Shown: positions 1-64,000 of the stretch, in pieces
How the letters are laid out: each line of letters opens with the position of its first letter
Position numbering within the stretch: position 1 is the stretch's first letter
DNA from: a virus
Taxonomy: Duplodnaviria; Caudoviricetes
Reading direction: 5' to 3' (one strand)
DNA: 64,000 bases
IMG/VR virus record: IMGVR_UViG_3300032319_000568
Location: 15,607 to 79,606 of that record
Position numbers and translations under genes: made by a program
Notes under the pieces: model-generated
What the model saw: only the letters and a program-made list of their open reading frames with translations
What the model was told of the DNA's origin: nothing
Databases searched by the model: none

Positions 1-87
1 AATATATCTTTTAAAATTAATAGTTCACAGTTAAACGAAAGTTATCTTGGATTTTCAAGTCACAATTTTTTTTCCAAGTTAAATGTT

Positions 88-600
88 GTGAAAAACACAG
101 ATGGCATTTTTAATTCTATGGCAATTACAAATAAGCTACCATATGTTAATGTTGATTGTGGACAAATGCATTTAGAATATTTTATACCTTTTTCTTTGCA
201 ATTATATTCACTGAAAAATAAATTGTTCTTTTATGATAACGAAGGATTTGACAACAACAATAATGGAATAGACAATTTAGGAGATAGATATCCTAAATTT
301 ATTCATTTTAATTTAGGTAGCTCTTTTTTATACTATTTGTTAAATCAAGATGCATTTCATAGAACATTGGACAATCATTTAAATTCACATTTTTCATACA
401 TTGATATGTTTGCAAGAAGGTTGTCTATGTATAATTATTTTTTCAATAATTTTCCACAAGAGTTAATTAAAAAATATAAATTAAATGTTTTATTTGCAAT
501 TTGTAAAAACAATCTCAATTCAAACTTAGAATATTTAAATATTAAACACAATTATAATAAATGTGACACATCCAACGAAAGTTATAAGAAATACATATGA
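88..600 (+). CDS. hypothetical protein (true start uncertain)
   Basis: 170-aa ORF; stop overlaps next start (ATGA); no motif recognised. Confidence 0.55.
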   Translation: MKNTDGIFNSMAITNKLPYVNVDCGQMHLEYFIPFSLQLYSLKNKLFFYDNEGFDNNNNGIDNLGDRYPKFIHFNLGSSFLYYLLNQDAFHRTLDNHLNSHFSYIDMFARRLSMYNYFFNNFPQELIKKYKLNVLFAICKNNLNSNLEYLNIKHNYNKCDTSNESYKKYI

Positions 601-1928
601 ATAAAGTTTTAAATTTAAAAGACAATCTCGGTGAATTGCACGTTTCTAAAAAAGAAAATGGTTATTACAATTTAATAAGAAAAAACAATAGAAATAAAAT
701 TATTAATGTTATAGATCATGTACAGTTTTTCAATTCAAACAACGAATGTAAATTGATTCCTATAGATGATAGAATTTTAAAGGAAATTGAATATAAAATT
801 GAAACCAATAGCAATTATTCCTCTTATTTTGTTTTTCACGACACGTTAGATAAAATTGACGATAAATATGTAAATCAAGAAAAATCTCAAGAAGAACATC
901 AATTTACTTCTACAGGAATTAAATTTTGGCGACATCAAGAAAAAATGTTAAATTACAAAAACGGCAATTCACATACCGTCGTATCTACACATATATCTCC
1001 TGAGGGCGCGTGTAATTTAAAATGTCCTTATTGTTCAGTGACATATAGAAAAAATTCTTCGAGAATAGAATTGGACGTAATCAAAGATTATGTAATAAAA
1101 TTGAAATCGCGTGGATTAAAGGCAGTAATTTTGACTGGCGGAGGTGAACCGACAATGTATAAACATTTTAATGAATTAATTAGATGGTTAAAAGAACAAA
1201 ATTTGTCCGTCGCATTAATTACTAATGGAACAAATGCACGATTGGTAAACGATGATGTTTGGGGAATGTTTTCATGGGTACGTGTAAGTGTTAATTTATT
1301 TGACGAGTGGGAATCAAAAATAAATATACCCATAAAATTTTTATCAGATGAATGTATACTTGGTATGTCTCACGTATTTACGGTTGAACATGAAAAAATA
1401 GAATCAACGGAAGTGCTAGAATACTTTGACAAAATATCAAAATTGGCCGACAGATTGAATGCAAAATATATACGTGTTTTACCAAATTGTTTATTAGAAC
1501 AAGAAACGTTGGTCAGAGTACACAGAGGTCTGGATGTAGTATTTACTAAACTTAAAGACCCTAGATTTTTTCATCAATATAAATTTCACGAAGCTCCAAA
1601 ATCAAAAGTATGCCATCAATCATATTTTAGACCGTATCTAAGTGAAGAACCGTTTCATGCAACAGGAATACCAGGAACAGTTTATCCATGCGACAGTGTT
1701 GTACTAAATAGTTCCGTAACTCATTTTGCACAAAAATATCAACTGTGTGGTGCGAGTGATATATTAGAATATATAGATAAAAAAATAAGTCATAAATTTA
1801 TTCCGTGCGAAGATTGTAAAGGTTGTGTTTTTACAAATAATATCAATACAATAGATGATTTTATCAATAATAAAATTGATAGATTTGATGAATTTACAAA
1901 ACCAATAAAACATGAAGAATTTATATGA
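597..1928 (+). CDS. radical SAM protein with SPASM/twitch-like C-terminus
   Basis: CNLKCPYC (CxxxCxxC), LTGGGEP, ITNG motifs; C-terminal Cys cluster (CHQ..YPC..CEDCKGC). Confidence 0.9.
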   Translation: MNKVLNLKDNLGELHVSKKENGYYNLIRKNNRNKIINVIDHVQFFNSNNECKLIPIDDRILKEIEYKIETNSNYSSYFVFHDTLDKIDDKYVNQEKSQEEHQFTSTGIKFWRHQEKMLNYKNGNSHTVVSTHISPEGACNLKCPYCSVTYRKNSSRIELDVIKDYVIKLKSRGLKAVILTGGGEPTMYKHFNELIRWLKEQNLSVALITNGTNARLVNDDVWGMFSWVRVSVNLFDEWESKINIPIKFLSDECILGMSHVFTVEHEKIESTEVLEYFDKISKLADRLNAKYIRVLPNCLLEQETLVRVHRGLDVVFTKLKDPRFFHQYKFHEAPKSKVCHQSYFRPYLSEEPFHATGIPGTVYPCDSVVLNSSVTHFAQKYQLCGASDILEYIDKKISHKFIPCEDCKGCVFTNNINTIDDFINNKIDRFDEFTKPIKHEEFI

Positions 1929-2551
1929 ATTATTTTAATAAAGATTATTATGAAAATGGCATAAGCTCCGGTTTAAGTTTATACACAAATTATAAATGGA
2001 TGCCTGATCTGACAATACCGATGGCGTTTAGAATAATAGAAATACTAAATATAAAAGAAAGTGATTCGATTTTAGATTTTGGTTGTGCAAAAGGTTATAT
2101 GGTAAAATCATTTAGAATGTTATATAGAGATGCATACGGAGTTGATATAAGCGATTACGCCATATCAAACTGTGATAAAGAAGTTGAAAATTATTTACTG
2201 AAAATTGAAGACATAAAAAATATTTCTCAGTTTAATAAAATTTTTGATTACACTATATCTAAAGATGTTTTTGAACACATATCATATGAATATATAGAAG
2301 ATACCATTATCAGTTTAAGACAGTATAGTAAATGTTTATTTGCCGTAATTCCACTCGGAGACGGAAAAAAATATTATATTCCCTCATATGAATTAGATAA
2401 GACACACATCATAAAAGAAGATAAAGATTGGTGGATTGATTTATTTAAAAAATGTGGATTCAAAGATGTAAGTTTTGAATATAAAATAAAAGGTATAAAA
2501 GAAAATTATAATAAAATAGAAAATGGAAATGGATTTTTTATACTTAGATAA
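1925..2551 (+). CDS. class I SAM-dependent methyltransferase
   Basis: ILDFGCAKG motif I, YGVDIS, DVFEHI. Confidence 0.85.
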   Translation: MNYFNKDYYENGISSGLSLYTNYKWMPDLTIPMAFRIIEILNIKESDSILDFGCAKGYMVKSFRMLYRDAYGVDISDYAISNCDKEVENYLLKIEDIKNISQFNKIFDYTISKDVFEHISYEYIEDTIISLRQYSKCLFAVIPLGDGKKYYIPSYELDKTHIIKEDKDWWIDLFKKCGFKDVSFEYKIKGIKENYNKIENGNGFFILR

Positions 2552-2566
2552 TCAATATATATAATT

Positions 2567-3217
2567 ATGGAACAATATTATTCACAATTCGGACAAGATA
2601 AATTTATAATAGAAAATGTTTTTAAAAAAATGACGGATGGGTTTTTTGTGGATATAGGAGCAGGAGATGGTGTTCATATATCAAATACATACGCATTAGA
2701 AAAACAGTACAATTGGACAGGAGTGTGTGTAGAATGTAATTCTATTTCATATGATGCTCTTATTAAAAACAGAAGTTGTAAATTTTATAATAAACCTATA
2801 ACGGAAAAGGGGGGGTTGGTAGAATTTAATCAAATAGATAATTTTGGGTATCATACCACTTTATTCTCGTCAATTTATGAAGTTCCTGTTGAATTTGCAT
2901 CTAATGCTAAAAAAATTAAATTACAATCCACAACAATTGATGATTTTTTAGATGAAATAAATGCTCCAAATATGATTCATTATCTTTCATTAGACATAGA
3001 AGGTGGAGAATATGAAATTTTGGAGTCTTTTTTTGCAAATCATAATCTAAAAAATAATTGGACAAGAGAAATAATATCTTTATCAGTAGAACACAATTTT
3101 GACGAGATTAAACGTAACAAAATAAAAAATTTATTGGAGTCTAATTTATATACCCGAGTCGCTTGTCTAGATGTAGATGACATATACATACATAAACTTT
3201 TTGAAATTAATATATGA
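2567..3217 (+). CDS. FkbM-family methyltransferase
   Basis: YSQFGQD, FVDIGAGDG..SNT, YLSLDIEGGEYEIL. Confidence 0.9.
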   Translation: MEQYYSQFGQDKFIIENVFKKMTDGFFVDIGAGDGVHISNTYALEKQYNWTGVCVECNSISYDALIKNRSCKFYNKPITEKGGLVEFNQIDNFGYHTTLFSSIYEVPVEFASNAKKIKLQSTTIDDFLDEINAPNMIHYLSLDIEGGEYEILESFFANHNLKNNWTREIISLSVEHNFDEIKRNKIKNLLESNLYTRVACLDVDDIYIHKLFEINI

Positions 3218-4164
3218 AAAAACACTTAAGACTTTGTTATGGCGCAGACGATAGATTTGATTATGTTAAAGGTACTGTTATCGTATCAATAAATCATTTT
3301 GATACGATAAGAATAGTGAACACCGGTCCTAAATATTTTGAAAAAAAACTCAAAGAAATATCCGATTCTGAGAAGTTACTAATCAATACTATTGATCCTT
3401 TCTACGGAGATTTAGAACTAGTCAAAGGCAACTACTTAAAAGATATAGATGAAAATGATTGGTTTTTATGGTTGGATGCCGACGAAAGACCTTCACAATC
3501 TTTATTGGATAACTTAGATAATATTATTGATGAATGTGAAAAATTGGGATATACGAAGTGTAGATTTCCGTGGTTACAACACGAAAAAGAAAATGCGAAT
3601 TGTACATTAGAATCGTATAATCATATATGCAAGTCTTTTCCAACCACTATTTTAGAATTTCACAAGACATCTGGTATATATGCTAAGGACGTTTTAATTA
3701 AAAAAATAAAAAATTTATCACCAAGTTCAAATTTCGGAGGTCACGGTTCATATACACCGGAAAATGATAAACATACCAATTACAAAAAATATATAATAAA
3801 TCATTATAAATCAAATCTAGCGAAGGAACAGTCATTAGTCTATTCAACGTGGTTTTTATCATTTATCAATGTAAATACAAACAATCAAAAAGAATTTATA
3901 AACAATTCATGTTATCAATCATTGTTAAAATTTAGAAAAGAAAACGATGTAGTTTTACAAAATGACATGATTGAACGATTGAGATGTAATGATTTAGAGT
4001 TTAAAGAGAAACTTAAAAGTTTACTTTTATCCGATATTTTTAAAAATGCAACGGATTGGTATAGTTATTATTATCGGTGGGCAAGTATATATAATTGTAG
4101 TGTAGAACCAGATACATTATATTGTGGAGGGGAATGTTGTAAATATAATAATATACAATTATGA
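3214..4164 (+). CDS. GT-A fold (GT2-like) glycosyltransferase
   Basis: WFLWLDADE DxD motif; glycan gene context. Confidence 0.65.
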   Translation: MKKHLRLCYGADDRFDYVKGTVIVSINHFDTIRIVNTGPKYFEKKLKEISDSEKLLINTIDPFYGDLELVKGNYLKDIDENDWFLWLDADERPSQSLLDNLDNIIDECEKLGYTKCRFPWLQHEKENANCTLESYNHICKSFPTTILEFHKTSGIYAKDVLIKKIKNLSPSSNFGGHGSYTPENDKHTNYKKYIINHYKSNLAKEQSLVYSTWFLSFINVNTNNQKEFINNSCYQSLLKFRKENDVVLQNDMIERLRCNDLEFKEKLKSLLLSDIFKNATDWYSYYYRWASIYNCSVEPDTLYCGGECCKYNNIQL

Positions 4165-5231
4165 ACGTTTTATTTAGTTTTGAATGTAGTTGGATGCCTA
4201 TAAGAGCTACGACTCTTATTAATTTTTTAAAAAAAAGAGGACATGTCATAGATATTTTAACCACAACAGATACGTTTGATGGCAAAGCTGACATTCGGTT
4301 TAACACAAATTATAAAAATATAAATGAGGTTAATTTAGAGATATATGATTTGTGGATTCATGATTTATTAAATTACGAAAAAATATCGGAAAAAAGTGAT
4401 TTTAACTATTATATAAATAAATTCAAAAATAAGTTTGGAATTATCAATTATGATGATGGATGTGAATTTTTTGACTATAGATTGGAAAATCTATCTAAAG
4501 TTGATATATGGGTAAATAATATATTATATAGAAATAGAAAAAAATATAACAATTATATTGCTAACAAATGTATGTTAGTACCGTCATATATTGAAGATAG
4601 CAATTCACACAATAAAATTTTAGAAAAAAACAAATCGTTCGTGCCATTTTCTAATAAAAAAGACAGAGTTTATTTTACGGGTACACTGACCGGAGGATTT
4701 CCGTGTTATGAACACAGATCTAATATTATATCAGAGGTTGACAAATTGGAAATTGAAAAGTTAATTCGTGTACATGGAAGTGAAAATCACGTCGTTTTGA
4801 AATGGTTTTATGATCATATAATTCCAATAAAATATAAAAAAGAAATGGTTAATTATGATGCATTTATAAATGAAATAAACAACTCAAAATTTGTATTGTG
4901 TTTAAAGGGAAATGGTACGGATCCTACCCGTAGATATTTTGAAAGTTTATCATTTAATTGTTTATCTTTTGTTACGGAAAATAATTATACTGAACATTTG
5001 TTAGAGTGTGAAGGGAACAAACATTATATAGGCATTAAATTAGATGCGTCAGATATAAATTCTAAAATAAATTATTATAATAATAATACACATGAGGCGA
5101 AAAAAATCGCTGATGCCGGATATAATTTTTGGAATGAAAATTATAGAATTTTTGAAGACGGATCGTTGAGTATACATATGGAAAATTATATCATTGATAA
5201 CTTTAATAAAATTGCTAGCATTAAATTATAA
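4161..5231 (+). CDS. GT-B fold glycosyltransferase-like protein
   Basis: RVYFTGT..R, SKFVLCLKGNG..TRRYFESL..N..F motif typical of C-terminal GT-B domains. Confidence 0.65.
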   Translation: MNVLFSFECSWMPIRATTLINFLKKRGHVIDILTTTDTFDGKADIRFNTNYKNINEVNLEIYDLWIHDLLNYEKISEKSDFNYYINKFKNKFGIINYDDGCEFFDYRLENLSKVDIWVNNILYRNRKKYNNYIANKCMLVPSYIEDSNSHNKILEKNKSFVPFSNKKDRVYFTGTLTGGFPCYEHRSNIISEVDKLEIEKLIRVHGSENHVVLKWFYDHIIPIKYKKEMVNYDAFINEINNSKFVLCLKGNGTDPTRRYFESLSFNCLSFVTENNYTEHLLECEGNKHYIGIKLDASDINSKINYYNNNTHEAKKIADAGYNFWNENYRIFEDGSLSIHMENYIIDNFNKIASIKL

Positions 5232-6109
5232 TGATATTTGATTTAAAAGATCTAGATATAGAAATTTTAAAAAAATTCGACAGAGAATATAATTACTTCA
5301 ATCCGTCTCATTTTAATGGCAGAACTATCTTTCGTCGAGAAAGTAAGTTTGAAGATAAACTATTGGTCAGTGATATTGTAGATGAACACGATATTGTTTT
5401 ATTACAACACCACACAGATGACATGTATCTATGGAGTTACGAAGATGCTAGATTTATAAATGAATCTGAAATTAGCGTGTGTTGTTGTAAACGAGATAAG
5501 CATGATGTTGAAAAAATAATAAATGTTGAGTTTAAAAAGTATAATTTAACTACAAAAGAGTTTACACATTTTAAAACTCAAAATGCTCATTTTGAAAAAC
5601 ACTGGCAATTTTATAATGACAAGATAATTTATCATGTAAATCCATATACGATTATGGATAGTAATGAAAATATTATATACAAAAAACAAATTAATTTACA
5701 ACCTTGGATTGAAAAATATGGTAATCCTGGTTTGAGTACAAATGTCTTTGAAGTAGATGGTATTAAGTATTTACTGTTTCATAGTTATGTAACTCACAAT
5801 GGAATTAATTTAAAATATTACGTTGGGATTTTAAAATTAAATGACGATTTAACTCCAATTGAATATTGCAGCGATCCACTTTTTGGCAGTGTAGAAGGTT
5901 ATGAAAATCAAATATTTAGAAATTATTTCGATTGGAAAAGAAGATTAGACATAACTCCCACAATAGTTGATGTTATATTTCCTATGACAGTTACAACCGA
6001 CCATGATAATATTAATATATATTCTGGCATTAATGATTACGTGTGTCTAAAAATTGTAATTAATAAACAAAAATATATTGAAAATGTCAAATTTAGAATA
6101 ATTGATTGA
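5231..6109 (+). CDS. hypothetical protein, possibly beta-propeller glycosidase/phosphorylase-like
   Basis: FNPS, YEDAR, EKHWQF, VIFP motifs reminiscent of GH130-like propellers; weak. Confidence 0.4.
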   Translation: MIFDLKDLDIEILKKFDREYNYFNPSHFNGRTIFRRESKFEDKLLVSDIVDEHDIVLLQHHTDDMYLWSYEDARFINESEISVCCCKRDKHDVEKIINVEFKKYNLTTKEFTHFKTQNAHFEKHWQFYNDKIIYHVNPYTIMDSNENIIYKKQINLQPWIEKYGNPGLSTNVFEVDGIKYLLFHSYVTHNGINLKYYVGILKLNDDLTPIEYCSDPLFGSVEGYENQIFRNYFDWKRRLDITPTIVDVIFPMTVTTDHDNINIYSGINDYVCLKIVINKQKYIENVKFRIID

Positions 6110-6998
6110 AAAAATTTAATAGATTTGTTTGATTTCTAGACATGATATCAAGATACATTTCACGACGTTGTTTATTTTTACCAATAGGATCGAACGTTTT
6201 TAATTTATTTTTAAATTCCGTTGGATCTACATAAAAACTTTGTCTAAATGGATATAAGTTTGATACATTATCATTATCAAACAAATATTGCAAGTTAATA
6301 TTTTTTGATGTAGGCAACATGTGAACTAACGAAGTGTCCAATTGTTCTTTGAATACCGGAATATCACTACATATAATTTCCGATCCAGTGGACAGTCCTT
6401 CGAATAAATAATGTCCCCAACTTTCATATAAACTAATACAAATGTGTGTCGAATGAGAATTTAACAATGTTATTATTTGATTTGTTGATTGGTATGTGTT
6501 TACATGAGAAATATTATTTTTAGGACTATATCTATACTATGGATCTATGAGTGTTATTGGCAATTCTTGTTCTAATACTAATTCAGTATTTTTTTGTATT
6601 GATCGTCCCATGAAGTTCAAAAATTTATTAGTTTTTTGTATATCCGAACGATAATAGTCATGTGAAACAAATGGTAAACAAACGCAATTGCAATGTGATT
6701 TTAGTAAATTGTATGCATACATTGATTTGCACACAACGAAGTTAAATTTTTTTAGATCCTCAAATGAACGATCAAACCATTCTTCATTAATAAAAAAAAT
6801 GTTAAATTTAAAATTATCTAACATATTTGACTGGTAATTTTGAATCCAAATAGCAATATCAGATTTATAATTAAAATCGATTGTATCTAGAAAAGTAATA
6901 TTAACATTCGTTGTTATTTTTTTAATTATATTCCTCAATAATATTGAGTCTGTTAAAATTCCAACATAATTATTAAAAGTCAATATATCACATTTCAT
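6093..6998 (-). pseudogene. GT4-like glycosyltransferase interrupted by one in-frame TAG at 6537-6539
   Basis: ORFs 6537..6998 and 6093..6467 are in the same frame joined by 23 sense codons (..ITLIDP*YRYSPK..HICISLYESWGHYLFEGL..IICSD, ExxGxxxxE motif). Confidence 0.75.
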
Positions 6999-7010
6999 AC
7001 CTATACGTAT

Positions 7011-7688
7011 ATGTCACGTGTCATATTATTCAGCCATCATTACGTTAATGACAAAATTATTGAACGGTTTAATAATTTAATAAATTTAAATCCTACATGG
7101 GATGTACATCCAATTGGATTTCAAGGATACAGTTTATTACCAAATTCTCTGATTGTTAATAAGGACAAATACCCTACAAATTTTGAATTAAGAGAGACAC
7201 ATCCAAATCATCATGTAGATTGGTTTGACCCGGATTTATTTATTTACGATGGCTTTTTACAATGCCCAAATTATGATGCATATTTTTTATATGAATATGA
7301 TACAATATGTAATATTCCCATTGATAAATTTTTTGACACAACTTTAGATTTTTTTGGTAACAATATCTCTAATCCGGCAAATGAGAATTGGGAATGGGTG
7401 GAACGATATAGATTAACAAATAAAAATCATCATCATTTCAAAACATTATATGCATATGGTCAATCAACATGCATTTATTTTAAAAAACATATATTAGAAC
7501 AATGTGTAAATGAATTATTTACAAATAAACATTTATATAATAATATGTTGTCTGAACTCAGAGGTGGAACATTAGCTCAAAAATTTACAAATCTTAAAAA
7601 AGGAAGAGTTGATATAGATAAATTTATTACATGGCATCAAATAGATCCGTGTTTAACAGGTGAATATTTTTATCATCCTATGAAATAA
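7011..7688 (+). CDS. hypothetical protein, glycosyltransferase-like
   Basis: YFLYEYDT DxD-like motif, C-terminal YHPMK; context. Confidence 0.45.
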   Translation: MSRVILFSHHYVNDKIIERFNNLINLNPTWDVHPIGFQGYSLLPNSLIVNKDKYPTNFELRETHPNHHVDWFDPDLFIYDGFLQCPNYDAYFLYEYDTICNIPIDKFFDTTLDFFGNNISNPANENWEWVERYRLTNKNHHHFKTLYAYGQSTCIYFKKHILEQCVNELFTNKHLYNNMLSELRGGTLAQKFTNLKKGRVDIDKFITWHQIDPCLTGEYFYHPMK

Positions 7689-8385
7689 TATTAATATCTT
7701 TAATTCCAGAAGCATGTGCATTTAAATGCAATAATTTTACCGGATTTTTATTATCTTTTTCATAGATGCATGGAGGATGTGTGTATCCTGAATGTAATAA
7801 TCTAGACGGATTATTTAATATATATTTATTAAAATGTGATTCATCGTGCCACAAAGCGATATAGTTATTTTTTAGATCAGTATTGATGTTTTCATTTAAT
7901 TCTTCCGACATTTTTATAAAAATATGTGAAGATGATCCAAAAAAACAAGCTTGGCAATATTTTCCATATAGTTCATCCGTTACTTCTACATATGCGGTTG
8001 ATTGTGTGTTTGTTTCATATGTACCGGTAGAATTTTCCAAGTAGAAATGTTTTGTAGCAATCATTTCATTATTTGATGGTAGTATTTCTTCATCTATGAA
8101 TGAATGAACCAACATATCACAATCAATATAATAAACATAATCGAATGTTTTTAATATGTTTGATATATTAGTAAAATAAAAAAATCTCATTAAAGTGGTA
8201 ATCGGCCACGGCAAATGATTGATTTTAATTACATTTGTATTTGTATAATTTATATCTACGTCTGTAAATACAAATAATGTTTTATCATGATTTGGTAAAA
8301 ACTTTAAAAATATACTTTTATGTAGTGGTTCTAAAAATGAAGTATATTTGCTTGTTGCAATTGTTAATAATGCTATTTTTGCCAT
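7678..8385 (-). CDS. GT6-family (ABO-type alpha-1,3-Gal/GalNAc) glycosyltransferase
   Basis: IATSKY..F, FVFTD, WP..TLMRF, YYIDCDM (DxD), WHDESHFNKY are GT6 hallmark motifs. Confidence 0.88.
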   Translation of the reverse strand: MAKIALLTIATSKYTSFLEPLHKSIFLKFLPNHDKTLFVFTDVDINYTNTNVIKINHLPWPITTLMRFFYFTNISNILKTFDYVYYIDCDMLVHSFIDEEILPSNNEMIATKHFYLENSTGTYETNTQSTAYVEVTDELYGKYCQACFFGSSSHIFIKMSEELNENINTDLKNNYIALWHDESHFNKYILNNPSRLLHSGYTHPPCIYEKDNKNPVKLLHLNAHASGIKDINIIS

Positions 8386-9098
8386 AAATCAAATGTTTTG
8401 ATTTTTTCCTTGTATTCTTGATATTTCCATCCTGTAAAATGATAAATGTACCCTTCCATAACAGAAGAATCTAATGGTGGATCTATATAATTCCACTCTT
8501 TTGGTATGTAAACTAGTTTGTTTTTCAAATATCCCATCATTGCATAATTAAGAAGTGCTTGTTCCACTTGATGAATTTGCTTATATTCGTTTGAAATTAG
8601 AGACAGTGAATTTATTATTTTGTCAAATATGTATATATGAGTTTTCGGAGTAAACATAAACACACCCGCATTAAAAAATCCATTACAATATTCGTTGTGA
8701 TCCAGATCAATTTTTAATGCATTTTTACATTGATCGTACCAAGGACTGCATAATTGTACTTTTTTAAAATCATTCTTCACTTCATCTGATAAAAAAGATT
8801 GCTGCATGTCTTTAACAACATATACATTATTAATATCTACGAATTTTTCAAATGGATTTGGCGAGTCATGTTTTATGACAATATCTGTATCTAAATACAG
8901 ACACCGATCAAAATTTATTACCTGATGTGGCAAATAAAATTTTGTAAACATATCATGAAATCCATCTGGTTGAAGTGATGTTTCTATGCGTATATATTTA
9001 CAATTCCAATTCTTGCACGCTTGCTCAATACTTTCTTCAACATTCTGAGAAATATTATATGGGTTATTTTTTGTATTAAACGAAACAATAACATTCAT
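8373..9098 (-). CDS. GT8-family glycosyltransferase
   Basis: LYLDTDI, FNAGVF, EQALLN, WNY, HFTG motifs. Confidence 0.85.
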   Translation of the reverse strand: MNVIVSFNTKNNPYNISQNVEESIEQACKNWNCKYIRIETSLQPDGFHDMFTKFYLPHQVINFDRCLYLDTDIVIKHDSPNPFEKFVDINNVYVVKDMQQSFLSDEVKNDFKKVQLCSPWYDQCKNALKIDLDHNEYCNGFFNAGVFMFTPKTHIYIFDKIINSLSLISNEYKQIHQVEQALLNYAMMGYLKNKLVYIPKEWNYIDPPLDSSVMEGYIYHFTGWKYQEYKEKIKTFDLWQK

Positions 9099-9109
9099 AA
9101 AAAATATAT

Positions 9110-9823
9110 ATGTCTATGAATATTCAAGATTGGAAAAACTTAGTAGATGTGGAACTATCTCATTGGAATCATGTTTTTTATAAATACACAACAGATACAA
9201 ATTCATATTTACATCAATATGTTAAAAAACGTTTGGATATAGAATTGCCATTACATAAAAATGTTCAATCATTGGTAGATTTAATAGATAAAATAGAAAT
9301 AACAATTTTAGATGTAGGATCCGGTCCGGTTCCATTTTTAGGAAGAAAATCTACAAAAAATATAAAATTAACAGCAGTAGATTATTTAGCAAAAAATTAT
9401 TATGAATTGTATAATCAATATAATGTTTATCCGCCAACAATTCCGTTACCTATAGATGCATCGGAGTTATCATTGACTTTTAAAAATAATTCATTCGACA
9501 TTGTTTATGCTAGAAACAGCATTGACCACACATTCAACCCAATTAAATGCATTCAGGAAATGGTGAATGTTTCTAATAAATATGTTATTTTAGAACACAA
9601 AATAAATGAAGGTATGATTGAAAATTATCAAGGATTACATAATTGGAATTTTTTTATTAAAGACTCGGAATTTTATATTGGTAATAAATATGGAGAGGAA
9701 GTTTGTGTGAATGAGCATCTACCAAATTCAACAATTAATTGTCAATTGACTACTGAAGAAGAAGAACAAATTGATGATTGGTTAGTAGTTATTATTTCTC
9801 AAAATAAATTAAAGAATCTCTAA
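9110..9823 (+). CDS. class I SAM-dependent methyltransferase
   Basis: ILDVGSGP, FDIVYARNSIDH. Confidence 0.85.
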   Translation: MSMNIQDWKNLVDVELSHWNHVFYKYTTDTNSYLHQYVKKRLDIELPLHKNVQSLVDLIDKIEITILDVGSGPVPFLGRKSTKNIKLTAVDYLAKNYYELYNQYNVYPPTIPLPIDASELSLTFKNNSFDIVYARNSIDHTFNPIKCIQEMVNVSNKYVILEHKINEGMIENYQGLHNWNFFIKDSEFYIGNKYGEEVCVNEHLPNSTINCQLTTEEEEQIDDWLVVIISQNKLKNL

Positions 9824-10361
9824 AATTTGGTAATATATCTTTTAAATTTTTAAAATTCAAACTATTCATCATATTGATTGTGTGTTGTTCATTGTTATAA
9901 TACCAATTTCCACATTTATCTTTTGTGTTTATATGTTTTAATTTAAAATTACGATTCCAATTAGCAAACATAATAACTCCATTACTTCCTGATTTCATTT
10001 TTTTGTAAATATTTTTCATATATTCTTCACACGCATGTTTACTAAAATGACAAAACGTTCCAAAACTCCATACAAAATCTATCGAGTTATCCTCGATGTT
10101 CGTGCAATAATAATTTTTTGAATCTACCTCTATATATTTAATATTGTCATTTAATTTAAATGTTGGTGATATAACATCTATACAGTGAATTAATTTATAA
10201 TTCGGGGAGAGATAGTTAGTAGTCCACATGCCACCACCACAACCAATTTCTAATACGTCGTGATCCTTGTTATAAAATGGTAAAAGGCAGTTTTTAACAA
10301 TTTCTTGTTCTGCATTGTATTCGTATCCTTTCCAATCTTCGTAATAACCATAACCAAACAT
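9792..10361 (-). CDS. class I SAM-dependent methyltransferase
   Basis: VLEIGCGGGMWT, SIDFVWSFGTFCH. Confidence 0.85.
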   Translation of the reverse strand: MFGYGYYEDWKGYEYNAEQEIVKNCLLPFYNKDHDVLEIGCGGGMWTTNYLSPNYKLIHCIDVISPTFKLNDNIKYIEVDSKNYYCTNIEDNSIDFVWSFGTFCHFSKHACEEYMKNIYKKMKSGSNGVIMFANWNRNFKLKHINTKDKCGNWYYNNEQHTINMMNSLNFKNLKDILPNFRDSLIYFEK

Positions 10362-10418
10362 TTTAATAAAATCCGATTTTCAATGTCATCTATAAAAATA
10401 TCATTCATACATATATAT

Positions 10419-11351
10419 ATGAAGATTTTGTTTATTGTTCATCGAACATATCCTTACAACGGAGGATCAGAATATAATGTTAAATTAATAAGCGAGGGTT
10501 TGGCAAATATAGGATTTGATGTATCGGTGTTAACAGACGTTTCAAATGGAAATTATGGAAAAGTGCGGGTTGTAAATGATAGAAATTTATTGTTCTCAAA
10601 TGAATATGATTGGATTATTATTCACGGTAACGATATGCCTATTCAAGATTATGCGTTAAATAATATTACTAAGATTAAATCTAAGATTTTGTATTGGATA
10701 ATAAAACCGTCGGACAGTGAAAGTGCAATTAATGGGTTTAAATATGCGACTGCAGTTGGTTGGGGCACATCATATGATTATAAACACATAATCAAATATG
10801 ATTGTTTAAACAAAGCAAAATATATAAGATATGCATCTGATATACAAAACTCCGTCGGCGCCAAATCAAATAATAAATTTAGATATTTTTGTAGTTCAGG
10901 CGGATTTGGTCATCATAAGAGATTCGATGAGTTGATACAAACATTTCTAGATTCAAATATACCCAATACAAAATTGATACTAACTGGTTATATAGGAGAC
11001 AAACCAAATATTAGTAATGATAATATTATGATATACTCCATAGATAACAGATCAGATTATTTAAATATTTTGGCTAATGCTGATTTATATATAATGAATA
11101 GTATTGATGAAGGGTTTGGGTTGGTATTGTTAGATGCCATGATCAATAGAGTTCCGTGGATATCAAGAAACATTGCAGGCGCAACTGACATGATGGAATA
11201 TGGAAACGTATATTCGGATTTAGAAAAATTAAAATTTTTAATGCAGAATTTTAGTCCCGATATAGAAAAAATAGAAAATTCATATAAATATGTTTTAAAC
11301 GAACGATCCACATGTTCCATGATTAAAGATTTTGAATATATCTTCAAATAA
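10419..11351 (+). CDS. GT4-family glycosyltransferase
   Basis: GGSEY, HHKRFDELI, ADLYIMNSIDEGFGLVLLDAM; start reassigned to MKILFIVH at 10419. Confidence 0.88.
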   Translation: MKILFIVHRTYPYNGGSEYNVKLISEGLANIGFDVSVLTDVSNGNYGKVRVVNDRNLLFSNEYDWIIIHGNDMPIQDYALNNITKIKSKILYWIIKPSDSESAINGFKYATAVGWGTSYDYKHIIKYDCLNKAKYIRYASDIQNSVGAKSNNKFRYFCSSGGFGHHKRFDELIQTFLDSNIPNTKLILTGYIGDKPNISNDNIMIYSIDNRSDYLNILANADLYIMNSIDEGFGLVLLDAMINRVPWISRNIAGATDMMEYGNVYSDLEKLKFLMQNFSPDIEKIENSYKYVLNERSTCSMIKDFEYIFK

Positions 11352-11368
11352 ACAATATTTATAAGTAT

Positions 11369-11902
11369 ATGTCTAAACTACAAGAATTGGGAGATACCGG
11401 CGACAGAATGATGCAAGGTCTACCATTTACACAAGGAGGAGCTGTTTCTGGTGCTTCTGATGTATCAACTTTTGCAAGTCCTGATGTATCACAGAACCCT
11501 GACAATTTTGACACATTAACCGATAAAAGCAATCTTGTTGTGGGTGCTAAGGATTCAATGTCAAAAATATCTCCATTTGGACCTTATACTGGCCAAAATC
11601 CAAGAGATTATGTGGGAGATGTTGAAAAAATCAAATACAAAGTTACTCCGGACGAAGTACTTGTTGGAATTGATTACGAAATGAAGAAGTTAGTATTAAA
11701 GGATAAACAAGTGGCTAAACAAAACGTTGTTAACAATCTTAAAAAAGATCGTCAATATTACAGTAAGTTACATATGTTAGATATTAACGACGACGATGAA
11801 ATCACAACTCCACAAGATTATCGTACTCCACAAGAAAAGGCAATTGGGGAAATAATGAGAGATTTACATGAAAAGAAGAAACAACGTAGAAATTGGAGTT
11901 AA
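11369..11902 (+). CDS. hypothetical phage protein
   Basis: 177-aa ORF preceded by ATATTTATA motif; C-terminal YYSKL similar to module in 12111 ORF. Confidence 0.7.
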   Translation: MSKLQELGDTGDRMMQGLPFTQGGAVSGASDVSTFASPDVSQNPDNFDTLTDKSNLVVGAKDSMSKISPFGPYTGQNPRDYVGDVEKIKYKVTPDEVLVGIDYEMKKLVLKDKQVAKQNVVNNLKKDRQYYSKLHMLDINDDDEITTPQDYRTPQEKAIGEIMRDLHEKKKQRRNWS

Positions 11903-11914
11903 TATTTATTAAAT

Positions 11915-12118
11915 ATGAGAAATTTTGCTAAAGACGGTCCTCCCAAATATCATAAACCAGATCCACTTCATAAAGGATGGCATTATATCGGCGATGGTAA
12001 ATTTCACGATCCCACTTTGGGAAGTGATGCAATGCGAGGTCGTAGATGGATGATTGATCCAAGTGTGGGAAACGGTAAAAGCTTTTCAAAATTTCAACAA
12101 GGAATAAAAAATGATTAA
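11915..12118 (+). CDS. small basic hypothetical protein
   Basis: 67-aa ORF, ATATTTATT upstream, overlaps next start. Confidence 0.6.
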   Translation: MRNFAKDGPPKYHKPDPLHKGWHYIGDGKFHDPTLGSDAMRGRRWMIDPSVGNGKSFSKFQQGIKND

Positions 12119-14087
12119 TAATTTAGATAAACTGCCAGGAGGAGTAGGCGATCATACACCGACAGATCAGATTGATCCTATTCAACTAAGTACAGGTATA
12201 CAAATTGAGATGGAACATACAAACGATACTGGAGTTGCACAGTCTATCGCTATGGATCATCTTACAGTAGATCCTAAATATTACAGTAAATTGGTTGCTG
12301 CTGGATTAACTAGTGAATTTAAACCATCAACTGGTTCTGGATTAGGCGATACAAATCAAAGTATTAACGATGAATCTAGAGTTGGTAATAAAGGTTTACA
12401 AAAAAATAATATGGGTGGAACTATTGGCGGTACACCAAATGGACAAGTAGATGGTAGAAATAGTGAACCAATTATTAACAAAACGATTGATATTGAATTG
12501 GAAAATCAAACTTTTAGTAGCTTAGAAGAAGCTATATTAGACGAAAAGAAAAGAAGAAAATCTGGTAAAGCTAAAAGAAAACCAAAACCAACAAATCCCT
12601 CTTTATGGGCTAGAGCCAAATCTGCAGCAAGATCTAAATTTGATGTTTATCCGTGTGTACCACTTGATAGTAAAGCTCTCACAAAAAATGGATGGAAAAC
12701 ATACGAAGAGTTAACTATTGGTGAATTGATATTAACTTATAATATTAATAAAGATGAGTTGGAGTGGAAACCAATATTGAATCTTAATTTTTTTGAAAAT
12801 GCTGAATTAATAAGAATGTATAAACCTACCGGATTTTCAATAAAATGTACACCCAATCACAAATGGGTTGTACAAAGAGGGCCCGATTATTCTACAGTTG
12901 AGTTAATTGAAACAAAAGATTTACCTAAAAGATCTAGAATAGTAATATGTGCGGAGTTAAAAAGTAATGAGAATATAGTATTAGAAAATTTTTCAAAAAC
13001 CGATAATTGGACTGAAAACGTTATTAATATGAGTTCTGAACAAAGAAAATCGTTTTTAGCGGCTTCTATAATATATGATGGTTGGGATAGAGGATCGTCT
13101 TCAAAGATAGAAGGCCGACACACATTTGGATTTGTTCAGAAAAATTCAGATCATTTGGATGCTGGTTTATTAGCAGCGTATTTAAGTGGCTATTATGTAT
13201 CGGTACACGACCGAGGATATATTACATCTGCTAGTTTTATAAGAAATAAAAAGTGTCATTCTGTTCAGAATGTAAAATTTGAAAAAACAGAAAATGAAGA
13301 TGTTTGGTGTCCAACAACCGAAAATAATACCTGGGTAATGTATCAAAACGGTTTAATTACGATTACCGGCAATTCCGCTTATGCTAATGGTTGGGCCACT
13401 AAATGGTACAAGAGTAAAGGCGGTGGATGGCGAATGAGTGAAGCTTATCCAGCTCAAGCTATGGAAAGTCCGTATCCATCTGACGGAACAATGATTGGAT
13501 CTGGTACAAATGGTAGTGGATATGATTTTGTCGGATATGCAGAAAGTAAAAAAACTATGAATAAACAACAACTAAAAGAAGCTATTAAACGAATGATTCG
13601 TGAAATGGAACAAGATGATGTTAATGTGGATGCGGAAAAAGAATCTGTGACTATCACATTGGATCGTGAACTTGCTCAAAAACTTCACGCTTTATTAATG
13701 ACACAACTAACTCCACCAGGCGAAGATGCTGAACAAACTCCTGCTGGACCAGAAGACGCAAATGCTGTGGTACCAGATGAAGACGATACAGAAGTTACCG
13801 CTGCTAACATGAGCAGCGATCAATTGCCAATTAAAGCTGGTGAAGAAAGTGGTGAATCTGTTGATGACGTTACATCCGATGAATCGGATTCAATGGATGA
13901 AGCTAAAAAGAAATGGATACAAAAAGCTATTACTAAACCAGGCGCTTTGAAAAAACAACTGGGTGTAGCCGCCGGTAAAAAAATAGCATCGGGTAAATTA
14001 GCTGCTGCAGCTAAGAAGAGTGGTAAACTTGGTCAAAGAGCACGATTGGCTATGACGCTTCGTAAGTTAAAAGAAAATCTAGAATAA
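12111..14087 (+). CDS. modular phage protein (DUF5661-like N-terminus, KFDVYP-SAYANGW module, KWIQKA..PGAL module) containing an intein
   Basis: GIQIEMEHT..IAMDHL..DPKYYSKL; intein aa 182-421; acidic linkers between basic modules. Confidence 0.8.
   Translation: MINNLDKLPGGVGDHTPTDQIDPIQLSTGIQIEMEHTNDTGVAQSIAMDHLTVDPKYYSKLVAAGLTSEFKPSTGSGLGDTNQSINDESRVGNKGLQKNNMGGTIGGTPNGQVDGRNSEPIINKTIDIELENQTFSSLEEAILDEKKRRKSGKAKRKPKPTNPSLWARAKSAARSKFDVYPCVPLDSKALTKNGWKTYEELTIGELILTYNINKDELEWKPILNLNFFENAELIRMYKPTGFSIKCTPNHKWVVQRGPDYSTVELIETKDLPKRSRIVICAELKSNENIVLENFSKTDNWTENVINMSSEQRKSFLAASIIYDGWDRGSSSKIEGRHTFGFVQKNSDHLDAGLLAAYLSGYYVSVHDRGYITSASFIRNKKCHSVQNVKFEKTENEDVWCPTTENNTWVMYQNGLITITGNSAYANGWATKWYKSKGGGWRMSEAYPAQAMESPYPSDGTMIGSGTNGSGYDFVGYAESKKTMNKQQLKEAIKRMIREMEQDDVNVDAEKESVTITLDRELAQKLHALLMTQLTPPGEDAEQTPAGPEDANAVVPDEDDTEVTAANMSSDQLPIKAGEESGESVDDVTSDESDSMDEAKKKWIQKAITKPGALKKQLGVAAGKKIASGKLAAAAKKSGKLGQRARLAMTLRKLKENLE
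12654..13373 (+). mobile_element. cis-splicing intein, 240 aa, degenerate LAGLIDADG remnant
   Basis: starts CVPLDSKALTKNGW, block B CTPNHKW, ends VWCPTTENNTWV..ITGN followed by Ser; removal gives contiguous FDVYP|SAYANGW. Confidence 0.92.
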
Positions 14088-14104
14088 TATTCAAATTAAG
14101 ATTT

Positions 14105-15592
14105 ATGAAAGAAATCGACAATTCATCACTAGCAAATTATAAAGCATATCAAAAGTATAAAGATTATGCTTTAAAAATGATTTCAAAGCTTGAAAAAATA
14201 AAAGCAATTGGAAAAGGCAAAGTGCCTGTTAGTGACATTGTGACACAAAGTTCTGTATCTTCTATCATTGTTGGGTTAGGTGATAGATTTCCAGAATTGA
14301 CAACCAAATTGAAAAATTTGTTGAAACATTCTTTCAATCACAGCGATCTGGTTAAGTTACACCAAACAGGTAAAATGAATCTTAATAACTGGGAAGATCG
14401 ATCTTTAAGTGAAAATGCAGAAATGGCACAAAGTGATATTACGAAGATTATTGATTATAGTGAAAAACTACAATCAATGTTTACTGTAAATGATAACTTG
14501 GAAGATTGGGTTAAAGCTAAGTTAAATCATGCGTGTGACTATGTAGCTACAGTGCGTGATTATTTGAAGTTTTACCACGATGAAAAGGAAGCTGGTACTA
14601 CCGATGATCAAATAGATGAAAAGTGGACGAATACTTATAAGAAGAGTATTAATTGCAGCAATCCCAAAGGTTTTAGTCAGAAGGCACATTGTAAAGCCAG
14701 AAGACTAAGACAAGCTGGTAAACATACACAAAGTAAACCAGTAAGAGAAATATATGAAGCTGTTGTGCGTCATATGTTGAAAGAATTTGATAGCCGTATG
14801 GCTATGGGTGCTTTGAAGCAACTTAACAGTGATGCTAAAGAATTAGAGCAAATGTTGCAACCAAATACTCAATTAGAAGATTGGGTAAAAGCTAAGTTGA
14901 ACTTGGCTGGTGAATATTTGGATGATGTGTATCATCATTTAGATCACTTTGGTCCAGAAGGTAGAAAGTTTGACGAAGTAAAGGTTGCAAACGATATTGA
15001 AGAAGGTTGGAAAGACTGGGTTGCTGCTGGAGCTATTGGATTGGGTGCAATGTCGGGTAAAGTCGATGCGTCAAAAATAAAACCAACTGATCAAGTTGCT
15101 ATAACACAAAGTGCACAAAAATCAATTGGGTCTTTTATGGACTACATTAAGAAAGTGGAGAATCAAGGCAAAGTTGGATATAATGTTGAAAAGAAGCTTT
15201 GGTTTCCACATAAAAGTTTTGAAGGTGGAAGTGATACCATTGGATACGGTCATAAAATACAAAAAGGAGAAGACTTTAGTACGGGTATAACAGATGCTCA
15301 AGCTGAATCTCTATTAAAGACAGATTTGGCAAAAGCAAAACAACAAGTTTATAAAGAGGTTGGTGGTGTTAAATTAACTCCTCAACAAGAAGAAATGTTT
15401 ATTGACTTTGTATTCAATATGGGCACATTGAAGAAATTTCCTAAGTTTACCGAATTTGCATTAAAAAATGACTTAGAAGGCATGAAGTCTCAATATAAGA
15501 GATATGCAGGTGGTAAAGAATTAAAAGGTAGAAACTCAGAGTTCCTAAAAAGATTTTTAGCTGAGTATTTTGGTTTTACAACTTATTTTTAA
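14105..15592 (+). CDS. modular protein with C-terminal GH24-like phage lysozyme
   Basis: two LEDWVKAKL repeats, KW..YKKSINCSNPKGFSQKAHC module, then IKKVE..DTIGYGH..LLKTDL..FVFNMG lysozyme motifs. Confidence 0.8.
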   Translation: MKEIDNSSLANYKAYQKYKDYALKMISKLEKIKAIGKGKVPVSDIVTQSSVSSIIVGLGDRFPELTTKLKNLLKHSFNHSDLVKLHQTGKMNLNNWEDRSLSENAEMAQSDITKIIDYSEKLQSMFTVNDNLEDWVKAKLNHACDYVATVRDYLKFYHDEKEAGTTDDQIDEKWTNTYKKSINCSNPKGFSQKAHCKARRLRQAGKHTQSKPVREIYEAVVRHMLKEFDSRMAMGALKQLNSDAKELEQMLQPNTQLEDWVKAKLNLAGEYLDDVYHHLDHFGPEGRKFDEVKVANDIEEGWKDWVAAGAIGLGAMSGKVDASKIKPTDQVAITQSAQKSIGSFMDYIKKVENQGKVGYNVEKKLWFPHKSFEGGSDTIGYGHKIQKGEDFSTGITDAQAESLLKTDLAKAKQQVYKEVGGVKLTPQQEEMFIDFVFNMGTLKKFPKFTEFALKNDLEGMKSQYKRYAGGKELKGRNSEFLKRFLAEYFGFTTYF

Positions 15593-15595
15593 GTT

Positions 15596-15934
15596 ATGGA
15601 TGAATGGCCAACTGTGCCTATGGGCAACTTACAAGCTATGATGGTAATGCGTCAACAGAGTGCGCCTACGCCATCTATTAATGGTTTTGATCCATATCAA
15701 GCTATGTTGAGACGTAATCAATCAAATATGCCTAATGAGAGTGGTTATATTAATACGGAGATAACTCAATATGATCCAAAAGATATTCAAGAGTTGGAAG
15801 AGTTTTGTCAACAATACGGTGTAATGGGATTTAACTTTGGCAAGATGAATCCCAAATCAGCGTTACGAATGCTTAAAGGAAAAATGGGTATTGTTGACGA
15901 AAAAGTTAGTAATAAAAAAATGTTATTAGATTGA
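15596..15934 (+). CDS. hypothetical protein
   Basis: 112-aa ORF in operon. Confidence 0.6.
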   Translation: MDEWPTVPMGNLQAMMVMRQQSAPTPSINGFDPYQAMLRRNQSNMPNESGYINTEITQYDPKDIQELEEFCQQYGVMGFNFGKMNPKSALRMLKGKMGIVDEKVSNKKMLLD

Positions 15935-15953
15935 TTGTTTTGTATTTATTTGT

Positions 15954-17312
15954 ATGTCTGTTATATTGATTGAAAGGAAAACTAATCCACTAGTAATTAG
16001 ATTTAAAATAGAATCTTGTGTCAAAGACGAACCAGCTTTGTTTATTTGGGAGGATCCGATTTCTAAAAATATAAGACATATAGATAATATATCTTTAACT
16101 CAAAATGTCGAATACTACTCATCTATTAATAAAAATCTATCGTTTTTTGAAAATGGAATTAGATTTAAGATTGTTTCTTTAAAAGATTACAAATGTTTAT
16201 ATAGTTATGATTTTAAAAATTTAAATTTCATATCGGGCAAAAACATTTTATATATATCACAAAATAGTTATACAGGATACAGTTATGCTGCTAGAAACTA
16301 TATTTATCAATTATTACAATCTGGTTATAATGTACAGTGGCACGATAAGTTTACAACATCGGGTTTCTACAAACCAGTAACCGAAGAAGAACAATTAGTA
16401 TTTAATTGTTTAAATAATAAAATTGATTATGAGTCTGTTATCATTCATCATACACCCGAGTCTTGGAAGCCTATTTTTGATCAAACTCCCAGAGATAAAA
16501 AAGTGTATGGATTAACAACTTGGGAGACTACAAGACTACATCCTACGTGGATAGACTATATTAATGATAGCATAGATCAGGTTATAGTTCCGTCTAAGTT
16601 TAATATAGAAACATTTAAACAAAGTGGAGTAAACAAACCATTGAATTTGTGGTATCATGATATATTCCCATTTCAAAAATCAAATGTTAATTTGATTGAT
16701 TTATATAATAAATTTGTTCTTTTTAACGGTACGGAATTTACAATGAATTCGATGTTAATTAAAAATTTAACAGAACAGAATACAGTTTATTATAATATAT
16801 CACAGTTTAATTATAGAAAAAATTTAACTCAAGTTATTAGTTCATTTTGTAAGAAATTTACAAATAGAGACAATGTATGTTTGTTTGTTAAAACGTATTT
16901 AGAATTTTTTAACAAAAAAGAAACTGATGCTCTAAAATATAAAATAGTTGAATTGACCAGACAATTTAAAGACTTACCTAAAATTGTATTTTGTTTTGAG
17001 AATTTAAACAATGATGAAATTGATGCTATTCACAAGCTTGGAGATGTATATTTTACATTGAATCGGGGAGAAGGATTTGGACTATGTACGTATACAGCGA
17101 AGAAGATCGGTAATAGAATTATCTGCGGAAAGTTTGGAGCTGAAAAAGAATTCTTAGATGATACAGATTTATTATTAGATTATGAACTGGGACCATCGGA
17201 TAATTTGGATGATTTTAACAAATATTACATTGGTCACGGACAACAATGTGCTTATTATGATACGGATTATGTAGTTTCAAAATTACAATATTATCAAAAA
17301 ACAATCAAATAA
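15954..17312 (+). CDS. GT4-like glycosyltransferase
   Basis: TGYSYAAR, TTWET, VPSKFN, RKNL, RGEGFGL motifs. Confidence 0.85.
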   Translation: MSVILIERKTNPLVIRFKIESCVKDEPALFIWEDPISKNIRHIDNISLTQNVEYYSSINKNLSFFENGIRFKIVSLKDYKCLYSYDFKNLNFISGKNILYISQNSYTGYSYAARNYIYQLLQSGYNVQWHDKFTTSGFYKPVTEEEQLVFNCLNNKIDYESVIIHHTPESWKPIFDQTPRDKKVYGLTTWETTRLHPTWIDYINDSIDQVIVPSKFNIETFKQSGVNKPLNLWYHDIFPFQKSNVNLIDLYNKFVLFNGTEFTMNSMLIKNLTEQNTVYYNISQFNYRKNLTQVISSFCKKFTNRDNVCLFVKTYLEFFNKKETDALKYKIVELTRQFKDLPKIVFCFENLNNDEIDAIHKLGDVYFTLNRGEGFGLCTYTAKKIGNRIICGKFGAEKEFLDDTDLLLDYELGPSDNLDDFNKYYIGHGQQCAYYDTDYVVSKLQYYQKTIK

Positions 17313-17315
17313 AAA

Positions 17316-17336
17316 ACCCTCAATTACGAGGGGTTC
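17316..17336. terminator. hairpin between convergent genes
   Basis: CCCTC-AATTAC-GAGGG stem flanked by A/T tracts. Confidence 0.5.
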
Positions 17337-17340
17337 GATT

Positions 17341-17607
17341 TTATTGTTCTAATTTAAATTTTGCTTGTTTTAATTCGGGCGGTAATAGTTCGTTTAGCGG
17401 TTCAAGACAGTTAACACAATATGGTATATTAATTGGTACCAAAGCGTCTTTATCTGTACCTGCAAGTATTTTACTTACTTTTCTAAACATAACGCCGTTT
17501 TGAAAAACAGCACCTTGACATTCAGTACATTGTACCGATTGCGTGTCTTTCAATCCAAAATTAACATTTGGCGTTTGATTCACTCCTTGTATTTTATTGT
17601 TAAACAT
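17341..17607 (-). CDS. small zinc-finger-like protein
   Basis: CTEC...CVNC pairs. Confidence 0.65.
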   Translation of the reverse strand: MFNNKIQGVNQTPNVNFGLKDTQSVQCTECQGAVFQNGVMFRKVSKILAGTDKDALVPINIPYCVNCLEPLNELLPPELKQAKFKLEQ

Positions 17608-17610
17608 AAT

Positions 17611-18021
17611 TTATATTCCTTTTCTTTTTTTGTAATCTTTTAATGCTTCTTCAATCGCGCATTCGGCTAAAACGCTACAATGGATTTTGTGTGGCATATT
17701 GGCTTTCCAGTTTTCAGCACCCCCCAATGCATCTAATACTTCATCATTTGAAAAATTTTTTAACTCTTCAACTGTTCTTCCTTTAATTAAGCTCATAGCC
17801 ATATCAGCAGCAGAAATAGCTGTACCACATCCAAATATTTTTGCTTTTGCATCTAATACTTTGTGTGTATCCGGATCTATTTTTAGTGTTATACGAAGAA
17901 CGTCGCCACACGCAGCCGCTCCTACCTCCGCAATTGCATCTGGATTTTCAATATCTCCAACATTTTGGGGATTAATAAATCTATCCATTATCTTTTCATT
18001 ATACAATTGGTGATCACTCAT
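17611..18021 (-). CDS. iscU: IscU/NifU-N Fe-S cluster scaffold protein
   Basis: F.NP.NVG, AACGD, FGCGTAISA, KIHCS.LA with the three conserved Cys. Confidence 0.93.
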   Translation of the reverse strand: MSDHQLYNEKIMDRFINPQNVGDIENPDAIAEVGAAACGDVLRITLKIDPDTHKVLDAKAKIFGCGTAISAADMAMSLIKGRTVEELKNFSNDEVLDALGGAENWKANMPHKIHCSVLAECAIEEALKDYKKRKGI

Positions 18022-18030
18022 ATATTATAA

Positions 18031-19143
18031 TTATAGTCCAATTTGTTTTAAGTCATTTTTAACCATCTTATCAACCAGTTGTTCAAATGAAGTTTCTGGT
18101 TTCCATCCTAATTCTTTTCTGGCTTTGGTGCTATCACCTAGTAATAAGTCTACTTCAGCAGGTCTATAAAACTTAGGATTGATTTTAACCAAGACAGAAA
18201 CTACTGGATCATATTTGTTTGCATCTTTTGTACTAATACTAAATTCAGCAGATTCAGCTTGTCCATGCCATGCACCTTCGATCTCAGCCCCTTTAAATGC
18301 GTACCATACAAATTCTGCAATGGTATGTGTTTCATTGCTGGATAACACATATTCATTTGGAGATTCTTGGTTTAACATTTTCCAGATACCATCAACAAAG
18401 TCTTCTGCATCACTCCAATCTCTTTTGGCTTTTACATTACCCAGTTCAATTGGTTCAAATGATTTTCTCTCAAGAATTGCTTTTTTGATTCTAGCTACTC
18501 CCTTGGTAATTTTTCGAGTGACAAATTCTTCACCTCTTCTAGTTCCTTCATGATTGAATAACAACCCCTGTACAGCATACAAGTTATAACTTTCTCTGTA
18601 TACTTTAACTAATTGTCTAGCTGCAGATTTACTAGCACCATATGGACTACGAGGTCTTGCGGGATGATTTTCATCTTGTGGAATGTATGCAACATTACCG
18701 TATTCTTCACTGCTACCCGCATTATAAAATCTACAAGATGGCTTATGTTGACGAATTGCTTCAAGAATATGAATTACACTTGTAGTATTACATTCCCATG
18801 TTTGTGATGGAAAGTCCCAACTAGAACCAACGAATGTCTGTGCTGCCAAATTAATAAAGTACGCGGGTTTTAGTTTTTCCACGATTTTGCTAATACTATG
18901 TGCATCACTCAAATCAAAGTTAACTAATTTAAATCTGAGGTTGTTTTCTAAGTGTCTAATGTTTTCGTGATTTTTGATACTTAGTCTTCTAGCCCCCCCA
19001 ACGATAAAATAGTCTGTATTGGTTAACAAATAATCGGCCATGTGACTTCCGTCTTGGCCCGTAACGCCTGTAACGAACACCACAGTTTTACCTTCAATTA
19101 AAGGTACAACGTCATTAATATTTAATATATCCATAAGTTTCAT
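18031..19143 (-). CDS. gmd: GDP-mannose 4,6-dehydratase
   Basis: TGVTGQDGS, NLAAQ, YNAGSSEEYG, PRSPYGASK, LFNHEG..RGEEFVTRKIT, RPAEVDLLLGD. Confidence 0.95.
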   Translation of the reverse strand: MKLMDILNINDVVPLIEGKTVVFVTGVTGQDGSHMADYLLTNTDYFIVGGARRLSIKNHENIRHLENNLRFKLVNFDLSDAHSISKIVEKLKPAYFINLAAQTFVGSSWDFPSQTWECNTTSVIHILEAIRQHKPSCRFYNAGSSEEYGNVAYIPQDENHPARPRSPYGASKSAARQLVKVYRESYNLYAVQGLLFNHEGTRRGEEFVTRKITKGVARIKKAILERKSFEPIELGNVKAKRDWSDAEDFVDGIWKMLNQESPNEYVLSSNETHTIAEFVWYAFKGAEIEGAWHGQAESAEFSISTKDANKYDPVVSVLVKINPKFYRPAEVDLLLGDSTKARKELGWKPETSFEQLVDKMVKNDLKQIGL

Positions 19144-19619
19144 TCAAATTCCGAATCCTCACCATCATCATCTTCTTCATCTAAATAGTCGTCTGAAGGG
19201 TCATTGGAAATATTATATTTTTCTTTGAACCTAGTCACATCATCATTTGTTATTTTTAATAGATGAAATACTGCTTGTATAAAAAATATAACATGTTCTT
19301 TTGAAAATTTATTTAGTTTACAAACACCAACTACTTTATTAGCCAGAATTAATATTTTTCGTTGAATCTTAGGATCAATTACTATTTTTCCACCATGTGA
19401 ATCCGATGTCACCAAACCTGGTATATTTGTTTGATTAAGATATTTCTGGGTACGAGATTTTATTTCTTTGTCAATTTCCTTTTCGATTTTTTTGGAATCT
19501 ATGTTTTTCTTTTCTAATCGTTTACGAATAGCTGATATTTGAGATTGTTTTATTTTTTTAGCAATATTAAATGAAACTAATATACCATGTTTTGATAAAA
19601 GATGTTGGTAGTTGTTCAT
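19140..19619 (-). CDS. hypothetical protein with acidic tail
   Basis: 159-aa ORF in operon. Confidence 0.6.
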   Translation of the reverse strand: MNNYQHLLSKHGILVSFNIAKKIKQSQISAIRKRLEKKNIDSKKIEKEIDKEIKSRTQKYLNQTNIPGLVTSDSHGGKIVIDPKIQRKILILANKVVGVCKLNKFSKEHVIFFIQAVFHLLKITNDDVTRFKEKYNISNDPSDDYLDEEDDDGEDSEFE

Positions 19620-19625
19620 TGTAAT

Positions 19626-20372
19626 TTAAAATCGTTGTTTTAATATTTTTTTACTATCTTGTAAAATGTCAGGATCAAATATTTTTGGTCCCTTGCTTAT
19701 ATATCCTTTACCGCTAGTAAATGTACAATTATAACAAAGTAACCTCATATTTTCTAATTTATGATTTTTGTTGTTACCGTCTTCAAAGTTTAGTAAAAAT
19801 GGCAATTTACCGTCTGTAATTCTACGTTCGTGAAATCCACACTGTTCACATTCTGATTTTTTGATACCTGATCTTATTAATTTGTCTTTTAATCTGTGAA
19901 TAGGAAAATCTGGATGTTTTCCGTCTAAAATATCATTAATTGGATATTTTCCTACGTTTGGATTACTTAAACTTCTGGGTGATTTTGTACCTTTAACAAT
20001 CGGCCATCCTTTTGTTACATGTATACCGTACTTTCTAGCGTGTGTTTTAAATGTTAAATAACACACTCCCAATAGTTTAGCTGCCATTTTTGCTGATGGT
20101 GCTCTGTCTATAACCTCTTGTATTTCAGATTGTGTAATTGGTTTGCTAAATTTCCCTAGATTAGGCCTCCTCGGATATATTTGTTCAGCGAATTGTTTTT
20201 CTAAGTGAGGAATAGACACACCTTTAGAACGTAACTCTTTAAATTCCTCAAGCTCTTTTCTAACATCTTGTCCAATCTCACTCAAAGACAATAAACGTTC
20301 AACTTTAGCTTTTAAAGCATCCAGTTCTTCTAACTTTTTTACGATTTGTTGCTGATCAAATATATTGTTCAT
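19626..20372 (-). CDS. HNH-like nuclease with N-terminal HTH-like region (His of HNH apparently lost)
   Basis: CEQCG..LLNFEDGNNKNHKLENMRLLCYNC. Confidence 0.7.
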   Translation of the reverse strand: MNNIFDQQQIVKKLEELDALKAKVERLLSLSEIGQDVRKELEEFKELRSKGVSIPHLEKQFAEQIYPRRPNLGKFSKPITQSEIQEVIDRAPSAKMAAKLLGVCYLTFKTHARKYGIHVTKGWPIVKGTKSPRSLSNPNVGKYPINDILDGKHPDFPIHRLKDKLIRSGIKKSECEQCGFHERRITDGKLPFLLNFEDGNNKNHKLENMRLLCYNCTFTSGKGYISKGPKIFDPDILQDSKKILKQRF

Positions 20373-20710
20373 TAGTGTTTAGATGAAGATAGTGGTTCTG
20401 TTGCTAGATCTACGTCTGTAGAAGCATAAAATACTTTACGTAACATTTCAGCTCTACTAGGAAATCCAGCATTTAAAAGTACTCTGTATGTATTAACAAT
20501 TTTTTCTTTGCTATTTTTTCTTTTTAAACTTTTAACAAACATGATGGGATTGACAAGAAAATCTTCTTCTGGTTCCAATTTATCAATCTTATTTTCAATA
20601 CATCTAGTACATGCTTCAATGTGTGGATCGTCAAAGATTTCTTCATTTACACTAACAGTCATAGACCAGTTAGCTGATTTTACTGTGTATTTATTGTTGT
20701 TTTTAGACAT
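20372..20710 (-). CDS. hypothetical protein
   Basis: 112-aa ORF, overlapping neighbours. Confidence 0.6.
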   Translation of the reverse strand: MSKNNNKYTVKSANWSMTVSVNEEIFDDPHIEACTRCIENKIDKLEPEEDFLVNPIMFVKSLKRKNSKEKIVNTYRVLLNAGFPSRAEMLRKVFYASTDVDLATEPLSSSKH

Positions 20711-23333
20711 AATTCATATCTCCATCGTTAAGTAAATCTAGGTTGGCTAACTTTTGATTTACACTGTTACATACTTTTTCTTCGACTGTGCCTGACACAA
20801 ACACAATCTTCTGTATACTTTTACTTTTTGCACTGTCACGCCATACTCTACCAGTTGCCTGTCTCATATTGACAGCTGAGTAAGACGGACTGATCAACGC
20901 TAAACGAGGATACTTACCAGTAACATCATGTAAACTCAAACCAGCACCCCCCGCAGCGAGATTTATCAATATAACCCGTTTTTTATCTGCCTGAAAATCG
21001 TCTATGTTTTGTTGACGAGCTTTTGCATATTTTGCTTCACCGTTAACAATACATTTAGTGTTCAATCGTTGACTGAGCGCTTCTATTGTCTCAGTGAAAT
21101 TACAGAACACAACAACGCTCATATTATTTTCTAGAGCTTCTTCTACCATTTCAACAAACAATGGTACCTTAATCATTTCTACAGACTGACGCATTCTTAA
21201 TATCGTTGTTAGTTCTGTTGACTTTTTATCTTTCTTGAGTAGTTTTTCAATCTTCAATAACTCAAGTTGCATTTCTTCATAAGCTGAATTAATTTTGTCT
21301 TGGTCTTCTTTGTCCATTTCATAACATTCAGCGATAATTTGACTTTCTGGGAAGTTGGGAATGGAATCACGATTAAGACGAACTCCTCTGTTAACAAATA
21401 TGTCATGGCTTAGTTTTTTTAAAGCATCTACATTACCACGAAACTCCATTCCAAATCTACCTTTTACAACACCGTGAGCATATGCCCATTCATAATACTG
21501 TTTATTATTCTTGAACAATTGAATACACTGTCCTACTGTACGTAGTTCAAGTGGATTAGTAGCCATAGTAGCACTACAAAACAACATTTTGTAACCTTGT
21601 TTGAGAGCTGCCATACACATTTCACTATTCTTGGTCTTTGCATTTTTTAGTTTTTGTGCTTCATCCCAAACAATGAGTGTGTTTTTGGGTATTTTCCAAA
21701 CAAATTCTTTGCGGTGGGTATCTCTACGTTTTATATATGATGCAAATATATTATCTGTTTTACCAGTGCGTAGAGCTTCATAGTTAATAACACCTACACA
21801 TTTACCCCATAACTTAAAATGGTTTTTAATAACACGTTTCCAACTTTCTTTAACTGCTTTAGGACATACAATCATTATGTCCATGTTTAATTCTCTGGCT
21901 ACGGCTGTAGCTGTATATGTTTTACCTGTATTATGAGTAACTGTAAAATCACCAAGAAGAAATCTACCATCGCCATCAAGTGAAAATCCATAAAAATCAT
22001 CATTTGACATAGATTCAACCGTAAATCCGTCAACCAACACATCTTTCTTTTGATTTCTTATATTTGCCTTTTTTCTTTGGATGCGGGTTGGAATTGTTTC
22101 ACAATTTCCGCTGATTGAAACATTGTAATAATCGCCCACAACGCCATTATTTGTACATTTCTTTTTGACTGATTTAATATATGCTGCAAAACCTAAAGAT
22201 CGTGATATAAACTCTACGTCTTTTGCAAGTTGATATGATTTACTAGTAAAATCATAACCCCCGTTTCTATAATAACCATCAGAATCCAATAAACCAGCAA
22301 GTATTTCTAATCTTTGATTTTTGTTGCAAATTTTATACTCCGTAGGAATAAATCTATCTTCACATTTGATTGGTAATAATCCCACATTCCGTAAATATTT
22401 AAATAATGTAGGTGCATTTGTTATTCGTTTTGTTATTGTTTCATTGGTGTTTCCCAATAACCAATTGTTTTTGTGAGATTCATCAATAATTGATTGCCAA
22501 CAAATATCGTCTATTGATGTGAACGTAACCACAGATGGTTGTGATAAACCACCATCACCTAACAATAGACCAATGAAGTATGGAGAAAATGGATGATTCT
22601 TGGTCGTCCAATTATCAACTCCCACACGAAATAGTTTCATGTGTTTTTTTACTGATAATGGTAATTTTAGATAATCAGACACTTTGATATCATATATTTC
22701 ATTAGGTTTATATCCACCAATTGATTTTTTAATAGAATGTAATTTGGTTATTTTTACAGTTAAAATGTGATTAATATTGACAATGAAGGAATCCCCTTTT
22801 GTAGGAACAATTTTCACCATCTGTTCATTTCCAGAACATAATGATGTCACTTTTTGAGGTCCATTCCATCCCATTATCACATCATTCACCACGATATTTT
22901 CTACCAATTTTATGGTTCCGTCAAACATCAATATAGGTTGTCCTTTTGCATGACATCCGACATCACTACCATCAACTGCAGCACCCCATTTTTTTAGTGA
23001 AGATACTATTTTACCTACAGCATCAACTTGCCATGGACGCAATCCATCTGGAGTTTTGACTTCGTATATTGGCAAAGTTTCGTCTGCTTTTTGTTTGGGT
23101 TTTTTTGGATCTTTGAATAACGTTGGATTATCATTGATTTGTGTTAGAACCCAGTTTTGTTCTCTTTTAACGACTCCGTAACCTTTACTTTTCAATTCCA
23201 ATTTGTTTACTTTCCAATAAGCAAAAAATTGATTTAGATAAATAGGATCAATTACCCATTCACGTTGAAATGTTACATCACCGTTTTTTTCGATTTGAAC
23301 TGGATCTGACCACTTGATATCCAAGTTAATCAT
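20703..23333 (-). CDS. SF2 (SNF2-like) helicase containing an intein
   Basis: LRPWQ, spliced Walker A DGSDVG|TGKT, WDEAQ, SAT, GGAGLSL, QATGRVWR. Confidence 0.92.
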   Translation of the reverse strand: MINLDIKWSDPVQIEKNGDVTFQREWVIDPIYLNQFFAYWKVNKLELKSKGYGVVKREQNWVLTQINDNPTLFKDPKKPKQKADETLPIYEVKTPDGLRPWQVDAVGKIVSSLKKWGAAVDGSDVGCHAKGQPILMFDGTIKLVENIVVNDVIMGWNGPQKVTSLCSGNEQMVKIVPTKGDSFIVNINHILTVKITKLHSIKKSIGGYKPNEIYDIKVSDYLKLPLSVKKHMKLFRVGVDNWTTKNHPFSPYFIGLLLGDGGLSQPSVVTFTSIDDICWQSIIDESHKNNWLLGNTNETITKRITNAPTLFKYLRNVGLLPIKCEDRFIPTEYKICNKNQRLEILAGLLDSDGYYRNGGYDFTSKSYQLAKDVEFISRSLGFAAYIKSVKKKCTNNGVVGDYYNVSISGNCETIPTRIQRKKANIRNQKKDVLVDGFTVESMSNDDFYGFSLDGDGRFLLGDFTVTHNTGKTYTATAVARELNMDIMIVCPKAVKESWKRVIKNHFKLWGKCVGVINYEALRTGKTDNIFASYIKRRDTHRKEFVWKIPKNTLIVWDEAQKLKNAKTKNSEMCMAALKQGYKMLFCSATMATNPLELRTVGQCIQLFKNNKQYYEWAYAHGVVKGRFGMEFRGNVDALKKLSHDIFVNRGVRLNRDSIPNFPESQIIAECYEMDKEDQDKINSAYEEMQLELLKIEKLLKKDKKSTELTTILRMRQSVEMIKVPLFVEMVEEALENNMSVVVFCNFTETIEALSQRLNTKCIVNGEAKYAKARQQNIDDFQADKKRVILINLAAGGAGLSLHDVTGKYPRLALISPSYSAVNMRQATGRVWRDSAKSKSIQKIVFVSGTVEEKVCNSVNQKLANLDLLNDGDMNYV
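21930..22955 (-). mobile_element. cis-splicing intein, 342 aa, with LAGLIDADG homing endonuclease
   Basis: starts CHAKGQPILMFDG, VNINHIL, LLLGDG and LAGLLDSDG motifs, ends FTVTHN followed by Thr. Confidence 0.95.
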
Positions 23334-23337
23334 AAAA

Positions 23338-23637
23338 TTAATCCCCCATTTCTTTACGATATTTCAAATTTCTGGCCATCTCATGTATGTTGGTACGAAC
23401 CATTCTACCGTCTTTTTTTAGAGCACCAACTTCGAAGTGTTCACTCATCATATTGGTAAAATTTACTCCTTGACGATCATCGTCGCCATGTCCGAGACAT
23501 TCCATCTCAAACATTAGTTCTTTACGGGTTTTACGAAGTTTTGTTCTACATAGATTTTCTAAATAACTGACCACTTCGTTTGTGTCAGTGAATGTAACCA
23601 CTTTGTCTATTGTTGTATCGTTGATATAGTAACTCAT
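23338..23637 (-). CDS. hypothetical protein
   Basis: 99-aa ORF with upstream TATTTAT motif. Confidence 0.65.
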   Translation of the reverse strand: MSYYINDTTIDKVVTFTDTNEVVSYLENLCRTKLRKTRKELMFEMECLGHGDDDRQGVNFTNMMSEHFEVGALKKDGRMVRTNIHEMARNLKYRKEMGD

Positions 23638-23695
23638 ATATTTCTTATATTACTATATAAATATATAACATACAACACTATTTAATATTATAATG

Positions 23696-24283
23696 TTAAT
23701 TAGAAGATATCGGCACAGACGAGTAAATATTACGTTCCGTTTGACTGCGTATGGTTTCAAAATAACTAATCAAATGATTGATTGTATGATCAGCCATGTC
23801 TTCTAACCAATCTTCAGGTTTAAATTCGGTTGTACTTATACCGCCGTGAATAGGCTTTAAATGTCCGTCTTGAAACTCTTGTCTTAAAAAATTGATTAAA
23901 TCTTTTTTAAGTTCTTGTTTTTGATCAATTACAAATATTTCACTCAATTCTTCTTTGTAACTTACTCTTACGGGAGATTGACCTTTACTACCACTGCCTT
24001 TTTCACCTCTACCTGCTTTATTTTGAGCAGACTTTTTTCTTTTAACCCAATTAGCAATTGCTTTTTTTCCACCTTTTGTTCTTAGTCTAGCAACATACTT
24101 TTTACCCAAACAAGCACTATAACTACTTCCTTGTTTAGCATCACCGCATTTACCGGCTTTTTTGCCACTACTATCATATCGATCCCAACCACCGCCAGAA
24201 CTACTGCCTGCTCCACTTTTGCCAAACCACGCACGTAATCCGCCACTGTAGGCTTCCGATAAAAATTTGTCGTATTGATTCAC
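23696..24283 (-). CDS. modular basic phage protein (GLRAWF..GGGW module)
   Basis: GTG start 24283 after ATATTTATT; Gly/Lys-rich module after FLSE. Confidence 0.65.
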   Translation of the reverse strand: MNQYDKFLSEAYSGGLRAWFGKSGAGSSSGGGWDRYDSSGKKAGKCGDAKQGSSYSACLGKKYVARLRTKGGKKAIANWVKRKKSAQNKAGRGEKGSGSKGQSPVRVSYKEELSEIFVIDQKQELKKDLINFLRQEFQDGHLKPIHGGISTTEFKPEDWLEDMADHTINHLISYFETIRSQTERNIYSSVPISSN

Positions 24284-24294
24284 AACAATAAATA

Positions 24295-24471
24295 TCAACT
24301 AGATTCGTTATTTTTATTAAAAATGTATCCTAGGTTTGTAAAAAACTTTTCTATTTTAGCTTTGTTGACACTTTTCTTTTTGGTTTCAGATAGATAAAAT
24401 TTGATTTCGGTGTCATCCAAAACCACTTCATTTCCGTTGATATTGATGGTGATGCTTTTGATTTTTTTCAT
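24295..24471 (-). CDS. small hypothetical protein (58 aa, not in ORF track)
   Basis: MKKIKSITININGNEVVLDDTEIKFYL..; fills intergenic gap in operon orientation. Confidence 0.5.
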   Translation of the reverse strand: MKKIKSITININGNEVVLDDTEIKFYLSETKKKSVNKAKIEKFFTNLGYIFNKNNESS

Positions 24472-24542
24472 AGTGGTGCAAAAAAAATATATAATCCGTT
24501 AAGATTATATATTTATGAATTTTAAAATTGTGTGATATTTGT

Positions 24543-25187
24543 TTAAACCCCCATCAAAAAGTGTTCCCAATCTTTGTGTTTTGCTTCTTTAATCAGAGCT
24601 GATACTGGAATTGGTTGTGGAATATTTGGTTGTTTGATCAACTTCAAACCAACTTCTGTATTCAGTCTATTACCTTTCTTAGAATTAATATCCCGTGAAC
24701 ATAACACAAGATTTGTCCAACTATCTTCACCACCCTTACTACGAGGTAGAATATGATCGACTGTAGCTAAATTACGCTCAATCTTTTTACCGGTGTATTG
24801 ACAAATGCCTTTATCACGGGTGTAGATTGCGTCTTTGCTAGGTTTTCCTCTAAATGACTTTACAGGCATTTTATTGAAATTAACAGCAATGATCACAGTC
24901 GGCACACGTACAGACATATGAGCTGAATTGATAACTAAATCCCACGGACGAATAGGCAGTTTCAACCATTCTGTCCAACTGATAGGATTCATATTCTTGG
25001 GAGCAGAAAGATTTGGCTCTCCATTCTCAAGCAACTCGTAATCAATATCCAACGCCAAACTAGAAGACTTACCATCGACTTCACCGCCACAAAGATCAAC
25101 AATTGCATCTTTTACGGTCTTGAAACCAATTGGTTGCCAGTTCGCATTTAGGTTTAAACAGATTAATTTATTAGCTATTGTGTTCAT
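24543..25187 (-). CDS. HNH endonuclease (McrA-like)
   Basis: LNLNANWQPI, CQYTG, TVDHILPRSKGGEDSWTNLV..NSKKGNR. Confidence 0.9.
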   Translation of the reverse strand: MNTIANKLICLNLNANWQPIGFKTVKDAIVDLCGGEVDGKSSSLALDIDYELLENGEPNLSAPKNMNPISWTEWLKLPIRPWDLVINSAHMSVRVPTVIIAVNFNKMPVKSFRGKPSKDAIYTRDKGICQYTGKKIERNLATVDHILPRSKGGEDSWTNLVLCSRDINSKKGNRLNTEVGLKLIKQPNIPQPIPVSALIKEAKHKDWEHFLMGV

Positions 25188-25200
25188 AACTATGCTATAA

Positions 25201-25533
25201 CTATACACCCCTTTTTATAAACGTCAACACATTTTCTTCTGGTTCTAAACTTTCATCCAATCTACCCTTGACAATTTCCAGATTACACATAAACCATTCG
25301 TTCTTGATCTCGGTAGCAAAGTATCTTAACTTTTCAGCTATTTTCTTTTCAGCGTCATAACAATCTGGATGATGAACATAATACTCAATCTTATAGTTAC
25401 GTAGTGGAGAAGATGTTTGATATGTACGTAATCGTGATTTTATATCATTAGTAACTCCTATTTTTATCCAACCTGGGAAGTTACAGTTACTAACGATATA
25501 TACGTATCCTTCTTTATCTCTAGATGATTTCAT
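25201..25533 (-). CDS. GIY-YIG (T5orf172-like) domain protein
   Basis: GYVYI..IKIGVT..RL..YQTSSP, NEWF. Confidence 0.8.
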   Translation of the reverse strand: MKSSRDKEGYVYIVSNCNFPGWIKIGVTNDIKSRLRTYQTSSPLRNYKIEYYVHHPDCYDAEKKIAEKLRYFATEIKNEWFMCNLEIVKGRLDESLEPEENVLTFIKRGV

Positions 25534-26119
25534 CAGCAAGTCCGTATTTAATAGCATCTTCCGCGTTTAGATAAAGATCACGTTTTAATAGTGTGTTTAA
25601 TTCATCTTCGGTAAATTTGGTATGTTTCAAATATATGCCTTTTACAACTTTCATTATCAAATCCATATTTTGTTTTTCATCGTTAAAGTCTTCATATGTA
25701 CCTTCAAACCAACTTCTTACTTGATGAATCAATAAAATAGTATTTTTACGTATGTATCGTTTATGACAACTTACACTAATAAGTGTAGAAGCACTTGCTA
25801 CTAATCCTTCTGCATATGAATGTATAGGCACTTTGGATGCTTGTATTCTATCTACAATACTTAAAGCACCGAATACTTCTCCACCATCACTGTTTATGTG
25901 CAATTTGATATGTGGGGTTTCTTGTAGATCAAATGTAATTTTAGCTATTAGTAATTGTCTAGCTAGATCACTTAGAGTTTTGTTTATCACCAATGCAGAT
26001 TCTACATTTACATCATTATAGAAGTACAACTCGTTATTGTCGATGACAGATACGAATTTTTGTTTATCTTGTGATACATCAGATATATCATCGTGGTTGA
26101 GCATTAATTTTTTGGTCAT
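25520..26119 (-). CDS. clpP: ClpP-like protease proteolytic subunit
   Basis: LHINSDGGEV, VASASTLI (Ser), LLIHQ (His), RDLYLNAEDAIKYGLADEI (Asp). Confidence 0.9.
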   Translation of the reverse strand: MTKKLMLNHDDISDVSQDKQKFVSVIDNNELYFYNDVNVESALVINKTLSDLARQLLIAKITFDLQETPHIKLHINSDGGEVFGALSIVDRIQASKVPIHSYAEGLVASASTLISVSCHKRYIRKNTILLIHQVRSWFEGTYEDFNDEKQNMDLIMKVVKGIYLKHTKFTEDELNTLLKRDLYLNAEDAIKYGLADEII

Positions 26120-26568
26120 ATATTTTTTAGTATGGTTCGTAACTCTTCGTCATCGACGAAATTAAAATCATTTTTATTTTTGGCTAAATCTTTGTGTAGT
26201 ACTTCTACAGATCCATCGTGGTTATAACCAACGTCAGTAGTATTTCCAGTTTGTTCACAAATATAACCGGATATAAATGTTGTATAATCAATCACAGATT
26301 CTGTATGTTGATTTCCCCCATCCGAATAAAACCTTAATGTGCCAAACTTTTGTTTTATTTGTCTAGCTATAACTTGTTTTACTGGTTGATAATATTGGGG
26401 ATTTGTTTTGGCCATTTCATTTTGTTGAGTAATATACATTTCTAGATATCGACTCAACCACAATAAAAGTCTAAACCAACCGTCATTACATTCGAATGAA
26501 AAGTCAGTTGGATATAATTCTGGAAACTTTTTCTTTAAATAACGTTGTAACTCAATTTTCATTGTCAA
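26116..26568 (-). CDS. conserved-type phage hypothetical protein
   Basis: FECNDGW..L, QIKQKFGTLRFY, ICEQTG. Confidence 0.7.
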   Translation of the reverse strand: MTMKIELQRYLKKKFPELYPTDFSFECNDGWFRLLLWLSRYLEMYITQQNEMAKTNPQYYQPVKQVIARQIKQKFGTLRFYSDGGNQHTESVIDYTTFISGYICEQTGNTTDVGYNHDGSVEVLHKDLAKNKNDFNFVDDEELRTILKNI

Positions 26569-26649
26569 TATATAGTTAACAGCTGTTACATTTTGTTATT
26601 GATTTTTTTTATATTTACACATTGATTATATTGCAGTATATTTATACGT

Positions 26650-26847
26650 ATGGATCTTACTATCAAAAGAAAGGGGTTAGTGAATGGTATTAAATTTGAA
26701 ATAAAAAATATTAATACTGTTCGTATATGGAAACCCGATGAAATATCTTTTGTTGAATTTAAAGATAGATGTGATTGTATTGTTAGATATTTAATAGACG
26801 AAGCTATATTCGATAAGAAAAACTGTAAAGTAGAAGTTGTTACTTGA
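26650..26847 (+). CDS. small hypothetical protein
   Basis: 65 aa; ATATTTATA upstream. Confidence 0.6.
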   Translation: MDLTIKRKGLVNGIKFEIKNINTVRIWKPDEISFVEFKDRCDCIVRYLIDEAIFDKKNCKVEVVT

Positions 26848-26870
26848 TTTGTGTTATATTTATAACATAT

Positions 26871-27230
26871 ATGATAGTCACAAATTTATTAACTTTACAC
26901 AACCAGTTAAAAATCCATCATTGGCAAACTAAAAGTTATGCTGAACATCAAGCTCTCGGTGGTGTATATGATGAGTTTTCCGATTTAATAGACGAATTTA
27001 TTGAAGTTTTCATGGGTAAATATGGGAGAATTGAAAGTAAAGATGGATTCAAAATCGAATTAGTTAATTACAAAGATATATCTTCAACCGATTTTGTGGA
27101 TAAATATGTTGATTTTTTAGTAAATGAACTTCCAAATTCTTTGAAAAAAACCGATACAGATCTGCTTAATATACGTGACGAAATGTTGGCTCAATTACAT
27201 AAACTAAAATATCTGTTAACATTATCATAA
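26871..27230 (+). CDS. ferritin/Dps-like four-helix protein (DUF5856-like)
   Basis: HHWQT..YAEHQALG..YD..IDEFIEVFMG; start reassigned to 26871. Confidence 0.8.
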   Translation: MIVTNLLTLHNQLKIHHWQTKSYAEHQALGGVYDEFSDLIDEFIEVFMGKYGRIESKDGFKIELVNYKDISSTDFVDKYVDFLVNELPNSLKKTDTDLLNIRDEMLAQLHKLKYLLTLS

Positions 27231-27313
27231 TATGCCATACGAATACCACGATGATGTAATTAATATTATTAATTGGGATATGACTGTTATTAATAAAGAA
27301 ACTGTACTCTAAT

Positions 27314-27682
27314 ATGGATAAATTAAATAAATACACAATTTTTAAATTTATTAAGTTTGTTAGTGATGAATTATCATTAAATAAACCATTCAAAGTCAAG
27401 TTGGTAAAACAACGAGATGATGATTTACGAACATATGCATATTACAATCAAACAAATGGAGATGTTAAAGTTTATTGTAAAGATAGAGGATTAGCAGATG
27501 TTTTGCGTAGTATAGCACACGAACTAATTCACCACCAACAAAATGAGACAGGTAAATTAGAAATACCAGCACAAGATGTCGGTGGTGAAATTGAAGATGA
27601 AGCAAACAGTGTTGCTGGTCAATTAGTTAAAAAGTTTGGATATGCTAATCCGAAATTAGCTATATACACAAAAACTTTATAA
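27314..27682 (+). CDS. zinc metallopeptidase-like protein
   Basis: SIAHELIHH.Q (HExxH) plus IEDEAN. Confidence 0.7.
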   Translation: MDKLNKYTIFKFIKFVSDELSLNKPFKVKLVKQRDDDLRTYAYYNQTNGDVKVYCKDRGLADVLRSIAHELIHHQQNETGKLEIPAQDVGGEIEDEANSVAGQLVKKFGYANPKLAIYTKTL

Positions 27683-28591
27683 GTAACTTTTTATTGTTTT
27701 TGTAAGTAATTCTTCAAACTTATATAGATTATTTTCACTCATTTCTAAACCGTCGTACTCGGTATGTCCTTTTCTGTCTTCTATATATTCAAACCAATCG
27801 TCAACAATAATATCTCCTGTTAATTTTGTGTATATATTTTTTATTTTATGTATTAAATCATAATTACTGATACAATTTTCTCCTAATATAAGGTGTCTTG
27901 ATTGATCTGTTTGGTTAAATAATATTTCGGTTATTTTATTAACGTGATCTTCTACATATAACCAATTACGAATGTTTTTACCTGTACCGTATAATTTGAT
28001 TTTATTTTTGTTTTTTAAATTACTAACACACATAGGTATAAATTTATCGGTCGGTTGTCTGGGTCCGAAATTAGTACTACAATTAGTTGTTATTACATTT
28101 AATCCATAACAATCAGAATAATATTGGCAAAAAAATTCATTTGTCATTTTACATATCGCATACGGATTTTTCGGTTGATAATTTAATTTCGACTTCGAAA
28201 CCGAGTTTCCAAATACTTCACTTGTAGATATATTTATTATTTTTTTAACATTTGAATCTTTAAAACACTCTAATAAATTCACTAAACTCGGTATGTTTGA
28301 TTTTACAAATAAATTTGGATATTTTATGGAATCGTCTATATTACTATACGAAGCAAAATGTACTATAAAATCCAGCTCAAGATTTAATAACATCTTTTTA
28401 TTATCCGTGAAACTTTCTTCTGATATATCTAAGTTGTATTCTTTGTATTTTTTACTATAATGGTGTGGTAAAGGTGTTGAACTCTGTTTACGACTTATAT
28501 TGTGTATAGAAGACACATTTTTATTGTTTATATTTTTTTCAATAAAATGTGATCCTATAAAACCGTTTCCTCCTGTAACTAGTATGTTCAT
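27677..28591 (-). CDS. RmlB-like NAD-dependent epimerase/dehydratase (divergent paralog)
   Basis: TGGNGFIG, HFAS, ISTSEVFG (Asp of TDE replaced), YAICK, TNFGPRQ, RNWLYVEDH. Confidence 0.85.
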   Translation of the reverse strand: MNILVTGGNGFIGSHFIEKNINNKNVSSIHNISRKQSSTPLPHHYSKKYKEYNLDISEESFTDNKKMLLNLELDFIVHFASYSNIDDSIKYPNLFVKSNIPSLVNLLECFKDSNVKKIINISTSEVFGNSVSKSKLNYQPKNPYAICKMTNEFFCQYYSDCYGLNVITTNCSTNFGPRQPTDKFIPMCVSNLKNKNKIKLYGTGKNIRNWLYVEDHVNKITEILFNQTDQSRHLILGENCISNYDLIHKIKNIYTKLTGDIIVDDWFEYIEDRKGHTEYDGLEMSENNLYKFEELLTKTIKSYL

Positions 28592-28634
28592 AATATTGGT
28601 GTCGTTGACTTAAATCTTCTTTTTATTAAAAATA

Positions 28635-29591
28635 TTATAAGTAACTTTGCACCGTATCTTTAAGTGATTGTCTGAAGTTACTTAACCTAAAGTCGGGGAA
28701 TTCTTGTTTTAGATCCCAGTTATTTATAGCGTATCTGTAATCGTGTCCTTTACGATCTTCTACATGTTTGTACCATTCCCAATCAACCTTGGTTTGTGTT
28801 AGTTCTTCATATACATCTTTAATCGTCTGTATTATATCTATATTAGATATTTCATTGTCCCCCCCGATCAAATACTGTTTTCCAACTATACCATCTTGTA
28901 TAACACGTACAATTGCGTTAACGTGATCTTTAACATAGATCCAGTCACGTACATTTTCACCGGTACCATACACGGGTATAGCTTCTTTAGATTTTAACTT
29001 ATTAATCGCTAATGGAATAAGTTTCTCTGGAAACTGTCTAGGACCAAAGTTGTTACTACAATTAGTAATAATCGCTGGAAATTTATATGTTTTAACATAA
29101 CTTCTCACCAGTAAATCAGCCGCGGCTTTGCTTGCCGCATATGGACTATTGGGTCTATAAGGACTATCTATATCAAACGGGTTATCTTTTATATTCAAAC
29201 TACCAAACACTTCATCTGTTGATATATGAATAAATTTTTCAATGTTGATTTGTTTAAAACTTTCTAGTAAGTTGAAAGTACCAATTATGTTTGTATCAAT
29301 AAACTTTTTTGGACCTGAAATAGAATTATCTACATGTGATTCCGCTGCAAAATGTACTACGTAATCTAGATTTAATGATTCAAAATAGTTTTTGTAACTT
29401 ACAAAGTTTGCGGCCGCAATGTCCATTGTTAACTTTTGATATCGGATGTCTTTATCAAATGATAGATTCTTGTTTGCTGCATATGTATTTGAATCAAGGT
29501 TATACAACTTATTTACATCACTTCTTTTCAGAAACTCTTCAATGAAATGACTTCCTATAAATCCACTTCCTCCTGTTACTAATATATTCAT
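28635..29591 (-). CDS. rmlB: dTDP-glucose 4,6-dehydratase
   Basis: TGGSGFIG, HFAAESHVDNSI, HISTDEVFG, PNSPYAASKA, NCSNNFGPRQFPEKLIP, RKGHDYRYA. Confidence 0.95.
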   Translation of the reverse strand: MNILVTGGSGFIGSHFIEEFLKRSDVNKLYNLDSNTYAANKNLSFDKDIRYQKLTMDIAAANFVSYKNYFESLNLDYVVHFAAESHVDNSISGPKKFIDTNIIGTFNLLESFKQINIEKFIHISTDEVFGSLNIKDNPFDIDSPYRPNSPYAASKAAADLLVRSYVKTYKFPAIITNCSNNFGPRQFPEKLIPLAINKLKSKEAIPVYGTGENVRDWIYVKDHVNAIVRVIQDGIVGKQYLIGGDNEISNIDIIQTIKDVYEELTQTKVDWEWYKHVEDRKGHDYRYAINNWDLKQEFPDFRLSNFRQSLKDTVQSYL

Positions 29592-30415
29592 AATAATGTT
29601 TTGATACCTTCGTAAATGTTTATTTGTTGTTTAAATCCCAAATTGTTTAGTTTACTGACATCGAGATACATGTCCTTTACTTGTACAAGTTTGTGAAACT
29701 CCACAGCATCAATAGCAGTAACTTTGCTTGATGAATTTGTTTCTTTTATAACAAAATCGATAACTTCTCTGAATTTTTGTGGAATACCACTACCAATATT
29801 AATAATCCGATTATACTCCCCCAGATTTATTACAGAATAAACTGCTTTACAAACGTCGTCAACATGCATATAATCTCTAATAAAATCTCCATCATAATAT
29901 AACTTAATTTCGTTATTAGATTTAATCTCGTTAATTAAATACTGTAAAGCATTCTTTTGTTTCGAAACTCCACTATCAGACGGACCATATACATTACACA
30001 ATCGTAAGATTCGATATTTGATCTTAAAAGTTTCACAATAACTTATAATCATATCTTCAGCACATCGTTTAGTAATACTATAAAATCCCTTCGGTTTACA
30101 TAACGAATCTTCTTTCGCTGGTAATTCTACATCACCATATACAAACCAACTACTAACAAAGTTAAAAACAACGTTCTTATCTTTACAATTTTGCAATACA
30201 TTTAATAATTTCGTTAGATTTGTATCTACATCTTTGTGAATATTGTCAAATACGTGATAATTATGTGTAGTACTAATCATGTACAATACATTATCATGTA
30301 TAGGAACATTGTCTTCTCTATCATGTATATGTGTATATTCATCATAAAGTTTTTTAAAGTTACTGCCAACAAATCCAGTACCACCAAATAAATCAATTTT
30401 CATATTTTTCAACAA
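29588..30415 (-). CDS. NAD-dependent epimerase/dehydratase family protein
   Basis: GGTGFVG, SSWFVYG, YSITK, RLCNVYG, RDYMHVDD. Confidence 0.9.
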   Translation of the reverse strand: MLKNMKIDLFGGTGFVGSNFKKLYDEYTHIHDREDNVPIHDNVLYMISTTHNYHVFDNIHKDVDTNLTKLLNVLQNCKDKNVVFNFVSSWFVYGDVELPAKEDSLCKPKGFYSITKRCAEDMIISYCETFKIKYRILRLCNVYGPSDSGVSKQKNALQYLINEIKSNNEIKLYYDGDFIRDYMHVDDVCKAVYSVINLGEYNRIINIGSGIPQKFREVIDFVIKETNSSSKVTAIDAVEFHKLVQVKDMYLDVSKLNNLGFKQQINIYEGIKTLL

Positions 30416-31685
30416 TTTCTTTAATATAATCTAAATTCTCTTGTGTCAATGTCGGTGAAGATCCTAAAAAGAATACATTACCCAGTACGTTCGTAGCGTT
30501 TGGATAATTCTTCCAACTTTCAAGATGTGTGTATGCTGGATGCAATAGAATATTACCAGCAAAATAGTTTCTGGTTTGAATTCCTTTGGTTTCCAAGTAA
30601 TTAACCAATTTAGACTTTTGATTAAACGATTCACAAATTACAGGTACACCAAACCAAGATACGTCCGATTTGTCATATTTTGATGGGAATTTTAATCCTT
30701 TAATCGAAGAAAGTATATTTTGAATTAGATCTTTATTCTTCTTTCTAGCTTCGTGAATACGATCTGCTTTCTTTAATTGAGCCAATCCTATTCCACCTTG
30801 CAAATCAAGTGGTTTTAGATTGTAACCAATCTGTGAGAAAAAGTACTTATGATCTATTTCATATGGAAGTTCCTTGATCCATTGGCTAAATCTACAATTA
30901 CAACTACCATTCTTCAACAAATTAGCAGGTCCAACACAAAAACAATCTCGTCCCCACCAAGCAAATGTTCTAGCTAATTTAACAATCTCTTCAATATTAG
31001 AAGACACCATACCACCTTCGCCAGTAGTAATATGATGTGCTGGATAAAAACTACAACTTGTGGCAATGGCATATTCATCCAAATGTTTACCATTCCACTT
31101 ACTACCATAACTATCACAACCATCCATAATAATTTCTAGATTGTGTGCTTTTGAAATCTCAATAAGCCTATCCATATCAGGTGGATTGCCTAATACAGGC
31201 GATACAAATATAGCTTTAGTATTTGGAGTGATCTTTTTTATTAATTCATCCAAATCAAAGTTTAATGTATTATATTCAATATCTACAAATACAGGTTTTA
31301 GACCTGCTTGAATTACTGGATTAAGTGTGGTGGGAAATCCTACTACAGAAATTAAAATTTCATCATTTGAAGTCCATTTAAAGTATTGTTTTAGTGCAGC
31401 AATCATTACCAGATTTGCTGAACTACCTGAATTTACCATTACCGAATATTTTTGATTAACAGTTTTGCTAAATTCTCTTTCAAACTGATATACCTTTTCG
31501 CCACTAACAAACCACTTACCAAATAACAGAGAATCAATTGCTTCGGTCAATTCTTCTTCGTCCATCAGTGGGCCTGAATAATATACTTTATCTTTAGCTC
31601 CTTTAAGATTATGACAATATTCAGGTATAAATTGTGTTTTTTGTACTTCTCTTATAAAATTCTTGATTAGTTCTTTTTTATTCAT
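30393..31685 (-). CDS. rfbH: CDP-4-keto-6-deoxyglucose-3-dehydrase-like (DegT family, RfbH/DdhC)
   Basis: VNSGSSANL, SFYPAHHITTGEGG (His in place of Lys), WGRDCFC, DHKY..GYNLK, TR.YFAGN; start MNKKEL at 31685. Confidence 0.88.
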   Translation of the reverse strand: MNKKELIKNFIREVQKTQFIPEYCHNLKGAKDKVYYSGPLMDEEELTEAIDSLLFGKWFVSGEKVYQFEREFSKTVNQKYSVMVNSGSSANLVMIAALKQYFKWTSNDEILISVVGFPTTLNPVIQAGLKPVFVDIEYNTLNFDLDELIKKITPNTKAIFVSPVLGNPPDMDRLIEISKAHNLEIIMDGCDSYGSKWNGKHLDEYAIATSCSFYPAHHITTGEGGMVSSNIEEIVKLARTFAWWGRDCFCVGPANLLKNGSCNCRFSQWIKELPYEIDHKYFFSQIGYNLKPLDLQGGIGLAQLKKADRIHEARKKNKDLIQNILSSIKGLKFPSKYDKSDVSWFGVPVICESFNQKSKLVNYLETKGIQTRNYFAGNILLHPAYTHLESWKNYPNATNVLGNVFFLGSSPTLTQENLDYIKEIVEKYEN

Positions 31686-32520
31686 ATTTCTGTAAATAAC
31701 ATTTATACTCTGAGTTTGGCAATTTATCAACAACTTTTTTAAGTTGTGTTTTATTGATTAACCCTTTATTGTAACATTCTTCTTCAATACATCCAATTCT
31801 TATGCCTTGTCTTTCTTGGATCGTTTTAACATATGCTGCACTTTGAAACAATGTGTCTGGTTGACCAGCATCTAACCAGGCAGTACCTCTTGGGAATTTA
31901 ATTACGTCTATACCACCATCATTTAGATAAGCGTTCATGACATCCACAATTTCTAGTTCACCACGACTGGATGGTTTGAGAGATTTACTAAATTTAATCA
32001 CTCGATTATCAAAGAAATATAAACCTGGAATAGCAAATTTACTTTTAGGATGTTTTGGCTTTTCTTCTATACTAATAACTTTGTTGTTTTCGTCAAATTC
32101 TACGACTGCATAATCATGTGGATTGTTAACTTCATAAGCAAAAACTAAAGCTCCATTGAAATTTGTTTTGACTCTATTCATACCATGAAAAATATTATCA
32201 CCGAGAATAAGCGATACATTATCATTTTTAATAAAGTCTTCGGCTATAATGAAGGATTCAGCAATACCACTTGGTTTGTATTGTATTTTATAAGTTATTT
32301 CTAATCCTAAATGATTTCCATTGCCAAATAACTTTTCATACATAGGCAAATAATCAGGTGTAGAAATAATGCAAATTTCACGTATACCACATGATATTAT
32401 CGTGCTTAATGGATAATAAATCATTGGTTTATCATAAACAGGCAATAGCTGCTTATTAACAGTTGTGGTTAATGGATATAGTCTGCTACCAGTGCCTCCT
32501 GACAATATAATACCTTTCAT
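31678..32520 (-). CDS. rmlA: glucose-1-phosphate thymidylyltransferase
   Basis: GIILSGGTGSRLYPLT..KQLLPVYDKPMIYYPL, LILGDNIF, EEKP, SSRGELEI, AWLDAG. Confidence 0.96.
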   Translation of the reverse strand: MKGIILSGGTGSRLYPLTTTVNKQLLPVYDKPMIYYPLSTIISCGIREICIISTPDYLPMYEKLFGNGNHLGLEITYKIQYKPSGIAESFIIAEDFIKNDNVSLILGDNIFHGMNRVKTNFNGALVFAYEVNNPHDYAVVEFDENNKVISIEEKPKHPKSKFAIPGLYFFDNRVIKFSKSLKPSSRGELEIVDVMNAYLNDGGIDVIKFPRGTAWLDAGQPDTLFQSAAYVKTIQERQGIRIGCIEEECYNKGLINKTQLKKVVDKLPNSEYKCYLQKYE

Positions 32521-32563
32521 CCAAAATATATATTTTTTATTTCAGTAATTTAATTTTTTTATC

Positions 32564-32592
32564 TTGACTTATTAAAATATAGAAAGTATAAT
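32564..32592 (+). promoter_or_regulatory. sigma70-type promoter
   Basis: TTGACT-17nt-TATAAT at the switch from minus- to plus-strand gene blocks. Confidence 0.7.
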
Positions 32593-32693
32593 GCTTTTAT
32601 AGTAAGCGCTTAGTTGCTTGATATGCTTAATACTAATTAATTAAATATAAATTATAATATATGCTTAATATAAGCTAAAAAATAGTTACTAAT

Positions 32694-33278
32694 ATGGGAA
32701 TGTATGATGACATAATTTGCAAATATCCGCTTCCACTGCCTCAAGATACTAAAGGATATATTCCTAATGGGTTTCAAACCAAGGATTTGGATAATGATTT
32801 AGATTGTTATGAAATTCGTGAAGATGGCACACTATGGTTGCGTGAATGTGAACGAGAATATACAGAAGGCGATCCAAACGGTAAAACATTGTTTGAAAAG
32901 TTTGGAATGGTAAAAGAAACCAAAGTTTGGTGGACACATGTAAAAACAACTAGCACCATACACATGTATGATTATAACAATTACAGTGATGGACCATATG
33001 ACTATTGGGTTGAATTTGAAATTGTATTTATTGACGGAGTTATTGACAAGATTAAACTAATTAAGTTTGACGCAATGGATAATACTGAAAGAAAAGAACT
33101 CCACAAACATCATATTGAAGAACTTAAAAAGAACAAAGAGTTTGAATCTACCAATCTTTATAAATTAATCATCAAACCATATAATAAGGTTATACGATTT
33201 ATCTGTAGATTTATATATAGTTTTGGTTCATTTTTGATTGCTAGTGTTTGGAAATTAGAACGTAAACTAATTGTATGA
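32694..33278 (+). CDS. hypothetical phage protein
   Basis: MGMYDDI..FQTKDLD..Y.I..DG.L, F..YDY..W.EF...F.DG. Confidence 0.7.
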   Translation: MGMYDDIICKYPLPLPQDTKGYIPNGFQTKDLDNDLDCYEIREDGTLWLRECEREYTEGDPNGKTLFEKFGMVKETKVWWTHVKTTSTIHMYDYNNYSDGPYDYWVEFEIVFIDGVIDKIKLIKFDAMDNTERKELHKHHIEELKKNKEFESTNLYKLIIKPYNKVIRFICRFIYSFGSFLIASVWKLERKLIV

Positions 33279-33517
33279 AAGAAGATTCTGTATTTTTAAT
33301 GTGCGATTGTCATTCCCACGCTCTTTATATTGAAAAATTTAAAGATGAAGAGGAAATCTGCATCAGTTTATTTGAACTAGGTTATAATGGCAAAAGAATG
33401 ACTTGGTTTGAAAGATTAAAATGGTGTTACCGCATATTAAGATATGGACATCCGTGGACAGACAGTGTTATTCTAAATATAGAAAACCAAAAACAATTAA
33501 AAGAATTTTTAGAATGA
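33275..33517 (+). CDS. hypothetical protein
   Basis: 80 aa, CDCHSH motif, ATGA overlaps. Confidence 0.65.
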   Translation: MKEDSVFLMCDCHSHALYIEKFKDEEEICISLFELGYNGKRMTWFERLKWCYRILRYGHPWTDSVILNIENQKQLKEFLE

Positions 33518-33780
33518 AATTTAAGAATTTTGAAGGAATAGAATATACAGTGAATTATAACAAACCACATCCTAGGTTAAGAGCTTCTGGTTTATGTGAT
33601 AATCCTGATATAAAAAATCCCGAAATACTTGTTGATCCCACGTTAAAAACTCGTAGACAACTCAATGTGTTAATTGAAGAAGTATTTCATGCACATTTGT
33701 ACGATTTACCAGAAAAGAAAGCACGAAAATTTGCTGCTAATCTTGGCAAATTAATCTATAGCCGATTTATAAAAAAATGA
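33514..33780 (+). CDS. hypothetical protein (metallopeptidase-like EExxH)
   Basis: start MKFKNFEG at 33514; GLCD.P, LIEEVFHAH. Confidence 0.6.
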   Translation: MKFKNFEGIEYTVNYNKPHPRLRASGLCDNPDIKNPEILVDPTLKTRRQLNVLIEEVFHAHLYDLPEKKARKFAANLGKLIYSRFIKK

Positions 33781-33941
33781 ATAAATTATATAAAGTTATA
33801 GACTTGATAATCGGATTACTATTTGGTAGTATATTTGCAATAGGACTATTGTTAGTACTCACAATATCCTTTGTGGTACTAATTCCATTTATGTTTTATT
33901 TCACAGTAAGAGAAGTACTAAAACAATTAACAAAAAAATAA
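33777..33941 (+). CDS. small membrane protein (54 aa, not in ORF track)
   Basis: MNKLYKVIDLIIGLLFGSIFAIGLLLVLTISFVVLIPF.. hydrophobic; ATGA overlap. Confidence 0.55.
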   Translation: MNKLYKVIDLIIGLLFGSIFAIGLLLVLTISFVVLIPFMFYFTVREVLKQLTKK

Positions 33942-33942
33942 T

Positions 33943-34464
33943 ATGAACAAAATAAGCGAAAACATCATAGTTACATACGCGAAAGCATTGCGTAGAATTC
34001 AAACAGAACAAATCGATCCATACATTGATCTAATTGAAAAAGAACTAATTAAACTTTATCCTGAGTTGAAAGATCGTGAAGATAATGCTTTGAATTGGTC
34101 ATATGACATTCTTAATGCCGAATCTAATACTGAAGTAGTGGAAACTCTAACCAGATTAGAAAAGATTATTACTGATGAACGAAAAGAAAAGTGGGTATGC
34201 GGTTATTGTGGTAAAAACACTTTTGATGATGATATCGATTATCTTTTTGGCACAAATCATATTGGATGTGCATTAGAAGAAGATATTAAGAATCGAGAAC
34301 ATTCAGATCCAGACTACATTTTAGATTCAAACCTCAGAAAAATCAACGAACTTGAAAACGAACTACGACATACTAAACGGGATCTTGTTAATCTGGAGCT
34401 AAAATTTGAACGGCTACGAGTAGTCTACTCACAAGTCGGTTATCCACACGAACCAACTAACTAA
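33943..34464 (+). CDS. hypothetical protein with zinc-finger and coiled coil
   Basis: CGYCG..HIGC; C-terminal heptads. Confidence 0.65.
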   Translation: MNKISENIIVTYAKALRRIQTEQIDPYIDLIEKELIKLYPELKDREDNALNWSYDILNAESNTEVVETLTRLEKIITDERKEKWVCGYCGKNTFDDDIDYLFGTNHIGCALEEDIKNREHSDPDYILDSNLRKINELENELRHTKRDLVNLELKFERLRVVYSQVGYPHEPTN

Positions 34465-34470
34465 AACATC

Positions 34471-34497
34471 AAGCGTACCAAGTGGTACGCTTTTTTT
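34471..34497 (+). terminator. intrinsic terminator
   Basis: AGCGTACCA-AG-TGGTACGCT stem followed by T-tract. Confidence 0.85.
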
Positions 34498-34498
34498 A

Positions 34499-34527
34499 TT
34501 GACATCCACCAAATCGTCGTGTATACT
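34499..34527 (+). promoter_or_regulatory. sigma70-type promoter
   Basis: TTGACA-17nt-TATACT. Confidence 0.75.
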
Positions 34528-34535
34528 TTTTATAT

Positions 34536-34788
34536 ATGATTAAATGTGGATGTGGCAATGAAATTCATTCTGAACGATACGAACTTGGTTACAAGATTTG
34601 TTTATCATGTGGTGACAAATCTGTTAAACGTAGTCAAAAGTTTGGATATTTACATTTTGTGACACAAAACAGCCGGTAGCATTGTGATTACTTCAAAGAA
34701 AGCATTTGACAATTATACTAAAGTTTCATACCACAAAGGAAAAGCTAGTAACATGGCATATGCCAGTCGTTTGAGCACTTCTTTTTAA
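34536..34788 (+). pseudogene. zinc-finger protein gene with apparent +1 frameshift near 34659
   Basis: MIKCGCG..CLSCG..GYLHF continues in next frame as (G)HKTAGSIVITSK..; span is 84 codons +1 nt. Confidence 0.6.
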
Positions 34789-34800
34789 TATTTATATAAC

Positions 34801-35052
34801 ATGACTGCATCATTCTATAAGACAGTATATCAACGTAAATTCAAAGAAATGCCACGTTGGAAACAGTTGGCAATTGTAGAGGATAGTACCCGCAATAATT
34901 GGAGTGGTCTACTTACAGATTTTGTTAAAGCTGTAATCGAAGAAGCTGAAAAAGAGTATGCTAACTCCAAATCAACAGTTGCAAACACTCCAAATAAATA
35001 CGTGTCCGAAACTGATAATAAGTCCAAAAAGATAATCAAGAAAAAGAATTGA
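34801..35052 (+). CDS. hypothetical protein
   Basis: 83 aa; ATATTTATA upstream. Confidence 0.6.
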   Translation: MTASFYKTVYQRKFKEMPRWKQLAIVEDSTRNNWSGLLTDFVKAVIEEAEKEYANSKSTVANTPNKYVSETDNKSKKIIKKKN

Positions 35053-35077
35053 CTTATTATAAAGTTCGTGGTATAGT
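35049..35077 (+). promoter_or_regulatory. sigma70-type promoter
   Basis: TTGACT-17nt-TATAGT upstream of TrmH-like gene. Confidence 0.7.
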
Positions 35078-35086
35078 AAGCTTACT

Positions 35087-35629
35087 ATGAATGTTTTGGA
35101 TCATTTGAAGAACAGTACTGTGGACGATATTAAGTCCTATTGTAAAAACAACTGTATTGATGCTAGCGTTGCTATGATGCACGTTAATCGAGATTTTAAC
35201 CTGGCTACACTGGTACGCAATGCCAACTTCTTTGGCTTCAAGGAAGCAATGTATGTAGGTGGTAGCAAACAGTGGGATCGACGTGGTACTGTTGGTACAC
35301 ATCATTATACAGATTTAAATCACATCAAGACAGAACAAGACTTTGTTAAGTACATTAAAGATAACGGTTATACACTATTAGCAGTGGAAAATAATATCCC
35401 CAAGTATTATGATAAGACAGTTTCTATTTTTAATCAGTGGGTATTCTGTGGTATAACCAAACCAATGTTTGTATTTGGCGAAGAAAAGAGTGGATTGAGT
35501 GATTATATTCTTGACAACGCTGAAACTGTCATCACTATTCCAGAATTTGGAAGTGTTCGTTCGCTTAATGTGGGTACCACTAGCGGAATCATTATGTCAT
35601 TTTATCGCAACTATATCGATAACAACTAA
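35087..35629 (+). CDS. trmH: SpoU/TrmH-family RNA 2'-O-methyltransferase
   Basis: NLATLVRNANFFG, FVFGEEKSGL, ITIP.FGSVRSLNVGTTSGI (SPOUT knot motifs). Confidence 0.88.
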   Translation: MNVLDHLKNSTVDDIKSYCKNNCIDASVAMMHVNRDFNLATLVRNANFFGFKEAMYVGGSKQWDRRGTVGTHHYTDLNHIKTEQDFVKYIKDNGYTLLAVENNIPKYYDKTVSIFNQWVFCGITKPMFVFGEEKSGLSDYILDNAETVITIPEFGSVRSLNVGTTSGIIMSFYRNYIDNN

Positions 35630-35642
35630 AATAATAAATAAT

Positions 35643-35855
35643 ATGAGTACAAAGTATGTAATGAAGAAAAACAATAAGATTGGTTATACAAAAGACATGG
35701 GATCCACTGCATATGCACATGATTTCGATGGTCGTCCCTGTGGATACTACATGCGAAGTAGCAATACCACTTTTGATAAGAATGGTCGTGTTTATGGCAG
35801 TGGAAATCTGACTGAAGCTCTGGTGTATGAAGAAGCTGCAAAAAATGGTCGATAA
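35643..35855 (+). CDS. small hypothetical protein
   Basis: start MSTKYVMK at 35643. Confidence 0.55.
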   Translation: MSTKYVMKKNNKIGYTKDMGSTAYAHDFDGRPCGYYMRSSNTTFDKNGRVYGSGNLTEALVYEEAAKNGR

Positions 35856-35861
35856 AAAGAT

Positions 35862-35889
35862 TTGACATTTTCTAAAACCGTGGTAAGAT
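35862..35889 (+). promoter_or_regulatory. sigma70-type promoter (GGTAAGATA class)
   Basis: TTGACA-16nt-TAAGAT with TG extension. Confidence 0.75.
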
Positions 35890-35928
35890 AAATTTGTAGT
35901 CGGTTAACATTAACAAAAATTAAAAAAT

Positions 35929-36198
35929 ATGAACAAGACAGGCCGTAAGGCAACCGCAGTAAACGAAATCACAGATCGCAATTTTACTATTGTTGATCTA
36001 GCTAACATCAACTCCACCGTTAAAACGCCGACAATTCGGATGCATATTAAACGAAGTGTGACTGCTGGACGATATAAGATCTCCGGATCACAGAAGACTG
36101 GTAAGCGTGGTAAGCCAAGTATTGTGTATACATACAATTCAACTCCCACTGTTACCGCAACCAACACCGTTGAATCTACTCAGACTTCTACAAATTAA
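35929..36198 (+). CDS. small basic putative DNA-binding protein
   Basis: 89 aa, GKRGKPSIVY wing-like motif. Confidence 0.6.
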   Translation: MNKTGRKATAVNEITDRNFTIVDLANINSTVKTPTIRMHIKRSVTAGRYKISGSQKTGKRGKPSIVYTYNSTPTVTATNTVESTQTSTN

Positions 36199-36399
36199 AC
36201 AGCACAAAGATTGGGGATTGATAAAAAAGCTTGTTAATCCCTTTTTCTACCACTATTTATTTTTAAAAGTAGTATATGGGAAAGTCATTCAAAGATCGGC
36301 GTACACGCAGCGAAGGAAATTGTCGCAACAAATCAACCAAAAAGGTTAACAAAAAGTGGCAAAACACTGAGGTTAAACCATCACGGTTCAATTCAAAAT

Positions 36400-36582
36400 A
36401 TGAAGACGAAGACAACGCAAACAGTTATTAATAATCTCAAATCAAAAATCACAGATCGAAAACTACAACTAACAGATCTATACGCGGAATATTACTATAA
36501 AGCTGCTATCAAACAAACAGTAGACGAAAAGATTGGCGTTGAACCAAATCGTGATCTACTACACTACGTCGAAAAAAATTAA
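36400..36582 (+). CDS. hypothetical protein
   Basis: 60-aa ORF. Confidence 0.5.
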   Translation: MKTKTTQTVINNLKSKITDRKLQLTDLYAEYYYKAAIKQTVDEKIGVEPNRDLLHYVEKN

Positions 36583-36606
36583 ATTAAACATTTAAATAAA
36601 AGTTAT

Positions 36607-36894
36607 ATGAAAGACACTACACTCAAGCAGTTGGTACGTGACCGCAATGGTCAACCCCGTGGTATGGTTGTTGCCACAGTAATTGATAATACTATCCGAT
36701 TCGGTTGGAGTCATACCAATACAAAAGCGGGTGATCGATTTGATAAATGCAAAGCACTCACTATTGCTCTAGGTCGAGCTGAAAATGGTTGGGGTCCAAA
36801 AACAATTGTGCCTGTATCTACAGCCAAGATTCTAAATAAGATGATTGATCGATCCGTTCGTTATTACAAGAACGTTCCAGTCTACGGTATTTAA
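36607..36894 (+). CDS. hypothetical phage protein
   Basis: FGWS..N.KAGDRFDK..ALTIALGRA. Confidence 0.65.
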   Translation: MKDTTLKQLVRDRNGQPRGMVVATVIDNTIRFGWSHTNTKAGDRFDKCKALTIALGRAENGWGPKTIVPVSTAKILNKMIDRSVRYYKNVPVYGI

Positions 36895-36911
36895 TTCAAA
36901 TATTTATAAAC

Positions 36912-37244
36912 GTGGACAAATATATTACCGACAATTTTACTGGGTCAATTGACGATCTATTAAATCATTGTTCTAATCTAGATACTTCAAAAGTTGAAGA
37001 ACAAGTCAACACCGAAGAAAAAGAAGCCTGTATTCAAATAATCATGAAAGAACTTGAATGTAATGAAACCGAAGCAGAAGTTATCTATAACGACCTCGTG
37101 GCGGCCGAAGTTAAAGAAACAGTTGACAAGATGGTAACAGAAGGTCTACTATATGTATCTGGTCACAACGAAGACGGTGAACCACTGTTTCAGCTAACTG
37201 AACTTGGTAAAGATGTTCGTAACAAACTGGGTGACGGTAAGTAA
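36912..37244 (+). CDS. hypothetical protein (winged-helix-like C-terminus)
   Basis: GTG start after ATATTTATA; FQLTELGK. Confidence 0.6.
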   Translation: MDKYITDNFTGSIDDLLNHCSNLDTSKVEEQVNTEEKEACIQIIMKELECNETEAEVIYNDLVAAEVKETVDKMVTEGLLYVSGHNEDGEPLFQLTELGKDVRNKLGDGK

Positions 37245-37263
37245 GTAAAAACTATATTATAAC

Positions 37264-37344
37264 GCTCCGGTAATGGCGGGGACTTCTAAGCCCTAAGTGC
37301 ATAATTGGATGAAAATGGGGGTTCAACTCCCTCCCGGAGCGCCA
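37264..37344 (+). tRNA. trnR: atypical tRNA-Arg(UCU) lacking a D-arm
   Basis: acceptor GCTCCGG/CCGGAGC, G73-CCA, loop CTTCTAA, T-arm GGGGG-TTCAACT-CCCTC; only 7 nt between acceptor and anticodon stems. Confidence 0.65.
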
Positions 37345-37405
37345 TTTTTGATCATATTCATAAATTTGTATATATTTATATGTTCAAACTTCTATTAAAA
37401 AGAAG

Positions 37406-37433
37406 TTGATTCTTTGAAAATTTGCGGTAAGAT
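37406..37433 (+). promoter_or_regulatory. sigma70-type promoter (GGTAAGATA class)
   Basis: TTGATT-16nt-TAAGAT. Confidence 0.65.
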
Positions 37434-37453
37434 AAAGAAGTAATAAGTATTTC

Positions 37454-37545
37454 GTTCTTTCAGCATGGTGGGAGAAGCACTCCTCTGGAACATCTACGAA
37501 TGGCGGAACTGCCTCGGCCTTTAACCGAAGGGGGTCACCAACGAA
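37454..37545 (+). ncRNA. unassigned ~90-nt structured RNA
   Basis: closing TTCTTTC/GAAAGAA and TGGTG/CACCA helices enclosing two hairpins; between two promoters. Confidence 0.4.
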
Positions 37546-37560
37546 AGAATGAAATGATAG

Positions 37561-37588
37561 TTGACAACAAAAGAATGTGTGGTAAGAT
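37561..37588 (+). promoter_or_regulatory. sigma70-type promoter (GGTAAGATA class) for tRNA array
   Basis: TTGACA-16nt-TAAGAT. Confidence 0.8.
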
Positions 37589-37600
37589 AAAAAAGTAGTA

Positions 37601-37613
37601 AGTTCTTTAACAA
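37601..37613 (+). promoter_or_regulatory. boxA-like antitermination element (further copies at 38057, 38241, 38441, 39238, 39737, 39918)
   Basis: AGTTCTTTAACAA versus rrn boxA TGCTCTTTAACAA. Confidence 0.65.
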
Positions 37614-37622
37614 ATTTTTAAT

Positions 37623-37699
37623 GGCCTTGTAGCTCAGTTGGTAGTAGCAGAAGCCTTTTAAGCTTTTGGTCGTGGGTTCGAGTCCCACCGGGGCCACCA
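37623..37699 (+). tRNA. trnK: tRNA-Lys(UUU)
   Basis: cloverleaf, GAAGC-CTTTTAA-GCTTT, TTCGAGT, encoded CCA. Confidence 0.93.
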
Positions 37700-37706
37700 T
37701 TTTAAC

Positions 37707-37781
37707 GGTCTGTTCGTCTATCGGCTAGGACTCCGGATTTTCACTCCGGTAAGAGGGGTTCGATTCCCCTACAGACTACCA
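37707..37781 (+). tRNA. trnE: tRNA-Glu(UUC)
   Basis: cloverleaf, CCGGA-TTTTCAC-TCCGG, TTCGATT, CCA. Confidence 0.93.
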
Positions 37782-38056
37782 CTTTGTACGTACAAACATA
37801 TGTGAGTGTAGGACACTTTAAATAAGGCAAAACATATTAAGCGCATGTGTTTAATATAAAGTAGCAGCATATGAAATTTTATGTTTGGTTGTTTAACTAG
37901 GAAAAACAACTTGGTGGAGGGCGTTAAACCATAACACCCCTAGAGTATGGAAGATCTCTTAAAAAACTTCTTGGTTGCGGGCTTAGCAAGTGGTATACTT
38001 TGTTTGTTGGGTGGATAGAGTATTCAATAAAACACACCCAACTAGATTTTTAAGAT
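37782..38056 (+). ncRNA. unassigned ~270-nt structured RNA between tRNAs
   Basis: no ORF; multiple hairpins (GTTGTTT/AAACAAC, GGGCGTTA/TAACACCC, GTTGGGTG/CACCCAAC). Confidence 0.45.
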
Positions 38057-38070
38057 AGTTCTTTAAAATT

Positions 38071-38157
38071 TGCGGAGTGTGAGAAGTCAGGTATCTCAAC
38101 GGTTTCATAATCCGTCGCCTATGTGCCTCGCAGGTTCAAATCCTGCCTCCGCTACCA
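38071..38157 (+). tRNA. trnM: tRNA-Met(CAU), initiator-like, extended variable region
   Basis: U1:U72 mismatch, loop TTCATAA, T-arm GCAGG-TTCAAAT-CCTGC, CCA; 87 nt. Confidence 0.8.
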
Positions 38158-38164
38158 TTTCAAT

Positions 38165-38236
38165 GGCTGGGGCTTCAGCAAGCGAGATTCTTTCATACGG
38201 AATCTTTAATGAGGGCAGCACTCATACCAGCTACCA
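38165..38236 (+). tRNA. atypical CAU-anticodon tRNA
   Basis: 7-bp anticodon stem with loop TTCATAC, 4-nt D-loop, T-loop GGCAGCA, CCA. Confidence 0.6.
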
Positions 38237-38260
38237 TTTTAGTTCTTTAACAAAACAATT

Positions 38261-38332
38261 TGCAGATTGGTGTAATGGCAACACAATACGCTCATAACGT
38301 ATAGTTCACGTTCAAGTCGTGGTCTGCTCCCA
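38261..38332 (+). tRNA. trnM: tRNA-Met(CAU)
   Basis: ATACG-CTCATAA-CGTAT, TTCAAGT, U1:U72 mismatch, C73-CCA. Confidence 0.8.
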
Positions 38333-38338
38333 TTTAGT

Positions 38339-38432
38339 GGTTCCGTAGTTTAACGGTAGAACGCAACGCTTATAACGTTGATAAGCTCTAGATTTGAGCA
38401 CGGTCTCGGTTCGAATCCGGGCGGAACCACCA
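38339..38432 (+). tRNA. trnI: tRNA-Ile(UAU) with long variable arm
   Basis: CAACG-CTTATAA-CGTTG, variable hairpin GCTC-TAGATTT-GAGC, TTCGAAT, A73-CCA; 94 nt. Confidence 0.85.
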
Positions 38433-38516
38433 TTTTTAATAGTTCATTGAAAATTAAAATTAAATTGGTAGACAAAATAATTTGTATTTTGAGTTGTGTC
38501 TACCATATATATTCAT

Positions 38517-39221
38517 ATGAATAAATTATGTGAATATGGATGTGGATTGCCAGCAATTAATCAACTAAAAAATGGAAAGTTTTGTTGTTCAAAACACAAC
38601 AATAGTTGTCCTGAAAATAAAAAGAAAAACGCTGAAGGATTGAAACAATCATATGAAAGTGGGGTTAGAAAACCAGCTGGATATGTTTATGAAAAATTAT
38701 CTGATGATGTAAAGAAAAGAATGGCGTGGTCTAGAGGTAAATCATCTTATGATGACACTAGAATAAAAAACAAATATTCAGATGACCAAATTTTTAAAGA
38801 AAATACAACCATTTCAAATAAAGTTGTAAAAAGCAGATTAATGTCAAATCCAAATTTTGAACATAAGTGTGAGTTATGTTCTACTAAAGAATGGTATGAC
38901 CCTTTTGAAAGTAAAACTAAGCCAGTAAATCTAGAATTAGACCATATAAATGGCAATGAAAGAGACAACAGAAAAGAAAATTTAAGATTGATTTGTTCTA
39001 ATTGTCATAGTTTTACTCCTACATATAAAGGGAGAAACATTAATAAATTTCTAAATCGGGGCGATAGAAAAGTTTCTGATGAAATTCTTTTACAAGAGTT
39101 GAAAACAAAAAATATAAGACAATCTTTAATTTCAGTAGGATTATGTGCTTCTGGTGAAAATTATGAAAGATGTAAAATTTTGAAAAGTCAGTTGACTTCA
39201 GAAGAAAATGTGGTAAGATGA
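38517..39221 (+). CDS. free-standing HNH endonuclease inside tRNA array
   Basis: CEYGCG..CCS, CELC, ELDHINGNERDNRKENLRLICSNCHSFTPTYKGRN. Confidence 0.9.
   Translation: MNKLCEYGCGLPAINQLKNGKFCCSKHNNSCPENKKKNAEGLKQSYESGVRKPAGYVYEKLSDDVKKRMAWSRGKSSYDDTRIKNKYSDDQIFKENTTISNKVVKSRLMSNPNFEHKCELCSTKEWYDPFESKTKPVNLELDHINGNERDNRKENLRLICSNCHSFTPTYKGRNINKFLNRGDRKVSDEILLQELKTKNIRQSLISVGLCASGENYERCKILKSQLTSEENVVR
39192..39219 (+). promoter_or_regulatory. sigma70-type promoter embedded in the HNH 3' end
   Basis: TTGACT-16nt-TAAGAT. Confidence 0.75.
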
Positions 39222-39260
39222 AAGAGTAGTAAGTGATGGTTCTTTGTAAGTAATTTAAAT

Positions 39261-39594
39261 GGGCGTGTAGACCAGCGGAAGAGTCAACAGACTTTAGCGT
39301 AAATTGAGTGCTTAGAGAGAAATCTCTAAAGTAGAATTTGTCAAATTCGGGGAAAGCTTAACTGCCAATCCCGAGCCAAGCTCAGAAATGAGAAGGTGTA
39401 GAGACTTAACGGCAAACATCTAAAACAGAAATGTTATGATGAAGAGAAAGTCCAGACCACAAACGATGAAATCAGTTGTATATGATGGGCTATAATCCAT
39501 TTAAATTACAACTTGTCAAAAGACCGTCGGTAGTGAAAACTATAGTGGTACGAAAATCTGTAAAGCGGTGGTTCGAATCCACTCACGCCTACCA
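39261..39594 (+). tRNA. trnL: tRNA-Leu(UAA) split by a group I intron (exons 39261-39294 and 39553-39594)
   Basis: spliced 76-nt cloverleaf, ACAGA-CTT|AAAA-TCTGT, T-arm GGTGG-TTCGAAT-CCACT, A73-CCA. Confidence 0.92.
39295..39552 (+). mobile_element. ORF-less group I intron, 258 nt, trnL(UAA)/IC3-like
   Basis: P AAATTCGGGGAAA, Q AATCCCGAGCCAAG, R GAAGGTGTAGAGACT, S GAAGAGAAAGTCCAG; follows U34, ends in G. Confidence 0.92.
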
Positions 39595-39607
39595 TTTTCA
39601 ATTGAAT

Positions 39608-39734
39608 AAGTTGTAGCGAATGGCGCAGCAGGAGGTCGGTACCCAAAGTTGTAGACACGGGGAAAACCGCCGATTAACGATATAACTATGAATAGACGTT
39701 ATGTATGTGGGTTCAAGTCCCATCAACTTTTTCA
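39608..39734 (+). ncRNA. tRNA-like RNA with expanded anticodon region, no encoded CCA
   Basis: acceptor AAGTTG/CAACTT, D-arm GCG-AATGG-CGC, T-arm GTGGG-TTCAAGT-CCCAT. Confidence 0.55.
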
Positions 39735-39749
39735 ATAGTTCTTTAAATT

Positions 39750-39910
39750 TTTGGGTGAAGGGTGATATTATATCGTTTTTACTTGTTTTTCTCCTTATTT
39801 CTACTAATGTAGATGTAGGATAAGCTGCGAGTTAAAATCTGAGGTTAACTAGGATTTTAATTTCAAAATGATGCTTAATAAAACAATAGTCACTAATAAG
39901 CCCCAATAAT
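39750..39910 (+). ncRNA. unassigned ~160-nt structured RNA containing a Cas12a-repeat-like hairpin
   Basis: bounded by boxA-like sites; TTGGG/CCCAA closure; TTAAAATC/GATTTTAA hairpin. Confidence 0.4.
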
Positions 39911-39934
39911 TTTCAATAGTTCTTTAACAATTTA

Positions 39935-40234
39935 AGATAGTGGCGGAACAACAATTAGTTTAGTTGTAACGCACAATATATGGCGTTGAAAAACGTTGTA
40001 TATTGGTTGGAGTAGGAGTCATGGAGGGTAAATCTATGGAGAATTTGAGGTCGTACAACCTTGAATTTGAGCGTATCGGGATCGTAGCTAAAATATATGA
40101 TAAATCGTAGCCCGTTGTGGGGAAAACAAAATCCCATCAGTCATTAACACAAGGAGTAATTAACCGTGTGGACTGTGGATGAATAACCAGTCGTGATTCT
40201 GAAACTTGGAGGTAATCATTAGTCCTTCCTATTT
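39935..40234 (+). ncRNA. unassigned ~300-nt structured RNA with tRNA-like ends
   Basis: AGATAG/CTATTT closure, TGGCGGAA D-loop-like, GGAGG/CCTTC T-like stem, several internal hairpins. Confidence 0.45.
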
Positions 40235-40244
40235 GAATTTAAAC

Positions 40245-40317
40245 GCGGGTCAGGTGTAAAGAGAGCACGTTAGTCTACCAGACTAAAAGGCGAAATGCAA
40301 AGTTCGGACCCGCTCCA
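40245..40317 (+). tRNA. trnG: tRNA-Gly(ACC)
   Basis: G1C2G3/C70G71C72, U73-CCA (Gly identity); TTAGT-CTACCAG-ACTAA; slightly short T-loop. Confidence 0.8.
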
Positions 40318-40325
40318 GTTTTAAT

Positions 40326-40398
40326 GCGATATTAGTGTCATGAGGAGCACGCTCACATTCCAGTGAGTAGGCCGGTGCAAGTCCGAGATATCGCTCCA
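40326..40398 (+). tRNA. trnG: tRNA-Gly(UCC)-like with 8-nt anticodon loop and weak T-stem
   Basis: GCGATAT/ATATCGC, U73-CCA; GCTCA-CATTCCAG-TGAGT. Confidence 0.65.
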
Positions 40399-40407
40399 GT
40401 TTTTGAT

Positions 40408-40484
40408 AGTCCTGTAGCTCAACAGAGCAGAGCAATCAGTTTATAACTGATAGGTTGTGGGTTCGAAGCCCATCGGGACTACCA
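40408..40484 (+). tRNA. trnI: tRNA-Ile(UAU)
   Basis: ATCAG-TTTATAA-CTGAT, GTGGG-TTCGAAG-CCCAT, A73-CCA. Confidence 0.9.
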
Positions 40485-40493
40485 TTTTATAAC

Positions 40494-40607
40494 GGATCAA
40501 TAGCTCAATTCGGTTAGAGCAGTGAACTCTTTCGCTGCTTATAAACTAAAAGGTATAAGTAGAAAATAATTCATCGGTTATCGGTTCAAGTCCGGTTTGA
40601 TCCACCA
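40494..40607 (+). tRNA. tRNA with 36-nt insertion in the anticodon loop (spliced anticodon CAU or CUU)
   Basis: canonical D-arm, T-arm, acceptor GGATCAA/TTGATCC, A73-CCA; anticodon stem GTGAA/TTCAT encloses 43 nt instead of 7. Confidence 0.8.
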
Positions 40608-40609
40608 TT

Positions 40610-41011
40610 TTAATAAATCTTTAGTCCTAGAGATTTTCTCCCTTTACCTTTATTTTTTGCTCTACAAGTATCAAGTTGTGAATCACAATTAGGACATATT
40701 AAACGAAAATTAGAATAAGAATTGTTATTAGCATATCCGTCAATGTGGTCTACCCACAACCTTATAGGTTTACTATTCCAATTATTTCCGTCTATACCAC
40801 AAAGTGAACATTTATTTCCATAATCTTCACATAACATTGAATATATCAATGGTCTCGTAGGCACTTTTGGATACGAACCATTTCTAATTTGATTTTTAAT
40901 TGCAGTGGTTTGATAATGTTGTTGACATTTATTACTACAATAAATTCCCTTTGATACAGATGAATGATATGTAAATATTTTATTGCATGTTTTACAATTT
41001 GAATTAATCAT
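40610..41011 (-). CDS. free-standing HNH endonuclease
   Basis: CKTC..YCSNKC, CSLCG, WVDHIDGYANNNSYSNFRLICPNCDSQ. Confidence 0.88.
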   Translation of the reverse strand: MINSNCKTCNKIFTYHSSVSKGIYCSNKCQQHYQTTAIKNQIRNGSYPKVPTRPLIYSMLCEDYGNKCSLCGIDGNNWNSKPIRLWVDHIDGYANNNSYSNFRLICPNCDSQLDTCRAKNKGKGRKSLGLKIY

Positions 41012-41151
41012 TTCTCCCCTTTCTTTTTATAATATCTTTCTAATGCTTGTTCTTTTTTAACTTGTTGATTTTTGAAATAATACCGCATTTGTCTTTCACG
41101 TCGTGCGTTTAATTTTTCTTCATCTGTGATATATTTTTCTTTTCTTCCCAT
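41008..41151 (-). CDS. small basic protein (47 aa, not in ORF track)
   Basis: MGRKEKYITDEEKLNARRERQMRYY..; CTATTTAT upstream; ATGA overlap with HNH. Confidence 0.6.
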   Translation of the reverse strand: MGRKEKYITDEEKLNARRERQMRYYFKNQQVKKEQALERYYKKKGEK

Positions 41152-41204
41152 ACTAATAAATAGTGATTGAATATATCAAAGTAGAAAAAAAGTAGAAAAA
41201 TTTG

Positions 41205-41233
41205 TTGACTTTTTTAAAAAACTTTGGTAGTAT
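41205..41233 (+). promoter_or_regulatory. sigma70-type promoter
   Basis: TTGACT-17nt-TAGTAT with TG extension. Confidence 0.65.
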
Positions 41234-41254
41234 AAACAATAGAAAACGAAGCGT

Positions 41255-41494
41255 ATGGCACATTTAATTAAACTAAATCAATTGGATCTCAATCACGATA
41301 ATACCCGCACTTATATTCCAATTTTATTTAATTTGGATAGGGCAATTAGTATGGAACCAAGTCCTAGTGGTAAGCACACTGTTATTAATACATCTCACCA
41401 GAATGGTGGATCTATTAGAGTTAAGGAAACACTTGATGAAATATTAAAGTTGAGCAGTGGCTGTTATGGTGACAAAACTCGACTGAATGGATAG
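41255..41494 (+). CDS. small hypothetical protein (FlbD-like beta fold possible)
   Basis: LFNLD.AISME, T.I, IRVKETLDEI. Confidence 0.55.
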   Translation: MAHLIKLNQLDLNHDNTRTYIPILFNLDRAISMEPSPSGKHTVINTSHQNGGSIRVKETLDEILKLSSGCYGDKTRLNG

Positions 41495-41529
41495 TTACAG
41501 TAACATCCTATTAAAGGGGGTTTTATTTT

Positions 41530-41832
41530 ATGGAGTTTAAGCATGTTTATATGGGTACAAACTGTGAAGGTAGAGATGAATATGTTTGCACTATTATCAA
41601 CAATCGTGGTGTGGATGTGGGTCATTGTAAGTATTATAAGCCTAATGTATATGATGAAGTGGTAATAATTGAGTTTATTGATATTGGGTATGAACATCGT
41701 AGGCGTGGGTATGCGACGGCTATGGTGAATGAGTTACAGAGTAGGTATACATTAAAATGGGATTACAGGTTCAGTGAGGTGGGTAGAAAATGGTATGATG
41801 GGTTGTTAAAAAAACAAGTGATAAGTGTTTGA
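41530..41832 (+). CDS. GNAT-family acetyltransferase-like protein
   Basis: IEFIDI...HRRRGYATAMV acetyl-CoA motif. Confidence 0.75.
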   Translation: MEFKHVYMGTNCEGRDEYVCTIINNRGVDVGHCKYYKPNVYDEVVIIEFIDIGYEHRRRGYATAMVNELQSRYTLKWDYRFSEVGRKWYDGLLKKQVISV

Positions 41833-41874
41833 ATATTATATTTATTTATAATAACAATTTAAATATATTATATT

Positions 41875-42378
41875 ATGACCAAAGAAGATTTGAAACAACT
41901 AATTTACGAAGTATACGAAGAAGAAATGGCAGAAACCAAGAAAAAGGGATCTGCTAAAGCGGAACCAACAAAAGAAGTTCCTAAAGCTGTTAAGAAAGTT
42001 GTAGCTCCAGCTAAGAAAGTTGTTGCTGCTGTTAAAAAGGTTGAAGAACCAACTAATAAAGTAACTAAGAATTTGGTACATCACATTGAGAAACGAGAAA
42101 AGTCGAATAAGTTTACGGGTGATAAAGCTGATGCTGATTTATTTGACAAAGTGGGCAAGATGCTTAAGAGGCATGTTGGTAGAACATTAGAAGAGTCTGA
42201 TGTTGAGAAGATGATGGAAGAAATGGAATGTGAAGAATGTTATGAAGAAGGTGCAAAGCCTGACTTTTTGGATCTGGATAAAGATGGTAACAAGAATGAG
42301 CCAATGAAGAAAGCCGCAATGGATGCTAAAACGAGTAAAAAGTTAAAAGAAATTATAGAAAAAGCTAAAAACATTTAA
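41875..42378 (+). CDS. Lys/Glu-rich modular protein with EF-hand-like PDFLDLDKDG motif
   Basis: repeated KKVV units; DxDxDG loop. Confidence 0.7.
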   Translation: MTKEDLKQLIYEVYEEEMAETKKKGSAKAEPTKEVPKAVKKVVAPAKKVVAAVKKVEEPTNKVTKNLVHHIEKREKSNKFTGDKADADLFDKVGKMLKRHVGRTLEESDVEKMMEEMECEECYEEGAKPDFLDLDKDGNKNEPMKKAAMDAKTSKKLKEIIEKAKNI

Positions 42379-42393
42379 AATAAAAATTGATTG

Positions 42394-42420
42394 ACCCGTT
42401 CAGAAATGAACGGGTTTTTT
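42394..42420 (+). terminator. intrinsic terminator
   Basis: ACCCGTTCA-GAAA-TGAACGGGT then T-tract. Confidence 0.9.
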
Positions 42421-42522
42421 GTGTGATGAAATGATATGAAAATGTTGTGAGGATATAATCTAACGGTTAAAACACTTTAAAAGTAAGCATAAGAGTAGAT
42501 TTGAGTGATATTTATAACTATT

Positions 42523-44001
42523 ATGAAGCTATTTAGAGATTTACTTTTAGAAAACCCAGATACTGTATATTATAAGCGAAAGACTTATAGTTATACTTCT
42601 CCAGCGAATAAATGTGCTTTTCTTGTATATAAAGATGAAAAGAGTGGTAAAAACGCTATATTTGGATATAGTGTGGTTAAAAAAGATTTTGTTTGTGATG
42701 ATAGTGATGTATTAAAAGAAGTTGATGAATTGGATAAAGCTCCTAATATAAAATACGATGATGGTAGTAGAGAACAGACTAATTATTGGGCACAACAGGG
42801 TATTAAGAAGTTAAAAAGTGGAAACGATGGTGGTGGTCATTTACAATTGGAGAATATTTTAAAAGGTATAGGTAGATTTGGTGCTTATGCCGATCCACTT
42901 TTGAAGGGTAGAATATTTGAAGTGTATGATGATAAGGATGTGGTTGATGATTCTGATTTAAAGATTGAGAGTACAATACCCAGTGGCAAAGCTATTATTG
43001 TAACATTCTGGGATGCTAGAAGAGAAAAAATAATTAAATATAAAGATCAATATGAAAAAGTAATAGAGTTCAATGGATATGACCCCAAAGAATGTTTGTA
43101 TGAACCAAGCCTCAAATTTTATACCTATACTGAATTTTATAACAATGACGAACCCAAATCGATTGAATCTAAACCTGTTCAACCAGTTGTTGGTACCAAA
43201 GCTTCAGATAGTTTCAGCGTGGGTGATAAAGTAAAAGTTAAAGGAATGAATGTTGCTGGAGTGGTATTATCTATCAGTGCAGCTAATACTATTAAATTAA
43301 AAGTAAACAAGTCAGATTTAAAAACTGTGCCTGTTGGTTCTGAATTTGATTTTCCATATTATGGTTTACAACTTGATACCAGTCATACTACAAAATTCAA
43401 AGTGGGTGATAAAATAAGATTAAAAGGTTTACCTGATATTACTGGTGACGTAACACATGTTGATGGTAATCATATTACTATTGAAATAACAAGTTCAAAA
43501 TATTCATTTGGTGCGTTTAGACAAGGAAGAGCTCTTAAAATACTAGCTTCTGGTGCGGAACTTGTTCAACCACAATCAGATGATACTGTGGCTGCTTCAG
43601 CCAAGCTTGATAAAGTGATTGATGATAAGACTCAAGAGTTTGTTGAAAAACGAGGTAAATTACATTCAACTGGTGCTACATATACTCCAGCGGAAAAACA
43701 AAATTTAGAAAATGAAGTGGATAGTTTAGAAATTGAAATCAAGATACTAAATGATTTATTGACTTCGGGTGAAAAGTATTATACAGACAATGTAAAAGAC
43801 GTTGTAGCTACATCTGTACAACGCAAATTGGATGCTAAACAAAAAGAAAAACAAGATAGATACAGTTTGATAACCCAAGCTGAAAAGCAATATGGTATGC
43901 CTATTGCACAAATAAGACAAAAGTATAGAAATGTGCCATTGGATCAATTGGTTAAGAAAGAATCATTATATAAGAAACTATTGAAAGCATTACGAGGATG
44001 A
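42523..44001 (+). CDS. hypothetical protein with two KOW/SH3-like repeats
   Basis: FSVGDKVKVKG and FKVGDKIRLKG; start reassigned to 42523. Confidence 0.7.
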   Translation: MKLFRDLLLENPDTVYYKRKTYSYTSPANKCAFLVYKDEKSGKNAIFGYSVVKKDFVCDDSDVLKEVDELDKAPNIKYDDGSREQTNYWAQQGIKKLKSGNDGGGHLQLENILKGIGRFGAYADPLLKGRIFEVYDDKDVVDDSDLKIESTIPSGKAIIVTFWDARREKIIKYKDQYEKVIEFNGYDPKECLYEPSLKFYTYTEFYNNDEPKSIESKPVQPVVGTKASDSFSVGDKVKVKGMNVAGVVLSISAANTIKLKVNKSDLKTVPVGSEFDFPYYGLQLDTSHTTKFKVGDKIRLKGLPDITGDVTHVDGNHITIEITSSKYSFGAFRQGRALKILASGAELVQPQSDDTVAASAKLDKVIDDKTQEFVEKRGKLHSTGATYTPAEKQNLENEVDSLEIEIKILNDLLTSGEKYYTDNVKDVVATSVQRKLDAKQKEKQDRYSLITQAEKQYGMPIAQIRQKYRNVPLDQLVKKESLYKKLLKALRG

Positions 44002-45014
44002 AAACAAAGAAACTTAGAATTTTTGATCTGGATGATACACTTTTTGAAACAGAAGCTAAAGTTATTGTTACTTCTGTCGATAATACTAGTAGACAAATTA
44101 CCCCAGCTGAATATGCTGTATATGAACCACAATCAGGCGATAAGTTTGATTTTAGTCAATTTCAAACACTTATTAACCCAACGTTAATTCGTTCAATTGG
44201 TAAACGATTTTATAAGATAGTTACATCTTCGAATGGTGATCGTAAGACTGTGATATTGACGGCTAGAGGATCTGAAGCTGTTCCACACATAAAAGATATA
44301 ATTAGAAAGTACTTTAGAGTAAACATTGAGGTGGTTACTCTTGGTACTGGTGATCCTATGGCTAAGGCTAATTGGATATTGAACAAGATACAAAATGAGG
44401 GTTACAATGATATATTCTTTGTGGATGATAGCAACAAGAATATATTGGCTACATATAGAACTATTAACAATTTGCCTATTAAGTATAAGTTAGTTGATAT
44501 TACTACCCCGCGCAAATATGAGGGTAACAATCTTCCAACTACTAATAGTTTAACTGAGATGTTAAAGAATGTGGTTGATAAAGAAAGACTTAAGAAGGCT
44601 TATAAGTTTTTTGTTAACAAGTTAAGTTTACCCAGTGGAAAAATCAAGTTAGAGTTTGGTAGTTTAGAAGATGATGTGCAAGGTAAGGTAAAAGTGGAGG
44701 GTGATGCTAAGCCATATAAAGTAAAAAATTATACCATTATTATGAGAACAAACAGTCCTCATAGCGGTGATGATCAGATTAAGACATTGGCGCATGAGAT
44801 GTGGCATATTAAGCAGGTTGAGGATGGTAAGTTAAATACATTTGATAACAGTTGGCAAGGCAAAGTATATCCTAGATACAAAGATAATGATCCAAAAGAA
44901 AAGACTTTACCGTGGGAAGTTGATGCTAGAATAAATGCTGAGGATTTGTATGTAGAGTATAATAGATATGCTAGAGAAGTAGGCGCGGCTACCAAGATTA
45001 TAAAGATTAAGTAA
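43998..45014 (+). CDS. HAD-superfamily phosphatase fused to HExxH metallopeptidase-like domain
   Basis: IFDLDDTLF, ILTARG, FFVDD; then TLAHEMWHIKQ..PWEVDA. Confidence 0.8.
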   Translation: MKTKKLRIFDLDDTLFETEAKVIVTSVDNTSRQITPAEYAVYEPQSGDKFDFSQFQTLINPTLIRSIGKRFYKIVTSSNGDRKTVILTARGSEAVPHIKDIIRKYFRVNIEVVTLGTGDPMAKANWILNKIQNEGYNDIFFVDDSNKNILATYRTINNLPIKYKLVDITTPRKYEGNNLPTTNSLTEMLKNVVDKERLKKAYKFFVNKLSLPSGKIKLEFGSLEDDVQGKVKVEGDAKPYKVKNYTIIMRTNSPHSGDDQIKTLAHEMWHIKQVEDGKLNTFDNSWQGKVYPRYKDNDPKEKTLPWEVDARINAEDLYVEYNRYAREVGAATKIIKIK

Positions 45015-45321
45015 TATATCTACTATCGGTGGATTTCCAATTTGGTACTAAACTTTCCCAATAATCTATACGTTGTTGGACCTCCTCAAAAGTTTTTGGA
45101 TCACGTATGTATTCTATGCTTCCCGGTATTAGTTTATAGTCAAAAATATGTTCCGGTGTTTGTATTATTACAGTTGGAAATGCGCTTATATACGGAAATG
45201 CTAATCTTACGAGGTAACCATCGTCTTCTACAATTTCTACGTTGGATAAATTTTTATATTTATTAACAAATTCTCTACTTTGTTTGTCGTTTTCGTTATT
45301 AATAATTAATATATCTTTCAT
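45007..45321 (-). CDS. small protein, possible thioredoxin-like fold
   Basis: ISAFPTVII cis-Pro-like motif. Confidence 0.45.
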   Translation of the reverse strand: MKDILIINNENDKQSREFVNKYKNLSNVEIVEDDGYLVRLAFPYISAFPTVIIQTPEHIFDYKLIPGSIEYIRDPKTFEEVQQRIDYWESLVPNWKSTDSRYIT

Positions 45322-45343
45322 AATCTGGTATTAATAAATATTA

Positions 45344-46552
45344 TTATGTATGAACTTTTTTAATAGTAATTGATCCTGCCCCACCGTTTCCACCACTCAC
45401 AGCTGTGGGTGAAAATGGTGCTGGATAGTTAGATATACCACCTACACCACCCGAAACACTAACTGTGCCATTATTTGTATATGTTCCTCCATATAAAATC
45501 ACTATTCGACCACCTCCGGAACCTCCTCCCGCTCCACCAGCGTTTGATGGGCTTCCAATATTACCTCCATTGCTTCCTAAAGAAGTAACCGATCCAGCGG
45601 CACCAATTGTAACATTACCTTTAACTATTAAAACAATTAAACCTCCTGTACCAGATGTACCTGGATTAGCTGTGCCTCCACCGGTGACACCAAACGGAGT
45701 TCCGGCACCACCCGCTCCAAATGGTACTGCCGCGAAGCCTGCTCCACCTATCTCAAAATTACCGGCCCCCCCTGTTCCACCCGGTACTGTGGATCCACCA
45801 GCACCACCACCACCACCACCACCGCAAAATATAGTGCCTCGTCCACCTGCGCCGCCGGCGGCTGTGCAGAAACTTGAGCCTCCACCTCCTCCTCCTCCTC
45901 CGGATGTAAAAATACCTGCTGTGCCAGCTCCACCAGCACCATTACAACCACCGCCACCACCTGCTACAGTACTACCTGATATTGGAATTTTTATTTTATA
46001 GGTATTAAACCAAAAACTACCACTTGGTGCCCAATTCCAATGACTCGGAATTCCACTCGCACTAGAAGACATATTATTTACATATATACTCGCGTCTATT
46101 AAATCATAACGAAATTCCTCACTTTTATTACCTACGCCCGCTCCACGGGCTGTCATCGTAATTGTACCGTTTACTGTCAAATCACCTGTACAATAAAGTA
46201 TTAGACCTCTACATGATTTTGTTGGTCGTAAAATGATACCTGAATTTATAGTTAATGATTTGTATTGTCTTACAACTGGGTCGCCAAAATCAGTACTAGA
46301 AAAACTATTAGTAATTTGTGTACTGCTACTAAGAGTTATGTCCCCCTGTATACCGTCACCAAAAAAATTATTATATGTTGACGGTGTTGTATAAGAAACA
46401 TTATTACTGAAAAAAAAGTTATGAGTGCCTACTTTAAGTTTCCTATTTTGTATTGATGTTGGGGAAATTTCATTATTCACTATAGGAATAAGAGAATTGA
46501 CGTTGTTAACACTACCTGTTAACGTAGACATCGATGATATAGTTGTTGACAT
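45344..46552 (-). CDS. glycine-rich putative virion fibre/decoration protein (paralog 3)
   Basis: GGGGGGG..GGAGG tracts, GGLIVLIV, GGSGGGRIVILY. Confidence 0.75.
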   Translation of the reverse strand: MSTTISSMSTLTGSVNNVNSLIPIVNNEISPTSIQNRKLKVGTHNFFFSNNVSYTTPSTYNNFFGDGIQGDITLSSSTQITNSFSSTDFGDPVVRQYKSLTINSGIILRPTKSCRGLILYCTGDLTVNGTITMTARGAGVGNKSEEFRYDLIDASIYVNNMSSSASGIPSHWNWAPSGSFWFNTYKIKIPISGSTVAGGGGGCNGAGGAGTAGIFTSGGGGGGGGSSFCTAAGGAGGRGTIFCGGGGGGGAGGSTVPGGTGGAGNFEIGGAGFAAVPFGAGGAGTPFGVTGGGTANPGTSGTGGLIVLIVKGNVTIGAAGSVTSLGSNGGNIGSPSNAGGAGGGSGGGRIVILYGGTYTNNGTVSVSGGVGGISNYPAPFSPTAVSGGNGGAGSITIKKVHT

Positions 46553-46555
46553 ATT

Positions 46556-47587
46556 TTATAAAACTCCAATTTGACGAATTGTTATACTTCCAGCACCACC
46601 GTCACCACCTTTAGACGGCGACGTTCCACCGCCAGTGCCACCATTAACTGATATTGTACCTCCACTATTTACATATTGTTGACCATATAAAATTACTATT
46701 CTACCACCTCCAGAACCTCCACCGCCACCAGCAGTTCCTGAACCTCCATTTGATCCATTTGCAGATATTACACCTGTACTTCCTAAAGTAAATGTTCCTT
46801 TAACAACTAAAATTATTACGCCTCCTGTACCAGTTCCACCGATGCCACCACCAGGCCCTGCTGTGCCGCCCGGATTACCGGCTCCCCCTCCACAATTTGC
46901 TGTTGTGGCAACACCACCCGTCCCTCCATAATTTGATCCAACCGTAGCAGCGGGACCAGCACCTCCACCTGCGCCGCCGCTCCAACTGGTACCGGATCCA
47001 CCGCGGTTGCCATTAAATCCACCACCTCCTCCTCCAGTATATCCATATCCAGCGGATAATCCGTTGGAACTTATACCACCTCCACCCGAACCACTCGGAT
47101 ACAGTTTTACACTGTTAAATGAATAGTGTGGTATAAAGTTTCCATGATAATTTTTAGATTGATAAACATAATGCGCTATGCTGCCTGTAGATTTAGCGCC
47201 TAATCCTGTCATTGTTAATGTTCCGTTTATTGTACAGTTACCACCGACATATAACAATAAACATTTACATCTTTGAGACACCGTTATGGTATGACCTGAA
47301 TTAACTGTTAATGAAGTGTAGTTTTTAACTAATACTTCTTGATCCGCTGTAGTTGTGTACGTAAGACTCGATGTGGTATTTAAAGCTTTATCTGCTCCTG
47401 TACCAAACCAAGTAATTGCTGATTGAGAAAATTGTGTACATACATTTGTATACGTTATTTTTTTATTAAAATCTACATATCCGTCAGCATTTTGATCTAG
47501 AGTAGCAGTAGGATCGTAAATCAAGTAATAATTACTACTTGATACATAATTACTTTCGGGTAAATCTGTGATTCTTTTATTTGGCAT
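46556..47587 (-). CDS. glycine-rich putative virion protein (paralog 2)
   Basis: N-terminal RITDLPE; same GGVIILVV / GGSGGGRIVILY architecture. Confidence 0.75.
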   Translation of the reverse strand: MPNKRITDLPESNYVSSSNYYLIYDPTATLDQNADGYVDFNKKITYTNVCTQFSQSAITWFGTGADKALNTTSSLTYTTTADQEVLVKNYTSLTVNSGHTITVSQRCKCLLLYVGGNCTINGTLTMTGLGAKSTGSIAHYVYQSKNYHGNFIPHYSFNSVKLYPSGSGGGGISSNGLSAGYGYTGGGGGGFNGNRGGSGTSWSGGAGGGAGPAATVGSNYGGTGGVATTANCGGGAGNPGGTAGPGGGIGGTGTGGVIILVVKGTFTLGSTGVISANGSNGGSGTAGGGGGSGGGRIVILYGQQYVNSGGTISVNGGTGGGTSPSKGGDGGAGSITIRQIGVL

Positions 47588-47590
47588 AAA

Positions 47591-48736
47591 CTAATTTGAT
47601 ATAGGATATATAGTATTTAATTTTTGTGTTGTGATTGAACCAGCGCCGCCATTACCTGCTGTATTTCCTCCGGTACCGGCGGCGCCGCCTGTTGCTGTTA
47701 TAGATCCATAATTAGTTAAAGTGCCTCCATAATAGACATAAATTATACCTCCGCCACTTCCACCTCCTCCTCCACCTGTAACCGGACTGTTTGCATTTCC
47801 TCCATTTGATCCGTTGGAATCGATTGATCCGTTAGGTCCGATTTTAAGATTGCCCCGAACAATTAATATTAATAATCCTCCTGTACCACTGCCGCCTGCT
47901 TGTGCTGATCCACCGCCACTGGCTCCTCCTGGATTACCAGCTCCACCTCCGCCGTATGGAACTCTACCAGCACCACCAGCTCCACCTATTGGACTGCCGG
48001 TGCCACCTGTTACAGGACTCCCTAGGGCCGCACCACCGCCCCCCGCACCGCCGCTAAAAGAAGTGCCTGTGCCACCCGCCGCGGAGGAAGGCGCTCCGTA
48101 GCTACTACCGGCTCCTCCGCCACCAGATCTACCGCCTACACCTGTTAAACCGTCTATTTGTGGAGAGGGTGCGCCTGTGCCACCGCCAGCGCCTACACTA
48201 AATACACGTGATAAATAACTTGATGACGGAAATAATCGGGGAGTCCAATAATCACCTAAATACGGTGGATTTACAGGATAAAACGACGCGTCTGTACCTG
48301 TAGCACTTGCTCCTCTCTGGGTCATACTCAAACTTCCACTTATAGTTGCGTCTCCGTCTACAAAAACAACCATTCCTTTACACCTATTTGTTGGTTTACA
48401 TATTACGCTTTTGGATATAAAAAGAGAAGTGAAATTTTTAATTAAAGCAGGACCATCTACTGTTGACGCAAATGAACTTGAAACTAATGTGCGTACAGTT
48501 GTTATAGATCCTGTGAACATACCAACGGCATCTCTATTATCTCCAAAATAATAAAATCCAGGAGTGTGTTTAGTAAATGCTGATGTACTTGTTGTTGATG
48601 TAAAATATAATTTTCTTATATCACCGATTGTAATTTTTTTGTTTTTATTTGACGGTGATACACTGTCTACTATAGGAACAAATGCCGAGGAAGTGATTGT
48701 TGTATATTCCGGTAAATCTGTAATACGAGTTGGCAT
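47591..48736 (-). CDS. glycine-rich putative virion protein (paralog 1)
   Basis: N-terminal RITDLPE; GGLLILIV / GGSGGGIIYVYY. Confidence 0.75.
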   Translation of the reverse strand: MPTRITDLPEYTTITSSAFVPIVDSVSPSNKNKKITIGDIRKLYFTSTTSTSAFTKHTPGFYYFGDNRDAVGMFTGSITTVRTLVSSSFASTVDGPALIKNFTSLFISKSVICKPTNRCKGMVVFVDGDATISGSLSMTQRGASATGTDASFYPVNPPYLGDYWTPRLFPSSSYLSRVFSVGAGGGTGAPSPQIDGLTGVGGRSGGGGAGSSYGAPSSAAGGTGTSFSGGAGGGGAALGSPVTGGTGSPIGGAGGAGRVPYGGGGAGNPGGASGGGSAQAGGSGTGGLLILIVRGNLKIGPNGSIDSNGSNGGNANSPVTGGGGGGSGGGIIYVYYGGTLTNYGSITATGGAAGTGGNTAGNGGAGSITTQKLNTIYPISN

Positions 48737-48739
48737 AAT

Positions 48740-50101
48740 TTATATAAAGTTTCTATTCCATGTAAAAGATTGCGATATACTTAATAAATATCCATTGTTT
48801 TTGTTTTGAGTGGAATTGAATATATATGACATCAACGTTTTATTGTTTTGTATGCCAATTCCAAAACTTTTCCAATTTGAGTTATTGGATTCTACATCGT
48901 TAAAAGTAGCTACTTTATATAATGTATAACCATAACTACTAGTAGGAAATACAGATTTAAACACCGAACTTTTATCAATCGATTTAGATACAAAAGAGCC
49001 ACTTCTTATAATATTAATACCCCAAGTTGGATTTGGTGTAGAATCTGAACTGGTATATATATATAACTTATTATAATTTGTGGTGGGTAGTCCATAAATT
49101 CCACGGTTGCTATTAAAATAAGGTTCATTGCCGTGTAAACCCTCGTCTATGTAAGAGGATTGTCCTGTTGAAGTAACTCTACTTAAACCATATAAATTCA
49201 TTTGACTACTACCTGTAATGTTATTATTTCCTAACACCACATATTTTGTGGTGGTTGTAGTAGGATCCATTTCAATTCGCAACGAATAATATACTGATAA
49301 AGATTGTCCTCCTTGTAATGTTACCGCGTTTCCTTTTGGACCTTCGGTTAGACGAACGCGACTAAACAACGGAGTGCCATTGGCATATGGTATCCATGTA
49401 AATCCCAATTCTCTAACAGGAACAGTTTGATCTGTTGAAAAAGGAAATTTAAAATCTCGAATATGAGTGATTGTACTATTATATATTGCACTATTACAGT
49501 TAACACCGACACTACCACCGTTAGCTGTTGTGCCGACAGAAGATATACCTGCTCTTTTTAATTCAGAAGACATGCTTATTTGATTTGTTAAATAAACTGT
49601 GTAATTTGAACCAGACGACGTTCCGGTTGGTACGGTACCATCTAAATTTAATATACTACAACTTCGTTTAGCATCTATTCCATTTCGTTGGCTTATTCTA
49701 TAATAACCATCGTTATTTATATAAACAATATTTCCAACATCATCTGAATTTATAATACTACCTGTAATATTATAAAAACTACCACCAGATTTCCTTAAAC
49801 TGGGAAATGTTATCAAATTGTTAACTCTTATGGATTTAGACCATAATAAATTTACATTATAACCGTTTCCTGAAGTGTATGAGGATGTATCCGGCGTATT
49901 GGTTTTTTTAGTGTCCATACTACCATTTCCAATAACACACGTACAAAATAATTCTGAAAATGGAATGTTTGACACCTGTTCCATGCCCGAATTTAATATC
50001 AGATTATTAAAATAGCCTGTGTCACGTATAATTCTATCATCTTCATTGACAACCAATCTAACATGACCACTTAATTTATAATTAACATTATTATATAACA
50101 T
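48740..50101 (-). CDS. Ser/Thr/Asn-rich putative tail-associated protein
   Basis: FNNLILNSGM..GNG, RELG..LFSRV motifs typical of tail-associated proteins. Confidence 0.55.
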   Translation of the reverse strand: MLYNNVNYKLSGHVRLVVNEDDRIIRDTGYFNNLILNSGMEQVSNIPFSELFCTCVIGNGSMDTKKTNTPDTSSYTSGNGYNVNLLWSKSIRVNNLITFPSLRKSGGSFYNITGSIINSDDVGNIVYINNDGYYRISQRNGIDAKRSCSILNLDGTVPTGTSSGSNYTVYLTNQISMSSELKRAGISSVGTTANGGSVGVNCNSAIYNSTITHIRDFKFPFSTDQTVPVRELGFTWIPYANGTPLFSRVRLTEGPKGNAVTLQGGQSLSVYYSLRIEMDPTTTTTKYVVLGNNNITGSSQMNLYGLSRVTSTGQSSYIDEGLHGNEPYFNSNRGIYGLPTTNYNKLYIYTSSDSTPNPTWGINIIRSGSFVSKSIDKSSVFKSVFPTSSYGYTLYKVATFNDVESNNSNWKSFGIGIQNNKTLMSYIFNSTQNKNNGYLLSISQSFTWNRNFI

Positions 50102-50107
50102 TTTATA

Positions 50108-50458
50108 TTATGGTTCCAACAATAAATATGTATTGTCTTCTAAATACACATATTTTAAATTTTCATAACAAATAGTTGACCCGGTAGCGTTGCTTTCAGA
50201 AACATAATATCTTGTTTTTAAATCTATAAACTGAGAAGGTTTATCAGCGATTAATTTATTATAATAACTGTTATATGATATGTTACTTATAGATGGAAAC
50301 TCAGTAGTCAAAATCCCATTCAAATCTTCTAGATAAACAGATTGACTGTTTTGTAAGTCGATACCATTAATGGACGCACTTAAAATTCGGTAGAGTTTAT
50401 ATTCGGCATTTTGTGCAATTTTTTTATTAAAAATTATATTACTAAAATTAAATTTCAT
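50108..50458 (-). CDS. hypothetical protein
   Basis: 116 aa in structural operon. Confidence 0.6.
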   Translation of the reverse strand: MKFNFSNIIFNKKIAQNAEYKLYRILSASINGIDLQNSQSVYLEDLNGILTTEFPSISNISYNSYYNKLIADKPSQFIDLKTRYYVSESNATGSTICYENLKYVYLEDNTYLLLEP

Positions 50459-50460
50459 TA

Positions 50461-53400
50461 TTATTGATAATTTTCAGTGGCACTTCCTAAAATATAACGT
50501 CTACTTTTGAAAAATGTGTATACAGATGTAGCTCCTGGCAATATATTGTTTGGTGAAAATGAATTCGCCCATTTGACAGAATTAGGAAACGTAGGAATTA
50601 TATTGTTAGAGCCTGTATTGTTTAATATAAGAAGTTGTGAACTTCCTGTTATTATATTTGAAAATGTATATATTTCATTCGTAGCTACATTTTTTTCAAA
50701 TGTATTAGTATTCCAATTAATAACTGATCCTGTTAAAACATATACAATAGTATTGTCTAAAGCTCCTGAACCACTAGTACCAGATGATCCAGCTGCTCCT
50801 CCTATTCCACTAGTACCACTACTACCACTAGTACCACTACTACCACTAGTACCAAATGTTTGTCCACTTGTACCACTTGTACCACTAGATCCAAAACTAG
50901 TACCACTTGACCCTCCTGTACCGAATGTAGCACCACTACTACCCGCAGTACCGCTGCTACCGCTGCTACCGCTTGATCCAAAGCTAGTACCACTACTACC
51001 CGCCGCCCCGTTAGATCCACTTGTACCGGCACTACCGCTGCTACCACTTGTACCAAAACTAGTACCGCTACTACCACCTGTTCCAGCAGTACCCGCAGTA
51101 CCACTCGTACCAAATGTAGCTCCACTTGATCCGCTTGTGCCACTAGAACCACCCGAACCTTGGATACCGGTGCCACTAGAACCACTAGAACCTTGGATAC
51201 CAGTACCGCTTGATCCACTTGATCCACCTGTACCGCTTGTACCGCTTGATCCACCTGTACCACTAGATCCACTAGATCCACTAGATCCACTTGTACCACT
51301 GGATCCACTTGTACCAAAACTAGTACCACTACTACCACCTGTTCCAGCAGTACCAGCAGTACCGGCTGTACCACTTGATCCGCTTGTGCCACTTGATCCA
51401 CTTGATCCACTTGTACCACTAGATCCATTACTTCCACTTGTACCACTAGATCCGCTTGTACCGGCTGTACCACTAGATCCGCTTGTACCGGCTGTACCAC
51501 TAGATCCGCTTGTACCACTTGATCCACTTGATCCACTAAATCCACTTGTACCACTAGATCCACTTGATCCACTTGTACCACTAGATCCACTTGATCCACT
51601 TGATCCACTAGATCCACTTGTACCAAAACTAGTACCGCTACTACCACCTGTTCCAGCAGTACCAGCAGTACCGGCAGTACCGCTGCTACCACTTGTACCA
51701 AAACTAGTACCGCTACTACCACCCGTTCCAGCAGTACCCGCAGTACCCGCAGTACCAGCACTACCGCTGCTACCACTTGTACCACTAGATCCGCTGCTAC
51801 CACTTGTACCACTAGATCCACTTGATCCTGTCTCACCACTGCTACCACTAGATCCACTTGTACCACTACTACCACTAGTACCAAACGTTTCTCCACTACT
51901 ACCAGCTGATCCACTTGTACCACTTGTACCACTACTACCACTACTACCACTACTACCACTACTTCCACTAGTACCACTACTTCCACTAGTACCACTACTT
52001 CCGCTAGTACCACTACTACCACTTGTTCCTTGACTACCACTACTACCACTACTTCCGCTACTACCGCTAGATCCACTTGTACCACTTGTACCACTTGTAC
52101 CACTTGAACCACTTGTTCCTTGACTACCACTACTACCGCTACTACCGCTTGTTCCTTGACTACCACTACTACCGCTACTACCGCTACTACCGCTAGTACC
52201 AAATGTAGCACCACTACTACCACTTGTACCAAAACTTCCACTACTTCCACAACTTCCACTAGTACCGCTAGTACCAAATGTTTGACCACTTGTACCACTA
52301 CTACCACTTGTTCCAGTTGTACCACTGGATCCACTTGTACCACTTGAACCACTAGATCCACTTGTTCCGTTACTTCCCTGTAGATTTACAATCAGTATAG
52401 TACCGAAAACGGCACTTGAAGCATAACCATAAATTATACTAGCAGGAGCATCGAACGGAACGTCATACATTACGGTACCAGTGGTTCTCCCACCAACGGG
52501 ATCATTATATAACGCGCCCGAACTCGTAGTACCTGGTACTATACTTGTATTTCCATCACTTAAATTTAATCGCCAAGATGCAATTAATGAATTTAAAATA
52601 AAGTAATATTTAAATCCACGTACAACTGTTATTGTAGGGTTATTTCCGGCATAATCATCTATTCTGAAATTAAAAGGATCCACTCCTCCTCCCACGGTAC
52701 TTACATTAAATGTACTCCCACCTTCTAATCCACTAGTACCGCTACTACCACTTGTACCACTTGTACCAAAACTAGTACCACTACTACCACCTGTTCCAGC
52801 AGTACCCGCAGTACCGGCACTACCACTTGTACCAAAACTAGTACCACTACTACCACCTGTTCCAGCAGTACCAGAACTACCACTTGTACCGGTTATTCCA
52901 CTAGTTCCACTTGATCCACTTGTACCACTTGTACCACTTGTACCACTTGATCCACTTGATCCACTTGTACCAAAACTAGTACCACTACTACCACCTGTTC
53001 CAGCAGTACCAGCACTACCACTACTACCTCCGGTACCAAATGTAGCACCACTAGATCCACCACTTCCACTTGATCCACTTGATCCACTTGTACCACTAGT
53101 TCCACTTGTACCACTACTACCACTTGATCCACTACTACCACTACTACCACTAGTTCCACTTGATCCACTACTACCACTACTACCACTAGTTCCACTTGAT
53201 CCACTACTACCACTACTACCACTAGTTCCACTTGTACCTGTAGTTCCACTTGATCCACTTGATCCACTTGATCCACTTGATCCACTTGATCCACTTGTTC
53301 CACTTGACCCTCCTGTACCGAATGTAGCACCGCTACTACCATTACTACCTGTAGCACCACTAGATCCGGTTTGTCCACTTGAACCATTACTACCTGAACT

Positions 53401-53544
53401 TCCAGTACCTCCGGTCGATTTAAATACTTCACCTGTAACAGTGTCTATAGTGAGAACATAGCCAGTGAAATTAACGGGTATATTGCTTATAAACAGAGAG
53501 CCTGTAATTTTAGGTGTTAATATGTGTGGCGAATCAATAATCAT
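50461..53544 (-). CDS. collagen-like Gly-Ser/Thr-Ser repeat fibre protein with central cupredoxin-like domain
   Basis: long G-X-Y runs (GSS, GTS, GTA) interrupted by GxxF; globular insert about 52381-52728 (NPTITVVRG..Y..VPFDAP). Confidence 0.8.
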   Translation of the reverse strand: MIIDSPHILTPKITGSLFISNIPVNFTGYVLTIDTVTGEVFKSTGGTGSSGSNGSSGQTGSSGATGSNGSSGATFGTGGSSGTSGSSGSSGSSGSSGSSGTTGTSGTSGSSGSSGSSGTSGSSGSSGSSGTSGSSGSSGSSGSSGTSGTSGTSGSSGSSGSGGSSGATFGTGGSSGSAGTAGTGGSSGTSFGTSGSSGSSGTSGTSGTSGSSGTSGITGTSGSSGTAGTGGSSGTSFGTSGSAGTAGTAGTGGSSGTSFGTSGTSGSSGTSGLEGGSTFNVSTVGGGVDPFNFRIDDYAGNNPTITVVRGFKYYFILNSLIASWRLNLSDGNTSIVPGTTSSGALYNDPVGGRTTGTVMYDVPFDAPASIIYGYASSAVFGTILIVNLQGSNGTSGSSGSSGTSGSSGTTGTSGSSGTSGQTFGTSGTSGSCGSSGSFGTSGSSGATFGTSGSSGSSGSSGSQGTSGSSGSSGSQGTSGSSGTSGTSGTSGSSGSSGSSGSSGSQGTSGSSGTSGSSGTSGSSGTSGSSGSSGSSGSSGTSGTSGSAGSSGETFGTSGSSGTSGSSGSSGETGSSGSSGTSGSSGSSGTSGSSGSAGTAGTAGTAGTGGSSGTSFGTSGSSGTAGTAGTAGTGGSSGTSFGTSGSSGSSGSSGSSGTSGSSGSSGTSGFSGSSGSSGTSGSSGTAGTSGSSGTAGTSGSSGTSGSNGSSGTSGSSGSSGTSGSSGTAGTAGTAGTGGSSGTSFGTSGSSGTSGSSGSSGSSGTGGSSGTSGTGGSSGSSGTGIQGSSGSSGTGIQGSGGSSGTSGSSGATFGTSGTAGTAGTGGSSGTSFGTSGSSGSAGTSGSNGAAGSSGTSFGSSGSSGSSGTAGSSGATFGTGGSSGTSFGSSGTSGTSGQTFGTSGSSGTSGSSGTSGIGGAAGSSGTSGSGALDNTIVYVLTGSVINWNTNTFEKNVATNEIYTFSNIITGSSQLLILNNTGSNNIIPTFPNSVKWANSFSPNNILPGATSVYTFFKSRRYILGSATENYQ
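50760..53410 (-). repeat. coding 9-bp minisatellite-like tracts with higher-order repeats
   Basis: GGTAGTAGT, GGATCAAGT, GGTACAAGT units; recurrent GTAGTGGTACTAGTTTTGGTACAAGTGG blocks; interrupted 52376-52730. Confidence 0.9.
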
Positions 53545-53648
53545 AATTTACATAAATTCTGTATTATTATAAATATTTAAATTGTTTAAAATAACTATTT
53601 TTAATTTTCTATTTGATATAGTATTATGGTCGGTATTGATGTTAAAAT

Positions 53649-54353
53649 ATGATAAATTATAAAGAAATTGACTGTGAAGATTTGAGTCTTAAATTTGCCA
53701 AAGAAAGGCGAGTAGTTATCGATAATTTTTTGGATATAGATTTTGCCGAGAAATTGTATAAATATTATTCTGCGGATATGCCTAAATCTTTGTGGTGTGC
53801 TACTTATATGCCGTCTTACAAATTTCCACATACATGGGAGTGGTGGCAAAATATACCTATAAATCGGTATAATATGGAACAGGCGTATCAACACGTTTGT
53901 TCTGCTAGAGATAGTTCAATGTTTAGTTATTTTTTTTATAAAACGATGTTGACTGAGGCTATGAGATCTGATAGTGTTATATATGATGAGACTATTAATT
54001 TTTTTAATAGTAATGTTATGATAGAATTTATTAATAAAGTGACTGATTTGAATGTTGTCTCAGGTGAAAAAACATTTGTTAGTAGATATGCTGAAAATTG
54101 CTTTTTAAGCAAACATACAGATGAAGTCAATGGAAAATTAGCATTTGTATTACATTTAAGCAAAAATTGGAATCCTGATTGGGGAGGATTATATTTAAAT
54201 TTGAAAGATGATTCTGATATTAAAGTGGTCAATCCATCTTTCAATAAATTGGTTATATTTGAAGTTGCCGAAGGAACATCTCCTCATAGTGTTACACAAG
54301 TTGTTGGTAATAGTTTGAATCAGAGAATTAGTATAAGTGGATGGTATAATTAA
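53649..54353 (+). CDS. 2OG-Fe(II) oxygenase (prolyl-hydroxylase-like)
   Basis: FLSKHTD, AFVLHL..W.PDWGG, FNKLVIF, HSV, RISISGW. Confidence 0.9.
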   Translation: MINYKEIDCEDLSLKFAKERRVVIDNFLDIDFAEKLYKYYSADMPKSLWCATYMPSYKFPHTWEWWQNIPINRYNMEQAYQHVCSARDSSMFSYFFYKTMLTEAMRSDSVIYDETINFFNSNVMIEFINKVTDLNVVSGEKTFVSRYAENCFLSKHTDEVNGKLAFVLHLSKNWNPDWGGLYLNLKDDSDIKVVNPSFNKLVIFEVAEGTSPHSVTQVVGNSLNQRISISGWYN

Positions 54354-55038
54354 AAATATGTATATTCCAATTGAACATGAAAAAATTCCTATTGTAACAG
54401 TTGAAAACTTTTTACCGCGGGATTATATAAATAAATTAATGACCGATTTTATTAATTTAAAAGAACACTTTGGTATACCAATGTGGACTCATGGTAAAGC
54501 ATACCATTCGGATGAACCACTTAGTCCTTTATGTACAGGTCAAGATTTATGGTTGCCGTTTGAAAAAGAACATTCAGAAAACAATAAATTTGTTGGAAAG
54601 TATGTAAAGGGTTTAAATGAATATATTTTTCATCAAGGAATATTAAACTTTTTAACTAATTGTAGACACGAAGAATTAACAGCATACTCTAAATTTAGAT
54701 ATCATTATAAATATCACATAGTAAATTATGGAGACGCGTCTTATTATAATTGGCACCGTGATCTTGATTTGGATGGTATGACTTGGGATAACGTGGAAGT
54801 GCATAAAAAGAATGCATTTACGTTCGCGTTAACATTGGTTAAAGATGTTAATTTAATTAAGGGCGGTGACCAATTATTTATGTATAAAAATAATATACAC
54901 AAAATACCTTTATCAAATAATCAGTTAACCATATTTCCATCTACAGTATATCACAGTTGTACAGAAATTACAGCTCCTACTGATTTAGCATGGGAAAACA
55001 AGAGATTTAATATACAGGCGTGGTTGTGTCATGTATGA
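54337..55038 (+). CDS. 2OG-Fe(II) oxygenase
   Basis: YYNWHRD, KGG, IFPS..YHSC, RFNIQAW. Confidence 0.88.
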   Translation: MDGIIKNMYIPIEHEKIPIVTVENFLPRDYINKLMTDFINLKEHFGIPMWTHGKAYHSDEPLSPLCTGQDLWLPFEKEHSENNKFVGKYVKGLNEYIFHQGILNFLTNCRHEELTAYSKFRYHYKYHIVNYGDASYYNWHRDLDLDGMTWDNVEVHKKNAFTFALTLVKDVNLIKGGDQLFMYKNNIHKIPLSNNQLTIFPSTVYHSCTEITAPTDLAWENKRFNIQAWLCHV

Positions 55039-55104
55039 TATTTAGTTCACTACCTTGTGTATCTATTTTAATTAAATCACATGTATTAATAAAAGAATTG
55101 CAGA

Positions 55105-55543
55105 ATGATAAAGTCAACAAAAACAACCCTTGATTTTGCAAATAAAGCAAAATTAAAGAATCTTCATCAATTCGTTGATGAATATAGAAGTGTTGTTGTC
55201 AAATTTGTTGATTTACTTTGGAATCTTGAAAAGATTCCTTCTTTGATTCCAAAAGAAATTACATCACAAGTCAAAGATGCTCACAATGCGGATGGACTCG
55301 GAAGCTTAATCGTAAGCGAAAGCAATTCAGGTGTGATAAATGTGCATATGCATGTGATGCGGATTTGAATGCTTCAATTAACTTAAGCCTCAATCTTGTT
55401 GCGATAACGAAACAAGAACGATTGCAGCAGAACAATAGAAGTGGATTTTATTGGAATGTTGTGAGCAAGGAACCTATAGTTCCTAGTGTTCAAAAAACTT
55501 GACATATTGAAATTTTTCAATATAATAAGTAACTATCATTCAC
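55105..55543 (+). mobile_element. tnpB: internally deleted IS200/IS605-family tnpB remnant with right end
   Basis: N-terminal MIKSTKTTLDFANK..; from 55269 in another frame SQRCSQCG..FRCDKC..ADLNASINL to stop 55502; hairpin and end ..TTCAC at 55543. Confidence 0.8.
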
Positions 55544-55615
55544 AAGTTTCCATCTATCACCAGGTGAAACACGTGTTGCTATAATTTCGTTGTGCTCTGT
55601 AATCTTTTTGTTCAT
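55517..55615 (-). pseudogene. 5' fragment of a small gene truncated at the tnpB right end
   Basis: MNKKITEHNEIIATRVSPGDRWKLV runs into the element at 55543; own promoter TTGAAA-17-TATAGT upstream. Confidence 0.45.
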
Positions 55616-55689
55616 AAAATATTAACACTATAGTAATACTTATCGTAATTTTCAACTATTTTGTTTTTATATTTATTCATCGGTTAATT

Positions 55690-56076
55690 ATGATCCGAAT
55701 CTATTCTAAAGATGCTTTAAGAGTCAATTTAGAAGAGGAAAAATCTTGTAGCAAACTTGTTACAAGCGGTTCAATCTATACACTTTATGTTGAATGCTGT
55801 GACATACGACATAAGATAAAAAATAGAGTGTTTATCGTTAAAGATAACGGTAAATGTGTTGGTTGGTCAATAATTAAAGAACGTAAATCATCCAGAAAGA
55901 CAAATTTTAAGTTTGAATTTATGGTGTATATACGCCGTAAATATAGAAGACAGGGAATTGGTACAAAGTTATATAAAAGAGCCAAGAAATTCTTTAAGCT
56001 TAAAGATAAAGAAATTAAAATTTACATGACCACCAATTATAATTCTAAATTCTTTGACAAAGTTAGGACGGTTTAA
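55690..56076 (+). CDS. GNAT-family acetyltransferase
   Basis: VYIRRKYRRQGIGTKLY. Confidence 0.8.
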   Translation: MIRIYSKDALRVNLEEEKSCSKLVTSGSIYTLYVECCDIRHKIKNRVFIVKDNGKCVGWSIIKERKSSRKTNFKFEFMVYIRRKYRRQGIGTKLYKRAKKFFKLKDKEIKIYMTTNYNSKFFDKVRTV

Positions 56077-56344
56077 CAAAGAATATCTTATGCATACCTG
56101 TCATATAAAAGGTATTCAAATCCATATTTAACGATTTACATTCAAGTTCCCCTGGCCAAAACCCTTTCCAGGCGGCGAATTGCTTATCATGTCCTTCACA
56201 TTCACAGCTTAATTTTTGACCGCCACACACACTACATCTTTCAATGTCACACTTTTTCTTGTGTATTTTACCCGCAACAACTTTACAACTAAAACAATTG
56301 TCTAGTTCTACTGTCTGACATACTAGAGTTTGTTTCTTTTTCAT
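56063..56344 (-). CDS. Cys-rich hypothetical protein
   Basis: CFSC..H...CDIERCSVCGGQKLSC. Confidence 0.65.
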   Translation of the reverse strand: MKKKQTLVCQTVELDNCFSCKVVAGKIHKKKCDIERCSVCGGQKLSCECEGHDKQFAAWKGFWPGELECKSLNMDLNTFYMTGMHKIFFVKPS

Positions 56345-56359
56345 ATTTTTTGGAGGAAG

Positions 56360-56395
56360 GAAACCCCCTATGGCTTTAGCCTAGGGGTTGTTGAT
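56360..56395 (+). mobile_element. solitary IS200/IS605-type right-end-like hairpin
   Basis: GAAACCCC..GGCTTTAGCC.AGGGGTTGTTGA resembles IS605 end hairpins with a CTTTAG loop. Confidence 0.45.
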
Positions 56396-56540
56396 CTGTA
56401 TGACCTACACGGTGGTCAATAGTTCTTGCTAGTGTCAAGAAAAATTTATTAGTCGTCATTTTCTTTAGTAAGAATAAAAAATCCACTGATCATTAGTATT
56501 AATCCAACAATACACAATCCATAATATACTGTATCCACAT

Positions 56541-56729
56541 TCATATAACGAGAAATCGTACAATTTGTAAATCACCGTACTCATTCTTTGTTTCAAGAAT
56601 TACATCAGGATGTGGACGGTCACAACTAAGATATACCTTAGCATTAGGAATATTCAATTCCTTAATCATTTTCTTTTCCACTGCGTTTTTAACCCACTCA
56701 ATAATATCTTTTGTTTGTACATTAGCCAT
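56541..56729 (-). CDS. small hypothetical protein
   Basis: 62-aa ORF in operon. Confidence 0.5.
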   Translation of the reverse strand: MANVQTKDIIEWVKNAVEKKMIKELNIPNAKVYLSCDRPHPDVILETKNEYGDLQIVRFLVI

Positions 56730-56733
56730 AATT

Positions 56734-56934
56734 TTAATTTCCCATCCAATTACTTACATTCTCAGGTCCATTTTGTGTATGAATACCCAAATACTTTACC
56801 TTTGTTAAATTCATAGGCATCTTGATTCGTTTCCAATCCCATAATGATGGCAAATCACTGTCATCATCCGATTCCCATTCAATGTCCAATATAATTCTAG
56901 CAGTTTTTAATTTTGTTTCATGCATGATATTCAA
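56734..56934 (-). CDS. small hypothetical protein
   Basis: 66-aa ORF. Confidence 0.4.
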   Translation of the reverse strand: MNIMHETKLKTARIILDIEWESDDDSDLPSLWDWKRIKMPMNLTKVKYLGIHTQNGPENVSNWMGN

Positions 56935-57164
56935 TTTCCTTTATTTTTGTACTCTTGGATATCGTATAGAAAATCACGAAATGTTACATAATCATCAATA
57001 TCTACTTGTGGCACACCATCAACATCAAAATCTTTGATATAATCTAAGATGGTATTAACATAATAGCCTGGAATGGTAATTGTTTTACCATCAAACTTAA
57101 GGTCATCGTGTTGAATAATGGCGGGGGGGATCGCTTTATCTTTAATTGTTAGTTCTACTTCCAT
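56931..57164 (-). CDS. small hypothetical protein
   Basis: 77-aa ORF. Confidence 0.55.
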   Translation of the reverse strand: MEVELTIKDKAIPPAIIQHDDLKFDGKTITIPGYYVNTILDYIKDFDVDGVPQVDIDDYVTFRDFLYDIQEYKNKGN

Positions 57165-57268
57165 ATAATAAGAGTCTACACCGAATCGTGGATTTTGTCA
57201 ATATAAAAAATAATTATAAATTTTCGAAAATAGTTATTGTTAACGGAAACGGTCGAGCTCGACATTTT

Positions 57269-58135
57269 ATGATATTATTATTTGGATCCAATGGTTATAT
57301 AGGTAGCGAGTTTAAAAAACAACTAACTGACTTGAAATTGTCAACATTTTGTTGGGAAAATACACACAAAACCACATTTGGAGATTTGGAGACTTGGTTT
57401 AAAAAAATGAATTGTCCTAAAATTGAGTGTGTGATCAATGCAGCTGGATACACTGGTAAACCAAACGTAGACGCTTGTGAAAAAAATAAAGAAGACACAG
57501 TACATGGAAACATTATTTGGCCACAGATATTAACCAACTGGTGTGAATTGCATGATATTCCACTGGGTCATGTATCTAGTGGATGTATTTATCAAGGTAG
57601 ACGTAGTGATGAAAAACCGTTTACTGAAGAAGATTCACCTAATTTTACATGGGACAGAAATGATGGTAGTTTTTATAGTGGTACAAAAGCAATTGGTGAA
57701 ACTGTTGTTAACAAGTGGGAAAAAAACTATATTTGGAGACTACGTATACCATTTGAAGAATATAATAATGCTCGTAATTATATAAGCAAGATGCTTAGAT
57801 ATGATAAGTTGTTACAGGCAGAAAATTCAATTAGTAATAAACAAGAGTTTGTAAATGTGTGTATACAAATGATACTTAAGAAGGTACCATATGGTATTTA
57901 TAATGTAACTAATACTGGTTATATCACAACGTATATGTTGGTGGAAAAACTTAAAAATACTATTGCTAAAGATAAACAATTTACTTTAATTACCGAAAAA
58001 GAATTGTATAATGGATTAGCAACAGCTAGAAGATCCAATTGTGTAATGGATAATAGTAAGTTACTATCTACAGGCATAAAAATCAGATCTGTAGATGAAG
58101 CTATTGATTATTGTTTAAATAATTGGACCTATTAA
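57269..58135 (+). CDS. NDP-4-keto-6-deoxyglucose 3,5-epimerase/4-reductase (NRS/ER, RmlD-like)
   Basis: GSNGYIG, NAAGYTGKPNVDACE, HVSSGCIY, SFYSGTK, RLRIPF; start MILLFG at 57269. Confidence 0.85.
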   Translation: MILLFGSNGYIGSEFKKQLTDLKLSTFCWENTHKTTFGDLETWFKKMNCPKIECVINAAGYTGKPNVDACEKNKEDTVHGNIIWPQILTNWCELHDIPLGHVSSGCIYQGRRSDEKPFTEEDSPNFTWDRNDGSFYSGTKAIGETVVNKWEKNYIWRLRIPFEEYNNARNYISKMLRYDKLLQAENSISNKQEFVNVCIQMILKKVPYGIYNVTNTGYITTYMLVEKLKNTIAKDKQFTLITEKELYNGLATARRSNCVMDNSKLLSTGIKIRSVDEAIDYCLNNWTY

Positions 58136-58165
58136 AAAAATTAGATGTGGATGGGTATTAATTGA

Positions 58166-59011
58166 TCATTCATAATCACGAATAGCAATAGTATAAGGAA
58201 AACGAGGAATTTCATCGCCAGGTGTAAGATTAAAATACTTCACCGTAGCACTCTTTCCAATAAGCTTATTCTTGTTCTTCAATAGTTCTTTCAAATAGTC
58301 ACGGGTACCTTTGATATTACTATGGAACTCAATATCCTTGTGATTCTTGAATACCATATGTCCAGCCATACCACTCTTGTTACCTAACCCTTCAACAATA
58401 TCAAGAATCTTGAATTCACTATCTTGAAACTCCTTACGCTTGAGCAGGCATTTACTACGTTTGTTTTCGTAGGGTCCATCCGTGCGAACCATCTGACCTT
58501 CGTAACCTTCGGCAACATACTTTTCATACAACTCATTTAAATGTGTAATCGTGTCCACAAGGTGAGTCGGAACACGACGAACCACATTGTTGTTAGTAAG
58601 ATAAGTAGTAATGTCACTATTGCGGTCACTAAAAGTCTTCTGTACAATCCAGTCATATACCCAATATTGAATATTCTTTGCACTCTCAACCAAATCTTCT
58701 GGTGTAGGCTTAGTCTTCTTTACCAGACTACAAATAGCATTAAAATCATTGGCAAACTTATCAGCGTATAACTCACCATCAAGAATCGCATCGGGAAACT
58801 TAACAAAGAAAGGTTTCAACGCAACTAGTACGTGAGGAGCTGAATGAAATTGTTTGCCATTACGACTAAAAATTCCTTTTTTTGATACAATCGCTCTACA
58901 ATTGTGTACTAATACCCCATTAGCAAAAAAGTTGTGGTTGTCTTGAATTTCCAAATCATATTTGTCAAAACTTTCGATTTTTCTGATTGATTTAATTTTT
59001 ACAGTTTTCAT
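58166..59011 (-). CDS. lig: ATP-dependent DNA ligase, C-terminal half, preceded by 37-aa C-intein
   Basis: IntC MKTVKIKSI..YDLEIQDNHNFFANGVLVHN|C; then RAI..SRNGK, LDGELY, YWVYD, EGQMVR, LLKRK, OB-fold. Confidence 0.93.
   Translation of the reverse strand: MKTVKIKSIRKIESFDKYDLEIQDNHNFFANGVLVHNCRAIVSKKGIFSRNGKQFHSAPHVLVALKPFFVKFPDAILDGELYADKFANDFNAICSLVKKTKPTPEDLVESAKNIQYWVYDWIVQKTFSDRNSDITTYLTNNNVVRRVPTHLVDTITHLNELYEKYVAEGYEGQMVRTDGPYENKRSKCLLKRKEFQDSEFKILDIVEGLGNKSGMAGHMVFKNHKDIEFHSNIKGTRDYLKELLKNKNKLIGKSATVKYFNLTPGDEIPRFPYTIAIRDYE
58901..59011 (-). mobile_element. C-terminal half of naturally split intein (IntC, 37 aa)
   Basis: blocks F/G ending VHN with Cys+1. Confidence 0.92.
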
Positions 59012-59885
59012 CTATTACTCTCTTTATTTTATCAAAGTTTTTTAAAATGTCAAGCTGCCATAATACTATTACTTTATAACCAAAATCTTTGATTTGTTTG
59101 GTTCTAAATTTGTCAAATTCCCAGATTTCTTCAGCCGTTTTAGTACCACCCCATTTATAAATTGAATCAGTTGATTTATATATTCTTGGATTTGCATGCC
59201 ACCTATCTCCGTTTATTTCTATAACTATTTTTTTTGATTCTATTAATATATCAACTTGTGGAGCATATATTCTATTTAAATAATCATTATATTTTGTAAA
59301 TTTATTTTTTACTTCACTTACATAATCTATGTTAGATTCTTCTAAATATTTTTCAATTTTTATATGAATACCACTTCTTCGTCCATAATTTCTTTCATAC
59401 CACGGTAAATTTACAGTACTATACACCCCATATTTTTTATACAATGTTTTTTTACTTTTAATTTTAACATTTTCACATTGAAAAACATTTGATACGCCGT
59501 ATTTTCTTTTTACAGTTTTATTTTTCTTTTTATAACATTTTGTATTTTTTGATAAAGCATTTTCAGTGCCATATTTTTCAATACAAGTATTTTTATATGA
59601 ATTTCTTACATTCGGGTTATTTGCTTGTTCTTTCATTGAATTTGTTTTAATGTCAAATTCATTACAAAATGCAATTACAGTATCAGCGTCTGTAATATAC
59701 CCCTTTGGTTTTAAAATTTTTAAACAAATATAATTTGCACTATATTTTCTATCAATTATTAATTCTCGTAATAACTCTTTTGTAAGAAAAGAACGAATAT
59801 ATGCCCTTCTTTTATGATTTTGAGAAGGTAAATTTAAAATTTTAATGTCTAATGTTTGATTATTAAATGTTTCTAATTCATTCAT
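58992..59885 (-). CDS. free-standing Vsr/DUF559-like putative homing endonuclease between the split-intein halves
   Basis: KYGV.NV repeats; QVDILI..IVIEINGDRWHANP, GYKVIVLWQ. Confidence 0.85.
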   Translation of the reverse strand: MNELETFNNQTLDIKILNLPSQNHKRRAYIRSFLTKELLRELIIDRKYSANYICLKILKPKGYITDADTVIAFCNEFDIKTNSMKEQANNPNVRNSYKNTCIEKYGTENALSKNTKCYKKKNKTVKRKYGVSNVFQCENVKIKSKKTLYKKYGVYSTVNLPWYERNYGRRSGIHIKIEKYLEESNIDYVSEVKNKFTKYNDYLNRIYAPQVDILIESKKIVIEINGDRWHANPRIYKSTDSIYKWGGTKTAEEIWEFDKFRTKQIKDFGYKVIVLWQLDILKNFDKIKRVIDENCKN

Positions 59886-59937
59886 ATACTAATAAATAGT
59901 ATAACTCAACATAAATTAGATGGATATTTTTAAATTA

Positions 59938-60612
59938 TTATTCTAACATCAAAACATCATTTTCCGTTAATTCATCCACTCTACGCCAACATTTAAGTCT
60001 AGGTAGGTAAATTCTATGATTTCCGGTTACTTTAAGAGATTTACCATTATTTAAATCAATTTGATACCACTGTGTTTTTTCTGTTTCATTAATGTCTAAA
60101 CCATTTTTGAATCTGTTAATAATAGGTTTAAATTCAATTTTTTTAGTTAATTCATTATAAGTTTTAACCACACAATCAATATTGTCATTTACAATATCTC
60201 CAATAGTAATTGTACCAATATTTGTTGAAACCAGTGTATCATCACTTAAACAACCGTCCAACTTCGGTTGTGAATATACAGGATACTTCAAATCGTCTTT
60301 ATAATCATCATAGTTCTTTGCCAACATTGGTTCAGTAAAGCTAACTCCATCAATGTCATTAATTTTTTCAAAGTAACCACTTTCTTTCTTCTTCTTCCAA
60401 ATGGCGTTGGCTTCTTTTACAGCTTGATCTTCCGCTGAAGTAGCATTCTTCTTGCCGGTATTTTTACCGTCACAAACTGTCCATTCAGTGATTTGAGTTT
60501 TATCACTGTCAAGTTGTCCATAGTGAGTACGGAACTTGTTACCGTCCACTTCGATGGTCCAAGTCTGAATAGCACCCGTATTGGTACGGGCGAATAACAT
60601 AGGTAGTTTCAT
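59938..60612 (-). CDS. lig: ATP-dependent DNA ligase, N-terminal half, followed by 104-aa N-intein
   Basis: EPMLA, YSQPKLDG (motif I) then CLSDDTLV..KVTGNHRIY..W..V.EL...D stop. Confidence 0.93.
   Translation of the reverse strand: MKLPMLFARTNTGAIQTWTIEVDGNKFRTHYGQLDSDKTQITEWTVCDGKNTGKKNATSAEDQAVKEANAIWKKKKESGYFEKINDIDGVSFTEPMLAKNYDDYKDDLKYPVYSQPKLDGCLSDDTLVSTNIGTITIGDIVNDNIDCVVKTYNELTKKIEFKPIINRFKNGLDINETEKTQWYQIDLNNGKSLKVTGNHRIYLPRLKCWRRVDELTENDVLMLE
59941..60252 (-). mobile_element. N-terminal half of naturally split intein (IntN, 104 aa)
   Basis: block A Cys1, block B TGNH, terminates at stop codon without a C-terminal block. Confidence 0.92.
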
Positions 60613-60625
60613 ATCTTATATAAAC

Positions 60626-60654
60626 AGTATACCGTATCCACATCCAAAAGTCAA
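60626..60654 (-). promoter_or_regulatory. sigma70-type promoter for ligase operon
   Basis: TTGACT-17nt-TATACT. Confidence 0.75.
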
Positions 60655-61187
60655 GGAATGATCAAGAATTTTCGTTCGTATTCTGTAAACCAGTCTGGAA
60701 TCCTGTGCTTGAGTGGAAATACTTGGGAAGAACTCAATACCCTCTTTTTAGAATCTACTTGCCACCAAGGTCCAAATTTATCGTACTTGTCAATTGTAAG
60801 TTCATTGATTAGAATTTTTTTATTCTTGTTAACAAACTTAACCAAATTGTTTTGGTTTTTACTTACTTTTACAACGTCACGGGACAATAAAAATGCTTCG
60901 AGAAATATATCTTTGTCAAACAAAACGGACTTGTTCGTTTCAATAATAGCTGAAATCACCATACGGGGACTCAAATAATGATCCTCTGTAGCAGGTGCCT
61001 TGTTAAATACATCATTTGACATATATCCGTTGACCTTGGTGCCACTATAATATACCCATTGATAAAATTCATCACGTACAAGCTTCTTACATTCATCTGC
61101 CTTAAAATAATCATCAAACAAATTATTGATAATAATCTGTCGGCACTTTTCTGCCTTATAAGCAATACTATTGTATACAATATTCAT
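60651..61187 (-). CDS. hypothetical protein
   Basis: 178 aa; TEDHYLSPR motif. Confidence 0.6.
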   Translation of the reverse strand: MNIVYNSIAYKAEKCRQIIINNLFDDYFKADECKKLVRDEFYQWVYYSGTKVNGYMSNDVFNKAPATEDHYLSPRMVISAIIETNKSVLFDKDIFLEAFLLSRDVVKVSKNQNNLVKFVNKNKKILINELTIDKYDKFGPWWQVDSKKRVLSSSQVFPLKHRIPDWFTEYERKFLIIP

Positions 61188-61200
61188 AAAAATTATATAA

Positions 61201-61232
61201 AAAAACGGGGGGATTTGACTCCCCCCGTTTTT
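61201..61232. terminator. intrinsic (bidirectional-type) terminator
   Basis: AAAAACGGGGGGA-TTTGAC-TCCCCCCGTTTTT. Confidence 0.85.
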
Positions 61233-61246
61233 GTACTATTAACCTA

Positions 61247-62437
61247 TTACTGAACAACCTCTTGTGGATCACGATCACCACTCATGATCTTTTTGATTCG
61301 TTCTTTAAGAGCCTTACGATCATTTCCATCAGCTGTGAGCATTGCTTCCATAAGCTTTTCTACAACTTCATCGGTATTTGAGTACTTCTTCTCAAGTCGT
61401 GAGATAAAATCATCAACACCTTTGTTGGGACTCTGCATCTCAACACCAAACTGTGGTAAAGGTTCCAATGTAACTGACTTATTCAAATCAAACCCTTTGT
61501 TTTGAAGTTCAACGATTTTAGTCCAACGATCTAGAAAATTAGGTACAATGTAACCAGGTTTAAATTCCCGAATATACTTAATATAATCCACATTAGCACC
61601 ATTTACAGAATATACAACGACAATTGGACGTGTTGGATCTTCCAGAAAGGCATCTGTTACCCGTACAATAGCACGATGATCATAATCACCGTCCTCATCT
61701 TCCTTAAAGGTAGCTGAAACAAACTTCTTATCAGTAAACTTGTTTTGCAACACTTCAATAACTTCCTTCTTTTCATTACCATCCCATGTACGAACATAAT
61801 CGTATGTGTTATCATTACCGGTCTTCTTCAACACATCATTGACGATTGTATTAATAGTCTTTTCAGCTTTCTTGGTAACCATATTAGCATCAATGATATA
61901 GTCCTGAATAGACTTGCGATCACTCGAAATAATTCCACGACTGACAAGATCACTAACAATCGTAATGTTGTCCTCTTTGGAAGTAACGTTCTTAACGTAT
62001 CCATCGAATCCACTAGTGTTTTCCAACTGACGCCAGAGACTACGATCTCGTTCAGACTTAAATTTCAACACGGCACATTCCATAGTAGGGAGTTCCAGAG
62101 CATTGTGGGCCTTAAATCGATGATGGCCTGAAATAATTGTATAACAACCCTTATTCACTGCAGAGTGTTCTACAATAGGGGGAATATAACGATATGGATC
62201 ATATTCACCGTTTTCAATAAGTTCTACAATCTTGGTAATAACATCTACGTGTTCGCCATTAGGCCGAACCTTGTTGCCGTTATCCATTAATGATGTCATC
62301 GGAATCTCCACTAGGAGATTCTCAATTGTAGCACTAATGTTTGATTGTTTAAACTTATTTAACATTCGATTGGTCAACGTGTTTGCACGGTTGTCCTTGT
62401 TGCTGATGTTACAAACTGCACTATTTGTCTTGTTCAT
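61247..62437 (-). CDS. ParB/Srx-like N-terminal domain protein
   Basis: IPPIV..YTIISGHHRFKA..L. Confidence 0.7.
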   Translation of the reverse strand: MNKTNSAVCNISNKDNRANTLTNRMLNKFKQSNISATIENLLVEIPMTSLMDNGNKVRPNGEHVDVITKIVELIENGEYDPYRYIPPIVEHSAVNKGCYTIISGHHRFKAHNALELPTMECAVLKFKSERDRSLWRQLENTSGFDGYVKNVTSKEDNITIVSDLVSRGIISSDRKSIQDYIIDANMVTKKAEKTINTIVNDVLKKTGNDNTYDYVRTWDGNEKKEVIEVLQNKFTDKKFVSATFKEDEDGDYDHRAIVRVTDAFLEDPTRPIVVVYSVNGANVDYIKYIREFKPGYIVPNFLDRWTKIVELQNKGFDLNKSVTLEPLPQFGVEMQSPNKGVDDFISRLEKKYSNTDEVVEKLMEAMLTADGNDRKALKERIKKIMSGDRDPQEVVQ

Positions 62438-62576
62438 ACTATTACTTTATTTTTTATACTATGAGCTTATCGCTCTTATACAGAATGCTTTCGCTTTCTG
62501 TAAGAGGTTACTGCTTCCGCTATAACCTTTTTTTGTTTGTTTATCGAACATGAAACAATATCATGTCGATGTTTTT

Positions 62577-62605
62577 ATCTTACCCCGACATTCGATCAAA
62601 GTCAA
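62577..62605 (-). promoter_or_regulatory. sigma70-type promoter (GGTAAGATA class)
   Basis: TTGACT-17nt-TAAGAT. Confidence 0.75.
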
Positions 62606-62630
62606 AGATTTTTTTCGGAAAACTTTTTTT

Positions 62631-62732
62631 TCAATTCTGCTTGACAATTTCACCCTTAGCATCGCTGTACCAAACTTCACCCACATTAAACTGTTTGATC
62701 ACACTCTGACAGCCACAACACGGTTTGCTGTT
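62631..62732 (-). pseudogene. orphan duplicate 3' end of the deaminase-like gene
   Basis: encodes NSKPCCGCQSVIKQFNVGEVWYSDAKGEIVKQN*, first 23 aa identical to 63776-63844; no start. Confidence 0.85.
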
Positions 62733-62795
62733 GTTCAAAAATTTTAAATTGTTAATTTTATGACGTTTTATTCTATGACAACATATTTATATCAT

Positions 62796-63740
62796 ATGAA
62801 TAATGAATTGTCAATTACAAATAAAGAAAATATTTTATGGGAAGAAAAAAACTTAATAGAACAAAAGAACAATTGCTTGAACAACAACGAAATCGGGCAA
62901 AAAGATATTATCAACGACATAAACAAAGACTTAATGAAAAGTCAATGCAGAAATATTGGGAAAATAAGCGGAATTTACAAAATAATAAATAAAGTTGATG
63001 GGAAATATTATGTTGGTAGTAGTTGTGGTATTATCAATAGATGGTATATTCACAAATATCAATTAAATAAAAATATACATACTAATGATCGTCTTCAAAA
63101 TACTTGGAATAAGTATGGCGAAAATAATTTTGAATTTCTAATTATAGAAAAATGTAAACCTGAACAATTGTTAGTTATAGAACAAAAGTATTTGACTATC
63201 GCTAAAAAAGAGAAAATATTTTCTTATAATTTAAGTTTTATCGCCGATAAGATTGAAATGACAGAAGAAATTAGAGTAAAAATTAGTATAAAAACTAAGG
63301 AAAGATTAAAAGATAAAACAAAACATCCAAAGTATGATAAAAAAATATATAAATTATACAATAGAATCACAAACGAGGTATTTTTAGGCACTAGACAAGA
63401 TTTTATTTTAAAATACAATGACAAAAATGGTAGTATTAATCATTTAATTTCTGGAAAATTTCATTCTTCCAAAGGATGGACATTTAATCCAAATTATGAT
63501 CTTAAAGGTAATAGAGGTAAAAACTGGACGCAAGAAAGAATAAAGTCTGTTAGTGAAAAATTTACCGGTAAAAATAACCCATCATATGATACAACCATGC
63601 ACAATTTTATCCACAAAGATGGAACAAAAGAAACATGTACTAAATATGAATTATATCGTAAATATAATTTAGATAAAAGTGCTCTTGCCAGAGTTATAAA
63701 CGGAAAACAAAAACATACTGTGGGGTGGAAATTAGAATAA
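62796..63740 (+). CDS. free-standing GIY-YIG homing endonuclease with NUMOD-like repeats
   Basis: SGIYKIIN..GKYYVGSS..RW..H, FEFLIIE, EQKYL; KNNP.YD, GW repeats; start 62796 after ATATTTATA. Confidence 0.9.
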   Translation: MNNELSITNKENILWEEKNLIEQKNNCLNNNEIGQKDIINDINKDLMKSQCRNIGKISGIYKIINKVDGKYYVGSSCGIINRWYIHKYQLNKNIHTNDRLQNTWNKYGENNFEFLIIEKCKPEQLLVIEQKYLTIAKKEKIFSYNLSFIADKIEMTEEIRVKISIKTKERLKDKTKHPKYDKKIYKLYNRITNEVFLGTRQDFILKYNDKNGSINHLISGKFHSSKGWTFNPNYDLKGNRGKNWTQERIKSVSEKFTGKNNPSYDTTMHNFIHKDGTKETCTKYELYRKYNLDKSALARVINGKQKHTVGWKLE

Positions 63741-63745
63741 TGTTA

Positions 63746-64000
63746 TTAAAGTTTAATCACTTGACCAATATCCGTGCTATACCAAACTTCACCCACATTA
63801 AATTGTTTGATTACACTTTGACATCCACAACATGGCTTGCTATTTGCCATCTTATTATTTCTATTAAATCTAATCACAACCATTTTAAAATCCCTGAGAT
63901 CCTCGCGGCCACTCTTCATGCACACATTCAACTCAGCATGCAGTCCAACCATCTGATGATTTTTATAATCGTACTCAAGTGTCTTGGGATGACTTTTACA
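63746..64000 (-). CDS. cytidine/dCMP deaminase-like zinc protein (5' end outside window)
   Basis: open to window edge: KSHP..LHAE..SKPCCGC. Confidence 0.8.
   Translation of the reverse strand, partial: CKSHPKTLEYDYKNHQMVGLHAELNVCMKSGREDLRDFKMVVIRFNRNNKMANSKPCCGCQSVIKQFNVGEVWYSTDIGQVIKL

Follow-up and report, generated by a model that had tools for sequence, protein, structure and literature searches.

A jumbo phage carries, within its stable-RNA island, two tRNA genes with interrupted anticodons, each directly beside a free-standing HNH gene. The question raised by this locus is whether nuclease and interruption form a partnership at each tRNA or are brought together by crowding. The first-pass annotation of this DNA had proposed collaborative homing at both anticodons. 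Adjacency of HNH and tRNA genes is by itself only mildly unlikely within a single genome; random placement of two HNH genes over ~14 spacers was estimated to produce it with a chance of ~0.04-0.08.

Genomic setting

The window (the whole 64,000-nt stretch of DNA that was analysed) belongs to a contig that is ~26% complete. A complete relative genome is 296 kb in length, and the phage is roughly 300 kb. The locus, which lies in a tRNA cluster, is a crowded site of selfish elements, four of which were gained or lost independently among relatives: two HNH cassettes, a group I intron and a 36-nt hairpin insert. The comparison set consisted of about 45 related contigs, and ~170 fetched loci were used in the search for repeats of the insert; many of these metagenome contigs may come from populations that were sampled more than once. 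A search of cultured-phage DNA returned no close relatives, the only matches being to generic tRNA sequence and to one homologous intron in a 735-kb uncultured phage.

HNH1 and the intron-bearing tRNA(UAA) gene

HNH1 (38517-39221, + strand, reading frame from 38496) is a putative free-standing HNH homing-endonuclease gene. Its product matched Pfam HNH_3 with 25.6 bits (cut-off 24.8), thus carrying an HNH catalytic motif, and PHROG 10822 at 5.9e-26; the motif aligned as DH...N...CxxCH, in a layout of an N-terminal Cys-rich module, the HNH core and a C-terminal helix-turn-helix-like tail. The gene was present, decayed or absent at otherwise homologous loci, as is expected of a mobile gene. Reading of the sequence identified an inverted repeat (38467-38504, + strand; arms of 7 bp) in the leader, shortly before the start codon. 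This leader was also found in the L144 cassette and the decayed cassettes of L160 and belongs to the HNH1 cassette, and we infer that the repeat is a candidate for controlling translation.

HNH1 had been described as ending inside the promoter of the intron-containing tRNA gene, and this was borne out. A promoter-like site, TTGAC-N17-TAAGAT with an upstream TG (39192-39219, + strand), encodes the last codons of HNH1, and the TGA stop (39219-39221) overlaps its -10 box. The motif has four matches in the window, compared with 0.19 expected by chance. The same promoter is found in the HNH-free spacer of L008, and a GIY-YIG gene in L161 terminates with the same promoter-coded tail.

The tRNA(UAA) gene downstream consists of a 5' exon ending at U34 (39261-39294), a 258-nt intron (39295-39552) and a 3' exon from A35 to the CCA end (39553-39594), all on the + strand. 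The joined exons differ at only 2 of 76 positions from an intronless allele (L160:1039-1114), which fixes the exon junction, and thereby the intron boundaries and the anticodon UAA; the ARAGORN call of Phe(GAA) was overruled by uninterrupted alleles. The interruption matched Rfam RF00028 with 71.4 bits (gathering score 50, E = 3.3e-17), the 5' exon ends in U (39294) and the intron ends in G (39552). By covariance model, terminal nucleotides and exact restoration of the gene, it is predicted to be a group I intron, and the ORF listing contained no ORF of at least 60 aa inside it, in agreement with its earlier description as ORF-less. Its first 169 nt are ~99% identical to the introns of L144, L168 and L170; the version in relatives is 202 nt long and lacks the peripheral extension. 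The earlier label of tRNA-Leu does not fit the body, which is of class I with a 5-nt variable loop rather than the usual long-arm form. Compensatory changes were found in the acceptor and D stems of the L007 gene.

The tRNA(CAU) gene, its hairpin insert and HNH2

The second tRNA gene is divided into a 5' part up to C34 (40494-40529), a 36-nt hairpin insert (40530-40565) and a 3' part from A35 to the CCA end (40566-40607), all on the + strand; it matched the Rfam tRNA model with 52.9 bits and a 40-nt gap in the anticodon loop. The insert thus interrupts the anticodon, as first annotated. Uninterrupted alleles in relatives place both interruptions between nucleotides 34 and 35; those of the second tRNA (L008, L014 and others) give its anticodon as CAU, not CUU, and overrule the ARAGORN call of Lys(CUU).

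The insert folds into a hairpin whose stem of 4 + 8 bp is broken by a 2-nt bulge and capped by a 10-nt loop. It has neither a catalytic core nor a terminal G and is therefore not of the ORF-less self-splicing intron type. Nor is it a bulge-helix-bulge tRNA intron of the archaeal/eukaryal kind, which is defined by two 3-nt bulges, each with a splice site, and a 4-bp helix between them; here both junctions sit opposite one another at the foot of a single hairpin, and the surrounding loop is 3 by 4 nt. The insert occurs in three phage lineages, among which the anticodon-stem pair 28:42 varies as U-A, G-C and A-U. Because the pairing of the anticodon stem is kept by such compensatory changes, some mechanism for removing or tolerating the insert seems to be needed. 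The complete 296-kb relative bears the insert, and searches of it detected no tRNA_int_endo and no RtcB, and only a sub-threshold match to RNA_ligase. Searches for RtcB, T4 RNA ligase 1 and EndA also returned none, the T4 RNA ligase search being uninformative because its control was likewise blank everywhere.

Two candidate origins of the insert were rejected. It is not a repeated palindromic element, since no second copy was found in the genome or in the ~170 loci. By eye it shares its ends with the P2 hairpin of the intron, of which it might be a relic, but when it was locally aligned to 32 introns no score stood out significantly from shuffled controls (best z = 2.7), and the window's own intron ranked outside the top 12. 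A gapped-pattern search for further insert alleles returned the known two only, plus one false positive, L172, which proved to be two adjacent tRNAs.

HNH2 (40610-41011, - strand) is a free-standing HNH-family gene, a putative nuclease, that is convergent with tRNA(CAU) and, as had been noted, terminates 2 nt past its CCA end at 40607. It matched PHROG 10822 (1.3e-17) and PHROG 1271 (2.1e-16), its score of 16.4 bits against Pfam HNH lying under the cut-off of 21.4, and it is 33% identical to HNH1 over 97 aa. In the motif alignment its last residue is Asp instead of His, as is also the case in the L008 relative. A 98.5% identical copy occupies the same place in L004, and the gene is present or absent between otherwise homologous loci. 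A basic 47-aa ORF (41008-41151, - strand), for which no Pfam match was found, overlaps the HNH2 start with its stop codon; in L004 and L008, too, it accompanies HNH2 or an HNH2 relative.

Co-occurrence of nuclease genes and interruptions at tRNA(CAU)

The first-pass annotation had predicted that HNH genes and interruptions co-occur in relatives, and at tRNA(CAU) they did. An HNH gene, either HNH2 or the unrelated HNH3, lies 2-7 nt beyond the 3' end of tRNA(CAU) in six contigs, and all six of these tRNA genes are interrupted. Three different combinations are represented: the hairpin insert with HNH2 (window, L004/L162), a 35-nt insert with HNH3 (L003/L166) and a 256-nt group I intron at 33/34 with HNH3 (L141, L156, L163). 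One further contig has the insert alone (L165) and another the intron alone (L151), each with no adjacent HNH gene, and 32 contigs have an uninterrupted gene and no HNH. An HNH gene thus abuts 6/8 interrupted but 0/32 uninterrupted alleles (Fisher p = 7e-6 by contig, 0.008 by lineage).

L151 and L156 are 99.2% identical except for a clean insertion/deletion of ~604 nt, containing HNH3, just past the CCA, and HNH3 occurs in two unrelated downstream contexts that have the tRNA alone in common. This pattern suggests that the pairing of HNH gene and interruption at tRNA(CAU) is a real partnership, and it is in keeping with collaborative homing, or with immunity gained when the target site is broken up. 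All interrupted alleles carry one acceptor-stem variant (GGATCAA type), found in a single uninterrupted allele (L014), so that part of the association may reflect shared descent or hitch-hiking at less than 50 bp from the nuclease gene.

Co-occurrence at tRNA(UAA) and other HNH neighbors

At tRNA(UAA) the predicted co-occurrence was not strict, as every combination exists. Intact HNH1 relatives, which are 76-80% identical in their catalytic and C-terminal parts, adjoin intronless tRNA-Leu(UAA) genes in L003 and L004, and the L003 tRNA gene is identical to the HNH-free L008 allele. The intron is found without HNH1 in L007 and L168, and HNH1 remnants are linked to both an intron-plus allele (L170) and intron-minus alleles (L160, L156). 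A GIY-YIG nuclease gene occupies the same upstream slot beside an intronless tRNA(UAA). The slot just upstream of the promoter, which has received two HNH1 types and the GIY-YIG gene, therefore seems to be a general landing pad; the presence of the intron is at most loosely tied to HNH1, and their pairing in the window is probably chance crowding, judging from these alleles.

Relatives of HNH2 (71-79% identity) abut uninterrupted tRNA genes in L007, L008 and L009. Their neighbor is a class II tRNA(UAU), identical in HNH-plus L008 and HNH-minus L003, which indicates that the HNH2 family has no general need for an altered neighbor. In nearly all cases HNH2, HNH3 and their relatives adjoin the 3' end of a tRNA gene, 0-17 nt away from it. 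In L175 a relative of HNH3 is 11 nt away from a tRNA-Asn whose insert is a 30-nt hairpin, and in L178 another abuts a tRNA with a 50-nt insert.

Unrelated phage contigs with homologous tRNA introns were collected with a 14-mer scan. Many of the listed matches had no intron similarity, and BLAST filtering left ~40 intron-like sequences, 28 of them in tRNAs called by ARAGORN. An HNH gene lay within 100 nt of 6/28 intron-bearing tRNAs and 4/101 uninterrupted tRNAs taken from the same loci (p = 0.007).

Comparison with known systems

Collaborative homing has been described in cyanophage S-PM2, for F-CphI and the ORF-less psbA intron, and in T4, for mobE and the nrdB intron (PMC3984707, PMC2790892, PMC6083498). 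As in these systems, the interruption here would sit in the nuclease target, and the pair would travel jointly. The host genes here are tRNA genes, whereas those of F-CphI and mobE encode proteins; two unrelated HNH families share one address, the interruption is in one case a 36-nt hairpin without a ribozyme, and the homing is a predicted one. An ORF-less intron, the usual partner, is present in the window tRNA(UAA) and in tRNA(CAU) of L141, L151 and L156; the 36-nt insert is not of this type.

Free-standing homing endonucleases are also known from phage tRNA clusters, where T4 SegB and T5 F-TflI/II/IV target sites within tRNA genes and spread the surrounding tRNA genes (PMC2330249). HNH1 and HNH2 share this location but are not members of the SegB family, since they are HNH and SegB is a GIY-YIG enzyme, which recognizes the T-arm and is associated with no tRNA interruptions. 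By analogy, a SegB-like way of working is possible for the genes that abut tRNA 3' ends.

I-Ssp6803I, of the PD-(D/E)XK family, is bacterial rather than phage-borne and is encoded inside its intron. This cyanobacterial tRNA-fMet intron endonuclease is specific for the tRNA-fMet anticodon region (Bonocora and Shub 2001, as cited in PMC3984707). The bacterial and plastid tRNA-Leu(UAA) group I introns resemble the window intron in their site (U34/A35), small size, absence of an ORF and match to Rfam Intron_gpI. Unlike them, the window intron is phage-borne and sits in a tRNA whose variable loop is short, and its close relatives occur at 33/34 in tRNA-Leu (L002) and tRNA(CAU) (L141).

Among huge phages, Lak megaphages have 'enigmatic' tRNA introns, which are inserts in the anticodon loop that are conserved but fit no known class of intron (PMC6784885), and Jug jumbo phages have many ~200-nt ORF-less group I introns together with many stand-alone HNH genes (PMC12880540). 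The present phage is similar in its anticodon-loop inserts (Lak) and in its small introns alongside free-standing nucleases (Jug). It differs in that no link to nucleases was made for the Lak inserts (PMC6784885) and the interrupted genes named for Jug are protein-coding, no mention of tRNA having been found in PMC12880540.

Evaluation of explanations

The best explanation, which we hold with moderate confidence on the pattern among alleles, is that nuclease and interruption are coupled by collaborative homing at tRNA(CAU), and that tRNA(UAA) is a loose landing pad. The nuclease at tRNA(CAU) would recognize the uninterrupted tRNA gene and would be kept only in genomes in which either the hairpin insert or a group I intron breaks up the anticodon region; when a cut recipient is repaired, interruption and nuclease gene would then be copied jointly. 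The cleavage sites, the immunity and the direction of transfer in this scheme are what we infer beyond the observed anatomy, presence/absence polymorphisms and co-occurrence, as is any removal of the 36-nt insert from RNA.

The first-pass annotation went further, with HNH1 and HNH2 both cutting the uninterrupted anticodon of their neighbor and both interruptions conferring self-immunity. The tRNA(CAU) pattern agrees with this model. At tRNA(UAA), both intact window-type HNH1 copies (window and L144) adjoin the intron-bearing allele, and window-type cassettes beside the intronless allele are decayed remnants only (L160, L156), but the sample of intact window-type copies is just these two. HNH1 relatives coexist with intact tRNA-Leu(UAA), the intron persists both without HNH1 and with a dead HNH1, and a GIY-YIG nuclease uses the same slot beside an intronless tRNA. 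The model in its full form is therefore rather improbable; the part that concerns tRNA(CAU) fits, and the link at tRNA(UAA) is loose. Alternatively, the tRNA genes might be a hot spot with hitch-hiking, in which HNH2 and HNH3 cut in a SegB-like manner at the 3' ends of tRNAs or at the spacer junction and HNH1 cuts close to the promoter, insertion of the nuclease gene destroys its own target, and the interruptions are unrelated passengers co-converted within 50 bp. We regard this as possible, although on the whole somewhat unlikely. SegB, which recognizes a T-arm motif, does cut the 3' ends of tRNA genes (PMC2330249), and such a mode is consistent with the position of HNH2, HNH3 and their relatives, with the HNH2-like and HNH1-like genes that adjoin tRNAs identical to HNH-free alleles, and with the single acceptor-stem variant of the interrupted alleles. 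However, hitch-hiking demands at least three separate landings of nuclease genes beside rare interrupted alleles (HNH2/insert, HNH3/insert and HNH3/intron) and no landing beside the common uninterrupted allele, to which the lineage-level p value applies, and it predicts recombinants with a nuclease gene beside an uninterrupted tRNA(CAU), none of which was seen in the related contigs.

A role of the HNH proteins in RNA processing, in which they would aid insert excision or intron splicing in a maturase-like manner rather than act in DNA homing, appears very improbable. Some means of removing or tolerating a ribozyme-free insert seems to be needed, given the compensatory anticodon-stem changes, and neither RtcB nor a tRNA-splicing endonuclease was detected in the complete relative. 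Such a role would require activity of two unrelated HNH families, and the L165 insert has no adjacent HNH gene. No HNH homing enzyme is known to splice RNA.

The 35-36-nt hairpin in tRNA(CAU) could tentatively represent a class of phage tRNA mini-introns that lack a ribozyme and have not been described before. Such inserts would be removed or tolerated by means of other enzymes and would persist because they protect the tRNA gene against a neighboring homing endonuclease that targets the anticodon; we consider this rather unlikely and offer it as a suggestion. The 30-nt and 50-nt anticodon inserts beside HNH3 relatives are possible further members. If true, this would be a partnership of nuclease and mini-intron without catalytic RNA.

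Significance

Collaborative homing is the proposed way in which mobile introns arise from the merger of free-standing nucleases with ORF-less introns, and it has so far been based on a few cases in protein-coding genes. The natural alleles of tRNA(CAU) span nearly all stages (bare, intron only, insert only, intron with nuclease, insert with nuclease), and with two nuclease families available the model is directly testable with short synthetic substrates. The system would give the unexplained short tRNA inserts of huge phages a selective reason to exist. It also shows that selfish elements shape the supply of tRNAs in phages, a supply that bears on codon use and on how tRNA-cleaving defenses are escaped.

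Nuclease genes beside two interrupted tRNA anticodons

Both anticodon-interrupted tRNA genes of the window are directly flanked by a free-standing HNH gene, as the first-pass annotation had stated, and this was confirmed by gene positions and family matches. HNH1 (38517–39221, + strand) matched Pfam HNH_3 (25.6 bits) and PHROG 10822 (5.9e-26) and is, judging from its sequence, a bona fide HNH gene. The TGA stop codon of the gene shares sequence with the -10 box of a promoter-like site at 39192–39219 (TTGAC, 17 nt, TAAGAT), a motif that occurs four times in the window versus 0.19 expected, so that HNH1 does end within the putative promoter of the intron-bearing tRNA. HNH2 (40610–41011, - strand), which is 33% identical to HNH1, matched PHROG 10822 (1.3e-17), had a sub-threshold Pfam score and has Asp as the final motif residue. 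Its stop codon was read at 2 nt past the CCA of the insert-bearing tRNA (40494–40607), also as described earlier. A 47-aa basic ORF (41008–41151, - strand), for which a family search returned no match, overlaps the HNH2 start and accompanies HNH2-type genes in L004 and L008 (L-numbers denote loci fetched from related or other phage contigs); it may serve the HNH2 cassette as a partner or regulator.

The tRNA(UAA) gene (39261–39594, + strand) contains a group I intron (Rfam, 71.4 bits). An intronless allele (L160:1039–1114) aligned to the window exons with just 2 mismatches in 76 positions and thereby fixed the exon junction and the intron at 39295–39552 (+ strand, 258 nt), ending in G and located between U34 and A35 of the anticodon. 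With its variable loop of 5 nt, the tRNA has a class I body, whose stems are preserved in L007 by compensatory changes; class I tRNAs reading Leu codons are unusual among bacteria and phages. The slot after tRNA-Leu(CAA) in relatives holds either a 76-nt tRNA(UAA) with a class I body or an 88-nt tRNA-Leu(UAA) of class II (e.g. window 39261–39594, L003:6536–6623 and L160:1039–1114).

Many uninterrupted alleles of tRNA(CAU) (40494–40607, + strand) show an ordinary CAU anticodon loop, which places the 36-nt insert (40530–40565, + strand) between C34 and A35 and makes the ARAGORN assignment of Lys(CUU) wrong. The insert, single-copy in the genome, folds into a 4 + 8-bp hairpin, and no ribozyme core, terminal G or bulge-helix-bulge motif was found in it. 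It is present in three lineages, among which the anticodon-stem pair 28:42 varies as U-A, G-C and A-U; therefore selection still acts on the stem, which argues against the insert-bearing tRNA being a dead gene.

RNA island and source phage

The window covers 64 kb of one virus contig (79.6 kb, G+C 32%, CheckV completeness 26%), whose source is considered a jumbo phage because a complete genome of 295,831 bp is available for a relative in which this RNA island also occurs. The island (37264–40607) consists of tRNAs and tRNA-like RNAs, all on one strand. Most of its RNA genes have, 10–25 nt upstream, the motif (T/A)GTTCTTT(A/G) (approximate starts 37596, 38055, 38239, 39237, 39735 and 39916), which may act as a signal for processing or for transcription start. 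The tRNAs at 38339–38432 and 38071–38157, kept in many relatives (L001, L003, L007–L009, L014 and others), have the long variable arm of a class II body, normally a sign of Leu, Ser or Tyr, yet carry UAU and CAU anticodons. Further tRNA-sized RNAs with 6–7-bp acceptor-like stems and NCCA-like ends (38161–38235, 39648–39730, 40245–40317, 40326–40398, and a larger stretch, 39930–40400) received no tRNA call from ARAGORN or Rfam and are also kept in L003, L008 and L160.

Co-occurrence of nucleases and interruptions

The first-pass annotation had proposed that each HNH cuts the uninterrupted anticodon allele while the insert gives self-immunity (collaborative homing). At tRNA(UAA), all combinations of HNH1 and intron were found: intact HNH1 with the intron (window, L144, L002), an intact HNH1 relative with an intronless class II tRNA-Leu(UAA) (L003, L004), decayed HNH1 with the intron (L170) or without it (L160, L156), the intron without HNH1 (L007, L168), and neither (many contigs). 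The tRNA-Leu(UAA) sequences of L003 and of the HNH-free allele in L008 are identical, indicating that the HNH1 relative in L003 is independent of an altered tRNA.

The HNH1 slot appears to serve nuclease genes generally as a landing pad. In L161 it is occupied by a SegE-like GIY-YIG nuclease gene (L161:12641–13318, - strand), which reads into the tRNA promoter and so ends in the same promoter-coded tail as HNH1. In L160 (640–960), and likewise in L156 and L170, the cassette body is replaced by ~300 nt of G+C-richer DNA, which may encode a small hydrophobic peptide, and the leader and last ~25 codons remain.

Scans with the 3' half of tRNA(CAU) as query recovered 11 contigs from IMG/VR and 31 from JGI. 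The 36-nt insert occurs with HNH2 (window, L004/L162), a 35-nt insert with the unrelated HNH3 (PHROG 2255, 2.8e-34; L003/L166) and a true 256-nt group I intron at 33/34 with HNH3 (L141, L156, L163); the 35-nt insert (L165) and the group I intron (L151) also occur without a nuclease. None of the 32 contigs with an uninterrupted tRNA(CAU) had a downstream nuclease (Fisher p = 7e-6 by contig, 0.008 collapsed to lineages), which is the pattern that would be predicted by collaborative homing. L151 and L156 are 99.2% identical apart from a clean ~604 nt HNH3 cassette directly after the CCA, and the downstream surroundings of HNH3 fall into two unrelated types with nothing but the tRNA in common, indicating that the tRNA is the address of the cassette. 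However, all interrupted alleles carry one acceptor-stem variant, found in only one uninterrupted allele, so descent together with co-conversion within 50 bp could inflate the association.

Introns and nucleases in other phages

The intron family is widespread, with 28 further intron-bearing tRNAs in IMG/VR contigs, mostly Leu-UAA, the remaining hosts being Leu-CAA, Arg, Pro, Tyr, Lys or Ser by ARAGORN, and one homologous case in the 735-kb phage LR756501 (L013, LR756501:187325–193493). These introns (L013 and ~28 IMG/VR loci, L035–L133) are ORF-less and 186–238 nt long, with one of 430 nt; some of the contigs may derive from host DNA. An HNH gene lay within 100 nt of 6 of 28 intron-bearing tRNAs versus 4 of 101 uninterrupted tRNAs at the same loci (p = 0.007). 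In L175 (2784–2886), a tRNA-Asn(GUU) interrupted at 33/34 by a 30-nt hairpin insert has an HNH3 relative 11 nt away; in L178 (1455–1591), an HNH3 relative directly adjoins a tRNA whose 50-nt mini-tRNA-like insert contains a T-arm-like hairpin. A caveat for the homing model is that HNH2 relatives of 71–79% identity directly adjoin a class II tRNA(UAU) that is uninterrupted and has the same sequence in HNH-plus and HNH-minus genomes.

Relation to known systems

Collaborative homing is known for psbA/F-CphI and nrdB/mobE (PMC3984707, PMC2790892). PMC3984707 also cites a nuclease with specificity for the anticodon of tRNA-fMet; this one is encoded inside an intron, whereas the HNH genes described here are free-standing; SegB, a nuclease of a tRNA cluster, can instead target the T-arm and 3' end (PMC2330249). 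Devoto et al. described "enigmatic" tRNA introns in Lak phages, calling phage tRNA introns previously unreported (PMC6784885), and Jug jumbo phages have many ~206 nt introns and stand-alone HNH genes, with essential protein-coding genes split (PMC12880540). Our literature search found no account in which free-standing nucleases are paired with phage tRNAs interrupted in the anticodon. The expected co-occurrence of HNH and interruption was borne out at tRNA(CAU) and did not hold strictly at tRNA(UAA), where every state exists, and the proposed link between HNH genes and anticodon interruptions is partly supported: plausible for the tRNA(CAU) pair, weak for the tRNA(UAA) pair.

What the first reader, a model, noticed from the sequence alone, without database searches (positions are those of the whole stretch)
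40494..40607. 36-nt hairpin mini-intron in a tRNA anticodon that cannot be group I
An otherwise perfect tRNA carries TTTCGCTGCTTATAAACTAAAAGGTATAAGTAGAAA (about 40530-40565), which folds as a hairpin. It has no catalytic core and no terminal G. Excision at 34/35 gives CAU (Met/Ile2); an alternative register gives CUU (Lys). Removal would need protein endonuclease and ligase activity, which bacteria do not normally use for tRNA introns. It points to a phage-specific tRNA splicing or activation system, or to an anticodon-masked decoy.
Basis: partly seen in the sequence, partly recalled or inferred. Interest (0 to 1): 0.75.

Follow-up and report, generated by a model that had tools for sequence, protein, structure and literature searches.

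The report
Hairpin mini-intron in phage tRNA(CAU)
A lake jumbo phage's methionine/isoleucine-type tRNA gene is split in the middle of its anticodon by a 36-base hairpin that cannot splice itself, sits next to a homing-endonuclease gene and recurs at the same spot in other phages, so phages may have an unproven protein-driven way of splicing tRNA.

Summary
Window 40494-40607 is a complete tRNA gene with a 36-nt hairpin (40530-40565) in its anticodon. Insert-free orthologues fix the anticodon as CAU, with the insert between C34 and A35. The Lys(CUU) register, which ARAGORN -i also gives, is wrong.

The insert is not a group I intron, has no BHB motif, and is single-copy.

- **Patchy distribution:** it is absent from the closest relatives (L030-32, L055). 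It is nearly identical in L129/L205 and in a complete 296-kb relative (G001). The three alleles carry U-A, G-C and A-U at anticodon-stem pair 28:42.
- **Recurrence:** six unrelated hairpins of 28-40 nt occupy the same CTC|ATAA site in other phage tRNA(CAU) genes.
- **Endonuclease link:** four different endonuclease genes abut these tRNAs, including HNH 40610-41011 here.
- **Enzymes:** intron-bearing genomes at least 73% complete encode Rnl1- or Rnl2-type RNA ligase, and the two complete ones also a kinase. They encode no RtcB or EndA.

RNA-library contigs show only the unspliced form, so splicing is inferred, not shown. This scan noted similar hairpin mini-introns on other phage DNA. The closest published precedent is the 'enigmatic' Lak megaphage tRNA introns (PMC6784885).

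The parts
40494..40529 (+). 5' exon of tRNA(CAU): acceptor 5' strand GGATCAA, D arm, anticodon-stem 5' strand GTGAA, then C32 U33 C34
   Evidence: Rfam tRNA alignment. Insert-free orthologues L055 and L030-32 align up to ...ACTC.
40530..40565 (+). 36-nt hairpin insert (mini-intron) between C34 and A35. Stem is 40535-40543 with 40554-40562, loop is 40544-40553, and outer UUU/AAA pairs can reach exon A35.
   Evidence: Folds (z = -3.0). Absent from L030-32 and L055. Present with 1-3 changes in L129/L205 and in G001/L206. Single copy in the window and in G001. The sense strand folds better than the antisense strand, -7.9 against -2.6 kcal/mol.
40566..40607 (+). 3' exon: A35 U36 A37 A38, anticodon-stem 3' strand TTCAT, variable loop, T arm, acceptor 3' strand, A73 and encoded CCA
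   Evidence: Rfam alignment. The last 34 nt are 100% identical to insert-free L055. The in-silico joined exons are called tRNA(cat).
40610..41011 (-). Free-standing HNH homing-endonuclease gene (133 aa) starting 3 nt beyond the tRNA 3' end, on the opposite strand
   Evidence: PHROG phrog_10822 'HNH endonuclease', E 1.3e-17. The Pfam HNH match is only 16.4 bits, below the cut-off. It is 37-40% identical to the HNH_3 protein at 38496-39221. The same gene, 98.6% identical, follows the same intron-bearing tRNA in L129/L205. Insert-free orthologues have a terminator there instead.

Best explanation
This is a phage tRNA(CAU) gene, either elongator Met or Ile2 (which one is undetermined). It is interrupted between anticodon bases C34 and A35 by a member of a recurrent class of small RNA-hairpin inserts found in phage tRNA genes.

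Shown: the insert is a discrete gain/loss unit. It is patchily distributed among related jumbo phages and is usually flanked by a free-standing homing-endonuclease gene.

Inferred: it behaves as a mobile cassette of the collaborative-homing type. The endonuclease would cut insert-free tRNA(CAU) alleles of co-infecting relatives, while the insert disrupts the target in its own genome.

Inferred: the tRNA stays functional because the hairpin is removed from the transcript by proteins. An unidentified endoribonuclease would cut at the two helix/loop junctions while the tRNA body holds the halves together. If the cuts leave 5'-OH ends, a P-loop kinase would heal them. A phage Rnl1- or Rnl2-type RNA ligase would then reseal the anticodon loop, as T4 Pnkp/Rnl1 do for cleaved tRNA-Lys (established knowledge).
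For: (1) Anatomy and the CAU register.

(2) Three alleles share the same intron, differing at only 1-3 of 36 nt. Their anticodon stems differ by fully compensated changes at pair 28:42 (U-A in the window, G-C in L129, A-U in G001). All other exon differences lie at unpaired or wobble-tolerant positions. These stems lie 3-8 nt from the insert, where homing would normally co-convert them. Stem maintenance after insertion is therefore the simpler reading.

(3) Six further, unrelated hairpins of 28-40 nt sit at the identical CTC|ATAA site in otherwise intact phage tRNA(CAU) genes: L061, L105, L158/L184, L170, L175 and L180. All nine distinct genes give a standard tRNA(cat) once the insert is removed. 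Every insert is more structured than shuffles, z from -2.5 to -5.2.

(4) In 6 of 7 families the hairpin is more stable on the tRNA-sense strand than on the antisense strand, owing to G-U pairs. This points to an RNA-level structure.

(5) In 5 of 7 families the first intron base is U and can pair with exon A35, which brings the two splice sites to the base of one helix.

(6) Endonuclease genes from four different families abut the tRNA 3' end: the window and L129 (phrog_10822), G001 (phrog_2255), L175 (HNH_2, phrog_1271) and L180 (phrog_15137). The syntenic insert-free alleles have none. The rate is 4 of 7 loci against 2 of 15 insert-free controls, Fisher p = 0.054.

(7) RNA ligase genes occur in every intron-bearing record at least 73% complete (G001 Rnl1-like, G002 Rnl2-like, G004 Rnl1-like) and in fragment G006. 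G001 and G002 also encode a kinase, and G002 a Thg1-like protein. Among insert-free records at least 90% complete, 3 of 8 records (1 of 5 related groups) have a ligase.

(8) G001 has no other class-I tRNA(CAU). It also carries short structured inserts in two further tRNAs.

(9) None of 120 pattern hits in bacterial and archaeal genomes was a true insert, against 11 of 25 hits in viral contigs.
Against: No spliced RNA was seen. The only RNA-library contig over the gene (X18, depth 8, the G001-type allele) keeps the insert. In the same run the neighbouring group I tRNA does show a spliced or intronless junction. No endonuclease candidate was identified. There is no BHB motif, EndA or RtcB. The distance between the hairpin base and the splice sites is not uniform: L105, L158, L170 and L180 leave 2-6 unpaired intron bases, which argues against a simple structure-measuring nuclease. 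The insert is absent from the nearest relatives, and phage tRNAs are usually dispensable, so a selfish inactivating insertion could persist. The endonuclease enrichment is only marginal, and L206 has the intron without one. The window's own contig is 26% complete and holds no ligase.
Confidence: 0.5

Rival explanations
1. Selfish scar with no splicing. The hairpin is only a target-site disruption that protects the genome from the adjacent homing endonuclease and hitch-hikes with it. The interrupted tRNA is dead, which is tolerated because the host supplies tRNA-Met/Ile2 and the phage has other CAU and UAU tRNAs.
For: The link to endonuclease genes and the absence of the insert from the nearest relatives. 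Only unspliced RNA was seen. No splicing endonuclease is known or found. The window has two other tRNA(CAT) genes and two tRNA(TAT) genes. No such inserts appeared among 120 hits in cellular genomes, where this tRNA is essential.
Against: Exons show no decay in nine independent genes. Stem pair 28:42 changed compensatorily among alleles that share the intron. A point mutation would give the same immunity, yet seven unrelated inserts are all stable hairpins, favoured on the sense strand through G-U pairs. The intron is 92-97% conserved between phages with about 55% protein identity. G001 has no other class-I tRNA(CAU).
Confidence: 0.3
2. The RNA works unspliced. The insert-bearing molecule would be a tRNA look-alike, for example a decoy or sponge for host anticodon nucleases, or a tRNA pool kept masked until late infection.
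For: The unspliced form is present in an RNA library. The acceptor, D and T arms are intact, so RNase P and CCA processing should still work. Phage tRNAs are known to counter tRNA-targeting defences (PMC10264068, title and abstract seen).
Against: No evidence is specific to this idea. It does not explain why the inserts sit exactly at C34|A35 of CAU tRNAs, nor why endonuclease genes accompany them. A decoy for an anticodon nuclease would be expected to keep an intact anticodon loop.
Confidence: 0.1
3. A ribozyme-dependent intron: either a degenerate relic of a group I intron or one spliced in trans by a resident ribozyme. Candidates are the group I intron at 39295-39552 or the very abundant conserved RNA at about 39930-40235.
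For: Group I introns occur in the same tRNA cluster. In homologous tRNA(CAU) genes L009 and L028 they sit one nucleotide away, at U33|C34. A highly expressed structured RNA of unknown function lies 300 nt upstream.
Against: The insert shows no sequence similarity to any of these introns. The exon ends in C and the intron ends in A. The seven intron families share no guide-like sequence. The abundant RNA is also present in L055 and L041/42; L055's tRNA(CAU) gene is insert-free.
Confidence: 0.04
4. An archaeal or eukaryal-type intron in a tRNA-Lys(CUU), as ARAGORN -i annotates it (intron at position 39, 36 nt), cut by a BHB-specific endonuclease.
For: The ARAGORN -i call.
Against: Orthologues read CAU. 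The bases needed for the 4-bp central helix of a BHB at 34/35 (G29 A30 A31 C32 against intron bases 31-34, UAGA) do not pair, as the sequence shows directly. There is no EndA or RtcB in the complete relatives. The other six inserts would give six different anticodons in that register.
Confidence: 0.01

Closest known systems
'Enigmatic' introns in Lak megaphage tRNAs (Devoto et al. 2019, PMC6784885; read)
   Same: These are short inserts in phage tRNA genes that Rfam cannot classify. They are identical wherever present but patchily distributed among related genomes. Their boundaries are defined by alignment with insert-free alleles. No mechanism is known.
   Different: The Lak phages are gut Prevotella phages with a recoded genome, and at least one of their introns is itself tRNA-shaped. 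Here the insert is a plain 36-nt hairpin in a freshwater jumbo phage, at C34|A35 of tRNA(CAU), and it is coupled to a free-standing HNH gene. That paper did not report such a coupling.
Collaborative homing of ORF-less group I introns with free-standing homing endonucleases (reviewed in PMC3984707; T4 mobE/I-TevIII in PMC2790892, listed and not read)
   Same: A free-standing endonuclease gene lies next to an ORF-less intron. The intron is present or absent as a unit among related phages. In the known cases the intron interrupts the endonuclease target.
   Different: The known cases involve self-splicing group I ribozymes, whereas this insert has no catalytic capacity. Whether the endonuclease target coincides with the insertion site was not tested here.
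Group I introns in bacterial and phage tRNA anticodon loops (Rfam RF00028)
   Same: They occupy the same place in the gene: the anticodon loop, position 34/35 in the window's own tRNA(UAA) and 33/34 in the homologous tRNA(CAU) genes L009 and L028. They are also associated with HNH genes.
   Different: Group I introns are about 200-260 nt with a P3-P9 core, an exon-terminal U and an omega-G. The insert has none of these.
T4 tRNA-Lys restriction and repair (PrrC cleavage, Pnkp healing, Rnl1 sealing). Established knowledge; reviewed in PMC3400036, which was listed and not read.
   Same: Phage ligase and kinase rejoin a tRNA broken in the anticodon loop while the tRNA body holds the halves together. 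Rnl1-like or Rnl2-like ligases are encoded by the complete or near-complete intron-bearing genomes, and kinases by the two complete ones.
   Different: That system repairs a single cut made by a host defence nuclease. It does not remove an intervening sequence, and no equivalent pair of cuts has been shown.
Intervening sequences (IVS) in bacterial 23S rRNA, excised by RNase III without re-ligation (established knowledge)
   Same: They are hairpin inserts in a stable RNA gene, patchily distributed, and removed by a protein nuclease.
   Different: IVS stems are much longer, and the rRNA works in fragments. A tRNA cut in its anticodon must be re-ligated. Stems of 9-16 bp are marginal RNase III substrates.

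Membership tests
Group I intron (RF00028) | Conserved catalytic core (P3-P9) detectable by the covariance model | tested here: not met
   cmscan at E <= 1 over 36000-42000 finds RF00028 only at 39285-39470 (71.4 bits) and nothing at 40530-40565. 36 nt cannot hold the core.
Group I intron (RF00028) | 5' exon ends in U (a U-G pair in P1) and the intron ends in G (omega-G) | tested here: not met
   The exon ends in C34 and the intron ends in A. By contrast the group I introns at 39295-39552 and in L009/L028 follow U and end in G.
Archaeal/eukaryal protein-spliced tRNA intron (BHB/EndA) | Bulge-helix-bulge: two 3-nt bulges holding the splice sites, separated by a 4-bp helix | tested here: not met
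   For sites at 34|i1 and i36|35, the central helix would pair G29 A30 A31 C32 with intron bases 31-34 (UAGA), and none of the four pairs forms. The predicted fold is stem, 3x4 internal loop, hairpin. This check was done by hand using my recollection of BHB geometry.
Archaeal/eukaryal protein-spliced tRNA intron (BHB/EndA) | Splicing endonuclease (PF01974) and RtcB ligase (PF01139) available | tested here: not met
   Neither is found in G000-G003, including the complete G001 and G002. Positive controls were detected. The host genome is unknown.
Unclassified short phage tRNA introns ('enigmatic', PMC6784885) | A short insert in an otherwise intact phage tRNA gene, with no Rfam class and boundaries set by insert-free alleles | tested here: met
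Unclassified short phage tRNA introns ('enigmatic', PMC6784885) | Near-identical sequence wherever present, with patchy presence among related genomes | tested here: met
   33-35 of 36 nt are identical in L129/L205 and in G001/L206. The insert is absent from L030-32 and L055.
Unclassified short phage tRNA introns ('enigmatic', PMC6784885) | Removal from the RNA (being an intron in the strict sense) | tested here: inconclusive
   One RNA-library contig is unspliced. No 36-nt skip was seen in four metatranscriptome runs. These were contigs only, at depth about 8.
Collaborative-homing cassette | A free-standing homing-endonuclease gene next to an ORF-less intron | tested here: met
   HNH at 40610-41011, 3 nt from the tRNA. 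Equivalent genes lie in G001, L175 and L180.
Collaborative-homing cassette | The endonuclease cleaves the insert-free allele at or near the insertion site and spares the insert-bearing allele | not testable with these tools
   This needs a cleavage assay on L055/L030-type DNA against window-type DNA.
tRNA(CAU), Met or Ile2 | Cloverleaf with a CAU anticodon once the insert is removed | tested here: met
   ARAGORN calls tRNA-Met(cat), 78 nt, and orthologues read CAT. Met and Ile2 (lysidine) cannot be told apart from sequence. No TilS homologue was found in G001.

The most novel reading that the evidence does not exclude
Hairpin mini-introns are a distinct class of mobile intron in phages. They are non-catalytic RNA hairpins that spread with free-standing homing endonucleases. 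An ordinary endoribonuclease would excise them and a phage Rnl1/Rnl2-type ligase (with kinase) would reseal the tRNA. That would be the first protein-dependent tRNA splicing pathway in the bacterial world.
Probability: 0.4. Interest if true: 0.9.

Novelty: new variant of a known kind. Interest (0 to 1): 0.68.

Why it matters
Textbook knowledge holds that bacterial and phage tRNA introns are self-splicing group I ribozymes, and that protein-catalysed tRNA splicing belongs to archaea and eukaryotes. This locus is a clean, testable counter-example. It has an unambiguous splice position and matched insert-free and insert-bearing alleles. An adjacent endonuclease can be assayed, and complete relatives supply candidate ligase and kinase genes. 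If the hairpin is spliced, phage RNA ligases would have a biosynthetic role beyond repair, and a new kind of mobile intron would be defined. If it is not spliced, the locus shows homing endonucleases sacrificing phage tRNA genes, which matters for reading phage tRNA repertoires.

Tried and rejected
- **BHB motif:** none, checked by hand.
- **Repeated or MITE-like element:** the insert core occurs once in the window at up to 3 mismatches. BLAST over G001 and several loci gives only chance short matches.
- **Relic of a group I intron:** no similarity to the window's intron or to those of L009/L028.
- **Close phage records in GenBank/INPHARED:** none for 40200-40700.
- **Exact 3'-exon 24-mer in viral contigs:** no hits.
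- **Metagenome scan for more alleles:** returned only the L129-type (L205) and G001-type (L206, L207) alleles, too little variation for covariation analysis of the hairpin.
- **RNA evidence:** four metatranscriptome runs show no 36-nt skip. Two X15 contigs join an insert-free 5' half directly to the 3' exon, but their 5' half has a different anticodon-stem sequence. They therefore come from a relative and cannot distinguish a spliced from an insert-free form. Coverage gaps in those contig data are not evidence.
- **TilS:** sought to decide between Ile2 and Met; absent in G001.
- **PNK3P phosphatase:** absent.
- **Literature:** five searches found no paper on a mechanism for short phage tRNA introns.

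Full report
**Setting.** The window is bases 15607-79606 of a 79.6-kb IMG/VR virus record that CheckV rates 26% complete. It is about 30% G+C and encodes a phage lysozyme domain, HNH endonucleases and an intein-bearing SNF2 helicase. Its closest DNA holders are lake and freshwater metagenomes. A tRNA cluster lies at about 37.2-40.6 kb.

**The observation.**
- Rfam's tRNA model matches 40494-40604 at 52.9 bits, with one long insertion in the anticodon loop.
- Default ARAGORN misses the gene. ARAGORN with intron search reports tRNA-Lys(ctt) with a 36-nt intron.
- Read directly, the gene has a normal acceptor stem, D arm, 5-bp anticodon stem (GTGAA/TTCAT), T arm, A73 and an encoded CCA. There are 43 nt where 7 are expected.
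- The extra 36 nt (40530-40565) fold into a 9-bp stem with a 10-nt loop, extendable by three U-A pairs. MFE is -7.9 against -2.4 +/- 1.9 kcal/mol for shuffles, z = -3.0.

**Which anticodon.** A 17-mer from the D arm and anticodon stem found 29 viral contigs. Twenty-seven of them read ...GTGAACT-CAT-AATTCAT... with no insert. Using the neighbouring 498-aa protein as a handle, I fetched syntenic loci. In L030-L032 (93-94% protein identity) and L055, the orthologous tRNA sits in the same place and reads ACTCATAATT without an insert. L055 is 100% identical over the last 34 nt of the gene. The insert therefore lies between C34 and A35 of a CAU anticodon, and for CAU the boundaries cannot slide. The CUU register is wrong. 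Removing 40530-40565 in silico gives a 78-nt tRNA(cat) that default ARAGORN accepts. Sequence cannot decide between Met and Ile2, and G001 has no TilS homologue.

**What it is not.**
- It has no group I core, its exon ends in C, and it ends in A. The same Rfam run finds a genuine group I intron at 39285-39470. RNA contigs place that intron's boundaries at 39295-39552.
- Homologous tRNA(CAU) genes in L009 and L028 carry group I introns one nucleotide away, at U33|C34. These show no similarity to the mini-insert.
- A bulge-helix-bulge at 34/35 would need G29-C32 to pair with intron bases 31-34 (UAGA), and none pairs.
- EndA and RtcB are absent from G000-G003, two of which are complete genomes.
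- The insert is single-copy, so it is not a dispersed repeat.

**Distribution.** Degenerate pattern scans found the same intron in two further allele types.
- L129/L205 has one substitution.
- G001/L206/L207 has 35 nt with three differences. G001 is a complete 295,831-bp genome.
- G001's proteins are only about 55% identical to the window's, yet the intron is 33 of 36 nt identical.
- The three alleles have different anticodon stems: GTGAA/TTCAT, GGGAA/TTCCT and AAGAA/TTCTT. Pair 28:42 is U-A, G-C and A-U respectively.
- All other exon differences fall at unpaired or wobble-tolerant positions.
- These stems lie 3-8 nt from the insert, where homing normally co-converts flanking DNA. The simplest reading is that the stem was maintained by selection after the insert arrived. 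Independent transfer into pre-existing alleles cannot be excluded.

**A recurrent design.**
- Six unrelated hairpins occupy exactly the same CTC|ATAA site in other phage tRNA(CAU) genes: L061 (35 nt), L105 (28), L158/L184 (37), L170 (30), L175 (40) and L180 (34).
- All nine distinct genes become standard tRNA(cat) when the insert is removed.
- Every insert is more structured than shuffles, z from -2.5 to -5.2.
- In 6 of 7 families the tRNA-sense strand folds better than the antisense strand, because of G-U pairs. Examples are -12.3 against -2.0 and -7.9 against -2.6 kcal/mol. This argues for an RNA structure rather than a DNA palindrome.
- In 5 of 7 families the intron begins with U, which can pair with exon A35. 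The hairpin helix then runs up to both splice sites. L105 and L158 do not fit this pattern.
- The same pattern gave 120 hits in bacterial and archaeal genomes and none was a true insert.
- G001 also has a 30-nt insert in a tRNA(GAA), a 51-nt structured insert in a tRNA-Asn(GUU), and a group I intron in a tRNA-Arg(UCU).

**Link to homing endonucleases.**
- Three nucleotides beyond the tRNA, on the opposite strand, lies a 133-aa ORF (40610-41011). It matches PHROG HNH-endonuclease families at E 1e-17. Its Pfam HNH match is below the cut-off.
- L129/L205 have the same gene at 98.6% identity.
- G001 has a different HNH gene (phrog_2255, E 3e-34) in the same position.
- L175 has an HNH_2 protein and L180 a PD-(D/E)XK-like endonuclease abutting their tRNAs.
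- The insert-free syntenic alleles run straight into a terminator.
- Among 15 representative insert-free tRNA(CAU) loci, 2 have an HNH gene within 400 nt. Among intron loci with a readable flank, 4 of 7 do. Fisher p = 0.054, which is suggestive rather than conclusive.
- L206 carries the G001-type intron with two small unrelated ORFs in place of an endonuclease gene.
- This layout matches collaborative homing as described for ORF-less group I introns (PMC3984707). The difference is that the insert here has no ribozyme.

**Enzymes.**
- G001 encodes a T4 Rnl1-like ligase (PF09511, 57 bits) and an AAA_33 kinase about 4 kb away.
- G002, which is complete and hosts L175, has an Rnl2-like ligase, an HNH, a kinase and a Thg1-like protein within about 3 kb.
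- G004 (73% complete) has an Rnl1-like ligase. Fragment G006 has both ligase types.
- Among insert-free tRNA(CAU) records at least 90% complete, 3 of 8 records (1 of 5 related groups) have such a ligase.
- The trend fits a cut-and-rejoin route.

**RNA evidence.** Four river and freshwater metatranscriptome runs were laid on 37200-41200, as contigs only.
- One X18 contig (483 nt, depth 8) covers 40494-40610 with the insert still present. It is the G001-type allele, with 1-nt deletions at 40511 and 40552.
- No 36-nt skip was seen.
- Two X15 contigs join an insert-free 5' half to the 3' exon, but the stem sequence is different. They come from a relative and are uninformative.
- In the same runs the group I tRNA shows a junction skipping 39295-39552.
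- Splicing of the mini-insert is therefore not shown. With contigs at this depth, it is not excluded either.

**Conclusion.** I commit to this reading: a mobile, non-catalytic hairpin intron in tRNA(CAU), coupled to a homing endonuclease, and removed by an unidentified endoribonuclease followed by ligation with a phage RNA ligase (confidence 0.5). The main rival is an unspliced selfish insertion that kills a dispensable tRNA (0.3). Other windows of this scan noted similar hairpin and tRNA-shaped inserts in unrelated phages. Those notes pointed me to Devoto et al. 2019, where I confirmed that Lak megaphage tRNA introns are described as enigmatic and given no mechanism. Five literature searches found no paper on a mechanism.

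Noticed in passing
window 39930-40235: A very abundant RNA. Metatranscriptome contig depth reaches about 24,000, against tens for neighbouring tRNAs. Contigs in two runs (X16, X17) join 40235 back to 39929, which suggests a circular or tandem RNA of about 307 nt. There is no Rfam match. It is 94-97% identical in relatives whose proteins are about 55% identical, and 80% identical in L129, with 10 covarying pairs in a multi-helix consensus fold. It follows a TAAGAT -10-like box. Function is unknown.
   Followed up: partly
window 39261-39594: A tRNA with a 258-nt group I intron (39295-39552) after U34, giving anticodon UAA on a class-I body with a short variable loop. RNA contigs in two runs show the exon-exon junction, which is either a spliced form or an intronless relative. 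An HNH gene at 38496-39221 lies just upstream.
   Followed up: partly
window 40245-40318 and 40326-40399: Two tRNA-like genes that ARAGORN and Rfam miss. Each has a 7-bp acceptor stem and ends in TCCA. The anticodon-like loops are CUACCAG and AUUCCAG, and the D and T arms are atypical. Both are conserved in L030-L032. There the second gene shows stem changes and what appears to be an 8-nt loop.
   Followed up: partly
window 38071-38157 and 38339-38432: tRNAs with long, class-II-like variable arms but anticodons CAU and UAU. This combination is not expected for Met or Ile. The two CAU tRNAs (38071 and 38260) also have a 1:72 mismatch.
   Followed up: no
window 39600-39735: A tRNA-like element of about 120 nt with an acceptor-like stem, a good T arm and a large internal insertion. 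The Rfam tRNA match is weak at 25 bits.
   Followed up: no
G001 (L190-L204), complement 199394-199496 and complement 199596-199721: Further short structured inserts in the complete relative. One is a 30-nt hairpin near position 32/33 of a tRNA(GAA). The other is a 51-nt two-hairpin insert within or next to the anticodon of a tRNA-Asn(GUU), while an intact second tRNA-Asn lies nearby. There is also a 267-nt group I-size intron in a tRNA-Arg(UCU).
   Followed up: partly
L009 and L028 (viral contigs): Homologous tRNA(CAU) genes carry a group I intron of about 215 nt between U33 and C34, one nucleotide from the mini-intron site.
   Followed up: partly
L209 (G002:174092-177379) and L186: A compact tRNA-repair-like gene cluster in a 221-kb phage: a Thg1-like 3'-5' polymerase, an AAA_33/tRNA-ligase-kinase-like kinase, an HNH endonuclease and an Rnl2-like ligase.
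   Followed up: partly
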